Assembly (NCBI RefSeq): GCF_001194135.2
Contig: NC_068995.1
Coordinates: forward strand, 24,196,477-24,260,476
DNA: 64,000 nucleotides
From: Octopus bimaculoides
Lineage: Eukaryota
Reading direction: 5' to 3'
The notes under the pieces were generated by a model that searched no databases, was not told the origin of the DNA, and saw nothing but the letters and a program-made list of their open reading frames with translations. Positions 1 through 64,000 of the stretch are shown here, in pieces. The position numbers were made by a program, and so were the translations under genes. How positions within the stretch are numbered: position 1 is the stretch's first letter; every line of letters starts with the position of its first letter.

Positions 1-112
1 AGCTGAAGGAAATACTCAGAGACGTTTTTTGTACAACACTTTTGTGATCACTAATCGTCCACCCTTTACAGTAATATTGATTTCATGGTTTGACACAAAA
101 CCAGCAAGTTCG

Positions 113-291
113 GAGGAAGGAGTAAGTCGATTATATCGACCCCAGTGTTCAACTCTTACTTATTTTATCGACTTCGAAAGGATGAAAGACAAAGTCGATC
201 CCAGCGGCATTTGAAACCAGAACGTAAAGATATACGAAATGAAGCTAAGCATGTTACCCACCATGCGAACGGTTCTGCCAGCTCACCGACT
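113..291 (-). mobile_element. tRNA-derived SINE, family A
   Basis: Reverse complement matches the head GAGCTGGCAGAA..GTTAGCA, the B-box-like GTTCAAAT and the core TAAGTA..CTGGGGTCGAT seen in about 10 other copies here. Confidence 0.85.
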
Positions 292-324
292 TTACAGCAA
301 TATTAATGATATTTAAGGCAGTAA

Positions 325-455
325 CAGGGTAAGTTTATTGGACATCATATGAGAAGACAAAGCCTTTGACACATGGTGACAACTAGCAAAGCGAAGGGAA
401 GAAGAATCCGGGAAAGTACACACATATGGAGAAGATGCCTGATGGCTTTAGCAGT
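325..455 (+). mobile_element. RTE-clade LINE ORF2 C-terminal fragment, decayed
   Basis: Translates as FIGHHMRRQSL*HMVTTSKAKGRRIRE, resembling the RTE GHxMRRxxLExxVTTGKxxGxRxRG motif. Confidence 0.5.
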
Positions 456-1125
456 TGACTTAAGAAAAACCTAATCACATGCGAGTTGTGTGTGGAAACG
501 AATTGCGTAGAGATCCATCAACACCAATGCTTTTTGTAATGACATATAAAGAAGAGAATATCATAGTTATCAAGAAGCTACTGTGGTGTAATCAGTTAAA
601 GGATTATACTAAATATCCTATCATAGAGAATTATATCAATTTACGTTCGAATCCAACGAAGACGAATGTGTCCTTCATGTCTCAAACATTGATAAAATAA
701 GTATCAGTCAAGTATGGAGGTCGATTAAATTGACTACAGACCTCCCCTACAATAAGCGGTCTTATGGTAAACTTAGAATTCATTATTTATTCCATCATCA
801 TCAGCGCTATAAATATCACCATATTTATCTTCGCCAACATCATTTACAGAAGCAATCAGCAATCATCATTATGTTAGTATATTTAACATATTAGGTTTGA
901 TATTTCACCTCATTATTTGCTTGAACCTTAACCTTAAGAGTGGATTAGTGTTTGCAATCTTCTCTTCATTAGAACCAGCTTTCGCATAGGCAGGAGGTGT
1001 TTCGCCTTCGGCGAGCATAACTGGTCAACATTGATTAGATGCTGGAAAGAATTGCCCCAGGCAATACATAGATGTTCCTTAAACATAGATGTTCCATGAA
1101 CTTTGCACATAAAATTCAAATATAT

Positions 1126-1129
<4 letters not shown>

Positions 1130-1200
<71 letters not shown>

Positions 1201-1210
1201 TGTGTGTGTA
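1130..1210. repeat. (TG)n microsatellite
   Basis: Direct inspection. Confidence 0.95.
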
Positions 1211-2093
1211 TACACAGTTGCATACAAAGTAGAGAAAAAGCTGCGTAGATATATACATGTAGGTCATAGTATAACCATATACACATACATTCACATACGC
1301 ACATACTCAAAAATATATGTGCGTATATATGTGTATACACTCACACACACACACATATACGTTTATAAATAAATGGATATATGACATATATATATATATA
1401 TATTTCTCCTTCCTCCTCCCCCTCTCTCTACATATATAAGTGTGTGCCTGTGTTCGTGTGTGTCTATGTGTGTGTGTGTGTACATAGAGAGAGAGAAAAT
1501 ACACACGCGAATGTATGTATTCAAATCTATATATATTTAATTAACATAAAGATCAATATTTATGTACTTACACACACATACACACACACAGAAATAAAAA
1601 CACACTTCTATACCTGAAATTAAACACACATATATTTGTATTTGGTGGGGCATATTTGTCCGTGCGTATTTGTATGGTTTCTGTGTTATTTACGCACACG
1701 TGCAAATGCAACGGAATTATCCATATGATATGTCTACGTGTAAATTATTTATACAATTGTTTCTATGTGTTGTGTGTGTGAGGAGAGAGACAGAGAGAAA
1801 TGCAGGCATCGCTAAGCGTTTAAGAATTTTTTTGCGCAGCAACGTAGTTTCAAGTTCGATCACGCAGCGTGGCACTTCTTTATTCCATTTCTCGTTCGAC
1901 TCTGTGGTTATTCTGAGGCCATTACTGGCCTCAGGATAACTACGGCCTCGTTAGTGGAATTTTGTAGATAGAAACTGCTTTCAAATCTTGAATGAATTGT
2001 GGGCGATGAATGAATTCTAGATCCAACAAGGTGGTGTCTTCAGACCACCTCGTTCGATCTAGAATTGATTCATCGCGGCGAGCTGGTAGATTC

Positions 2094-2330
2094 AAGGCGG
2101 TGAGCTGGCAGAAACGTTAGCACGCCGGGGAAAATGCTTGGCGGTATTTCGCCTGTCTTTACGTTCTGAGTTCAAATTCCGCCGAGGTTGACATTGCCTT
2201 TCATCCTTTCGGGGTCAAATAAATAAGTACCAGTTACGCACTGAGATCGATTTAATCGACTTAATCCATTTGTCTGTCCTTGTTTGTCCCCTCTGTGTGT
2301 AGCCCCTTGTGGGCAGTAAAGAAATAAGAA
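2094..2330 (+). mobile_element. tRNA-derived SINE, family A, near full length
   Basis: AAGGCGGTGAGCTGGCAGAAACGTTAGCACGCC...GAGTTCAAATTCCGCCGAGG...ATAAGTACCAG. Confidence 0.92.
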
Positions 2331-3731
2331 TTGATTCATCGCTCTCATAAAGAGTGAAGAACAATCTTACAATGTATGACTTCTATTGCCTCTTCTTCAG
2401 TAATCGGAAAACCTTTACTTGATACTCGACAAAGCTGAGCGACGTCATCTCACAGTTTAAGAAGTAATTTTTTTACATATCCCATAATGTGTTTTTCTTT
2501 GTGGTAGCCATAATAAATCTCCCAGGTTTTCATGGCATCACTGATGTTTCTAGTGTAGTTAAATTTCTCCAGTTGCTTTTACGTTGTGCTTTTGAAGCAC
2601 ACAACATTAAAATTTACTGCTTAGACACCTACCAACCTCTGCTGAATTCAGAGCTAATGCTTTGATACAACTGTCAGCTGTTATGTTATCTGAGGAATAT
2701 TATTTATGCTCCAGATTGGAAACAGTTTTTCGTAAGTTATACCTTAATAATCTACACAATATACAATAGTACTAAAATATTATTAAAATACATATATAAT
2801 TCTTCTTACAAAATTCAAAGCAAATAACTGGCGCTTTAAAATTATAATCAAAGAGAGAGTGGGGGAGAGAAAAAGAGGGAGGAGAAAAAGAGAGGAGAGA
2901 GAGAGCGATGCTACCAGGTGTGTGTAATCGGAAGCTTCCAGCCGAAAGAGAGAGAGAAAGGGATATGACGGAATAAAGTCCATAGGCCGGTGGTAGTTTA
3001 GAGAAGTAACTTTAGTCACGGACACAACTGAATGCTTTATTTTATTCATGCACATCAAAATTTTTCTCGATTAAGTTATTAAGGGTACGAGACATCTAGT
3101 AAAGGATATATAGGAGCATATTCCCATTAGATACAGCTGTACCTGTGGTTTGGAAAGTATTAAAAATAGTGGAGATAGTGACTGTTAACAACCGATTGTA
3201 CCTTTTGAGAAACTGCTGTCAGAATTATAGATCGATGGCTGTTTGGGTATGTTGAATATGAACACTATTTAGGATGTTTTCAAAGATTTTATTCATGTAG
3301 AGATAGAAAGATTGAAGAGCTTGGGAAGGGCAATAGCTAGCTCTTTATGTAACAATGCCGTGTGGTCATTTAAATCTCTCAATTATCTGGTTTTAATATC
3401 CTGTCTGTTTCTATTCCTTTCTTTTCTTAGTTTCACAACCACAATAATAGTTTCGACTAATTTTAATAACACTAACTAACCTCCAACAGATTTCACACTC
3501 GCGTGTTCCAAATCTCCTTATACTTCTAACTGGGACTTTCAGTAGCCTAATGATTAATTCTAGACATGGAGGTAAGGAAAATAACATCGAACTTTAAATT
3601 AATTAAATGTATTAAAAGATTTTGGATAGCTGCATTGTGTCTCTAGATATTTCCCTCATTCATTACAAAAGATAAATGTTTCTTTTTTAACATCAGAAAA
3701 TGTTTTCAAACCGTATTTCATACATCTAGAA

Positions 3732-3966
3732 CAGTGGTTCCCAATGAGTCTTTGCCTATGGACCGACCCCTTTGATTCCTATTCTAATCTATTGGTCCCC
3801 CATAGTCATTCAATGTACGTAAAAAAAATCCTACAGCATTTTTATAACTAAATATTATATATTTTGTGTATTATAGATGTATAAGCAATTTATTGCTGAT
3901 AAATTTTAACAATAAAATCTTATATGGATCCCCAAGGGCCATATGAACCCCGGTTGAAAACCACTG
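3732..3966. mobile_element. hAT (Charlie-like) MITE
   Basis: TIRs CAGTGGTTCCCAA / TTGAAAACCACTG; perfect 8-bp TSD ATCTAGAA at 3724-3731 and 3967-3974. Confidence 0.92.
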
Positions 3967-4260
3967 ATCTAGAATAATAATGTATCTGTTGACAATTGAT
4001 GATTTAAGACAGTTGATTCCTTTCATTGCCCTCTTTGTGTCATAGACAGAAAGGTGTTTCCCCCTTTGGGATCAATCTATAATCAAATGAATTCTGGTAG
4101 AGGTTAATGCTATTCTAGAGTATATGCCACAATACGGACTCAAGAACATTGTTAATAATAACTGCTAAAATTCATCTCTTTTTTTCTAACTGGGAAGAGA
4201 ATTCACCTCTGTACTCAATAACAAGGAAACAAGCACCAAACAGAACGGGTCGTTACATAC

Positions 4261-4352
4261 AAGGTTAAATATTCGCTTATGTTTGAATTATATCTACTGA
4301 GAGGAAGTGACTGTTGAAAAGATACGAACTCTCTACCTTTGGGCTGGCAAGC
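4261..4352 (-). CDS. Candidate internal exon (92 nt, phase 0 to 2) of unidentified host gene
   Basis: T-rich acceptor ttttggttagttgtttggctgcag, donor GTATGT, open frame ACQPKGREFVSFQQSLPLSRYNSNISEYLT. Confidence 0.3.
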
Positions 4353-5749
4353 CTGCAGCCAAACAACTAACCAAAATTGATTCTGGATCTAGGGAATTTA
4401 CTTACTTATGATAGAGAAACAGAAGATTTCTCTCCGATTTACTAAACACCTGCTTTATGAACTTCAGCAGTTCATGAAAGAATCCTATGAATTATACAAT
4501 GGCTGCCGGCTGTGTTTAATAACATTTCGTCATAAGAAATATGTCAGCTGATAGCAAGAACCACTAAGAAAAATATCTAAAAACAAAGTCAGCAAACAGA
4601 TTATAAAGGTTTGTGAAGCAAAGCAAATAGAATCGCCAACAACTAATGCAATGTATATTTCTGTTATGCAACCATTAATGTAAATTTCGTTGCAGAATAT
4701 CCAATTCTGTTAGAAATTGTACTTCATTTATTCTTTTTATTTCCATAATATCATATTACGAAGCAGGTAGTTATAAACAACAATGCTAACAAGAAATAAT
4801 AATGGTGAAGAATCATCTTACGCGGAAAATATTCAGAGAAAAATAAAAAGGATACGAAACCTGCGTAGAGTCCTAATATGAGAAGATAATTTCTCTTTAA
4901 GATTCACTATATAAAGAGCTGATAGTGTTTTGCGTACAGATTAAATATATGTCTAGTATATTTATTATAAACATTCTTGAAGCGTACGAAATTTCTATGG
5001 CTGCCCCTAAGCAGTCTTTCCGAACGCTTTCTTGCAACATTTGCATATTAAACATCAATGCAAAGCAGATGCGCGGTTTTTAAATTAAAGATAGCAAGAA
5101 GAAAAGAATCCACAATAACATCCACCAAGTAAAAATGCAATGCTAAGAACAATAACAAGATCATCGTGTTCATTAACATCAACATCAGCAGTATTAGACG
5201 AAATTTGTGCAAAAATAGATAAACAAATACAAATACAGCATCAAAATTGCTTTTCTTTAAATAAAATAAAACCATGCAGTGCTGTTTCGAAGGATAATCC
5301 CAGGGGGTTGTTTTCACGCAAAAGAAAACATTGCTATGAGGCGCATTCCACAGCTAATAACTGTAAAGTAATGCCTAAAAGTTTTTAAAAAATGGAAAGA
5401 AAATCAATTTACGAAAACTAAAAAATATAACATCTCAATAATGAATAAATAAAGCGTTAATGTCTTAGAGCTATTTTCTTATGCTAATTTTCTGACTTGC
5501 AACAATGCATCTTAGCTTGAGCTTAGTTCTTCATAAATTTCTAAATCAACAGCTCGAATTATTCAAATATTACTGTTCCATTTCCTGGTCGAGATTTATC
5601 GAAATACTCGTACGAACAAATATTGCGGAGGCCAATATTTAGCATTAAATTTGATAACCTATTTATTAACTGATGCACATTTTAACCACGCAAATACATA
5701 CGTGCATCTATACACACTTTGTATCTCTTTTATCATATTTATCTCCGCT

Positions 5750-5955
5750 GATTCAGTTATTGGACTGTGGCCATACTGGGGCACCGTCTTGAAGAATTTT
5801 TAGTCGATTGAATCGACCCCCGTACTTAATTCTTTTAAGACTGGTACTTATTCTATCGGTCTCTTTTGCTGAACCGCTATACAACGAGGCGTAACCACAC
5901 CAACACCAACACCAGTTGTCAAGCGGTGGCGGGGTACTAACAGACAGAAAGACGT
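5750..5955 (-). mobile_element. tRNA-derived SINE, family B, 3' half
   Basis: Reverse complement matches the 3' half of the 7503-7955 copy (GCTTGACAAC..GGTGT..CGGTTC.GCAAAAGAGACCGATAGAATAAGTAC..GGCCACAGTC). Confidence 0.85.
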
Positions 5956-5985
5956 GCACACACACACGCACACACACACACACAT

Positions 5986-6037
<52 letters not shown>

Positions 6038-6821
6038 GTAATGTATATATATATGTATGTGTGTATATATATATANNNNNNNNNNNNNNNNNNNNNNNNN
6101 NNNNNNNNNNNNNNNNNNNNNNNNNNNNNNNNNNNNNNNNNNNNNNNNNNNNNNNNNNNNNNNNNNNNNNNNNNNNNNNNNNNNNNNNNNNNNNNNNNNN
6201 NNNNNNNNNNNNNNNNNNNNNNNNNNNNNNNNNNNNNNNNNNNNNNNNNNNNNNNNNNNNNNNNNNNNNNNNNNNNNNNNNNNNNNNNNNNNNNNNNNNN
6301 NNNNNNNNNNNNNNNNNNNNNNNNNNNNNNNNNNNNNNNNNNNNNNNNNNNNNNNNNNNNNNNNNNNNNNNNNNNNNNNNNNNNNNNNNNNNNNNNNNNN
6401 NNNNNNNNNNNNNNNNNNNNNNNNNNNNNNNNNNNNNNNNNNNNNNNNNNNNNNNNNNNNNNNNNNNNNNNNNNNNNNNNNNNNNNNNNNNNNNNNNNNN
6501 NNNNNNNNNNNNNNNNNNNNNNNNNNNNNNNNNNNNNNNNNNNNNNNNNNNNNNNNNNNNNNNNNNNNNNNNNNNNNNNNNNNNNNNNNNNNNNNNNNNN
6601 NNNNNNNNNNNNNNNNNNNNNNNNNNNNNNNNNNNNNNNNNNNNNNNNNNNNNNNNNNNNNNNNNNNNNNNNNNNNNNNNNNNNNNNNNNNNNNNNNNNN
6701 NNNNNNNNNNNNNNNNNNNNNNNNNNNNNNNNNNNNNNNNNNNNNNNNNNNNNNNNNNNNNNNNNNNNNNNNNNNNNNNNNNNNNNNNNNNNNNNNNNNN
6801 NTGGTGGTGGTGGTGGTGGTT

Positions 6822-6834
6822 ATGGTGGTGGAGT

Positions 6835-6874
<40 letters not shown>

Positions 6875-6895
6875 GGTGGTGGTAGTGGTGGCGGC

Positions 6896-6954
<59 letters not shown>

Positions 6955-6957
6955 TAA
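6822..6957. repeat. Compound trinucleotide microsatellite (TGG/TAG/CGG/CAG)
   Basis: Direct inspection; adjoins an N gap. Confidence 0.95.
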
Positions 6958-7009
6958 TGTTTCTATTACATATTTTCAGTGTACAACCGCTTGCAGTTCT
7001 GTGTGACAT

Positions 7010-8050
7010 TGATAGGTGCAGTGTTTCGATTTCTTTTTGCTTTTGCAATGTATTGAAATACGTGTACAATGCATCAAATGTGTAGAATGTGTAATATACT
7101 CTTTTACTTGTTTCAGTCATTTGACTGTGGCCATGCTGGAGCACCGTGTTTGTGTGTGTGTGTGTGTGTTTGTATGTGTGCGTGCGTGTGTGTTTGTGTG
7201 TCCCTGTTTGTCCCCCAGCATCGCTTGACATCCGATGCTGGTGTGTTTACGTCCCCGTATCTTTATGTACAATATACATTATAAGTATGCAGCATGTAAT
7301 ATGTGCAGAATATGTGGTATGCAGTAAATGTGATATGCAGTAAATAATTGTACAATATGAAATACGTGTGCAATGTGTAATATGTGTACAATATATAATA
7401 CGTATGCAATGTGTAGTATATGTAATATATGTGCATAATATGTAATTAGTGCAATGTGACATGGGCACAGTATATAACGTGTAATACGCAATGTATGTAA
7501 TCGCAGGCATGGCTATATGGTAAGTAGCTTGCTCCCAACCACATGGTTCCGGGTTCAGTCCCACTGAGTAGTACCTTGGGTAAGTGTCTTATACTATAGC
7601 CTCGGGCCCGTCAAAGTCTTGTGAGTGGATCTGGTTGACAGAAACTGAAAGAAGTCCATCGTATATGAGTGCGCGCATGTGTGTGTGCGCGCGTGCATGT
7701 GTGAGTGCGTGCGTGCATGTGTGTGTGCGTGTGCGTGTGCGTGTGTGGTGTGTATCTATGCGTGTGTCTCTTTGTGACTGTGTTTGTCTCCTTCTTACCG
7801 CTTGATAACCGGTATTGGTGTGTTTACATCCCCGTAACTTAGTGGTTCGGCACAAGAGGCCGACGGAGTAAGTACTAGGCTTCAAAAAATAAGTCCTGGG
7901 GTCGATTTTTCGACTAACACTCTTTAAGGCGGTGTTCCAGTATGGCCGCAGTGAAAGAATATTTGTACAGTATGTCATGTGTGCACAATATGTAATATGT
8001 GTGGAATATTTTGCAATGTGTAATATCTGTGCAACATGTAATATGTGTTT
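7010..8050. repeat. Degenerate ~18-20 bp minisatellite (TGCAATGTGTAATATGTG-like) interrupted by SINE B sequence
   Basis: Imperfect units recur at 7270-7500 and 7960-8050, on both sides of the SINE. Confidence 0.6.
7503..7955 (+). mobile_element. tRNA-derived SINE, family B, full length with internal (TG)n
   Basis: A-box-like TGGCTATATGG, B-box-like GGGTTCAGTCC, internal TG tract, 3' core TAAGTACTAGG..CTGGGGTCGAT. Confidence 0.92.
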
Positions 8051-9424
8051 GGACTCAGAGGTTAAGATTTCGGTCAAGGCACTCACAAAAGGGTAGACAT
8101 TTGTCATCTTTACTTCGGTTTACAAGACATGGACCTTTAAAATACCCGGATAAGTGATTCGGAAACTATGAACTACTGGGGTATATTTTCGGTTCAGAAA
8201 AATTCGACATGCACAGAAGTACCCTTAGCTGAGTCTCTCCTAGATGTATACAGAGTGGCAAAATCGTTCTGAACGCCCTCGTTCATTGTATAAGCAATGC
8301 TAATTTCTGGGAGTTATCTCAAACAGCTATTTTGTGAGTAGAACATATCCCACTATAGGTCAAATCTATCGTGAGAAATCCTTCCCCTACATTGAAGATG
8401 GTTTTCCTGTGTGATGACTATGGCAAAATAGATTTTCAAGGTTGATGCAATAGGAATGAGCTCAAACACTTTCCTCTTCAACCAACTTCTCCAAGTTTCT
8501 CCTACACAAGAAAATAATAGTGAATTGGAAAACGTTGCCTTCCAGTTTATTTGCTGAAAAATGAGTGAAAATGATGATCATGACCCGACTGACTGCGCAT
8601 CGTTTCTGCACGTGCCCCTAGGCTAGAGAATACACTTGTGAGATAACATTTACTCTTATTAGGAAGAATAATCTAGAATTTATGCAGTTCCCTCTTATAC
8701 ACATACGTACACAAACATTCACGCACGCATACATATATATGTGCATACATATTTACACATAAATATATATGCACACGTACATAAATGTGCATATGTGGTC
8801 TGTTTATGTCAAGAATCACATGTGTTTGTGTGAGAGAAGGAGAGAGCGAGAAGCAACAGAATGTTATATACATTTTGGGAATGTATTAGTAGCCAGAAAA
8901 CTTTCAATCCTGTATAGAGAGTCAATCATCGACCGAGTACCCGCCTTAACTGTCCACGTTCAAATTCCTTATATACGCACTAATACGAAGAGATAGACCG
9001 GTTTGCACATTTAACGCATTCTTGACAATTGGTTCCATAAATAAATTACTGATGCATTACGAGCGTTCAGCTTAACTTCTGTACACAAAAATGTTCCTAT
9101 TAATTAGCCTCAATGTTCTGCAGTAATAGTAGGTTAAAAAGTAGTGCCTTTGCGAGCACTGAAACCCAACATAGGACCTAGAATAATCGGGTTGGTCTCC
9201 ATTTTCCTGTCCATGGAAGCATTATTTAAGGATCAGGTATACGTTATGTATGCACGATAAGTTTATCTGATCAAATTAAGGCGTGAGTAAAGATGGATTT
9301 ATTGAAAATACCTGTGAAAATAATTGAACAATATCTCTGATTGAAACCCAAGGCAGAATTGAGCTTTATTGTGCATAAAGACAGTTTACATCCCATTTCT
9401 ATGGCTAAAATGTACACATCATAT

Positions 9425-10245
9425 ATATAAAGGGTAAATTGTCGCAATTTTATATTTTGAATTTCGCGCATGCGATTGTTTGTTTTTGATTTTGTCGACT
9501 GCACAATATAGTAGGGTCAGTTGGGCAAAAGTTTGGAAACGATATGCTGTACTGCTTGGCATTCGCGCCTTAGGCTCCAATACGAATATTTCAGAGTGTT
9601 TGAGTGTCAATTTTAGGACAGTGCAGTCTGAGGACATTTACTAAGAGTGATTAAAAATCAAGCATCCAGTCAATATCATGGTATCCGGAGTGATCACTAG
9701 TAAATTCATCTTCCCACACGGCTCAGACTCAACACGGAGGCCTACATAAAGTGCCTGGAGGAGATAGTGTTGCCCTGGGTCAAGAGGGTGGCTGCTGGAA
9801 GACTTATGTCTGGCAACAGGACTCTGTACCATGCCACACAAGCAGGAGAGCCCAGTAATGGCTGTCAGACAATTTCTGCGACCACATAACCCCTAACATT
9901 TGGTCAACTAACTCCGCAGACTGCAAGCTCCTTCATTATTATGTGTGACGTGCAGTTTAGCGAGTGACCAACAAAACTCCTTGTAACACCAAAGATTAAT
10001 TGAAGGCAAGGATTATGGCAGCATTCACCACCTTAACCAAGGAGGTCGTCCAGAAGAGTTGCAAGAGATCCCGAAGTCATCTGGAGGCCGTGGTTGAAGC
10101 CAATGGCAATTTTATTTAATAAATTTACTCTTTAGTATTTCAAGATATTTTTATGTACTTCTGGTAAATATATCTGTTAAAATGAGATGTCCGTGCTATT
10201 TTCATATTTGCGTAATTTAGACGACAGTTTATTCACCACATCCTG
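9425..10245 (+). mobile_element. Tc1/mariner DD37D (maT-like) transposon relic, internally deleted
   Basis: WQQDSVPCHTS...IWSTNSADC motifs; 3' TIR ...TTATTCACCACATCCTG followed by TA; same family as 24385-25500. Confidence 0.85.
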
Positions 10246-10249
10246 TATA

Positions 10250-11111
10250 TGTGATCTGATCAATAAATATCCGGAATCTTGGTATAGTAACAAAGTTAAA
10301 GCACACAGAGTGAAGCAACTTGAGATACATTTGACCTTAAATTCTGCTGTACACGCGCACTAAATTTTAACGTTCTAGCTCACTTCTGCTGTTTACAGCA
10401 GTGCTTGAAAGAAAGGTGTGTAGCGCGTGATCGTCTCATCGATCATGACACACAGAAAGTTGAACCGAGGATCTGCATCATTTTTTTTCAAAAGCTTGGC
10501 CATGCCTGCTGAGAGGTTTACGCAAAGGTTTCAGAAAGTTTTCATCGTTCTCGATACAATCAAGATCTTGTGCAACTGAAACCCAAGTAACTTTTTGGTC
10601 AGCTAAAAGCAGTTTTAGCAGAAACTTGGCGGACATGTGTCTCATACCGAAACCTTCAGTGATAATAGAATGAAATGAACCGTAACTAATCTGCACATTC
10701 TCTGATAACTCACGGATGGTGATTCGACGATTTTCTCTCACAGCTGAATGCATATCTGCGATGTTTTTCGCAGTTCTGCTGGTTGCATGTCTCCAAGAAC
10801 GTTTGTCAATATCGACATTTTTCGGCCAACTTGAAAACGCCTGAACCACTCTTACACTTGTGTGCGGCTCATACATTCCTCCCTATACACTTTCTGCAAC
10901 TTTGCGTGGGCCTCTGAGCAGGTATGACCATCACAATTTACTCTGTCATGGTCAATGCGACGATCAAACGCTACACATCTTCCTTTCAAGCACTGCTGTA
11001 AACAGCAGAATAGAGCTAGAACGCTAAAGCTTAGTGAGCATGCGGCTTTACTTTGCGGGCTTTAGCTTTGTTACTATGAGAACAGTCCGGATACTTATTG
11101 ATCAGACCTCG
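10250..11111. mobile_element. Mariner derivative with long inverted arms (two 5' ends), TA-flanked
   Basis: Termini TGTGATCTGATCAATAAATATCCGGA / TCCGGATACTTATTGATCAGACCTCG; minus strand encodes the mariner N-terminus (SRTQV*EWFRRF..RENRRITIRELSE..GMRHMSAKF). Confidence 0.88.
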
Positions 11112-11112
11112 T

Positions 11113-11217
<105 letters not shown>

Positions 11218-11304
11218 TACAAGAGTTACAAAATGGAGCAGGAAAATCGAGGCATCGTATATAGACAGGAAATAAGTTTCATGTAGCCGTTGTTGTTGGT
11301 AAAT

Positions 11305-11349
<45 letters not shown>

Positions 11350-11949
11350 ATGCACACATGCATTTATGTATGTATTCAATAAATTGATATGTGCAGTTAG
11401 TATTTCCTTTATCAATGTGCTAAGACCTGACAACAGTACAGTGGTTTCAACACATTACTGCATCTTCTCAAAGATTTCTTACCTTTAGAGGAATACAGAA
11501 ATGTACTGAAAGGATTCGGCGTATAAATACATTCAATACATATACACATTACATTTACATATGTGTGTGCAGAGAATTGTGATTGACGCAAATATATGCA
11601 TTTCTTGTGAATATTGTTATTCACTGCCTCTGCGTTCTCTGCGTATTTATTGCAGTGTTCACAACACTATTTGATAGGCTGAGTTTGAAACTTGGCCTCC
11701 TGAGAAATCGAACTAGGTTTTGTGATTTTTGAAGATTGCACTATCTTCTTGAGTTTCTGTCTCTCATCAACTGATGAAATGTGGATCTTTGCACATCACC
11801 GTACTAAATGACCTCTAGTATCTGAAACTGTAATGCTGTCTGTAATGTATTCTCCGCTATTGTTTCTAATGTAATCTTTATACTGCCTTAATTGTTGCTT
11901 CTTGTCAGTTTTGCATAATGTTATTGAGGACTATCGAGATCTTTGGTGT

Positions 11950-12055
11950 GTCGGACTAAATACCTTGCGGTATTCTGTCTTGTTGTGTCTTGAATTCAAA
12001 TCGCACCGAAGTCAACTTTGTCTTTCATGCTTTTAGGGTCGATATAATAGACTGT
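11950..12055 (+). mobile_element. SINE family A, degraded fragment
   Basis: GAATTCAAATCGCACCGAAGTCAACTTTGTCTTTCATGCTTTTAGGGTCGAT resembles the family A body. Confidence 0.6.
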
Positions 12056-13545
12056 TCTCTCCCCACAAATTTGAGATTTTGAGATCTTAGAAATTTTTAT
12101 TGTTGTTGCTGACACAGTTGCTCTTGTTGATCGAAACATCATTTGTTTGTGCTGTCGTTGTTATTGTCACCGAAGTGATTAAATTCGCGTTGTCGTTGTT
12201 GCAGTTGTTGCTAAACCATTGCTGAAACCCGGTTGAGCATTTGACTTTTTACTATCCCATCATTTTTTATACCTCGAGCTACATTGTCTAATTCGTACCT
12301 CCTGGTATAAGACTGTAGGGTGTGCTTTTAGGTAGAATCAATTGCTGCTACTTACAAGTCGAACACTATTTTCATGTTGTCTGCATTGTTCTTACTTGTT
12401 TTGTTATTTTGCAGCTGACGTCATTGAATATGTTATTGTTGTTCTTAATACTGCCGTTACTAATGTTATTTAAAATACTTGTGTAGCTAATGTAGTCTTC
12501 ACTTTGCCTGGTTGTATGATGATGGTAATGACGATGAAAGTGTAGATGATAGTTTAGTCAACCATGCATCGAAGGCATTTTATTCACTGTCTCTGCATAT
12601 TGTCTTTATTTATTGCACTGCATCGAAGATATTAGAATATCTATCAGATGATTACACTTTTAACGTCTTTGTTGAAATCATTACAGAGATGACTGGTAAG
12701 TGTCATACAGAGTATATCTTATTGTAAGGAATAAAGTTGGTCGGCTATTTGTTGATGTAGTTTGGTTGCTACACTGTTCAGTGACTATTTAGATATTCCA
12801 ATGTTTGCTTGTAGAATCTTTGCTGATGTGTCAAAATGTCTGTGTGCATATTATAGGAGTTAGAAGTATCTTCGTCAGAGTGTGAATTTTAATGATAGTG
12901 AATAAATAGTTTGGGAATAGAAAAGAAAGAAATGAGGAAATAGAGAGGAAATAAAAAATAGTTCACGTGTTACATATGAGATAAAGCGTAAGATAATTGA
13001 TTGATAGGGAGCAGTAAAAATCATGTGAGAGAACTATAACTAGGATGGCAAAAATGTATGCAAACTTGAAAAAGTATTAAATGTAGGGTCGAAAATTTGA
13101 AAAGCAGCGGCAATCTGTAATGTATTTACTTTTTCTTCCATTGCTTTCTCACTTCACAACTTGTCAACGACTACCTAATCCTTCAAATAGTTTGCGTTCT
13201 TGTTATCTCCCTCATATCGCTGTACTCTCCAACGAGTTTCTCGCTTTGTGACCATTATTAATCTCAATCTATGCATTTGGTATCATCAGCAGATAGTTCT
13301 GTGCGATGAAGAATACCGCCTGAAACCAAAAGGTTACCTTCTCCTCTTCCCTGTGATAAACCATTTATTCCACTTTTGATCTAGTTACTTTTATTGTGTC
13401 AACATACAGCATCACTAGTTTCTTCAGGGCCAACATACATTGTCATAATTATTATACTATCTTCAGTTCAATGTTTAGTGTAACCTTACTGGTTACATAC
13501 TTTCTTTTTTAGCATAAGTCAATATCAACCTTTAAAGGACATTTG

Positions 13546-13586
<41 letters not shown>

Positions 13587-13817
13587 TGCGTGTCTGTGTC
13601 TGTGTCTATGTCTGTGTCTGTGTCTATGTCTGTGTCTCTGTGTGTCTGTGTCTGTGTGCGTGTGTGTATGTATGTTTGTATGTGTGTGTATGTGTGTGTG
13701 CACGCGCGTGCATGCGTGTGTGAATGTGTAAGGAATATTGGTATAAGGTTGTTCATTACTTTTTCAGTCTTCGAAGAAATAGGTAAACTAACCCTGCTTA
13801 TAAATTTACTAGATAGG

Positions 13818-13874
<57 letters not shown>

Positions 13875-14439
13875 NNNNNNNNNNNNNNNNNNNNNNNNNN
13901 NNNNNNNNNNNNNNNNNNNNNNNNNNNNNNNNNNNNNNNNNNNNNNNNNNNNNNNNNNNNNNNNNNNNNNNNNNNNNNNNNNNNNNNNGCACACACACGC
14001 ACACCACCACCACCACCACCACCACACATGCACACACACACGTACGCACGCACGAACACACACACGTACGCACGCACGAACACACACACGCACGCAGACA
14101 TACGCATACATAAATACATACATACATGCATACATACATGCATGCATGCATGCATACATACATACATACATACATACATGTGGTATGCGTTTATCATATA
14201 TCCAGCATGTGGAGGATATTCACATATTGTATGGCGTAAAAGGTTCTCACCTATTGATATAATAGCAACATTGAATCATATTAATGATGCTCCATTTGCC
14301 TCTAATGAAGATAATGACTCTACTTAATCAGAAAACAAGCTCGGTAGAAATTCTCGAAAGACTGAAAATATATCACACAAGTCGGTACAAAACTAGAGGG
14401 CGTGTGATGATAATTAGTCGTAAGTGAAAGTGCTCCCTA

Positions 14440-15010
14440 ATAAAGAAAGCTATGTGATTGTCAGCCCGTTCCGATGTTGGGCAGTCTGGTTTCTTCCGGT
14501 CGATATTGCAATAGGTGGAGGGTTTTTTGTTGGTCCTCTGCAGAATAGTCGGTTGACAGAGCTGCCATCTTGGATGATCGGCCTTCCATCTTGGATGATC
14601 GGCCTGCCATCTTGGATGATCGGCCTGCCATCTTGGATGAGGGGACTGCTATCTTAGATGATAGGGTTGCCATCTTGGCGCCGTGAGTCACCATTAGTGT
14701 GGAACATCCCCGGGAAACAGGTCCGCCTGGGGTGGCCTTACCAGAAGCAAATCTCCAAACGGATCTAAGAAATACGCAAGCTCCCTCGCCACAACAAGGG
14801 ACCCAGTAGAGAGATACAGAGGGTGCAGAGGGGTTGGTACGAGACCACCTGCAATGGAGGGCACTGGTGGACTTCATCGGCTCTACGCATGATGACGTCT
14901 CTGGGATCACGAACCTGGGATAACATCAAGCCTCACCAATCAAGAGCATCGAGTGAGTGAAGAAGGCGGTTCTGCTAGTTATAGAATCAATAATCGTTTA
15001 TTGAGTCCTA
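14440..15010 (-). other. GC-rich island with 21-bp tandem repeat and open 149-aa minus-strand ORF; probable retroelement remnant
   Basis: GCCATCTTGGATGATCGGCCT x ~5 at 14563-14680; ORF 14910-14461; AATAAA near 15000 followed by TGGTGAGG at ~14938 on the minus strand. Confidence 0.35.
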
Positions 15011-15889
15011 AAGCAATATGGGTGCAAAACTACGATCTGTATAAATGAGTGACTAAGAAATGTTTTGATTTTTGATTTAAAAAATCAAATTCTTTTTAAG
15101 CAATATCCTGTCCTTAGAAACATTTCGATAAATGCTTCGAAAATGTGATTAGTCAAGCCTTATGGAAACAAAAAGAAATAATATATTTATTTGGTGTGTT
15201 CGTTACTTGTGACATTTTTCGTCCGAGGATATATATCGCAATGCCAAACTTAGAATTAGCTCAACACAGTTATACCAGTAGTCAGCAGCTTAAGAACTAT
15301 GGAGCAATGTATACCTTCCGAAAACATGTGTCTTCAAATGTGTAATCAGGGGTTTGTCTAACAATTTTTACGAATCATTTTTATTATAGAAAAGGAAAAA
15401 TAGTAGTAACTTCTTCACGGTTTATCAAACAAAAGTTTTTATGTCAACAAAAAAAAAATCGAATATTTTTATGGGGCAAGAAGATGTTAATAGCTGGAAT
15501 TAAGTTCTGGGAGCAAGACAGTGATGTATTGGGGTAACAGANNNNNNNNNNNNNNNNNNNNNNNNNNNNNNNNNNNNNNNNNNNNNNNNNNNNNNNNNNN
15601 NNNNNNNNNNNNNNNNNNNNNNNNNNNNNNNNNNNNNNNNNNNNNNNNNNNNNNNNNNNNNNNNNNNNNNNNNNNNNNNNNNNNNNNNNNNNNNNNNNNN
15701 NNNNNNNNNNNNNNNNNNNNNNNNNNNNNNNNNNNNNNNNNNNNNNNNNNNNNNNNNNNNNNNNNNNNNNNNNNNNNNNNNNNNNNNNNNNNNNNNNNNN
15801 NNNNNNNNNNNNNNNNNNNNNNNNNNNNNNNNNNNNNNNNNNNNNNNNNNNNNNNNNNNNNNNNNNNNNNNNNNNNNNNNNNNNNNNNN

Positions 15890-15940
<51 letters not shown>

Positions 15941-16208
15941 ATATGTGACTGTATGTTGCATGTGAAGTTGTGTGTGCATTTTCGGTACTCTTGGAACATT
16001 TATTTATATGTGTATGTACATGTTTATGTGTATATATATATATGCATACATATATACACACATGCACACATATATAAACATGTATAAATATATGTACACA
16101 TAGGCACATACAGATCGACACACGTATATATGTGTGTTTGTGTGTATGTATGTATATATATATATATATATATAAATGTGTGTGTGTGTATGTATGCGCG
16201 CGCGCGTG

Positions 16209-16257
<49 letters not shown>

Positions 16258-18889
16258 GTCCCGCTTGCCAGTGTCTTCTAACAAACACCAAAATATATCT
16301 ATATAAATCAAGAGGTCCACCTTGATCAGAAAACATAAATGAAAAACGTAAAAGTAAATGGATAAACAGTTCAGGAATAAAAAAAAAATAGAAAAAGTAA
16401 GCCAGTGAAAATAAAATTTTCGTTTTTTTTATGCTAGAATATCCGATTTTGAACTGTTTTTATTCCACTCTATTCCACTCTATCTACATTTTTCTCATTC
16501 TTTCTACTGTCGTCTTCCTTATTTGCCAATGCACGTCAATTTTTTCCTTAAAAAGATGTTGTGCTGTTAAGCATGAAATGTGGTGTATTTCATTTTACAA
16601 GAACTACTGGCTGTTAATCAAAGTAAACGGACGATTGATATTTCAAAATCAAAAAATATATTTTATCGCAGACAAAACTTTGACCTCCATTTGTTTTATA
16701 CGAAATGAGTTTTTGTAAGAGCATTCAAAAGTAGAAAGAGAAGAAAGTGAAGCAGCCGTCATAGATTTCGTTTAGGAGCAGACGACATAGATTCTTATGT
16801 GTAAACTGCATTAATGTTTCGATTTTAACTTTTAAAGCGTTTTTATGGGAAATAAAACAAAACATAAAAAAGTCTTTAGAAAGATTCGTGAACTTTTGAA
16901 GATATATGTGTGTCTGCATGTATGTATGTATGTACTTGAGAACAGATTTTCTTTTAGATATTCTGTACTGAATGCACGAGGTTCTAGTTTTATGCTTTTT
17001 ATCAATGGTTTGCTTTCTTTTTCATATTTTTCTAAGTTTTGGCAGTGTGTTTGAAATACTGAAGTACTCAAATCCAACGTCAGCTGTTGTAGACTTTCAG
17101 AGCCTCACCTTCAGAATGAGGTGAGATTTTATTATAAGTAGATCCAGTGCCGTATTTCTACTGGAATTTGGATACTGGTCGTTAGATGTGTACGTCAACT
17201 GCCAGAAATATATTTTTATTAAGTAGTAAATGTCTTTGTCTTCATTTTAGCATTTTCTATGTTGTGTGCATTGTTTCCATCATTAATCGTCTATTTTTAT
17301 GTGAAATTCTATAAAGTGTATATACCTTGTCCACAAATACTTTCCTCTCTATTTTGTTTTCTGATGTAGAGTGCAGTGAATCGCAATTGCTCCTTGGTGA
17401 GCCAATGTAAGACTTTTGTATAACACTTGAAGGCATCAAATTTAAACTTTCACTTCTGCAATCGTATTTAAAAATCATATCGACCAGTAATAGCTTCTTT
17501 GTGGGTTTATAAGCTTGCGGTTTGTTTCTGATGTTTTTTTTTTTAATTTAACTGTCCTCATGATGATACTTATACTGCTGGATATGGGTATAAAAACTGC
17601 TCCCCGTTGCCAAACCATGCTGAGCCAGTGTGAAGTGTCGAATCAGAATGATCACAAGCTCAGATTAACGGCCTCCACAGCAGACCGTGGTTGGGTGAGC
17701 AATCCAATCCAATCCAATCCAGTTGTGGTTTCTTATATCATACATTGCGTTTTGTTTTACGTGGATTTTGAAAATGTGCTCATTTGCTCATTAGCTAGCA
17801 TAAACGTTTCCTATAACAGACTTTCTGTGTGGTTTGTGATCTTTTAATAGGTTTGCTGCCGGATGTATTTGTCATAAAATACATGTGTCTATTTTTTTTT
17901 ATAGTTTGGTTAATTAGTTTTTAACAACACCTGTTGTTGATTCGGTTCGTTTGTAGAGAATTTAAATGCTCTTCTAAGTAAGGGATTTTGCACTAACATT
18001 TGTATCTGTGTAGACATTTGCTGTCTCCATGTTGATATATGCATATATTTCTACTTTTGTTGCAAATGGGTATAATATAAGCATTTATACGCATACCATC
18101 ATGTATATGAATATATATCTATATATATACATACATACAGATATGTAAGTAGATATGCTCATACATATGCATACCATAAGAATACGTATATAAACATATG
18201 TGTGTATCCATGTGTTTATGTATATATGTGTGTAAATATGCACATATATACGTACATTTACATACATATATATTGTGTAACATGCAAGATTAAGGAATAA
18301 ATATAAGTGTATGTGTGTATGCATGTATGCATATATGTATGTATATAATATTATATATATATATATATNNNNNNNNNNNNNNNNNNNNNNNNNNNNNNNN
18401 NNNNNNNNNNNNNNNNNNNNNNNNNNNNNNNNNNNNNNNNNNNNNNNNNNNNNNNNNNNNNNNNNNNNNNNNNNNNNNNNNNNNNNNNNNNNNNNNNNNN
18501 NNNNNNNNNNNNNNNNNNNNNNNNNNNNNNNNNNNNNNNNNNNNNNNNNNNNNNNNNNNNNNNNNNNNNNNNNNNNNNNNNNNNNNNNNNNNNNNNNNNN
18601 NNNNNNNNNNNNNNNNNNNNNNNNNNNNNNNNNNNNNNNNNNNNNNNNNNNNNNNNNNNNNNNNNAACACCCTGAAACTAGTCTGCAGATGCCAAACCAG
18701 CAAGGGGAAACTGCTGACCTCCCCTGTTCGAAGGTTATAAAGGACACAGGTTTCGTGTGTCACATAGCTAGCTAGAGGCGATGGCTTCTTGAAGCTAATT
18801 CACGGCAGCTTTCGTCCTAATTTTGGGACTGCCATGTTGGCTTGGCGATAACTATTATATATATATATATATATATATATTACATACAA

Positions 18890-19910
18890 ATTTGAAATGT
18901 AGGTTGTCCTACAATAACACAGCCTACTCCCCGCCCGCCTTTCGTATTCAGAAACCTAGTGAAGGGTGTCAGTAACAAACGAGGCTCTGGTGTCTGTTAC
19001 AACGAGGCTCTGGTGTCCAGTTGGTTTAAGGACCGCATCTCCTATATTCCGGGCCCTGGCATTTGCAAAAGGAGGCGCCACCGTAATATCATTTGGTTTG
19101 CCCCACCCTTCTCTCTCCATGTTAAAACCTGCGTGGGAAGAATATTCCTTAGACTTGTTGGCAAACACTTCACACAGTCGCACAGATACAGACGAGTGTT
19201 TAATAGGCAAAACTTAAGGGTATCTTTCAATTGTGCGCCCAACGTTAAGAAAATTTTATTGAGCACCCCTAAGCCACGAGCAGAGGCTCATATAGGATGT
19301 ACAATGACTGACCAGTGGAGGGTGGGATCGATGCTAAACCGAAGGCGTCGTGTATGAGGTTGAAAGGATGGCCGGCACTGGCAGCCTCAGTAACTGCCTA
19401 AGCAACAACGGCACATCTGCCGACAACAGCAACAACAACAACAATGGTAGTGGCTACGGCGGTGGCAACAGCAGCGCTTCAAGCAGCAGAGACAACAATA
19501 CCAACAGTTACAATGGCATCAGTAACACTAACTTTGCGACCGGAAATAGCTGCTACGCCAGCAGCAACAGAACCACGAGAATCACGTCCACGAATATCAG
19601 CACTGGCAGCGATTCCCGCAGCAACAACAATGACACCAGATCCGGAGTTAACGAAAGAAACATCGGTGGTGGTGGTACATTCAATACACAGACACGAAAA
19701 TGTGTTGTTTACTAAGTTCAAACGAGGCAGATGGATGTGTTAGCATCGAAGTCGAAGGTTTTGTAACTAACAAGGAGAGTAATTCTATATATCACTTGAA
19801 GAAATACAACTGGATCCCGTTATACAGGTAAACCGTGGCATAATTTAAATCCTGTAAATATGAAGATCTATGTTGTATGGAAACGGGAGTAATGATTATA
19901 AAATAACTGT
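18890..19910 (+). mobile_element. Penelope-like element: RT C-terminus/linker plus C-terminal GIY-YIG endonuclease, decayed
   Basis: YNEALVSSWFKDRI..RRHRNIIWFAPPFSLHVKTCVGRIFLRLVGKHF..VFNRQNLRVSFNCAPNVKKI, then C*TEGVVYEV, later TKFKRGRW and DLCCMET. Confidence 0.85.
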
Positions 19911-19999
19911 CTAATCGTACTTCTTATTGATTCTATCTTATTCAATTATATATATACACATATATATTCGAAAACTGGAACGATTCCATCATCAAAATC

Positions 20000-20200
20000 A
20001 TTAAAAACTACGAGCAGTTATAAACATCAAATGGGATGATTATATCAACAACCTTGCAGACCTTGGACGGATCAAGAGCATTGGAGTTATCATCATCAAA
20101 CATCGCCTCGGATATACAGAATATATCCATTGCATGAACAGTACTCGACTGCCATGTCAACTCCCCTGAAGCGAAGTCAGTATCTTTAATAGATCACTGG
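20000..20200 (+). mobile_element. LINE (RTE-like) ORF2 C-terminal fragment, decayed
   Basis: WDDYINN..IIIKHRLGYTEYIHCMNSTRLPCQL resembles WxDxxTN..RLRWxGHxxRMxxxRLPxQ. Confidence 0.4.
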
Positions 20201-20591
20201 ATGAAGACAGTAAGTGACTGTCAGTAACTGAGTGAACAACGTCCCAACTGGCTTAAACAACTAATGGCCAGTAAGCTGGACAGCCTTGATCCTATGGGTA
20301 GACTTTATAACTTTTTAGGAGTTCGGACAAGAAAATTAAAATAACTGTAGTGTACAATGATATGCAGAGGTTGCTGGGTGGAAGTTGGTCAGGAGAAAGA
20401 CATCCGGGAAGCTAGGTTTTGGAATGTAGATAGAGAGAAAAGGATAACATCAAGACTGAATGCGTATCTGTTGCTTTTGGGTGAATTGTGTTTCAGTTGA
20501 TACATTATGTGGATGGCCACATCAGAGCCACAGAGGTGTCCGGGAAAGATTAGAAAGATTTGATTCAAATTTTAGCACGAGACAAGCAATT

Positions 20592-20772
20592 TTCCGGAGG
20601 GAGTAAGTCTTTTGCATCAACCCCGGTGTTCAACTGGTACTTATTTTATCAACCCCAAAAGGGTGAAAGGAAAAGTCGACCTCAAATTTAACTCAGGACG
20701 TAAAACCGGACGAAATGCCGCTAAGGACTTTTTAACACGGCGTGCTAACGATTCTGCCAGATCGCCGCGTTA
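20592..20772 (-). mobile_element. SINE family A
   Basis: Reverse-complement match to the 2094-2330 copy. Confidence 0.85.
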
Positions 20773-21174
20773 GAAGGTTAGAGATGTTATACAGGGGCAT
20801 ACTTTAGGTATCCATCTTTATCTATTTTGATAAGGTGATAGAATGTGGGAAATTTGCTACTTCTAGTGGTAAAGTTGGTTTTAAACTTGATAGGGAGCTT
20901 ACGACAGCTGCAGATATCAATCCAGGTTGGGTTGATTAAAATCTCGTTCTAGATTGGTGTGGTTCCTGTAAATTTGGTGCATAGATCATTGTTATTGAGT
21001 TGTTTGAATGTTAACTCATTTTATTTACTTGATACGATAACACAGATTTTTTTCCCTCTGTCAGAAAGGGAAGTAAGTGAGACATTTCGTTGTTAAGTTT
21101 TGGAGTAGGTTTGTATCGATAAAACAATTAATTTTTTTTTTAAATTTGTTTTATTATTTTTTTAATTAGACAAC

Positions 21175-21600
21175 AATGATTGCAAGTTCCTCCTATGTTC
21201 ACCGTGTATCACAATTCACGACACGATTCAGTACAAGGATTTCCACACAATATAGTAGACATGTAATTTCTCTCTTTCATTCTTCTTACTCTTCTCTCTC
21301 CCCGTTCACAATAGAACATAAATGACCAATACTCTTCAGTCTTTTTTTCCCTTCTGTCCTTCTTTTTATTTATTTTCTATTTTTCTTTAATATATTTTGT
21401 CCTCGGCTGTTGGATCATCATCAGATAAAAACGACGACTAAACTATCTTAATAACCTTGTAGTTTGTTTGAAACAATAAACTTCCTAAATCCATTATTCT
21501 GAACGTATCCAAACAATCTCAAATTCGTCATTAAGATATGAAGTATTATTCGCTCCCGTATCGCCTTTTTTATATTGTGAACGACTCCCATTTTATGCAA
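21175..21600 (-). pseudogene. Copy 1 of a local duplication; decayed coding-like segment
   Basis: Diverged direct repeat of 22270-22750; minus strand reads RNYMSTILCGNPC. Confidence 0.4.
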
Positions 21601-22269
21601 ATATCACATTTGGGACGAAAAAAAAGATTGCTACAGATGAGTTATGTATCGGTGTCAGTCGTTATAATAGTAATGTCGATGGTAATGTTGTTCCGTTTAT
21701 CACGACTGACGCAGACAAAAGGATTGCTGTGCTAGCCTGTAATTGAAAGTGAAAAAAAGTATTTAAGCCGATTTATTTCTCGTGGTCGACACAAATATGG
21801 TTTCACCACTCTAACGTTGTGGTCGTTTCTTAGTAGGGTTGTGATATTCGAGTTGTTCTGAAATTTTTTGTATGAGTTGATGAAGCAACATTTTTATGCA
21901 GAAGTCCTGTATTATAATTCAGAGAACTTTTAAAATAAGGGACGCTTCGGGAAAAGTGATGGCTTCAGATCGTGATAGGAATTTTATCGTTTTCTAAGTA
22001 GCTTTAAAGAAGTTGATTTGGCATCCAGTCTTATCAGGCTGATAGTCTCTCTGATATTTGGAATAATACTTTAACGGTGGCAAATTTGGCTTGTGTCAGA
22101 TGTAGAGATAGACGAGGATTCTGCAGAATATGTAGAAAATTAATATTACAGATGACAATAGTTATGCAAATCGAATACTGAGTATCAAAAATAACAATAT
22201 CGTTAAATGTGGATAAAGCAACTAAATATTTTTAAAAATTAGCCAACAACTAGCAGCCAACTTTTCTAC

Positions 22270-22750
22270 AGTGATTGCAAGTGTCTCCTATAAATAAGTA
22301 CACCTTATATTCATCCGGTAACGCAATTCACACGTTTCATCCTTGCACACATGTCATTCCAAACAAGGATTTCGACATAATACAGTGGACATGTAATTTC
22401 TCTCACTTTCACGCTTCTTAACTCTCCTTCTCGGTCACGGCCGGACATGAGCAATAGTTTTCTGTCTTTTTCCCTTTGTCCTCCTTCCATTTACTTTTAT
22501 ATTTTTAGTTATATATCTTTTTCTTATTATTTTATATACTTTTTCTTCAGCTCTTATGTCATCATCATGCAAAAATGACGACTAAAATATCTTAATATCC
22601 TTGCAGGTATTAAGATAGTTTGAAACAATAATCTTCCTAAATTCATTATTATCAATGTATCCAAACAATCTCAAATTTATCATCAGGATATGAGGTATTG
22701 TTCGCTCATGCTTTGACTTTTTTATAGTAAGCGACTTCTATTTTATTCAG
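22270..22750 (-). pseudogene. Copy 2 of a local duplication; possible ZAP/PARP12-type zinc-finger remnant
   Basis: Minus strand reads RNYMSTVLCRNPCLE*HVCKDETC, similar to the CxxPCxxLHxCK first finger of ZC3HAV1/PARP12. Confidence 0.4.
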
Positions 22751-23542
22751 ATGTTATCGACAGAATTCGACTTTTACAGTTACACCGCATTGTTCACTTG
22801 TTTATCCTGTTCATGTCACTGTATGTTGCCATTATGCTTAATTCAGTTTACTGTTGTAATACAACAATTACTGCTAAAGCTAATCATCTATTTTTTTCTG
22901 TATGCACACATGCACACACTCACGGGTATATACATACATGCATACATAAATATATATAATTTAGATTCAGTTGAATTAGGTACTTAAATTGAGGCACCTT
23001 GTTAGGACGAACTTATTTGCACACTCAGAAAATATCAGGTGAGTATCAAACTCAACATAGAATTTTTTCCACCCGATATTCATGCAAACTATGCAGATGG
23101 CACTTAGTGTATAAATCCGCTCTTGTTTGTTCAGACATGTACTTTATATAAATCTACTTTCCAAATACTTCCGAAGTGCAGATTCCAGAGTAGATGAGAA
23201 AATATAAATGAGTAACAAAGATGTATATGTGTCAATTCGTTACAGCCGATTCGAGCAATTCCTTTACTTGATCAATGAATGCATTACATCATTACAAAGA
23301 AAACCGTTCTCATCAGTTGACAGCATAGACATCAAGCATAAAGGACAGGTTAGATAATCAAACATATTCATAAATCTATTGATGATATGAATATGTCTAA
23401 ATATCTAACTTGTCCTTTATTCTTGTCCTCTATACGGTCATCTCATGAGAACGGTTTTCTTTGTAATGATATAACGCTTTCATTGTTCAATGAAAGGAAT
23501 CACTCGAAACGGCCGTAATGAATTGAAACTTATATATTTTTG

Positions 23543-23582
<40 letters not shown>

Positions 23583-23614
23583 NNNNNNNNNNTATATATA
23601 TATAGATATATATA

Positions 23615-24010
23615 TGTCGCAAGTGTAGCTAAGTGGTAAGAGGCTTGCTTCTCAACCACATGATTCCGGGTTCTGTCCCAATTTGTGGCACCTTGGGTGA
23701 GTGTTTTCTGCTATGGCCTCGGTCTAACCAGACATTTGTGAGTGGATTTGGCAAAACAGAAACTGAAATAGGCCCCTCGTAAATATATGCGTGGGTGCGT
23801 GTGTGCGTGTGCGTGTGTATTGTGTTTGTGTTTATCCCCCACTGCTGCGTCGCAATGGGTGTGGGTGTGTCTATGTCCTTGTAACTTAGTGGTTCGGCAA
23901 TAGAGTCAGTTTGAATAAGTACCAGGCTTAAATAAATAAGTACTGCTGCTGATTCATACAACTAAAGATTCATGGATGCAATCTAATGGCTGAAACAAGT
24001 AAAAGATAAA
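23615..24010 (+). mobile_element. SINE family B
   Basis: Head GTAGCTAAGTGGTAAGAGGCTTGC..CCGGGTTCTGTCCC, internal TG tract, 3' core. Confidence 0.85.
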
Positions 24011-24384
24011 CAATACACACATACACANNNNNNNNNNATATAATACGTCATATGTAAACAAACATAAGTTTGTTTTTGAAGCGTTGCAATTTATTTCTGC
24101 TCTTAAAAACGGATTTTATCCTTTACATATACTCTTCAGTATTTACGTGTTAACAAAATATCTTTTTCTACTTCTTCTATATATATATATATAGTAAATC
24201 CAAAATCCTCTTGTATGTATACATAGATATATATATAACATATATACTTAATGGATAAACTCAGTTTGCTTACCTCCCCTCTTCTAACACGAGGATCGTA
24301 ACTGTTTTTGTAACCACTTAACCACATACATACAGATCTAATCATAATCCTGTAACACACTGAAAATTCCTCTATATCCACGAT

Positions 24385-25500
24385 GTGTTGGTGCGGGGAA
24401 TAAATTGTCATCTAAATTACATAAATATGTAAATATCACTGACATCTCATTATAACAGATATATTTACCAAAATTGCATAACAATCTCTTGAAATACTAA
24501 AGGGTAAATTTATTCAATAAGATCGCTATTTGCTTCAACTAAGGCCTCTAGACGACTTCAGAATCACTTGCAACTCTTCTGGACGGTCTCCTTGCTTAAG
24601 TTGGTGAATGCTGCCATAATCCTTGCCTTCAATTAATCTTTGGTGTTACAAGGAGTTTCGTTGGTCTCTCGCTCAACTGCGCCCAACACATAATAATCAG
24701 CGGGACTGCAGTCTGAGGAGTTAGTTGACCAGATGTTAGGGGTGGTGTGGTCGCAGAAATTGTCTGACAATCATGACTGGATTCTCCTGCTTGTGTGACA
24801 TAGTACAGAGTCCTGTTGTCAGACATAGGATCTTCCAGCCGCAACCCTCTTGGCCCTGAGCAGTACTACTTCCCCGAGGCACTTGATGTAGGCCTCCATG
24901 TTGAGACTGAGGACGTGTAGGAAAATAAATGGTGGCATAACGTCGCCATCACTAGTGCTTACTCTAAACACCATGATGTTGACTGGACGTTTGATTTTTA
25001 TCATTCTAGGTACATGTTTTGGGGACACAGCAAGCCAATGGTTGTTCTGTGTGTTAACCATCCTGACAGAAGTTTTTCTCGTCTGAGGAAAAAACAAAAC
25101 ATGTTCGATTGGAGGAAATGCTTGACTTTGTTCAAAAGCTTCGTAGCGCGGTCTTTCCTCTTGTCATTGATGGCTTGGGATAAAAATTGGCTCTTTCTCA
25201 TCTTTATGAGGAATACCGAATGTCTTCATGTACTACCAGCCTGATAAAAAACCCACACAGTCCCATGTTTCTGGGATTGACTTGGAGGGATCGTTGTCAA
25301 TCATGGCCTGGATCTCACCTACAAATTCAGGTGTTCTTTTTTCATCAGAACGCTCAGAGTTTTCCGAGCCGCCGTACCTTCGTAATCACCATTAAACTCA
25401 TCCAACTCTTTCAGAATCCTTTGCACTGTCATTACAGAAAATAAGCTGGTTACCACTCAGATATCTATCAACAGTACCTCGTATTGACATGTGAATTCCG
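24385..25500 (-). mobile_element. Tc1/mariner DD37D (maT-like) transposase pseudogene
   Basis: Minus strand reads QQDSVLCHTSRRIQS*LSDNFCDHTTPNIWSTNSSDCSPADYYV, with 37 residues between the second and third catalytic D. Confidence 0.88.
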
Positions 25501-25537
25501 TACTAAGATCAATCATTGTAGCATAATTTTATAGTCC

Positions 25538-25582
<45 letters not shown>

Positions 25583-25860
25583 AACATGCACATTGCCTCA
25601 TACGCATGCTTTTATTCATGTATAGTTTTGCAGTGGAAGCACAACGACGTCTTTTTACTCTTACTCCCATGTAGGTGTGCAGGAGTCTCTGAATATCTTT
25701 CTTTTTCTCTTTTTAGTCACTCACTGACTCTGAGTGTATCAGTTTCATTTAATAGACATGGAATAAGTGCTATTTATATTTACTATACTTCAAACTTTAT
25801 GCGCATACAATCTCTCACACACACATGCACATCTAATAACTACATACATACATATGTGTG

Positions 25861-25903
<43 letters not shown>

Positions 25904-26583
25904 NNNNNNNNNNNNNNNNNNNNNNNNNNNNNNNNNNNNNNNNNNNNNNNNNNNNNNNNNNNNNNNNNNNNNNNNNNNNNNNNNNNNNNNNNNNNNNNNN
26001 NNNNNNNNNNNNNNNNNNNNNNNNNNNNNNNNNNNNNNNNNNNNNNNNNNNNNNNNNNNNNNNNNNNATATATACTCATATTTATGTATATATCTATATA
26101 TATGAATACATAACACACACAGACACCTGTGTATATATACTTACATATGCGTATATTTATAAATATACATACATACGTATCTATTCATATACATATACGT
26201 ATACATGCGCGCGCGTGTGTGTGTGTGTGTCTACTTACATATATATTACATACGTATATGCAATATGTGTATGAATATTTTTTCAGCAGTGGGAGTGCAT
26301 AGTAATGTACTCTAGTATATGTACGCATATATGTGTTTGTGTTTGTGCGGTGCAGGCGTTTATTCGATTCTTTGGTTGAGCAATAACAATGAAAGCAGTT
26401 TAGTAACATACATAGCGTGTGTACTAATTCTTATAAAGACACGTGCGTGTAAATGTGTATGTATGTGTGTTTACGTATGTTGTGCATTTCTGTGAGTGTG
26501 CCCCTATATGTGTGCATGCTACCATTTATTATTATTTCTTTTTATGTACATTCCGTGTATATGTATGGTGTACGTCCGCTTAC

Positions 26584-26616
26584 CACAAACGCCATATTGA
26601 ATTGGGTAAGGTTACG
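26584..26616 (-). CDS. Candidate 33-nt micro-exon of unidentified host gene
   Basis: Acceptor ctgtttacttcttctcgtgctgtcag, donor GTG|GTAAGC; open in phase 0 (RNLTQFNMAFV) and phase 2 (VTLPNSIWRL). Confidence 0.5.
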
Positions 26617-27543
26617 CTGACAGCACGAGAAGAAGTAAACAGACGGTCAGACAAATCGATCGACCAATCGATATATAGATAATTAGATAAATAAACCTAG
26701 ATGCCAAGTGGTCAGTCAGATGGATATATGGAATAGATACATAAATAAATCGATAGTATGGTCGATAAAAATGCTATAAAATACATTGAAAGCAGGAGGA
26801 CGAAAAGACTGATTGATTAAATGAGTGGGTGAATATTACACCCACCCACACAAATATATATACATACATGCGTACATACATACATACATACATACATACA
26901 TACATACATACAAACATACATACATATATACAGTATGTTGTCTAAAATCCAACGAAAGAGCTTTGGTTGGAAAGCTTAAAACCGGATTTTTTCCATTAGT
27001 GATAATTTTTTAATGTAATACATAAATGCATACATGCATACTTACATAGAGACATATACATGCATGTACACTAACATATATAAATACATATATAGTTACA
27101 AAAACGTATTCATGCATAAATACACGATATGTAAATATATATGCCATTATTCAGTTTTATTTCAAGATTTCTTGCCAGTAGAGAAAGAGTTGGTTTTTAA
27201 CCTAGATCCAAGGCTCCTTGATGTATGAGTGTGTGTGTATGTCCACACACAGACATAAATGTGTAGTTACCTATACCCACATAAATTGTTACATTCATAC
27301 ACACATACATACAAACATTGGAATTTCAACAGCATCAGCAGGAGTTCTTTGTACGTATGTATGTATGTTCAGTTTTATTTCAAGATTTCTTACCAATAGA
27401 GAAAGAGGCAGTTTTTAACCTAGATTCAAGGCTCCTTCATTGGAATTTCAACAACCACAACAGAGTATTTTTGTTTGTATGTGTATTTGCAGATTTGTAT
27501 GTTTTGATTTATGCATGTATTCTCATGCATGTACTTTTCTACT

Positions 27544-27749
27544 CTAGGCACAAGGACCAAACTTTTTGAGGAGGGGGCCAGTCGATTAGATCGACCCCAG
27601 TACACAACTAGTGCTTAATTTATCGACCCCGAAAGGATAAGAGGCAAAGTCGACCTCGGCAGAATTTGAGCTCAGAACACAAAGACAGGCGAAATACCGC
27701 TAAGCATTTCGCCCGGCGTGCTAACGTTTCTGCCAGCTTGCCGCCCTAA
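27544..27749 (-). mobile_element. SINE family A, near full length
   Basis: Reverse-complement match including the 3' CTTGTGCCTAG tail. Confidence 0.92.
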
Positions 27750-27759
27750 GACATGCTCA

Positions 27760-28830
27760 AATATATTTAAATGATAAACTTCTGGAAAGTTTTACAGATT
27801 TTTACAGTTCCAGTGATGGATTGGATTTGTGGTCTTCGAAATTAGCTTTCTCTTTTCTGGTTTTGAAAAGCCTAATTTCTCCAGATTGGTAATTTAGGCA
27901 GTGTGTTACATATCCCAGGTCCCAATAATTACAGGTATAAATCTGAACTTGTAATCTAGATGGAGTTTCTTCAGATTTCCAATAGTTCAGCATAGACATT
28001 CTCTTTTTCACTGATCTTCAGCTTTATGTTAACATCCGCCGAGAAGCTAATCTCCACAACTGAGCATATTTTCTCTTCTCTGTCCCAAACCATTGCATCA
28101 GGTCTGTTGTACTTACATTTTATTGAGGTCTTCACTGGAACATTCTACCAGTACTCCTTTATATTATGAGTGGCTATGGCTTCTACCATACTGTGGGTTC
28201 TTATTTCTTTGTGTTTGGAGTTATCTTTCTGGCGGATTTCATTATACAGTATCTTAGCTACATCATGTCTCATCAGTAGATAATACCATGATGACATTTT
28301 TGGACAACTGCTCATGATGTGGGTGATATCTTCAGTGTGAACTCCACAAAGTCTGCATCGGTTGTCACATTTTACTGCTTTTCCTGCATCTCTATCCCTT
28401 TTGTGCTTCAGGTACTTGGTCGATATTTCCTGTTCCTGGATTGCAAGCGCATACCCTTCAAAGTGGAAAGTTGTAATCCTGCTGTTGGTCCATAATAGAC
28501 TGCTTTGGTGATCGATGTTACTATCATTTCGGAGTTTTTCTACTAACATATCCATGCATCGTCTTCTGCTCATATAGGCTCATCCTCTCATCTGATAATA
28601 CGTTGCAGTAGAGTCGTGCAACTTCTTTGGGCATGTATTCTAGGTTATCAGACACAGAATGTTGCTCAAGGAGCTGCCTTCCAAGTCTTATGATATTATC
28701 AACCTCATGTATGCAAACTTGGTCAAGAGAAGCACTTCGATAATTGGTAGTTAAAAGATGTTGCTGAAGAGATATGATACGACATTCAAAGGCATTTTAA
28801 ATCGATGTTAAGCCTCTGCTGCTTTGTTTT
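27760..28830 (-). mobile_element. RLE-type (R4/NeSL-like) non-LTR retrotransposon 3' fragment
   Basis: RGL..KTMHG..AIQEQEI..CRLCGVHTEDITHIMSSCP..RHD..YNRPDAMVWD..VVEIS..IPVIIGTLG: CCHC finger plus PD-(D/E)XK endonuclease. Confidence 0.9.
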
Positions 28831-29467
28831 CGTTTTAGGTAGCGGCAGTGTACGTCACTGTTTATGTGGAAATTATGTACGCTTGTTAATATTTTTCGGG
28901 TTTTCACATCAATGCTCGGATCTTATCAAGCGTCCAATGAAGCAGCCCAAATGTTGGTATGAGTACTGGCAGTGCAAATACATTGTGGGCTACTATTTTA
29001 TTGAACGCAGAGAGTTCTGAGGTTCAAATTTTCTTTATTCGGCTGTAATACGCTTTAGTGACACATGTATGTATGTATTATGTATGTATGTATGTATGTA
29101 TGTATGTGTGGTGCGTGTGTATGTCCACACAGTCATAAATGTGTAGTCATATATACCCGCATCAATTGTTACATACAAACATACATACATACAAACATTT
29201 AAACCAAATAACTAAAAAATACAACCTTAAATAATTAGTGCTCCAGCATTGCCTCAGCTTTTGGGCTTCTACACATAAAAAGATAAAAGTAACATCCACA
29301 GCTATTTGTTAAGGTTATTTCACTTTGATTTAATTATGTGTCGATCTATCTAGCTATCCGTCATTCTATCTTCCATCCACATAGATATATTGTCGGATTG
29401 GAGATATAAAAACATTAAAACCAGTGTCAAAAAAACTTGTTTATTGCCTGTCACAACACTCATTTAT

Positions 29468-29475
29468 TCTCTCTC

Positions 29476-29526
<51 letters not shown>
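29468..29526. repeat. (CT)n microsatellite
   Basis: Direct inspection. Confidence 0.95.
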
Positions 29527-29528
<2 letters not shown>

Positions 29529-29672
29529 TAGCCTCTCGCTTCAATTATACCACATACCCCGGCACTTAATATGTTTATCTCTCTCTCTTTCTATTTTCTA
29601 CCCTTTTCTTCAACATATCAGCACAGCGTAATAGCAATACATTTCCCTTCACTCTCAGCGCTAACACACACA

Positions 29673-29736
<64 letters not shown>

Positions 29737-30734
29737 CTCTGTTTTCGTTTCTCCCTTGAATTAACCACTTGAGAGTCACTTAGCTTAATAACAATTACTT
29801 TCCCCCTACCTCACGTCATTAACACTTTTCTCTCCCTTTTTCCCCTCTCCCTCTTTTTCTCTCGCTCTTCGACTCTCCTTTAGCTAATCACGTGACAGCG
29901 TAACGCATTGGGCCTTAGCGTATGAATATACAGATTCCCAAATCTATTAAGCACCATAAGTAATTACCTAAAACGAAAACAATAAGACAGGGACTTAGGA
30001 TTGCTTCGGAATGAGTTTTTATGCCGCATCTAATCCCTTTGACAGGATCTACTAACTATAAAGGTTCGATGTGTGTAAATGAATCAAATCTGCATCAAGA
30101 GATATGGAAGAGAGCTCCTAGGAACTTATTCTTTTGTTGAAGGACAATGATCACAGAAAAAAGACACAGTTCCGCTGCAATAGAACAGCAGACGAAAGGC
30201 TTCCTGCGTATTAGGAGAAAGTCATGCATTCTCTGTTGGTAGACCGTTTCATAGTGTAGGTAACATATATGATCAGAGTAGTTACCTTAAATCAACAACC
30301 GTTACATTAGCTATCACGTTAGAGGGTATGCTATTGCAATCCAGGAACAGTAAATAACAATATACTTGATACGCAAAAGGGAACGAGATGCATGTAAAAG
30401 ACAGAAGGGAAATATGCTGCAGATTTTGTGGAATTAATACTGGAAAAGTAAATCACAACCAAAGCAACTGTCAGGAAATCTCATTCCCTGTCTGCCTCTG
30501 AGGTATGATGTAGGGGCAATAGCATTATGCTATAAAGCCCATAGAAAGGATAGCCATGCGTGTAAAAATATAAGAATTTACAATGATATAGAGTGAATGC
30601 TTTTGAAAATATGAAAGAACTTTGCAATAATCTTTCATAAAAATCCCTATAAAATGTAGGAACAACAGACCAAAACATTGATTTAGGACAGACGTAAACA
30701 TAATATTGATTTGAAATTTCAGCATAGGGCCTAC

Positions 30735-30922
30735 AATTTCTGAGGAGGGGAAAGTCGATTTCATCGACCCTAGTGTTCAACTGGTACTTATTTTATCTGC
30801 CCTGAAATGATGAATGGCAAAAGTTGATCTCGGCAGAATTTGAATTCAGAATGTGAAACCGGACGAAATGCCGCTCAGCATTTTGCCCGGCTCGCTAACG
30901 ATTCTGCCAGCTCACCGCCTTC
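30735..30922 (-). mobile_element. SINE family A
   Basis: Reverse-complement match to family A. Confidence 0.88.
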
Positions 30923-32005
30923 ATTTTAAACATAGTATTAAAGAGGAGAGAAAAAGAAAAGTCTATGTCGGACTAATGAGAAATCTGCAGATACAACACC
31001 TGGACAATAGCTTCAGAATTATGTGTATGATTATCGAGATGCATGGCTAGGTAACTGACTCAGGACCAATTTGGAGGAGTTCGGTTTCAAAACTAAAAGG
31101 AGTCTTACTAGGAACTTAAAATTCATGAATTAATTAAAGGGCGTTTCAAATACCTTAACCACTCTAAGCGTATAGTCGGCAGAATGCACATTTCACACAA
31201 ACATACAAACATATGTATATGTATACATACGTCATTTAATACATACAAACATATGTGTATGGGTACATACGTCATTCAATACATACAGAATCACAAATGC
31301 AATTACATACATGTATACACATACATTAGAGTGTGATTACAAACATGCATACAAGCCGGCAAATTGACTGGAAGACAGACTATCGGCGTGACGAATCACA
31401 TTCTTGGTTTCCGAGATTATTCATTAGTACTGCTAGTAACAGCCATAATGAATAATTAGTTATTCTTCAGATCACATTCGTTAAAGAAACATTTTATGTA
31501 AGTATATTCGTGTCAAAGTTAAATTCATCATACAGAAACTTGCGACGAACAACATGGCTGGACACATCAGTAAAAAAAATGAAGACAGCAAAAAAACGTA
31601 GTCTTATTAGCTATAATTATAAAAGCACAGGAAACTATAAAGCACATTTTCTTGGAGATATAAACTCAGTAATGTCATATTGCAACAAAACGTTCTTCTA
31701 TCGACTGTATGAGTATAATAAACTTACATTGAGATGATTTTCATCCAAAGCTAAATTATTCCACGACTATGCAATTTCACCGGCAAGTGACATTTGTAAA
31801 AAGCGAAGTGAGGTTTGTGGAATGTTATTCGATTGTCAAAAGTAACAATTGAATTTATAATTCGAGCCTTTCATGGAACTGCGGATATCTGTAGCATTTC
31901 ATAAGTTTAACGTGTAATAAGGACATATTTGTTCATGGAGGTATACAAACATACTTAACACCTATATACATGACTCAAAGTATTCCAGTGCGCACAGGAA
32001 ATGAC

Positions 32006-32049
<44 letters not shown>

Positions 32050-32191
32050 NNNNNNNNNNNNNNNNNNNNNNNNNNNNNNNNNNNNNNNNNNATTCTTTAG
32101 TCATTTGCACGGTGATCGCTTTAAGCTTATAAAAAATACCATTATTATTATTTACAGAATTGTAAATTTCGACACCACTTAACAAAACCAT

Positions 32192-32237
<46 letters not shown>

Positions 32238-32597
32238 CTCATAGATACAAACATACACATACAAATACACGTATATTTACTTCATAACAAGTAACTCATG
32301 AAATAAATTAATATACTGTCTTATTTAACGTATTTGAAGATCTTCCATTGTGATTCCGTTTCTTACGGAATCTCCAACTATATACAAATATATTTAGAAA
32401 TATAAATAAATAAGTGAAAACTGTAAGAAAAAGATAACTAGCATCTCAATTAGAAAAGTGTTCAAAAGTTAGGGTGTTGATGAAATAAAATGTGTGTGTG
32501 TGTGTATAAAGTTTTGTATTAAAAAATAATAATCGATGGTAGTCAGTTTGTTGGTCAAGAATTTTCTCTATTTTCTGCTTAATTTAAATTCTATATA

Positions 32598-32667
<70 letters not shown>

Positions 32668-32668
<1 letters not shown>

Positions 32669-33410
32669 GTGGGGGTACTGAAGAGTATGAATGTGTATGA
32701 GTGGATTGAGAAGTTTTAAAATGGCCGGACAAACGCCAAGCACCTAGGGAGATCAGGACACCCTTCAACCTCCATCATTGATGTTAAGAAATCTTACACG
32801 ACAGACTTTCTTTCCATAAGTCTGTGCGAAATGGTTTCCAAGAGAGTTTACCGAGGCACATAAACGCAATCGTGTTGATATTTGTCAACGCTTACTCAAC
32901 TGCTACAACGATGAAGTTGAAGCTTTTTCGAAGAGAATATCACAAGAGATGAGACCTGGATCCATCACTTTGAGCTAGAATCCAATAAGTAGAGAAATAG
33001 AGAGGAAACACTCAGAATCGCCAGCGAAAAAGAAATTCAAAACTCTACCTTCCTCAGAAGAAGTAATGTTAACCGTTTTGGGGGCGCAAAAGGGCCTATA
33101 CGGAAGCATTAGATGGAAAAGTGTCAGAAGACACCAGTGTAGACTACAGTGAAAGGCTGGCCGTAAAGCAAACCAGCAATTCGCGCCAAACGCAAAGATC
33201 TATTGTCAAATCAGGTGTCATTGTTGTATGAGAATGCATGACAATGCACGACAATGCACGCCGACATACAGCCGCCTACTGCATTGGGGCATTGAAAAAT
33301 TGGGTTTCGAGTAGCTGGAATACCCTACATAGAGTCCTTATTTCGCTTCTTTCGACTACCACCACTTGGGACTGTTCAAACATCCTTTAGGAGGTCATGG
33401 GTTTCTTCTT
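32668..33410 (+). mobile_element. Mariner (DD34D) transposase pseudogene, internally deleted
   Basis: TIR-like start after TA tract; VYEWIEKF, DETWIHHF, HDNAR, and decayed YSPDLAPSDYHL-like motifs. Confidence 0.85.
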
Positions 33411-33798
33411 ATTTTTTTTCTCTTTNNNNNNNNNNNNNNNNNNNNNNNNNNNNNNNNNNNNNNNNNNNNNNNNNNNNNNNNNNNNNNNNNNNNNNNNNNN
33501 NNNNNNNNNNNNNNNNNNNNNNNNNNNNNNNNNNNNNNNNNNNNNNNNNNNNNNNNNNNNNNNNNNNNNNNNNNNNNNNNNNNNNNNNNNNNNNNNNNNN
33601 NNNNNNNNNNNNNNNNNNNNNNNNNNNNNNNNNNNNNNNNNNNNNNNNNNNNNNNNNNNNNNNNNNNNNNNNNNNNNNNNNNNNNNNNNNNNNNNNNNNN
33701 NNNNNNNNNNNNNNNNNNNNNNNNNNNNNNNNNNNNACAATACGTGTTGTTATGTGTGTAAATACTGTAAACTGTATCTGGAAAGAAATACAGACACA

Positions 33799-33799
33799 C

Positions 33800-33870
<71 letters not shown>
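33799..33870. repeat. (GATA)n microsatellite
   Basis: Direct inspection. Confidence 0.95.
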
Positions 33871-33872
<2 letters not shown>

Positions 33873-33988
33873 TTACCATATGCTGTAATATGCTGGTATA
33901 TCTCATAATTTAGCATGTCTTAGTTTGTCTACATTGAAATGGTCTGAATAGCACAATTTCTGAAATTCTATATAATTAGCAGAATTTT

Positions 33989-34050
<62 letters not shown>

Positions 34051-34549
34051 ATGTGACTGATGAACGCACACACACTTACATACATACATACCTGCACACA
34101 TGTATATACATATACAAATGCATATATATATATATATATGTAAATATATGTTAGTACATATATATGTACACATAGGTGTATATTAACAAATGCGCAACCT
34201 AAGAAGACTCAACCTAAGAAGCTGCACACAACTCCAAAGTTACACATACAATATATGTGCACACACACATATGTACAAATACAAACAATGCATCACAAGT
34301 AGACACATATGCACGAATATATCCTGTATGCAATACCCACACGCATATCAATCAGATGATTTCATGTACATATTCACACGTACATGCAAATTCACACAGA
34401 TTGATAATATACATCTATACTTACCAGACAGATGCACGAACGCAAACACGCACACATATGCACACAGAAGCCTAACCACTATCACTGCCCACACACATAC
34501 ACATGCACACACTTTCAAGAACCTAATACAAAAAATACAAAAATAGAGC

Positions 34550-34812
34550 ATTATTTACATTCGACGGATATTTTTCCTCTTCTTGTTTGTTGTTAACACC
34601 ACGTTTCGGCTGATATACCCTCCAGCCTTCATCAGGTGTCTTGGGGAAATTTTGAACCTGGGTTCTCATTTCTAAGGTATTTTTCGATGTTGTTGTTATT
34701 GTTATCATTATTATTATTGTTATCATTATTATTATTCAGGTCACTGCTTGGAATCGAACTCAGAATCTTGGGGTTAGTAGCCCGCGCTCTTAACCACTAA
34801 GCCACAGAACTG
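34550..34812 (-). mobile_element. Composite short retroposon (family C): tRNA-like head, (AAT/AAC)n linker, hammerhead-containing body, AATGTAAAT tail
   Basis: Minus strand: TGGCTTAGTGG (A box) and GAGTTCGATTCC (B box) at 34812-34737, microsatellite linker, then a body matching both arms at 40813-41078. Confidence 0.75.
34595..34640 (-). ncRNA. Minimal type I hammerhead ribozyme motif (variant with GUG at the cleavage triplet)
   Basis: GACAC-CUGAUGA-A-GGCUG(loop)CAGCC-GAAAC-GUG-GUGUU; stem I GACAC/GUGUU, 5-bp stem II, palindromic ACGU stem III. Confidence 0.65.
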
Positions 34813-35644
34813 AACAAGGAATAGTATTTTAATATGGGTATAAAATGGTGAGAACCTAAAGATTATATAGCAAAGCTTTGACTCTGGTCGCCCGTGGATG
34901 AGCATTTATACAGCTCTTTTAAATCATATTCATACAATATTGTGTATAGTGTATGTAATATTCAGCAATTAACAGCTAATAATGATGCGTTGAAATAATT
35001 GTACTGATACGCAATAAATCCTGTTCAATCCATCTCGTCATATTATTTTTTTTTATATAATATGTATATTTGCGGATTTCCACATGTATATCCAGTAAGA
35101 GAAGTCCTACTGTATAATAACATTTGGTAGCCGATATCCTGAGTGGAGCTTTGGAAAGCACACTATGAGTTGTTACCTAGATTATCTGTATGTGTGGGAA
35201 TATGTATGTATGGACGCGAACAGTGATGGATGTTTAATTATTTTGGCAAACTTTTGTGGGTACAGTTTGAAAGGACTGTCTCTCAATAGTTTATTAATAA
35301 GTTCCCAAGACTCGGTGGATTAGGGGATTTATCGCTTAAAACCAACACACAAACGAACAAATACGCTCATATATACATGAATACAATATATGTAATAGTA
35401 ACATTTGAACTGTGGGATATCAGAATATGTGACGACGACGTGAATTCCTAAAATGCTTTACAGAAAAAAGGGAGGTAAATTGGTTTGAACAAGTTTCTTC
35501 AGGAAAGTCACCTCTTGCTCTCCAGAATTCTCTTCTTATGATTTACTTATTTCTTTAAAATAATAAAAAATATATAGAAAAGATTATGTCAGACAAATAA
35601 AACGACTTGAAGCTTTACTGATTATATTGTAATGAACCGTACGG

Positions 35645-35835
35645 TGACCAAATGGCCGCATCGTTAGCACGCCTGGCAAAATGCAAAATGCTTAGCGGCA
35701 TTTCACCTGTCTGCATTCAACTCCTACCGAGGCCGACTTTGCCTTTCATCTTTGCGGGGTTCGCAAAATAAGTACCAGTCAAGCACTGAGGTCATTGTAT
35801 CCGGCTTAACCCCTCCCCCTGAATTACTGGTCTTC
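35645..35835 (+). mobile_element. SINE family A, degraded
   Basis: CGTTAGCACGCCTGGCAAAATG..CCGAGGCCGACTTTGCCTTTCATC..ATAAGTACCAG. Confidence 0.8.
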
Positions 35836-36585
35836 AATATTTTTATGAACCGTGATGATAATGACTGTAAATCCCGCCAAAACTGCAAGTAAGACATTTA
35901 ACTTGACATTCTACATTTTATGCTATATAACCAATAACTCTTCCTTTATATTTGAAATTAAAATTATGAAAAGAAATATATATGCGTGTGTTAAATGGGA
36001 AATAATTCTAAGCAGTAAAAGGTCAAACCGATGAATGATAGCAATAAAGCCCACATACACTTTGAAAAAATATACATTAAACCATGCTTATCTTATCGAA
36101 AATGAATCCAAAATATTCTTTCCCAACTTTGCCAAATGAAATACAAAAATACTGTACAGTTTCGCATACAAAAAATAGTTTGTTCTAAAATAAAAATATA
36201 AAATATATAGAAAAACAACAAATATTCAACACTCTATTTTATTGATTTTTTTTACTTGTGCATTGTTATCTCTTTGAAAACAAATTGCTATAAAATAAAA
36301 TAAGATAAAATTTAGCAGCTATGATAAATAGAGACAACTTCAGTGTGGGAAGGCTGTTTTATCAACAGAAATATTTGATTGCTTAAATTTGTGATATTTT
36401 CTTTAAAATATAAAGATAATATATTTATATTTTACACGAAACCTTAAAGATATTTGAATAAGAAAGTAGGGTCACGACAAAGTTATACTTCCTTAAAAGT
36501 ATTAAGAAGAAAGAAACCTCTTCAGATTGTAGCATGATTTAAGGCCAGAAATGCAAATCGACTTGAATTTCTTTCTCTTCCGTCA

Positions 36586-36625
<40 letters not shown>

Positions 36626-38109
36626 TTCTCTACAGGAACTAAACATGAATGATAAATTATGTCGATATTGTGACTGTAGTTGATTAATTTATCTTTGATT
36701 AATTATTGGTTCTCTTTAGCACCAATAAAGAGGTATTTAAATATGGAATTGAAAAAGCCGAAACTAATTATTATATGGTATTTTCTCAGTACCTCTTTAA
36801 ACCTGAATAAAGATTGCAAACCTGTACTATGCCATCTGTTTAATCTTCTTCCGTAAAGTGTAGTCAATATTAAAAAATGTCTTCTTATACCGGCACGAGC
36901 ATCCAAACATTGAGGAAAAATAATGAGATGTGATGCAATATTTCTCACAGGTAACATAATATTAGTCCCACTTATGAAAGGCTAAACTAACTTTATTATA
37001 ATCAAATAATCAGCATAAGAGTGACTAAACTAATGTCCCATCACCAAAACTTTCTTGCAACGCATTTACCTACTCCGCTGCTACTAATCTATTGACTTCT
37101 ACAAAATGAGACACCTCAAACTAGCCAAAATCTGCTACAGAAGAACGAATTGAAATGTAAACAAACCACCGACTTCAACACCTTCATCGTATCGTCTTTC
37201 AACATTCAAAAAGTTCTGTATCAGATGGAACCGATTAGGATGAGTGCACAATATATAAAGTCACACTTTCAATCTCTCTAAGCTATCATGAGATAACACA
37301 GCAGTTTTAAAGAGATTACGAAAAAAACCGCCGATATTGAAAGTTATCTACGATATTGCTGGATATTGTTTAAAAAAGATTTGATAACGTATATTAAACA
37401 ATCAATACAACAGCTACCAATTTTACAGACAAATAGGTTGTAACACTAGCAATATCAAATTTAAAATATGAAATCTGAAATTTACACTCAGGATGTTGGA
37501 AATCTGTATGATAGGAAAAAGAGAGCTAATAGATGGGTTTTGAAACAAGATGGTAACTAGAAAGGTCAACTAAGATGCGTATTTAAAATATTTAAAATTT
37601 CGACAGATGTTTATTTAAAATATCTATGGAATACCAAATTGACAAACCAAATCGTTTTGTTATAGCACAGGTTAAATACTCTAGTCAACAATGAAAACAT
37701 TAACTTGATAGAAAACCATGGGCATATTCCTTGCTCTAATTACTATCGCAATCAAAATTATCATTGCGAATTTAATAAAAGAGTGATTGGTAAGTAGGCT
37801 AACAATTTATTTAATTTGTTTTACTATTTAACGTAAAACAAAATTTCCAAGGAACTTGTGCTATGTTGCTTGATTACGGAAGCGTGATTGGTTTTAATCA
37901 ACACTTATGGTTGTTGAAATCACAGCATTTGACAACTATATCTGTTTTCCTGGCAATTGAAAGACTCACAGTAATCTTTCATTTACAAATCTTCATATCA
38001 GTAAATGAAGGCTGACCAAATGCCTCTGATGTTATATAACTCTTTCAAAATAAATATGCCAAGGAGATAATTTATGTGTGCTTATGGAGGATGGCGGCAC
38101 GTGAGCAAG

Positions 38110-38260
38110 TGCCGAGCTCCCAAAATAAATGGTACCTATGAAAAAGGGTAACCGAAGAAGACTTGGGATGAAGTGATATAAAATGATCTCAAGGTGTTAG
38201 ATCTGATAAAGGAGATGGATGAATATTGTCGACTGCGATACATGTGATACAGAAGATCCG
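38110..38260 (+). mobile_element. RTE-like LINE ORF2 C-terminal fragment
   Basis: PKKTWDEVI*NDLKVLDLIKEM resembles RPRKTWxxxVxxDL. Confidence 0.5.
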
Positions 38261-38668
38261 ATCTCCAGCGCAAGCTTAGTACGCGCACTCCACCCTTTCC
38301 ACTTGTTTTTTTGGGGGGGGGGGGAGGTTTGTGCACTTATTTCCATCCACTTGCTATCCATTCTATATACACCTACATCCAACAATCATCTATTTTCCTA
38401 ACCACTGTGCCAATTCTGTACCCTTTCATCTTCTCTACTCATTCCTTTTGCAAAAATCCAGGAAATATTTCTTATAGTCTACAACAGAAAGAGACACTAA
38501 TATAAACTATAATTTCTTTGTTGAGAATAAATACAGAAAATATGTATAATACTGAGGAATAGTCGGAATTAATAACATCTTTGTATCTGATACTGCGGAG
38601 AAGTTTAATCAAAATAAATATTAGGTTTTGATTGCCAGGTGCTGAAAACCTACGTATCAAACTAACAA

Positions 38669-38871
38669 TACAGACTACACTGTAACAGTGTTATAACACT
38701 ACAAACATTAAATCAGTAACAAACACGTAACAAACTTATATCTCTTCTCAACGACTTCTACGATTGCGCATTCATCAATGCGTGTACCTCCGATTATCTG
38801 TAAGCACACGCTTTTATAAGGTTTAGGACAGTTCATTTGCTATCCCACAGGCGTGTCAGGATTTCACCACA
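38669..38871 (-). repeat. 3' LTR of Gypsy element
   Basis: Starts TGTGGTG on the minus strand right after the PPT; both ends match 41579-41670 and 43640-43701. Confidence 0.88.
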
Positions 38872-38999
38872 ATATCTCCCCTTTTTGAGCTTGACTTTCC
38901 TTGGAAGTCAATTATTTTTCTTTTATTTATTATATATTTATTACCATCTCTCCCCCTTTTCTTTTCCTTTTAACTTAATTCCCCGGGAAGAAATTGGAA

Positions 39000-39262
39000 T
39001 ATATTTTTCGTTTTGGCTCGACCTTTTACCATGTACATTATTTTTCCTAAACGTTTATTTATTATACTTTCTTCCCAACTTTCCTTTCACAATTCTGTAT
39101 ATTTTAAAATGCATCTTGTCACCGATTTTGTAGCATTTTATCTTATTTTCGGTGTTTCTCTTCATTTTGTCTTTTCTTTCGGTAATAATTTGTCAAACAC
39201 TGACCTGACCTTCCTGGCAAACATTAGTTCAGCCGGCGACATACCTGAAGTGGTGCTGGGGT
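39000..39262 (-). pseudogene. Gypsy integrase C-terminal remnant
   Basis: TTSGMSPAELMFARKVRSVFDKLLP. Confidence 0.85.
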
Positions 39263-39286
39263 ACTTTATTATTTTCTTTTCTTCAC

Positions 39287-39662
39287 AGGCGTAGAAGTGG
39301 CTGTGTGGTAAGTAGCTTGCTTACCAACCACATGGTCACGGGTTCAGTCCCACTGCGTGGCACTTTGGGCAAGTGTCTTCTACTATAGCCTCGGGCCTAC
39401 TAAAGCCTTGTGAGTGAATTTGGTAGACGGAAATTGGAAGAAGCCGTCGTATACGTATATATATATGTGTGTATGTGTATGTGTTTGTGTGTCTGTTTGT
39501 CCCCCCAGCATCGCTTGACAACCGATGCTGGTGTGTTTACGTCCCTGTAACTTAGCGGTTCGACAAAAGACCGATACAATAAGTACTAGGATTACAAAGA
39601 ATAAGCTCTCGGCGGTGCTCCAGCATGTCCGCAGTCAAATGACTGAAACAAATAAAAAAAAA
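39287..39662 (+). mobile_element. SINE family B inserted in the Gypsy RT start
   Basis: Full head and core; splits PIVYV|KK.N.K of the RT. Confidence 0.92.
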
Positions 39663-40863
39663 GGTTACATAAACAATTGGTGATACCTATTCTGAATAAT
39701 CGATTTTTTTCTATAACTCCAAGCTTTTCAAGTCTATCCAACAATTGATTTGATTTAACGCCACGATAGGTACAGCTCGCTTCAGTTTAAATACCGGTAC
39801 AGCGTTCTCTTTCGCTTGAAATTTTACTTTTCTCTTGGTGCACCTACCTAATTCTTCAGAAGAAAAAAAGAAAAACAGGAAAAATCTTTTTTAATTTTTT
39901 TAAAATCCTCCGTTACCTTATTTGAACTGGCGTAAGAACCATTTACATTATTACAAAAATATTTATGGTGAGGTCCCATAAATTAAATAGTTCCATCCAG
40001 TCTGTGCCAAATAGATTTGTCGTGTGTTTTAATACAAAAACTTTGGCTTTCAAAGTTTTTCCACAAAATGTCACCACACTTATCATTTCGCCCAAAATTC
40101 GCAATTATTGTGATGTCACTACCTGTGTCCAACTGTAGTCTCGTATTCACATTATTTATTTTTATGGAAACAAATTTTCTTTTTTGAGCCTCGCTTTGCA
40201 TTTGTGTTGACAATACTTTTTTCCTCGAATTTTTTTCGTTCAACCTTTTTTGTTTCACCCAACAATGTGAATTCTTATGTCCGGATTTTCAACCTGCAAA
40301 ACATTTTAGCCTTTTAAAAGGAAATTTTCTTTTAAAATGTATTTCTCTACACCCATAGTATGGTTTCGGTCTTGACTGTTGTTTTTCTTTTTTCTTATCT
40401 CTTATAGGTCGATATCTATGAATATTTGAATAATCTTCTTCAATTTTTTCTGCGTCCTGTCGTAAATTTATAATCCTTCGGCATTCTTCGGCCACTACCT
40501 ATAGAGTTAGTTTCGAATTTTGTCCTAGTTTTGTCAATATCCGAGCCCGTATCTCTGCATCTTTGTTTGCAATTAATCCTTGTTGACATTTGAACATGTC
40601 CGGGGTTAATTTGTTCAGTTTAAATTTTTCGCATTCTCTGTTTACGATTCTAGCATGCGAAATCTTCAGTTTCTTTTATCTTATTTTTCTATTTCTTTTC
40701 TTTCTTTTTTTTTGCAACTTCAAGCACTCCCAGCGAATGTTAAATAATGAACTTCTTTCACTGAATATTTTAGATAACAGGTTAATTGTTCATTATTTAC
40801 ATTGTTTACATTGTTTACATTATTTACATTTGACAGATATTTGTCCTCATCTTGTTTGTTGTT

Positions 40864-40909
40864 AACACAACGTTTCGGCTGATATATCCTCCAGCTTTCA
40901 TCAGGTGTC
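40864..40909 (-). ncRNA. Minimal type I hammerhead motif (GUU triplet)
   Basis: GACAC-CUGAUGA-A-AGCUG(loop)CAGCC-GAAAC-GUU-GUGUU; A.C mismatch at the base of stem II. Confidence 0.62.
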
Positions 40910-40976
40910 TTGGGGAAATTTCGAACCTGGCTTCTCATTCCGAAGGTATGAGAAGCCAGGTTCGAAATTTCCCCAA

Positions 40977-41022
40977 GACACCTGATGAAAGCTGGAGGAT
41001 ATATCAGCCGAAACGTTGTGTT
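40977..41022 (+). ncRNA. Minimal type I hammerhead motif (GUU triplet)
   Basis: Identical to the opposite arm; CTGATGA at 40982-40988, GAAAC at 41010-41014. Confidence 0.62.
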
Positions 41023-41578
41023 AACAACAAACAGAATGAGGACAAATATCCGTCAAATGTAAATTATGTAAATAATGTACATAATTCCTCATCTCTTAAA
41101 TATAGAACAGGTTAATTGTTTCCTCAAAACAAATTTCGAATGGTTTTCTCGACAGGATATAATTACAATACTTTTCATGTTCTGTGGGGGATAATTTCCT
41201 TAAAAGAAGTCGTACCTTCTTTTCTTCCGTCCAGTTTCTACATACTTCCTTGAAGATTCCTTTATACCTTCTGAAGTATGCAGAAAACGTAATCCCTTCT
41301 TCTGCATTGTAAGTAAATTCTTCAATTGAATTAGCAACCCCGTCTGCCGAAAACAAACCTGAAGTGTTTTTGGACGGCAACAATAATTCCAACAATTGTT
41401 GATTTTGATGTTGTTGTAGCTGTAGCTGCCGTTGCAACGGTTGCTGCTATTGCTGTTGTTCTTCTTCTTGTAATTGCCGTTGCAACTGTACCACAGAAGC
41501 TAATAAGTCTTCCATGCTAAGAACGTCCACAATGAGCTTCGAATATCACATCTCTACTATCATACCCTTGAGTTGGGA

Positions 41579-41707
41579 TATAGACTACACTGTAACAGTG
41601 TTATAACGCTACAAAAATTAATTCAGTAACAAACACCTAACAAACTTATATCTCTTCTCAACGACTTCTACGACTGCCTTCGCAAACGCGACTACACACA
41701 CCACACT
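41579..41707 (-). repeat. 5' LTR of Gypsy element, inner portion (outer portion 43614-43701)
   Basis: First ~90 bp nearly identical to 38669-38760. Confidence 0.85.
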
Positions 41708-43603
41708 GTACAAATTATTTAAGCACTCAGGCTTTTACACAGAGGGGACAGCACAAGGACAGACAGAACACCACAGTGGGGACAAAAACCACAAAACAAA
41801 TGAAAATGGGGAAAATGTTATATAATAAATGAAGATGAAATGGCTGCATGAGTCCCACTCCCATGCAGTACCATTTGAACATTCCGACATACAATTTATA
41901 CTCTTTTCTTTTTCCTTTTGTTTTTTCAATTAGTATCGTTTTTTTTTAAGGAAATTTTACTTACTCTTTTTTTAGTAGGTCAAATATGGTTCTAATTCTC
42001 TATATTCCATCAATGGCAGCAGTTCGTCAAACTCTACCTCAACTTCTGGTGGATCAATATCCCTTCCAAACATTTCCTTTAACCTGTTATACCTCTTTGT
42101 CTATAATAATTGCTTTCACATTTTCCGTGTAAATCTCCGTAGGCAACTTAACCCATATTATGGATTTAAACTTCGTTATCTTTTTTTCTATCGCTGTGCT
42201 CTTGGCGTGTCACGAAATTCCACTTATGCTTCTTCGGCTTTCTCGCTTGTCTGTTTTTTTCCTTGCTCCACTCTTGGCGCCTTCACTCTGTCTTTATCCT
42301 CCACCATTTTAGTTAGTGTCGCTGCTTCACTTTCATGCTGTTGTCTCTCTACACCGCCCAAATCTTCCTCCTCTGCTTGTATAGCTAGTACCTTTTACTG
42401 TCTCCTCTTTCTTAAGCTCTTCCTCGAGCTTCTCAAGCTCTTCCTTGAGCTTCTCGAGCTCCTCCTGAAGTTCCTCTGCAACCTCTTTCTCAACCTCCTT
42501 ATCCTCGTCTTTTTTTTCTTTTTCTTCCTCTCCGGTGGAGAGCTTACCCTTTCTTTTCTTTTTCGTTTTTTAACCACTGTGAACTCTTCCTCTGTTATTA
42601 CCGTCTCTTTCACACCATCTTGTACCACTTCGTCCACCTTCTCTTGATCTTCAGACTGTTCCATCTGTTGTTCCTCCTCTCTCTGGGGCACTTCGCCTTC
42701 ATGTGGCCTTTTTCCCCGCATTGTTAACATATAGGAGGCCTACCCTCCACTACCACTCTCAGCCTCACATCCTCGGGTAAAACTATTCCCTTCGCATTTT
42801 TGTTTAAGTCTCTCAAACTTGCTTGTATGGCCATCTCTATGCCATAACCTCAGCAATTTAACCTTTTGGTTCTCGTCACTCTCAGTATTTTTGCGTCTTC
42901 CTCCATGTTGAACATTATCGCTGCTACCAACCATGCTTCAGTTATTTCCCAGGGTACTTTTCCTACTCTCACCCTGGCAACACGCTTACCACAGTACGTT
43001 GACAAAAATACCAATTCTTCCGTCTTTATGGCTACAGTAGAGTGCTTTATTGCTTCGTCTTCAGTTGTGAATCGCACCTCCACTGTGCCATACTTTCTTC
43101 CTCTTGTGATGAAAGTGGTGAACTTTTTAATTTCTTTTAGACACTCTTCAATGGCTTCGATAGTTGCGATTTCAATTTTTTATGACACTTTCAGTGCTTT
43201 GTATATCACAGTTCTTTTTCTTACACTATTTGTTAGTTCATCTGGTGGCGTTAATTTTAAAGTATTGCCTTCTCTTTTTAATAACTTTTCGCACTATTTT
43301 AGCTTCTTCGATTGTACCTTCACCTCACGAACTTCCAAAGCAAAGAGTTCACTCCTATGCCAGTTGCTGCCACATAACTGTGACCTTTTGCTGGTACTGG
43401 TGCCATTTTTCTTCTATTCTCAGGTTCCCCCATAAATGGGAAGAAAACAAGCACAAATCAACAAACTCGTATATAAAAACAGCAATTTCAACAATCAACA
43501 ATCGTAGGTACACCCACGAGGGGAGATCTTCAACAAATATACAATAAGAATTATACTATAACACAACTTACTTCTACGGAATCACAAGAATTTTAACCAG
43601 AAA
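41708..43603 (-). mobile_element. ORF1-only LINE-like (Tx1/L1-type ORF1) insertion in the 5' LTR
   Basis: 10-bp direct repeat ACACCACACT at 41698-41707 and 43604-43613; decayed ORF1 from ATG ~43406 with RRM-like EVRFTTEDEA and knuckle GRPPIC*QCGEKGHMKAKCP; no ORF2 recognised. Confidence 0.75.
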
Positions 43604-43894
43604 ACACCACACTTTACCTCGCACTGTCAGTACGCATGCGCCTTTATAAGGTTTAGGACAGTTCACTTGCTATCCCACAGGGGTGTCAGGATTACACCAC
43701 AACAAGTATTGACGAAAAGGTGTCATATAAAAGTGCTATGAGCAAAGACAGTGCGACTAGAGAGTATTAAGCAAGGATATAAAAATATAACAATCGGAAT
43801 TTTCGTCTGAAACAAAACAAATCACACGGTATATTTACTAGTAACAACGGAGATATTAAAACCAGTTGTTTTCTAATATAGATACAGAGACTTG

Positions 43895-44068
43895 AAGTTT
43901 GGTGGGATGGACTAATCGATTACATGCTGATATTTATTTTATCGATTCCCGAAAGAATGAATGGCAAAGTCAACCACGGCGGAATTTGAACTCAGACGGT
44001 AAAGACAGACGAAATGCCGCTAAGCCTTTTGTCCAACGTACTAACGATTTTGCCAGCTCGCTGCCTTG
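43895..44068 (-). mobile_element. SINE family A
   Basis: Reverse-complement match to family A. Confidence 0.85.
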
Positions 44069-45617
44069 ACTTCCACTGAAATATTGAAATCAATAATCTC
44101 TATATCAGAAATAAAGACTGAAAGGAATTGCTTAACAACTGTTCAGAAGATTTTTTCACAGTCGTATCGTATCACTCAGAAAGCATCAGCTAAACAACAG
44201 CTGCAAAGACAAATTCATAAGTGTTCAAGAGAACAAGGTCTTACGTCTCGGAAGTGAGACATTCAAGAAGCCCAGATATCAATGATATTCCACGCCACCA
44301 GAGAAGCCCTGGACTAGTATTCTTAATCAAAGGCAAGAAATGGAAACATTCAGCATACTAAAGTAAAATTATACATGGGTGAGTTTCCTGTAAATACGTT
44401 GATGATAATTTTGAAAAAGAAATATAATCTCCCTTAGACATTGACTATTAAATCAGCTTTTATAATCCTTGAACAGTAGAGAGTAACAAAATACCTGGTG
44501 AAGAAAAGAGACTGTGAAGTACTTAAAAGCCCAAAATGTGACCGAAAATATGTATTGTCTTATATGTTAAAAATATTATTAAAATATAAACAGTTGCCGC
44601 CAGCTTTATCTTCCGATACAGCAAGTTATTTTTGTTAAAACAGTTAACTATCTGCAGGAAAAGTTACACTACTAAAAATAGAGAAAATATTTCTCAAGTT
44701 GAAAATATACATACGTTTCAACGTAAGAAATCTGGAAAATATTTCCATCGAAAAAAAATGCTAAATGTAAATATAACTCGCTTGGTGTACTTGTTTCAGT
44801 TAGAAATGAAGAACTATATAATGTTATCGGAGTAAATTTGTGGAGTGGATATGAAGTTTTTCTTTCAAAATCGAGGAGAAATATACTTGAACGACTACTT
44901 CCGAGAGCTTCTGTATCCAGCTTATGAATTTACTTTTCTAGCCATCATTATTGGTCATATTACTAAATGTATTAGTAATAATCCCGAAAAACTGGGATTA
45001 ACACTCAAAGAATGTAACCAGTTAGCGTGTACTGTTCAAGATTGATCTATAAGAATAAAAGGGAATATATTTAAGGCGTTTTCTAAAATTCAACATGTAT
45101 AACACTTTATTATTGTTGTTATCTAAATCCTAGGTTTGTTCTTTGTTAAAAATTAACAGGGAATATTCAAAATTTTAAAAAAGGAATAACGTACATACAT
45201 GCTTACAGATCCGAACACAATGTATTCTTGTTTGTATATATACATATACAAAGGGAAAAGTATTGACAAGCAGATATACATACACACATATATACATACG
45301 TCATGTGTGTGTATGAGAGAGTGTGTGTGCACGCATGCGTGTGTGTGTGCACGCATGCGTGTGTGTGTGTGTTATGATTAAAGAGAATTTAATTTTGTAA
45401 ATAATTCAGTCTAAAATATATGCTAATGTCAATTGTACACAGATACCATTATTTTCCTAATAACTTTATACTATTCTTTATAAATGTTACACGTTTGATA
45501 ATAATTCTTGATTTTATATTCTGAATAAAACCATTCCGAGCATTCAAATCGAAATATTTCTATACTTTAATTGGCAAAGAAAGAAATACAGAAAACAACA
45601 TAACAAATGAAGTTTAC

Positions 45618-47010
45618 CTGTTTTGAGTGTTGCTAACTTGAAAGAATCTCTATTTTGTGAACTCCACAACTGTGACTTAACAATTGCTATTAATGAGTAG
45701 ATATTATTAGGTGGAATGTTCAAGCTTCCAACTCTTCAGGGAATTGATAAAAAAATCAGCAAAACAGCTAACTTTTACAGCAACAATTAGGAATGAATTG
45801 TCATTTGCCTCTTTGGAAATTCACAGTCAATCCACTGATTTTACTGAGAATTAAGCAGCTTTAAATACCTAAAAGCGTATTCAAAGCTGTGATATTGGAG
45901 TATATTTATGTTCCTATCCGAAGCACTTTTACATATATCAAAACCTCTCGTTCTTAAAAGAAAAAAACCATAGTTACTTGAAAGAGTCATTATGTTAGAG
46001 AGATCAGTTCTTTTACATTTCTTCATAACAGAATTAACTGCTGCCAATCTGCTCGTGGATAAAATAGAAATGTTTCTTAGAGAAAGCTATTGTTGATAGG
46101 GATAGGCTGACGTGCGAGCTTTATCTCGTATATTCACGAAATGTTGAGAAATCCATAACTTGTTGACAGATAACAGCAAGATTTGGATTAAGAACTGATA
46201 ATCATCGAACAACACGGCTTTCCTGATAATTTCATTTGATCGAAATTTAAACTCAAAGAAGTGATTCAAGTAATTTTCAAAATTTGAAATCATTTACACT
46301 TGTTCCTCGTCATATGCAAGTCCTCTACCTCCGTAATAGATTATTTTCTCAAAAGAAATCTGTAAGACACCAGTTCTATTCTTAATAGTATTAGAGGCAT
46401 ATGAGAAATTCATACAAACGGTCTTTGGAACTGGATCATTAATTAAATTGGCCTTCATAGTCATGTGTTTCGTTAATGGTTTCGTTCTCTAGATGACCTA
46501 TGGGTCATCAAAAGATCTTCAGCATTAATTGAAGTAGAGTATGAAGAGGTCAAAAGTTCGCACAGTGAAGTCACCATTTCAATTCAATTCGAGTCTGAAA
46601 ATGTTCTAACATAGTATAAAGTACCCCTAACTAACGAAGCTATTATCACATCAACAGTTCTTTTTGGTATCCATAGTGAAATTAGTTAAGCCTCGCCAGA
46701 AGGATATGTACAAAAGTTATATTCTCTGAGACAGAAACCATGTGACAGACCAACCGCGAAAGTAAACTACATATTACCACTGAATGCCATATACACTGAA
46801 TTGCGAAATTTTCTTGGATTAGTGGTAAATGATAAGAAAGGCAGATTTAATGCATTCTTTTCCTCGAAATTTACTTTACACTTTGTTAATGAGTCATATT
46901 TCAGTTTTTCGTCTTTTGTTTTTCTATCGTTTATTAATCTCATTCATAAATTGGTATTTAAGCGTTGTTTTATATTATGCATTAAAATTCTGACACTTGG
47001 AGAGACGATT
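45618..47010 (-). pseudogene. Decayed large coding exon of unknown family
   Basis: Long stop-poor frames (about 225 codons with 3 internal stops; about 170 codons with about 4) in very AT-rich DNA, ending at a CAG|GTAAAC donor. Confidence 0.45.
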
Positions 47011-47699
47011 AGTCACTAAATAAATGCTGATGTATTTAAATATTAGTCACTTTGTTTAGAATGAAATATTATTTTTATAAAACATTACTTGTCTCTAACT
47101 GCATTGTTTAACTCTTTAAACACTAATACAGTGTGCAAATGGTATTCAGTTACCAGAACGAACTAAATGTTAAATGTACTATTACAGAAATCATTATTTT
47201 AAGTAGAATCCCCACTTCATTAACCTCATTGATTTCAGATATTGTAGACGCTAAGTTATAACCGTGGTAGTGACTGTGATGCAACATAAAATTCTTTTAT
47301 TATCTAAGAGTAGATTTCAATTTACAATTCAAATGGAATTTGTTTACAATGGTTTTAAAGCTTGAACGTAAAATCACAACTTTCAACTTTCTTAAGCTAA
47401 TATTTACAATTTATATTAAGTTATTACATTGACACCCAGTGTCAAATTTACAGAAGAAATAATATTACAACATCGATCAGATTTCCAATCAACAAGTCGA
47501 AAATCAATATGAACTACGTAGCGCTCTTCAATCCCTATAAATATGCCTACAGTTCATACTGTATCATTTGCTATTCATATTCAGATATATTTTCACAGGG
47601 CCTTATTTTGAAATTGTATGAAAAAGTGAGTTACTTATATATACATGTGTGTGTGTATGTACATATACACAAACACGCACATACCCACACACACGTGTA

Positions 47700-47751
<52 letters not shown>

Positions 47752-47895
47752 AAATGCTTATCGCCACTTCAACATGGCTATTCCGTCAGAACTGACGTTA
47801 CTACCATTTTAACCCTAGGAGGACGCCTCCTCCAGCTAGTTATTCGATGCAATCTGCACCTGATATATATTGCAAGCAGGAGGGCGAACACCTAC

Positions 47896-47967
47896 CATCT
47901 TCCACCGACTAATCGCCAAACCGTTTCGAGCTCTTTGTGCCCATCCTCAGTGGTGGATACTCCTCCG
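47896..47967 (-). CDS. Candidate 72-nt exon (phase 2-2) of unidentified host gene
   Basis: Acceptor ctactgctatctttag, donor ATG|GTAGGT, GC-rich, only one frame open: GGVSTTEDGHKELETVWRLVGGR. Confidence 0.5.
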
Positions 47968-50900
47968 CTAAAGATAGCAGTAGTTCGCTCCAACTCGCAA
48001 TATATAGAAAATAAGTGACTACTAGTCACTGATATTGCAAATTAGCAAGTTAGAAAATATCTATAAGAGATGTAAGTGATAACTATCCTGAGAAGTATAG
48101 TTACTACATGAATTGCAGGAGCCTTAATGACTGAATAGAATTTGGCCAACTTATTTTTCCTACAATCTGTAGTTAATGTTTGCATTGTTAAAATCTCAAA
48201 TGCATTTCAGTAATGAGGTAAAATTACTTCTTGCGGAAAGGAGTGAAGTTTTAGATAGAGACGGGCCATAAGACGATTAACCTTAACCCCGACATCTTAA
48301 ATATTCAACGCACATCCTGAAGCACGTGTAAGGAGGAAAATTTTAATTTTCATCTCCCACGATCTGATTCCAAAATTGATTTGGAAACATCATCTTACAG
48401 ATTGAGCAATTTCATAATACTGATGAAGCATTTTTACTTTACTCCACATGTAATAAACGCTGTTTAACTAGATATTGTATGATCTATTCATGTTTCAAAC
48501 CACCGTAATGAAATTAAGAAATAAACTATATATATAAATATTGATATAACGAAATTAGACGATACTGCCGTGGGAAAAACCGCCATGGGTTTCTTTAATT
48601 ATACTTCTATAAAATATTTGATTATTTTTATTTATTTAATGAAGTAATTAATTAACTTGTGCAACTTCTTTAGAACATTCTTTCGTTACACATTGACAAA
48701 TAATTCGTTTAAAAACAAAATTAAAAATCGAAAAAAACATGTATTCTGTAGGGAAAAAAGAGAAAACTAGAAAACGGATACTAGGTTTGAATTCAGTACA
48801 TTAGAAATATATCGAAACAGTCTCAAAATTTCTTGACAGCAAAAATTAGATATTTCTTCTCAATACTATATTTCCTCATAATAACATTTGCTACTTTAAA
48901 AACAATGTAGAGAAATCAATAGCATTCTGAAGGTAACAACCTTAAAAAGGCCTGATGGTGGTGTTATATAAAGAATGAAGTAACATTATTTTTCTCCAAA
49001 ATTGGGCCTGAAACATTTTAAGTGAAATTTTTCACATTTTTGGTTATTTATATCAATATCGTTATTTTTATTCGTTTTTGTATGTTTTACTTGTGTAAGC
49101 ATGCTCCATTTTTTAGGGTTTTTTTTATATGCATCGATATAAAAAAAATTGACTGGGGACTATAAAATGTTGTCTACTATAAGAGCAAGTGATTATGCTT
49201 TCCTTTTAAGTCACTGCCTTCAATATATTTTTAGGTAATATCTAAACAAGATCTCCTATTCTTGCTTCTTTACGCCATACCGTGGCTAATGATCTCACGA
49301 AACTCTCTGATATAACTCTAGGGGAATATAAAAATATAAAAAGTGACTACGCTTAAATATAAGAAACTACTATATACTTCCTGACATTTATTAAAGCATC
49401 CCAGCATTTTATCTTCCTCTAACAGAGTAATGTGAAGGTATTTTTAACCACATATAACGCCAAAAGTGCTATATATTGGATGGCTAAGAGTAACTGTTTT
49501 TCGTTCAATAGTGTATAGTGAGATAAATAGTTACCTAAATATCTTGATTTCTACTGATGTAAAGTGGTACATATCAGGGCCATTTCTTCCGTTTGTTGAA
49601 TTCACATTTACGTATAATCATCGATCTCATCACCTCTTAAGTCATTGGTCATTCATAGTGAACTTCGACTGTACTGTCTAGACTCATGTGCCTCCATCTA
49701 AAATATAGTTACTGGCATATATTTAAGCATCCCATCTTACTGAATTGCACTAATAAAGCCCTCTGGGGATATATTTACTGATTTTGTAAGACAATTATCA
49801 TTCCTTCGTATAATATTACTGAACTAACAAACCTTCACGAAAATATGTCTTAACAATACTTTGTTGATCTTTTGATGCTGAGTAATTCTTCTAGATGTCA
49901 TTATTTTCAACTGGAACACGACAGCCTGTAATAAAATACATTGTAATACAGTTGCTTATATAAGGGCTGTTTTCCACCTTTATACAAATGAGGTTCCTTT
50001 AGCTGTGTTCACATATATAGATAGAAGTATTTAGCTCTCACGAGAGATGAACATGAAATATATACGGCTGATCAAGAATTATATATGTGTAACCAAATAA
50101 AATTTGTGATACGAAATATAATAGTAATCTCTTCAACAGTTTGTGGCTTCGAATTTCAATCTAATAGTGAATTACAATTACAGTAACGCGAAGAATTTTC
50201 CTAATGCAATAAGATATGAATTAATTGACAACTCATACAAAATTTTAATACATAATTTAAAATAAAGATAACTTGTTCATCATCGTCCGTTTAATTTATG
50301 ATGATGCGTTGTGGCAGGTTGTGGAAATGATCGTGCATCACGATTAAGGAGCAGCGACGACGATGGTTCGGAGTCGATTTAGCAGACCAACCAGACAGTG
50401 AATTCGTGCAATGTCATCTAGTTGTGCCAGATAATCCTGTTACCCACTCTATTTCTGGATCCGTTCTAGTAAATGTCAAATTATGGACTTCCATTTTACT
50501 TCGAAATTTTTTAATTTAGGTGATTTAAATTAAGATCTATTGTTGAATATGATTATCTTGGGTGTTCATTTAATTGCAAAAGTTTCACATACACGTAATA
50601 TAAGCACTACTAGCATCTCCCGTGAAGTAACTAGTAGAAATTATTCTGTAGAACAATACTTCGTTCATCTTGTTTAGAGAAATTTAGCAAAATTCTGAAA
50701 GCATAGGAAACACTGGTCGTAAATTATAGAGTTGCATTCAACGGCCTGCAGCTCAGTATAGAGGACTGGAAAGGTTGGGCGGTTCAGATACTGCGCAGTA
50801 TCTATGATGCAATCAGCTTAAGTTTTCATACCATATTTCTGCCAAAGAAGAAAAATATGCAAAGAATGGAAGGATTTTCCGAAATAAAATCGGTATTAAT

Positions 50901-51348
50901 AATTGATGATGTCTTGTGCTTCAAACCAAATAGTAAGGAAAGAGTAAGCGGTGGTACACATTAAAACAGATGAAGCCGAAGACAACAACAACAAAAAAAA
51001 CATTAAAAAAAGATCAAATAAGAAGAGATGATTTTGATGTTGCTGATGATAATGATGATGATGAGAATTACAACGACGACAATGATGAGAATGGTGAGAA
51101 AGAAACAATAAAAGCAACAATCGCAGCTACATAAACAATGAAAGAGAAACAACGATAGGAAAAATATAGAATAACAACAACAAAAACAGGAGCAAGAAGA
51201 ATGGGGAGATAAAAATATAAAGAAAACAAAGGGAATAAAAGAGAATCAATGTAAACAAAGAGGGAAAATGAGAGAATAACAAATAAGATCAAAGACGAAT
51301 AACAATGAAGTGGAATAAGGTGAATATTAAAAAAAATGAAACGTTCTC

Positions 51349-51428
<80 letters not shown>
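51349..51428. repeat. (AGT)n microsatellite
   Basis: Direct inspection. Confidence 0.95.
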
Positions 51429-51429
<1 letters not shown>

Positions 51430-52142
51430 CAACAGCAGCAGAAGTTGCAGCAGAGGCAAAAGAAAAAAATATAACCATGTAGGAGAGAAGAAATTAATAA
51501 GTGAAATAATATGAACAACCGGTGAGTGAAATAAGCTGTTTTGACAGTGTGATAATTGTGGATATGTATAGTTTTTTCCTTGTTCGCTGGCAGCCATTTT
51601 TACACATAATGAAGTTTGATCATAGATGTTTTACCTTGTTACAGAATGATCTAAAGTGTCTGCATTGTGTTGTTAGCTTTCTCCGTCATATTCCTTATTA
51701 CCTCCAAAACTCTGCAAAATATGAAGCATGCTTTCAAAAATCGTACATTATTACCTGTATGTATTCAAGTATGTGCATTTAAGGGGAGATACTTTCAATA
51801 AATTAAGAGTTTTCTTGCATGGTATTTGCTAATTCATCCCTTTCTTAAAATACATGCGACAGGCCATTCTCAATTAATTGTCACAGCTCATTTTCGTTTC
51901 CTTTATGCAGATTACCTAAGCTGTTCGACCCCATTTTCTATATTTCTGCATCTAAATGCTTCGTTGTACTGGAGATAAGGGAGAACAACTATTGTGCTGA
52001 TGAAATCTATTGAGGTAGAAACACGTACACACACCAGTCCTCTTTTCTCCAAAAATGTCTCCGCCTCTCTGGAAGCAAAGATAGCTTCAATCAGCCAAGA
52101 ATTTACCTTTTATGTTATTTAATACGCCTTTATTCGTCTCTC

Positions 52143-52176
<34 letters not shown>

Positions 52177-53707
52177 NNNNNNNNNNNNNNNNNNNNNNNN
52201 NNNNNNNNNNNNNNNNNNNNNNNNNNNNNNNNNNNNNNNNNNNNNNNNNNNNNNNNNNNNNNNNNNNNNNNNNNNNNNNNNNNNNNNNNNNNNNNNNNNN
52301 NNNNNNNNNNNNNNNNNNNNNNNNNNNNNNNNNNNNNNNNNNNNNNNNNNNNNNNNNNNNNNNNNNNNNNNNNNNNNNNNNNNNNNNNNNNNNNNNNNNN
52401 NNNNNNNNNNNNNNNNNNNNNNNNNNNNNNNNNNNNNNNNNNNNNNNNNNNNNNNNNNNNNNNNNNNNNNNNNNNNNNNNNNNNNNNNNNNNNNNNNNNN
52501 NNNNNNNNNNNNNNNNNNNNNNNNNNNNNNNNNNNNNNNNNNNNNNNNNNNNNNNNNNNNNNNNNNNNNNNNNNNNNNNNNNNNNNNNNNNNNNNNNNNN
52601 NNNNNNNNNNNNNNNNNNNNNNNNNNNNNNNNNNNNNNNNNNNNNNNNNNNNNNNNNNNNNNNNNNNNNNNNNNNNNNNNNNNNNNNNNNNNNNNNNNNN
52701 NNNNNNNNNNNNNNNNNNNNNNNNNNNNNNNNNNNNNNNNNNNNNNNNNNNNNNNNNNNNNNNNNNNNNNNNNNNNNNNNNNNNNNNNNNNNNNNNNNNN
52801 NNNNNNNNNNNNNNNNNNNNNNNNNNNNNNNNNNNNNNNNNNNNNNNNNNNNNNNNNNNNNNNNNNNNNNNNNNNNNNNNNNNNNNNNNNNNNNNNNNNN
52901 NNNNNNNNNNNNNNNNNNNNNNNNNNNNNNNNNNNNNNNNNNNNNNNNNNNNNNNNNNNNNNNNNNNNNNNNNNNNNNNNNNNNNNNNNNNNNNNNNNNN
53001 NNNNNNNNNNNNNNNNNNNNNNNNNNNNNNNNNNNNNNNATATATATATACATATATATACATGTGTGTGTGTTGTGAGTGTGCGTGTGTGTGCGTGTGC
53101 GTGCGTGTGTGTGCATGTGTAACGCATGTATGGTTGACTGTAAGTTATTTCTTAGTCAAATGACGAGGTTTATTTCAAGAAGGGAATTGAGTAATATCGA
53201 ATGATGGTACAGACAAAATGCTATGAAAATATACAGGCGATAAATCATAAATCCTAGCCATCTGTTTATCATCTCAACAGTTTTGGAATGCTCTTTTTCT
53301 CTGAAGAATTAGATGTGAAATTTAAACTACATTTGGCCAGACAACTCAACTCCGAATGGAAAAGTAATATTTTCAAAACAAAGAATCGTGAAATGTAATA
53401 CATAAACACAAATGTTTAAAAGAAAATGTGAATAAGACACACATTTGGTTTACTCAAAACATGCATACTATAAGAGACAATAACCACTACCGCACTACAA
53501 CCGATACAACTTCAGTAATAACTGCAGTGGCTTCTCTTCTCGGAGATTATCAATCTTATACCTCTTCCTCTCAGGCAATCCCGAATTGCTCACCCTTTAT
53601 CTCGCCATCCTTATCATTTCGAACACCTCATTTCCATTCCCTCATTAACCAGTTACACTCTATCATTACTCCACGTGAGTCGGCTCTCTGAAATTTCCTT
53701 CTAGATG

Positions 53708-53768
<61 letters not shown>

Positions 53769-53807
53769 GTTGTTGTTGTTGTTGTTTTTGTTGTTGTTGT
53801 TGTTGTT

Positions 53808-54025
53808 AAGGAGGCGAGCTGGCAGAATCGTTAATACGCCAGGCAAAATGCTTTGCGGCATTTCGTCCGTCTTTACGTTCTGAGTTCAAATTCCGCCGAG
53901 GTCGACTTTGCCTTTGATCCTTTCGAGGTCGATAAATTAAGTACCAGTAAAAGCTGAAGTCGATGTAATCGACTAGTCCCCTCCCCGCACATTTCAGGCC
54001 TTGTGCCTATAGTAGAATGGATTAT
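53808..54025 (+). mobile_element. SINE family A, full length, between (ATT/GTT)n and (ATT/ATC)n tracts
   Basis: Close match to family A including tail. Confidence 0.92.
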
Positions 54026-54117
54026 TATTCCTGCTGTTATTATTACTTTTATTATCATTATTATTATTATCATCATCATCATCATCGTCATCATCATTAT
54101 TATTATCATCATCATCA

Positions 54118-54170
<53 letters not shown>

Positions 54171-54724
54171 GAGTGAGAGAGCAGCGCATGCCATCAAAGT
54201 GACACTGGGGTAAAATATACGAAGCCCATTATGCCCATCATGACTACCCGTCTGATAAGGGTACACCAGGCACATGCATCACAACCATATCTGCGCGACA
54301 TGGTGATTTCAGATCAAGATAAACAGCACGTGACCTCGCAGGTGGGGACTAGTTAGAATTTTCTTCAGGTCGGGTAGTCCATCCCGCTCAAAAGGTCCCT
54401 GAATAAGGTTTGTTTAAGGATGTTGAGCAAAACACCCATGTTTCCAACGGTGAATTATTCAAACCCCAAAGAATTCCTCTCCACACATAGCTATGATGCT
54501 CCCCCACTACTTCTGCTCATGATCAGAGATGCACATATCATCAGCCACCAAGGGACATGCTCAACTGGTTAAGATCAAACAACTGACAAGCAAATCTGTG
54601 GTATTGAGCAGAATATTTGCTGTAGCCCATCTTTTATACCAAGACAAAACAATGTACATGATAACACTTCCAATCAGTTAAGATCAGAAGCCATGAGAGC
54701 CACTGCCTAGTACTGCATCCGGGC

Positions 54725-54725
<1 letters not shown>
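54171..54725. mobile_element. Uncharacterised ~555-bp non-coding insert embedded in (ATT)n
   Basis: Sharp boundaries against pure ATT tracts on both sides; higher GC than flanks; no TE ORF recognised. Confidence 0.55.
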
Positions 54726-54785
<60 letters not shown>

Positions 54786-54787
<2 letters not shown>

Positions 54788-56225
54788 CTAGTCTTATTTT
54801 TGTCTCGTGCTTTCACTGCACAACTGAGTGCAGTCCTGTATGCCTTGGGTATGTGCTGTGGCTTGTTGTGGTGCTCTTATTTTTACTGTATTGAAAGTGT
54901 TTTACGTAAGATGTGTGCGGTGCCTAGTAATACTATTTTCTGTACATTCTATATACTTGTAAGTCCTGGAGATTTTGTTATTTATTTAGCTGAATGTTTT
55001 GCTTTTTTTTTATTATATCTAATGCAGCTACTATAATAGGAGTTGTTTCTGCTTTTAGGCTCCAGATTCATGTTACCTCTATTTCCAAATCTTTGTATTT
55101 TTAAAGTTTCTCTGTTTCTTTTAGACAAACGTTGTCATCTGTTGGTATCGATATATCGATTAGAAAGCATTTTTCCTTGGTGATCTCTGAGAAGTACATC
55201 TGGCCTATTAACCTTCTCTATGTATTGGCATATCCCAGAATATGGTCACTTTCTAATTCTCTGTGACATTTTCTAGACTGTGCCTATATCATCTTTTTTC
55301 TGTTGATATTCCATAGAATTAGCATAGCTTCAAGTGTATATGGGTTCCAACCCTGTCGTGTCTGTGAATATATTCCTTTTTAGCCAGGACAGGGCAGCCA
55401 GAGACAATATGATTTATTGTTTCTTCTCCATCACCACATATTCTGCAGTTACTTGTTGTACAGCGTGTCCCAAAAGTCGCTGATGGGTTTTAATTCTTAA
55501 TAACTTCCTTAACTTTACTAATAAACGCATGAAATTTTGATACAATATAAAGGACATAATGGAAATTAATATGCACAAGTCAAAATTTGCAACACCTTCT
55601 CTTTCCGATATCCCCACAAGAAAATATCCGAGCTAGTCAAGTCTGGGGAACGTGAAGGCTATTCAAAGTAGACCTCACACATGGTTCCAGCAAGATGCGG
55701 TAACTGCTCATACCGCAAGAGAAACAATGCAGTTGCTACGGCAGTGCTCTGGAGAGAGAATAATCTCCCGCTACGGCAACGTCAACTGGCCTTCACGTTC
55801 CCCAGACTTGGCTAGCCCGGATTTATTCTTGTGGGGATACCTGAAAGAGAGGGTTTACATCAACAAACCGGAGATCCTGGTGCAACTGAAGGAGAACATC
55901 AATCGAGAAATCAGAGAAGTGAGTTTTGAAACTCTTGAGGGTGTTTTGGAAAGAGCAGGGGCGGGCGAACCGGACAATAGCTGCCATTTAAGTGATGTCG
56001 TTTTTCATATGTGATGTAGTGGTGTTGCAAAATTTGATTCGTGCATATTAATTTTCATTATGTCCTTTATGCTGCATCAAAATGTCAAGCATTTATTTTT
56101 AAAGTTAAAGAAGTCATTAAAAATTGAAATACATCAGTGACTTTTGGGTCACCCTGTATTTCTCTTCGTTATATGTTTTTGGTGATTTCCGATGGGAAGG
56201 CTTTGATTTTGTGAGTTACTTGCTG
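54786..56225 (-). mobile_element. R4/Dong-like RLE retrotransposon, 5'-truncated, ending in (TAA)n; split by a DD41D transposon
   Basis: QNQSLPIGNHQKHITKRNT|TSNCRICGDGEETINHIVSGCPVLAKKEYIHRHDRVG..NRPDV..FLIDISIP..KYKDLEIEV..QKIVLLGTAHILRKTL. Confidence 0.9.
55461..56156 (+). mobile_element. Tc1/mariner DD41D (rosa-like) element, internally deleted, TA TSD
   Basis: TIRs CAGCGTGTCCCAAAAGTC / GACTTTTGGGTCACCCTG with long sub-terminal inverted repeats; WFQQDAVTAHT..WPSRSPDLASPDLFLWGYLK with 41 residues between the two D. Confidence 0.92.
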
Positions 56226-56253
56226 TTGTTGTTGGTGTCGTTGTTGTTATTAC

Positions 56254-56286
<33 letters not shown>

Positions 56287-56289
56287 GCT

Positions 56290-56765
56290 AGTGCGTAATA
56301 ATTTAGCATTTTGGGTGTTGTGCCAAGTGCACCAGTTACTAAATGGGTAACTGTTGTCTTGGCCTTCCATAGTCTCCTCAGCTCTCTGTCTAGCTCCTGA
56401 TACATCTCAATGTTTTCAATTTCCTTGGTATCATGGGGGACTGCAAAACCTCTGATCTTACGGTGTTCGTTTCTTTTGTCCTCTATGATCATATCTGATC
56501 TTCCTACATCAAGAGTATGGTCAGTCTCTATGGGGAACAAAGCCTCTAGTTCGTATTCATACCTCTTTTCTGTTCTTATGAAGCCACACACTCCGCGAAC
56601 ATAATGCACGCTTTTAGCTACACAGTTATGTCTATGTTTATATTCCTTTTGTGCTAGTACACTGCACTCACTCAAAAGGTGATTAATACTTTCACCGCGT
56701 TTCTTTTTTTATTGTAGATTTTATATTTGCTGTCTGTTCTAAGGACTGTAGCCATTACCACCAAC
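56290..56765 (-). mobile_element. Second R4/Dong-like RLE retrotransposon 3' fragment
   Basis: ESINHLLSECSVLAQKEYKHRHNCVAK..RSDMIIEDK..FAVPHD..LVTGALG; 3' end abuts a TAA/TGA-type microsatellite. Confidence 0.85.
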
Positions 56766-57600
56766 CATGTTTTCTGATTATAACATGTGTAACTATTCGT
56801 ATTACATTTTTCTCAGTTTCTGAAATTATTCTGTATCTTGACAACGAGTTTTACTCGACACAGCTCAATAACAGACTTGCTTTATTGCTATTTCTCTATC
56901 TTAAATAGCATATCTACGATCAAAGATGTATCGGCCATGAACGTCCCATCTTTATTCACTTTGTTTTTTGTTTCTTTTGTTTTTCAGTTAATATGTTGCT
57001 AAGACTGCATTTTGTAGTGTGCTATTTCTTTTTAAGAGACTAAAGTATGGTTTTGAAGGATATTTGGTTTGTATTTCTAACAGGTAAAGCAATCTTTATA
57101 AATAAAAGTTGAGGTGGAACGACCTTAAAGCTCATACAGGTTAGCATTAAAAGGAAGATAAATATCTTTGACTTGGAAAGAAATCGATGCTACAGGATTC
57201 ATGTGTTGCGATAAAAGTAATTTATATATAAAGCACAAATGTCACAACAGCGACAACTTCACTCTTTCTGTTGAGTGCTGGATCAAGTAAAACTTCGTGC
57301 AAATCAATTTGCTTTTGCATGAAAAGTTAAGTGACAAACGACAATTCGGGGATAACGAAAGTAAATGAAGATCAGTGGCCTCCAATTATGTATGCCTTAA
57401 GTTGACTGTAACTATTTTTCCTTTAAGATTCTCAAATTTTCTTAATTTCTATCATAGCTCAAAAATCTGTACTCCAGTTTGTTCGCTTGTTCGGTTGTTG
57501 ATTCTTTCTTTTTTCTAATATCTACGTTTCGTCGTTCAAAGCTTCTTGGGTATGCTTAATTTGCATTTTTTAAGTTTATCGATCAAATACAAATATACAC

Positions 57601-57690
57601 CTGAAACAGCTGTTGTTTGGCACGTTCTGCACCAAATTCTGCTCGACCAGAAAATAGTGGTGATCATACCGGTTCTGTGCCAGGCAGAAC
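57601..57690 (-). CDS. Candidate 90-nt exon of unidentified host gene
   Basis: Strong pyrimidine tract ttattttcttcctctctttgttctacggactcag, end TTCAG|GTGTAT, GC-rich versus flanks; phase-2 frame FCLAQNRYDHHYFLVEQNLVQNVPNNSCF (phase 1 also open). Confidence 0.55.
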
Positions 57691-58526
57691 CTGAGTCCGT
57701 AGAACAAAGAGAGGAAGAAAATAACATAAATTATTATAATGTTGATTTTAAGTGCTAAACATTCGAAACTAGATATTTTGAAAGTTTATTATATTATTTT
57801 TAGGANNNNNNNNNNNNNNNNNNNNNNNNNNNNNNNNNNNNNNNNNNNNNNNNNNNNNNNNNNNNNNNNNNNNNNNNNNNNNNNNNNNNNNNNNNNNNNN
57901 NNNNNNNNNNNNNNNNNNNNNNNNNNNNNNNNNNNNNNNNNNNNNNNNNNNNNNNNNNNNNNNNNNNNNNNNNNNNNNNNNNNNNNNNNNNNNNNNNNNN
58001 NNNNNNNNNNNNNNNNNNNNNNNNNNNNNNNNNNNNNNNNNNNNNNNNNNNNNNNNNNNNNNNNNNNNNNNNNNNNNNNNNNNNNNNNNNNNNNNNNNNN
58101 NNNNNNNNNNNNNNNNNNNNNNNNNNNNNNNNNNNNNNNNNNNNNNNNNNNNNNNNNNNNNNNNATATATTCCGGATATATACGTACATATATTCCGGAC
58201 AAATACCAAAATTCCTCAAGTATAGAAGATCCTCGATTCACGACGGTAAAACCACTGTGGGTGTAGCGAAAATATAAAGACAAAGAAATCTTTTAATACG
58301 TCTTTAATAATTCGATACTATTGTTTCTGTACCAACTCTGCTTGCAACGCCAGTTTACGCAATATTCGCAATTTTTTAGTCCTGTTATTTGGAATGCACA
58401 CGCACACACACACACACACACACGCGCGCGCGCGCACACACACACACACACAAACATACACACACACACAAACATATATATATATATGCATCTATAATAT
58501 ATATATATATATGTATATTATAGATG

Positions 58527-58675
58527 CAGGCGTGGTTATATGATGAGAGTCCCACATAGCTCCGAGTTCAGTCCCACTGCATGTCACTGGGGGAAATATT
58601 TAAGCTGTAATCTCTAGCTGACCAAAGCCTTGTGAGTGGATTTGGTAGACGGGAACTGAAAGAAGCTCGTCGTTT
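58527..58675 (+). mobile_element. SINE family B, 5' half
   Basis: GAGTTCAGTCCCACTGC..AAAGCCTTGTGAGTGGATTTGGTAGACGG. Confidence 0.8.
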
Positions 58676-59204
58676 GTGTGTGTGTGAGTGTGTGTGTGTA
58701 TTTGATGATACAAACAGATAAATCGAACTTAAAACCTGAGTATACATACGCTTTTTATTAATAATCACCTGAAGTTACAGAGTGACTCGTGTGTTGCCAC
58801 TTGAGCCAACCTGTACCTTCTGCATATTTATTGCCTCATTCAATATGGTAGGTTCAAATTTGAGACCACAATCGGCATACAGGCTTGAATAAAACGTTTC
58901 TTCAATAAACTTGCTTAGAAGACTAATCCGTTATATCAGTTATTTAACAGCGCCGATAGTTGTTGTCTTAGTATTGGAGATAGCATTCATCTTATCTTAT
59001 TTGTATTTTCTCGTGCTCAGCATGGATGGATATATGTACACAACTATGTATTGTTTAATATACACAGCTTATAGGCATGAGCTGCTAATAGTTTAATACA
59101 CTGAAGATTATCTAGGCAAGTTTTAAAACACGCCTAATGTCTTCAAATAGTGTAGAGAACCTTCAATGTATGAAACTATTAGCAGCTCATAACTATAAAC
59201 TTTA

Positions 59205-60165
59205 CTGTTTTACTCTTTTACACTTTTCTGTCATTTGACTGCGGCCATGATAGAGCACCGCCTTTAGTCGAAGAAATTGACCACAGGACTTATTCTTTGT
59301 AAGCTTAGTACTTATTCTATCTGTCTCCTTTACCGAACCGCTAAGGTTTGAAGAGATAAACACACCAACATCGGTTGTCAAGCGATGGTAGAGGACAAAC
59401 ACAGAAACAAAAGCACCNNNNNNNNNNNNNNNNNNNNNNNNNNNNNNNNNNNNNNNNNNNNNNNNNNNNNNNNNNNNNNNNNNNNNNNNNNNNNNNNNNN
59501 NNNNNNNNNNNNNNNNNNNNNNNNNNNNNNNNNNNNNNNNNNNNNNNNNNNNNNNNNNNNNNNNNNNNNNNNNNNNNNNNNNNNNNNNNNNNNNNNNNNN
59601 NNNNNNNNNNNNNNNNNNNNNNNNNNNNNNNNNNNNNNNNNNNNNNNNNNNNNNNNNNNNNNNNNNNNNNNNNNNNNNNNNNNNNNNNNNNNNNNNNNNN
59701 NNNNNNNNNNNNNNNNNNNNNNNNNNNNNNNNNNNNNNNNNNNNNNNNNNNNNNNNNNNNNNNNNNNNNNNNNNNNNNNNNNNNNNNNNNNNNNNNNNNN
59801 NNNNNNNNNNNNNNNNNNNNNNNNNNNNNNNNNNNNNNNNNNNNNNNNNNNNNNNNNNNNNNNNNNNNNNNNNNNNNNNNNNNNNNNNNNNNNNNNNNNN
59901 NNNNNNNNNNNNNNNNNNNNNNNNNNNNNNNNNNNNNNNNNNNNNNNNNNNNNNNNNNNNNNNNNNNNNNNNNNNNNNNNNNNNNNNNNNNNNNNNNNNN
60001 NNTATATATACGACGGGCTTCTTTCAGTTTCAGTCTACCAAATCCACTCACAAGGCTTTGGTCGCTCCGAGGCTATAGCAGAAGACACTTGCCTAAGATT
60101 CCACACAGTGGGGGCTGAACCCGGAACCATGTGGTTGAAAAGAAAGCTTCTTACCACACAGTCAC
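59205..60165 (-). mobile_element. SINE family B spanning an N gap
   Basis: 3' half at 59205-59417 and 5' half at 60003-60165, both on the minus strand. Confidence 0.85.
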
Positions 60166-60926
60166 GCTGTATATTATTAAACAATATATTTTTCTCTCAC
60201 CTGATGGAGTCCTTTCTTTGTTGATTTTTACTCTAACGGAAAATAAACTCTATAAGTATATATACATGTATGGATGGATGGATGGATGGATGGATGGATG
60301 GATGGATGTGTGTATGTATGTAAGTATGTATGCATGTATGTATTATGTATGTGTGTATGTGTGTTTGTATGTAAGTACTATGTATGTTGTTTGTATGTAT
60401 TCTTCTTTCAGATTTACTTTTTATAACTAAAATTAACAACGGTGTAAACTACTATTTTCTGCATGCAAGAGTTAAACTGACCACGTGACCTGTTAGCAAT
60501 ATGATGTTAATAATGTTTACTCATTCACTAGAGTTCAGTCCTCAGCCTGCTATTGCCAAATGTCGTTGACGTGTCACCCAAGCAATATTAATCAAATGTC
60601 GGCACAGTGTACAATGCTGAACGCCACGAAAATAATTCAGATTCGTTGTGTGATGTCTGATTGTTCGTGATAAATCCAATGTATTTATCGTTTGAGGATC
60701 AAATTATATTCGTTACTCCATTCTTAATGACTCTAGGATGCAAGCAGATCTCTAAATCTCTGTCGAAAAGAAGCTGCCCTAATATCGAATAATAGATTTA
60801 GTTATACAAATTTCGTTATATATTCTCGTGTAAGATGGGAACGTATTTGGTTAGGGCTAGTTATTAAGTTTATTAGATGGTAATTTAGTGCATCAAAATG
60901 TGATAAAGGTATATCTATCTATCTAG

Positions 60927-60972
<46 letters not shown>

Positions 60973-61465
60973 NNNNNNNNNNNNNNNNNNNNNNNNNNNN
61001 NNNNNNNNNNNNNNNNNNNNNNNNNNNNNNNNNNNNNNNNNNNNNNNNNNNNNNNNNNNNNNNNNNNNNNNNNNNNNNNNNNNNNNNNNNNNNNNNNNNN
61101 NNNNNNNNNNNNNNNNNNNNNNNNNNNNNNNNNNNNNNNNNNNNNNNNNNNNNNNNNNNNNNNNNNNNNNNNNNNNNNNNNNNNNNNNNNNNNNNNNNNN
61201 NNNNNNNNNNNNNNNNNNNNNNNNNNNNNNNNNNNNNNNNNNNNNNNNNNNNNNNNNNNNNNNNNNNNNNNNNNNNNNNNNNNNNNNNNNNNNNNNNNNN
61301 NNNNNNNNNNNNNNNNNNNNNNNNNNNNNNNNNNNNNNNNNNNNNNNNNNNNNNNNNNNNNNNNNNNNNNNNNNNNNNNNNNNNNNNNNNNNNNNNNNNN
61401 NNNNNNNNNNNNNNNNNNNNNNNNNNNNNNNNNNNNNNNNNNNNNNNNNNNNNNNNNNNNNNNNN

Positions 61466-61499
<34 letters not shown>

Positions 61500-62228
61500 C
61501 ATGTGTGTGTGTGTTTGTGCATGCGCGCGCGGGCTTGTGTGTGTGTGTGTATAGGAATAATCTAGAAATTTATATATCGAGAATTTCTTTTTCCTTCCAA
61601 CAACATAACAAATTATATAAACCATGTGGAAGACTTTTGTTCAATATTTACGAAGTTGTTGTAGAAGTCTTCAATGAAATCTAAATCATTACAAAATAGA
61701 AAATATCTATTCTGTGCCTTGAAGCAGTCCATAAGCATGACTGCTCTATAAATCTCAATGCACTACTTTCAAACCGCTTCATTCTTTCACTCTTTAGATT
61801 GATATGTTTTTTTCCTATCTTTTCTCCTTCTGACTCTTGCTTTCACGCATTTCTCTTAATTCTACAAAAGCTTGATTTTGCTTTTTTCATTCGATAAGAC
61901 ACTCAGCACCTCTCATTCTCTCTCTCTTCTTACACACACACACACACACACAAACACAGAGTACGTATGTATTTATCATTCTCGCTATTGTTTCTATTTC
62001 CTTTTCTTCTATCTTTCAATGACTTCAGTGTTTCAGCTATTACTTTTACTTCTTTCTTCCATTGCGTTTCTTTCTTTCAAGTCTTTATTTCATTTACATT
62101 TCTACCATTTCGTCTGTCGTCTGCTTTTCTCTTTCTCTTCTATTTTCGCTTTTATCTCTTCTTCCATCGTTTCTTTACCTTTCTTTATATCTCTCTCTTT
62201 CCCTTTATCTTCCTTTCCCCCATATCTA

Positions 62229-62298
<70 letters not shown>

Positions 62299-62300
62299 TC
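62229..62300. repeat. (CT)n microsatellite
   Basis: Direct inspection. Confidence 0.95.
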
Positions 62301-62811
62301 TCCATCTCTCCCTCTTCAGAAAGCTGTGTAACCTTTCAACTGCCATCAACAACTTCAGCTTTACTGGCCACCAACTTGACTTTTTACTTTTCTAAAATGG
62401 TTGGTTATAATGCAATTCTACTTCACCGGAAGTAGATTTAATCCTTCTGGAATAATCGATCGGTCGATGTACTCAATTCGGTCATTTATTGAAGTCTGGT
62501 CAATACATTTGCTGTTGCTGTCGGTGTTATTATAGTTGGTAATACTGATGTTGATGATGGAAAGAAGGAGAGAGAATAGAAGAAGGAAACATAGTTGACT
62601 AAAGAACTCTATAGTCTTAAATGAAACCAACATTTGTCACCACTAACTGTTATCGCCTTTTCTACATTAGTGCTTTGCTTATTTATTTATTGCTCTGCTT
62701 TTGTTGTTGTTGTTGTTGTTGCTGCTACCGATGCTGTTGCAAATGTTTCTGTTATTTGCAAGAATAACAAAGTAATTCTTAATGATGTCATTTAATATTA
62801 TATCTATATGA

Positions 62812-63200
62812 AAGGTAGCAAGCTGGCAGAATAATTAGCACGTCGGGCAAAATGCTTAGCGGCATTTCATCTGTTTTTACGTTCTGAGTTCAAACACCGC
62901 CGAGGCCGACCTTGCTTTTCGTCCTCTCAGTGTTGATAAAATAAGTGCTTCAGATATACAGAAAACAAAAGACAAAAACAGGTGAGGGAACAACAAACAG
63001 GTGTATTAGTATGACGCTCGGGAAGAATGGCAGAACATTTGATGTTTCAAGCCTGCGATAGAAAAATGGATTAACGGTTTAACATGATGAAATGACCAAT
63101 AAATGACCTATAAAATAAGCACCAGTTGAGTACTGGTGTTAATGTAATCGACTTAACCACTCCTTGGATTTGATGGTCTTTGCCAGAATTTGAAATCAAA
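62812..63200 (+). mobile_element. SINE family A split by a ~170-bp insertion
   Basis: 5' half ends at ATAAG (~62945); 3' half resumes AAAATAAGCACCAGTTGAGTACTGG at ~63112. Confidence 0.75.
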
Positions 63201-64000
63201 ATTATATTGATATTGCTACATTTTTTCTGTTGTTTCTGCCATTGCTGTAGTTTGAGATGAATAAAATAAAATATTATAACCATCCTCATCATCATCACCA
63301 TTATCAGCGATATTATCATCATCCGGGTTATCATTATAATCCTTATCGTCGTTGTCAGCATTATCATCCTCACCGCTATCATCATCTTAGTCATGTATTT
63401 AAATCAATCGTTCAGTTTAAACCATTTTTACGTCGTATGTTTTAACGATATCCTTGGGAAAGGTCATGGGCGTTGATAAGGTTATTAAGAATAAATAAAC
63501 TATATAAGAATCTTTCACTTCATGCTACATCCTTCCTACACCATAAATCTGAGAGCGCTTAGCTGTGAAAGAGAAACCGCTATAACAGACAGTGTAGATG
63601 GGATAGGGCTGTTTGTTCCGAGGTTTACCAGCTGGAGTCCGTTTTACTGAAGACATTGACTAAAACATCACAGGGGAAAATACACGAATATCAGAAAATT
63701 CGACATGCCACAAAATTATAAATGAGAAGAGACGTATGTATGTGCCATTGTTTTACTGTTTTACTGGTTTCTGTCACTTGACTGCGGTCGTTCTATGACA
63801 TTTTAGTCTCACATTTCAACCGCATTTCTTCTTTCACTCACATACTGATTTTAATGTCCGCGGTAGAATGTCTTCGTTACCTTTTTTTTATATAAAGAGT
63901 TGCAGCCCGACACACTGCTTTACATCAGTAACTATAAACACAGATACCGACGAAGGCACATATGTATAAATATGTGTGAGCAAATATATATATATACATA

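What the first reader, a model, noticed from the sequence alone, without database searches (positions are those of the whole stretch)
34550..34812. tRNA-headed SINE carrying a hammerhead ribozyme motif (possible cephalopod analogue of Schistosoma Sm-alpha)
Seen on the minus strand, in order: (1) a tRNA-like head with A box TGGCTTAGTGG, D-stem GCTT/GAGC, loop CTACTAA and B box GAGTTCGATTCC; (2) an (AAT/AAC)n linker; (3) a body with GACAC-CUGAUGA-A-GGCUG..CAGCC-GAAAC-GUN-GUGUU; (4) an AATGTAAAT tail. Established: minimal type I hammerheads with a tiny palindromic stem III (here ACGU) occur in Penelope-like element termini and are thought to cleave as dimers, and Schistosoma Sm-alpha is a tRNA-related repeat with a hammerhead. 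Inference: this is one Pol III-transcribed, self-cleaving retroposon family. This copy has a perfect stem II but a non-cleavable GUG. The two 40.9-kb copies have GUU but a stem II mismatch, so the consensus of the three would be intact.
Basis: partly seen in the sequence, partly recalled or inferred. Interest (0 to 1): 0.9.

Follow-up and report, generated by a model that had tools for sequence, protein, structure and literature searches.

The report
Octopus tRNA-headed SINE with hammerhead motif
This is one worn-out copy of a short octopus retroposon family that joins a tRNA-like promoter head to a tail module carrying the minimal hammerhead ribozyme typical of Penelope-like retroelements, a combination I did not find described.

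Summary
The minus strand 34812..34549 reads tRNA-like head, (AAT/AAC)n linker, a body with GACAC-CUGAUGA-A-GGCUG..CAGCC-GAAAC-GUG-GUGUU, and an AATGTAAAT tail.

Head and body belong to one family. The same head-linker-body order, with the same junction sequences, recurs in independent copies from other octopod assemblies (L013, twice; L018). A 12-copy consensus has an intact hammerhead core with a cleavable GUU.

The motif matches the published minimal hammerhead of metazoan Penelope-like elements (PLEs) feature by feature. It has an extra base after A9, a G10.1-C11.1 pair, a 5-bp helix I and a loopless palindromic ACGU helix III.

The two 40.9-kb copies are a head-to-head pair of 5'-truncated copies. 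They sit inside a retrotransposon gag gene with a 12-15 bp target duplication and a 29-nt extension at one end, which is the typical PLE insertion pattern.

A diverged sister family keeps the core and shows one compensatory stem II change.

Not shown: Pol III transcription, self-cleavage, and the autonomous partner. No PLE reading frame turned up in about 170 kb. Rfam hammerhead models do not score the motif. This window copy is dead (G17).

Verdict: a real element, a new variant of a known kind, of moderate to high interest.

The parts
34739..34812 (-). tRNA-like head of the SINE (A box 34804..34794, B box 34761..34750, loop CTACTAA, 3' acceptor-like AGTGACC)
   Evidence: Read. Rfam tRNA scores 23.7 bits, E=0.015, below the gathering score. 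The 19-mer is unique in the window. It is 84-92% identical to heads in L013, L014 and L018.
34690..34738 (-). A-rich (AAT/AAC)n linker, a length-variable microsatellite between head and body
   Evidence: The same position holds an A-rich simple repeat of different length in L005, L007, L009, L010, L013 and L018.
34549..34689 (-). Body, or 3' module (about 141 nt), shared with the 40.9-kb copies and with copies in other assemblies
   Evidence: BLASTN gives 91.7% and 87.9% identity to the 40.9-kb copies. nhmmer hits in L003, L005, L007 and L009 range from E=1e-25 to 1e-32.
34595..34640 (-). Minimal type I hammerhead motif: helix I GACAC/GUGUU, core CUGAUGA, unpaired A, stem II GGCUG(G)/(U)CAGCC, GAAA, helix III ACGU, and G at position 17 (34600), so this copy is non-cleavable
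   Evidence: The minimum-energy fold shows helices I and II, z=-2.35. The strict descriptor hits 0 of 300 shuffles.
34549..34561 (-). 3' tail AATGTAAAT-AATG (1.5 units of a 9-nt repeat)
   Evidence: The same 9-mer is repeated 1.5-4 times in other copies.
40791..40949 (-). 5'-truncated copy (left arm of the inverted pair), hammerhead segment 40864-40909, tail (AATGTAAAY)4 at its outer end
   Evidence: (I19).
40948..41105 (+). 5'-truncated copy (right arm), hammerhead segment 40977-41022, tail, then a 29-nt extension GTACATAATTCCTCATCTCTTAAATATAG (41077-41105)
   Evidence: The extension recurs in L003 (both ends), in the L005 inverted fragment and in O. bimaculoides P0005.
40776..40790 (.). Target-site duplication, left copy (AACAGGTTAATTGTT)
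   Evidence: Removing the insert plus one repeat copy restores the gag frame. The frame is colinear with O. bimaculoides and O. sinensis homologues.
41106..41120 (.). Target-site duplication, right copy. The first 3 nt (AAC) may belong to the element's end.
   Evidence: Other copies end in ...TATAGAAC.

Best explanation
The region is a decayed copy of a roughly 265-nt octopod SINE family with four parts. These are a tRNA-derived head with Pol III A and B boxes, a short A-rich linker that has expanded here into a microsatellite, a roughly 140-nt 3' module, and an (AATGTAAAT)n tail.

The 3' module carries a minimal type I hammerhead ribozyme of the kind found in the terminal repeats of Penelope-like elements (PLEs).

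Shown here:
- The four parts are colinear in independent copies.
- The family transposes through insertion with target-site duplication.
- Its insertions look like PLE insertions. They are 5'-truncated, occur as 5'-to-5' inverted pairs, and carry a 29-nt extension at one end.
- The family consensus keeps an intact hammerhead core.

Inferred:
- Source copies are transcribed by Pol III from the head through to a T-run in the flank.
- The 3' module mimics the 3' end of a PLE, so the PLE reverse transcriptase and GIY-YIG endonuclease copy it into new sites.
- The hammerhead has no stable helix III, so it can cleave only when two units pair through ACGU. That could happen between two transcripts or between tandem units.
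- The hammerhead is kept in source copies either for RNA processing or as part of the structure the reverse transcriptase recognises.

The window copy itself is inactive, with G at position 17. The 40.9-kb copies are truncated and have a stem II mismatch.
For: Colinearity:
- L013 holds two full head-linker-body copies, and L018 holds one.
- They share the junctions ...CAGTGACC-TGAATAATA... and ...AACAT(C)G(G)AAAAATRCCTWAGGAATGAG....
- The head is 84-92% identical across these copies. It occurs nowhere without the body in about 170 kb.

Hammerhead:
- The 12-copy consensus reads GACAC-CUGAUGA-A-GGCUGG..CAGCC-GAAAC-GUU-GUGUU.
- This meets each emergent feature listed for metazoan PLE minimal hammerheads in PMC4209133.
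- The proposed pairs hold in 85.5% of cells, against 24-47% when the partners are slid.
- Sister family B (L008, L019) is 83% identical over the 46-nt hammerhead but 59% outside it. Every difference lies at a permitted position, including one compensatory U-A to C-G change.
- The same W/Q versus R/R codon pairing is seen across 64 spurious ORFs.

Mobility:
- A 12-15 bp target duplication flanks the 40.9-kb insertion, and the empty site is restored on removal.

PLE-like insertion anatomy:
- Inverted 5'-to-5' pairs occur in the window, L003, L005, L008, L013 and L019. They also appear in 24 of 61 matching ORFs, always in the -+ order.
- The one-sided extension matches the description of PLE insertions in PMC8557442 and PMC8969392.

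Pol III compatibility:
- The A box matches 11 of 11 positions and the B box 10 of 11, about 32 nt apart.
- The consensus sense strand has no TTTT, and a T5 run lies just beyond the tail (within 10 nt).
Against: - No PLE reading frame (no RT YxDD motif of PLE type, no GIY-YIG motif) was found in the window or in any fetched locus. The partner is therefore inferred from anatomy alone.
- A 9-nt repeat tail is also typical of CR1/L2-type LINE and SINE pairs (my own knowledge).
- Rfam hammerhead models give no hit even at E<=10, either on this copy or on the intact family B copy.
- The Rfam tRNA score is below threshold and ARAGORN finds nothing.
- Covariation rests on one pair. It is no better than column shuffles, because there is little variation.
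- Both L013 heads lack 7 nt of the A box yet were copied.
- L005 has only a remnant of the head, and L007 shows none in the 35 nt visible.
- Most genomic copies have broken cores.
- No target-site duplication could be established for the 34.6-kb copy. The best repeat is 9 nt, reached by 35 of 500 shuffles.
- Loci were retrieved through body-derived ORFs, so the copy sample is small and biased.
Confidence: 0.68

Rival explanations
1. Chance adjacency. An unrelated tRNA-SINE fragment and a truncated PLE end happen to abut in an (AAT)n microsatellite, so there is no composite family.
For: - The two 40.9-kb copies and the L003 arms lack the head.
- L005 and L007 show no clear head.
- PLEs are reported to favour microsatellite targets.
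Against: - The same head, the same head-linker junction and the same linker-body junction recur in L013 (twice) and L018, which come from different sequencing runs.
- Headless copies are explained by 5' truncation.
Confidence: 0.03
2. The family is real, but a conventional LINE (for example a CR1/L2-type element with a 9-nt repeat tail) mobilises it, not a PLE. The inverted pairs would come from twin priming, and the hammerhead-like motif would be a conserved protein-binding stem-loop rather than a ribozyme.
For: - The (AATGTAAAT)n tail.
- LINE reverse transcriptase remnants are present in the window and loci, while no PLE reading frame was seen.
- No Rfam hammerhead hit.
Against: - The motif meets all sequence features of PLE minimal hammerheads, including the core bases that a mere stem-loop would not need.
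- The one-sided 29-nt extension and the frequent complete 5'-to-5' pairs are described for PLEs and stated not to occur with LINE target-primed reverse transcription.
Confidence: 0.15
3. The unit is a non-LTR retrozyme or non-autonomous PLE derivative. It would be expressed from tandem arrays or by read-through and would propagate through hammerhead-processed, possibly circular, RNA. The tRNA-like piece would be a captured passenger, not a working promoter.
For: - Relatives occur as tandem arrays (P0007, P0010, P0013, P0027).
- The L013 source RNA had a damaged A box.
- Retrozymes have been proposed to derive from PLE terminal repeats.
- PLEs can carry host sequences.
Against: - In the window and the octopod loci, copies are dispersed as singles or inverted pairs, not tandem arrays.
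- The head is at the 5' end in every full copy, with correct A-B box spacing and no internal T4 run.
Confidence: 0.2

Closest known systems
Sm-alpha / Sj-alpha SINE-like retroposons of Schistosoma (Ferbeyre 1998 and Laha 2000, as summarised in PMC6765202)
   Same: A short non-coding retroposon with a Pol III-type promoter followed by a type I hammerhead. Cleavage is thought to need more than one unit. Many decayed genomic copies.
   Different: Sm-alpha carries a canonical hammerhead with a helix III loop and efficient cleavage, and is often tandem. The octopus element has the loopless minimal hammerhead, a recognisable tRNA-like head, an internal microsatellite linker, a 9-nt repeat tail and PLE-style inverted pairs. 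Sequence homology was not tested, and the phylum differs.
Minimal hammerheads of metazoan Penelope-like elements (Cervera and de la Pena 2014, PMC4209133; Lunse et al. 2017 as cited in PMC6765202)
   Same: The core, the unpaired base between A9 and 10.1, the G10.1-C11.1 pair, the 4-5 bp helix I, and the palindromic 15.2-16.2 pair with no loop. Mostly solo copies, and pairs on opposite strands 100-700 bp apart.
   Different: Those were interpreted as truncated PLEs. Here the module is fused downstream of a tRNA-like head as a distinct short family, and no PLE reading frame was found nearby.
Animal non-LTR retrozymes (PMC7229834; bioRxiv 10.64898/2026.07.22.740005)
   Same: Non-autonomous, bearing a hammerhead, proposed to use PLE machinery. 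The sister family in ERZ21867824 forms tandem arrays.
   Different: Retrozymes are defined as tandem repeats of about 170-400 nt with canonical type I hammerheads and circular RNA products. The octopus copies are dispersed, carry minimal hammerheads and have a tRNA-like head. Neither paper mentions a tRNA or Pol III promoter.
Octopus tRNA-derived SINEs OK, OR1 and OR2 (Ohshima and Okada 1994, cited in PMC4824008 and PMC4758252)
   Same: tRNA-derived SINEs in octopods. From my own recollection, the head resembles a tRNA-Arg-type variable loop and T arm. That is a lead, not a test.
   Different: One of OR1/OR2 (the two papers read disagree on which) is cited as a CORE-SINE. No CORE domain is evident in this element by eye (not formally compared; no CORE sequence was held). 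The sequences of OK, OR1 and OR2 were not available here, so identity with one of them cannot be excluded.

Membership tests
Hammerhead ribozyme, PLE-type minimal type I | Catalytic core C3U4G5A6N7G8A9 ... G12A13A14 ... U16.1-H17 | tested here: met
   Met in the 12-copy consensus, in both 40.9-kb copies and in family B. The 34.6-kb copy itself has G17 and fails the H17 rule.
Hammerhead ribozyme, PLE-type minimal type I | Unpaired base between A9 and 10.1, G10.1-C11.1 pair, helix I of 4-5 bp, palindromic 15.2-16.2 without loop (PMC4209133) | tested here: met
   compared with the text read. The 40.9-kb copies have A10.1.
Hammerhead ribozyme, PLE-type minimal type I | Covariation in helices across family members | tested here: inconclusive
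   One compensatory pair (U-A to C-G at 10.4-11.4) separates two families. 85.5% of cells are paired against 24-47% when slid, but this is no better than shuffles.
Hammerhead ribozyme, PLE-type minimal type I | Location in the terminal repeat of an element encoding RT plus GIY-YIG endonuclease | tested here: not met
   No PLE-type reading frame in the window or in about 106 kb of related loci. The partner could lie elsewhere in the genome.
Hammerhead ribozyme (Rfam Hammerhead_1 and related models) | Score against the covariance model | tested here: not met
   No hammerhead match at E<=10 on 34400-34950 or on the intact family B copy. The models presumably expect a helix III hairpin (my assumption), which minimal hammerheads lack.
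Hammerhead ribozyme | Self-cleavage at H17 | not testable with these tools
   Needs in vitro transcription of monomer and dimer constructs.
tRNA-derived SINE | 5' tRNA-related head with A and B boxes | tested here: inconclusive
   A box 11 of 11, B box 10 of 11, spacing about 32 nt. Rfam tRNA 23.7 bits, below the gathering score of 29. ARAGORN negative. L013 heads get no tRNA hit.
tRNA-derived SINE | Head, body and tail colinear in multiple dispersed copies; short and non-coding | tested here: met
   The window copy, L013 (twice) and L018. Length is about 265 nt.
tRNA-derived SINE | Insertion with target-site duplication | tested here: met
   12-15 bp duplication and restored gag frame at 40.9 kb. 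Inconclusive for the 34.6-kb copy.
tRNA-derived SINE | 3' end shared with an autonomous partner; Pol III transcription | not testable with these tools
   No searchable octopus genome or transcriptome was available.
Penelope-like element insertion anatomy | 5' truncation, adjacent inverted 5'-truncated copy, 30-40 bp extension at one end | tested here: met
   Window 40791-41105, L003, L005, L008, L013, L019. 24 of 61 ORFs span -+ pairs. Criteria are from PMC8557442 and PMC8969392.
Non-LTR retrozyme | Tandem repeats, each with a canonical type I hammerhead, giving circular RNA | tested here: not met
   No tandem copies in the window. The hammerhead is minimal, not canonical. Tandem arrays exist only among relatives.

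The most novel reading that the evidence does not exclude
This would be the first recognised SINE class that parasitises Penelope-like elements. A Pol III tRNA-type head would drive a PLE terminal module whose minimal hammerhead is kept under selection. The class would be cephalopod-wide: family A in Octopus, and family B with tandem, retrozyme-like arrays in another assembly. That would link dispersed solo PLE hammerheads, Sm-alpha-type SINEs and animal retrozymes as one continuum of PLE-dependent non-autonomous elements.
Probability: 0.4. Interest if true: 0.75.

Novelty: new variant of a known kind. Interest (0 to 1): 0.6.

Why it matters
The role of hammerheads in Penelope-like elements is unresolved. 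In vitro cleavage is weak, some PLE clades lack hammerheads entirely, and they have even been suggested to be parasites of PLEs (PMC8557442).

A 265-nt element that is presumably Pol III-driven and retains only the PLE terminal module would be a minimal natural substrate. It could be used to ask what the PLE machinery recognises, and whether the ribozyme is needed for mobilisation.

It would also add a PLE-dependent class to SINE taxonomy. It would explain part of the thousands of "solo" minimal hammerheads in invertebrate genomes as SINE copies rather than truncated PLEs.

Tried and rejected
- **Rfam.** At gathering score on the whole window there were no hits. At E<=10 on the element, on family B and on a second inverted pair there was no hammerhead hit.
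- **ARAGORN.** Negative everywhere.
- **Exact-pattern scans.** Scans of the metagenome, viral and prokaryotic genome collections for the hammerhead found nothing, as expected for an animal repeat.
- **Protein search across the head-body junction.** No hits.
- **Word-indexed search with the body ORF.** One hit, O. bimaculoides A0A0L8FV75, which is not on record for contig look-up.
- **First two octopod loci, fetched through the gag homologue (40 kb).** They held no copy.
- **Target-site duplication for the 34.6-kb copy.** Only a 9-nt repeat, not significant.
- **Search for a PLE reverse transcriptase or GIY-YIG motif in all held sequence.** Nothing found. Pfam on ten window ORFs gave only zf-RVT and an HTH domain.
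- **Pfam scan of ORFs in ENA loci.** Failed because the called coordinates did not translate.
- **Double-hammerhead energy evaluation.** Not possible with nested-structure tools.
- **Earlier idea that the (AAC)n(AAT)n stretch is the tail of a separate SINE.** Rejected, because the linker junctions are shared by independent copies.
- **Earlier reading of the 29 nt after the right-hand tail as flank.** Rejected, because it recurs in other copies.
- **Lunse 2017 and Ferbeyre 1998.** Not held in the library.

Full report
**1. The observation**

On the minus strand, 34812..34549 reads exactly as described.
- The tRNA-like head has an A box TGGCTTAGTGG at 34804..34794. It also has D-arm GCTT/GAGC, a 7-nt loop CTACTAA, a B box GAGTTCGATTCC at 34761..34750 and an acceptor-like AGTGACC.
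- A 49-nt (AAT/AAC)n stretch follows.
- The body contains GACAC-CTGATGA-A-GGCTGG-AGGGTATAT-CAGCC-GAAAC-GTG-GTGTT at 34640..34595.
- The element ends with AATGTAAATAATG.

The Rfam tRNA model scores the head at 23.7 bits. That is under the gathering score of 29, with E=0.015 for 551 nt. ARAGORN calls nothing. No Rfam family reaches its gathering score anywhere in the window.

The RNA fold of the 58-nt segment gives helices I and II as the minimum-energy structure, with z=-2.35. A strict minimal-hammerhead descriptor hits once in the window and never in 300 shuffles.

The head 19-mer occurs only once in the window.

**2. The 40.9-kb copies**

These two copies are the arms of an inverted repeat: 40801-40941 and 40945-41085, 94% complementary (I19). 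Reading the sequence shows two 5'-truncated copies joined 5'-to-5', with their (AATGTAAAY)n tails pointing outwards.

The pair is flanked by a perfect 15-nt direct repeat, AACAGGTTAATTGTT (40776-40790 and 41106-41120). Deleting the insert plus one repeat restores a minus-strand gag-protease reading frame (...FEICFEETINLLSKIFSERSSLFNIRWECL...LQLDTGSD).

That frame aligns without a gap across the join to the DUF7083 proteins of Octopus bimaculoides (LOC106874916) and O. sinensis (LOC115224914).

So the body is mobile, its insertion limits are known, and the window comes from an octopod.

**3. Getting more copies**

No collection at hand holds cephalopod genomes as searchable DNA, and exact-pattern scans found nothing.

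The body happens to be open in one frame on each strand. I therefore searched the 93-aa ORF that spans the inverted pair (window:40834-41112:+) against the 1.84-billion-protein library. This gave 64 hits at E<=0.001, all short unnamed ORFs. One is UniRef A0A0L8FV75 of O. bimaculoides.

These are spurious gene calls laid over relatives of the element. Contig look-ups returned their DNA.
- Logan contigs from runs SRR11869384-94 carry the same family, here called family A. It is 77-90% identical to the window copies.
- ENA assembly ERZ21867824 carries a diverged sister family, here called family B.

**4. Head and body are one element**

L013 carries, at about 212-450, GGGCATTGTGATTAAGAATACAAGCTACTAACCCAAAGATTCTGAGTTTGATTCTAGGCAGTGACC-TGAATAATAACATAGGAAAAATGCCTAAGGAATGAGAACCC..., followed by the body and tail. 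Upstream, in inverted orientation, it carries a second full copy with its own head.

L018 starts inside a head (AAGAGCACAGGCTACTAACCCCAAGATACTCAGTTCAATTCCAAGC...), followed by a 35-nt A-rich linker and the body.

The heads are 84-92% identical to the window head. In the alignment:
- The head-linker junction (CAGTGACC|TGAATAATA) is the same in the window copy and both L013 copies.
- The linker-body junction (AACATCG.AAAAATACCTTAG.AATGAGAAC) is shared by the window copy, L005, L009, L013 and L018.

Linker length varies from about 10 to 140 nt, so the 49 nt seen here is a microsatellite expansion of a short A-rich spacer. L009 and L010 contigs begin inside the linker.

L005 keeps only a remnant of the head. 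L007 shows none in the 35 nt available, and no tRNA-like hit was found in these contigs.

In about 170 kb of held sequence the head never occurs without the body. This sample is small, and it is partly ascertained through the body.

**5. The hammerhead**

The majority consensus of 12 copies is GACAC-CUGAUGA-A-GGCUGG-AGGGUAUAU-CAGCC-GAAAC-GUU-GUGUU. Individual copies are mostly broken at different core positions, as expected for neutral decay after insertion.

Cervera and de la Pena list features that emerged in metazoan PLE minimal hammerheads without being part of their search descriptor. These are a base between positions 9 and 10.1, a conserved G10.1-C11.1 pair, a palindromic 15.2-16.2 pair, a short helix I of 4-5 bp, mostly solo copies, and pairs on opposite strands 100-700 bp apart (PMC4209133). 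The octopus consensus meets all of them.

Family B (L008 10127-10172 and 10294-10339) reads AACAC-CUGAAGA-A-GGCCGG-AGGACAUAU-CGGCC-GAAAC-GUU-GUGGA.
- Against the family A consensus, the 46-nt hammerhead is 83% identical, while the rest of the module is 59% identical.
- Every difference lies at N7, in loop 2, at the distal end of helix I, or in the 10.4-11.4 pair. That pair changes from U-A to C-G on both sides.
- The same pairing shows in the translated copies: Trp/Gln 10 times and Arg/Arg 8 times, against 4 mismatched Arg/Gln and 4 wobble Trp/Arg.

This argues for selection on the ribozyme fold in the lineages of source copies. However, it is one compensatory event, and the shuffle control is uninformative.

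The Rfam hammerhead models do not score either family, even at E<=10. Self-cleavage is untested. For such motifs, published in vitro activity is low and needs dimers (PMC4209133; PMC6765202).

**6. How it moves**

PLE insertions are described as follows (PMC8557442; PMC8969392):
- They are 5'-truncated.
- They often have an inverted 5'-truncated copy abutting the 5' end.
- They often carry a 30-40-bp extension at one end only.
- These features are stated not to occur with LINE target-primed reverse transcription.

The 40.9-kb insertion has all three. The 29 nt after its right-hand tail (GTACATAATTCCTCATCTCTTAAATATAG, 41077-41105) is absent from the left arm. It recurs at both ends of L003, in the inverted fragment of L005 and in the O. 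bimaculoides ORF (...NVHNSSSLKYRT).

Inverted 5'-to-5' pairs are seen in L003, L005, L008, L013 and L019. They also appear in 24 of 61 matching ORFs, always in the order minus then plus. Tandem arrangements appear in 15 ORFs, mostly family B. The query was itself an inverted pair, which favours finding such pairs.

I found no PLE reverse transcriptase or GIY-YIG motif in the window or in any locus. PLE dependence is therefore an inference from anatomy plus hammerhead type. A LINE partner with a 9-nt repeat tail remains possible.

**7. Likely mechanism**

*Shown.* This is a composite retroposon family with a conserved hammerhead-type module and PLE-like insertion scars.

*Inferred.*
- Source copies are transcribed by Pol III from the head. 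The boxes are correctly spaced, there is no T4 run on the sense strand of the consensus, and a T5 run lies just beyond the tail (within 10 nt) here.
- The 3' module is recognised by PLE reverse transcriptase and endonuclease.
- The hammerhead can act only when two units pair through ACGU.

Cleavage after GUU would cut the last 60 nt or so away from the head. In a single-unit transcript that would be self-defeating. A role in processing multimeric or read-through RNA, as proposed for Sm-alpha (PMC6765202), or a structural role in reverse transcriptase recognition, is therefore at least as likely as obligatory self-cleavage.

The window copy is dead because of G17. No target-site duplication could be established for it.

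**8. Comparison and novelty**

The architecture parallels Sm-alpha/Sj-alpha. The ribozyme, however, is the PLE minimal type rather than the canonical one.

The papers I could read do not mention a tRNA or Pol III head on such modules, and do not mention octopus. These were the papers on PLE hammerheads, animal retrozymes and their proposed PLE origin, and PLE structure. The giant-squid genome paper reports Rfam Hammerhead_1 hits, tRNA-derived SINEs and Penelope elements separately but does not link them. Full-text searches combining SINE, Penelope, tRNA and hammerhead found none either.

Repbase, Dfam and the 1994 octopus SINE sequences could not be checked, so prior description as an unclassified repeat cannot be excluded.

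I rate it a new variant of a known kind.

Noticed in passing
window 23202-23372 and 23386-23556: A second 5'-to-5' inverted pair (171 nt, 82%, 13 nt apart). Each arm carries a hammerhead-like signature near its outer end (CTGATGAG ... CTCGAAAC-GGCC-GTA, with one box mutated in each arm). The right end abuts (TA)n and an assembly gap. No Rfam hammerhead hit at E<=10. It may be a different PLE-type family.
   Followed up: partly
window 47905-47950 (-): A relaxed hammerhead descriptor hit, CTGAGGA-T-GGGC..GCTC-GAAAC-GG. Helix III is not palindromic. This could be a decayed motif or chance (0.09 expected per window).
   Followed up: no
window 119-292, 2094-2267, 27580-27745, 43950-44114, 53761-53948: An abundant SINE-like family of about 170 nt with a T-arm-like GTTCTGAGTTCAAATTCC. 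At 53.7 kb it sits directly next to an (ATT)n(GTT)n array. Its head is unrelated to the element studied, apart from the T-arm motif.
   Followed up: no
window about 39986-41446 (-): Remnant of an LTR retrotransposon gag (DUF7083) and aspartic protease (LQLDTGSD) with internal stops. It is the target of the 40.9-kb insertion.
   Followed up: partly
window 10481-10882 (-), 24822-25163 (-), 55637-56011 (+); 28148-28579 (-), 56286-56708 (-): Mariner-like transposase fragments and LINE reverse transcriptase C-terminal fragments (zf-RVT). The 436-nt inverted repeat 9805-10240 / 24392-24827 lies next to two of the mariner-like ORF pieces and may be two mariner copies (not checked).
   Followed up: no
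window 6076-6801, 52177-53039, 60973-61465 and other N runs: The longest 'inverted repeats' reported by the repeat finder (I1-I3, I5) are runs of N, that is, assembly gaps flanked by TA/TG microsatellites. They are artefacts.
   Followed up: yes
L001 (O. sinensis CM016860.1) about 20401 (-): A canonical-looking type I hammerhead, ACACG-CTGACGAG-AGGTCAATATCT-CGAAAC-TCGA-GTC-CGTGT, with a short helix III and a palindromic UCGA loop. It falls below the Rfam gathering score.
   Followed up: no
L008 10087-10420; L019 10060-10470; proteins P0007, P0013, P0027: Sister family B in ENA assembly ERZ21867824 occurs as near-perfect hairpin pairs and as long tandem arrays (up to about 17-20 units in one ORF). 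A full copy in L019 has a 5' region with A-box-like TGGCGTAATGG and B-box-like AGATTCAATCC, but no Rfam tRNA hit.
   Followed up: partly
L013 143-302: Both heads of the L013 inverted pair lack the same 7 nt (CTTAGTG) of the A box that the window copy has. This implies a source RNA with a damaged A box, or a 7-nt duplication in the window lineage.
   Followed up: no
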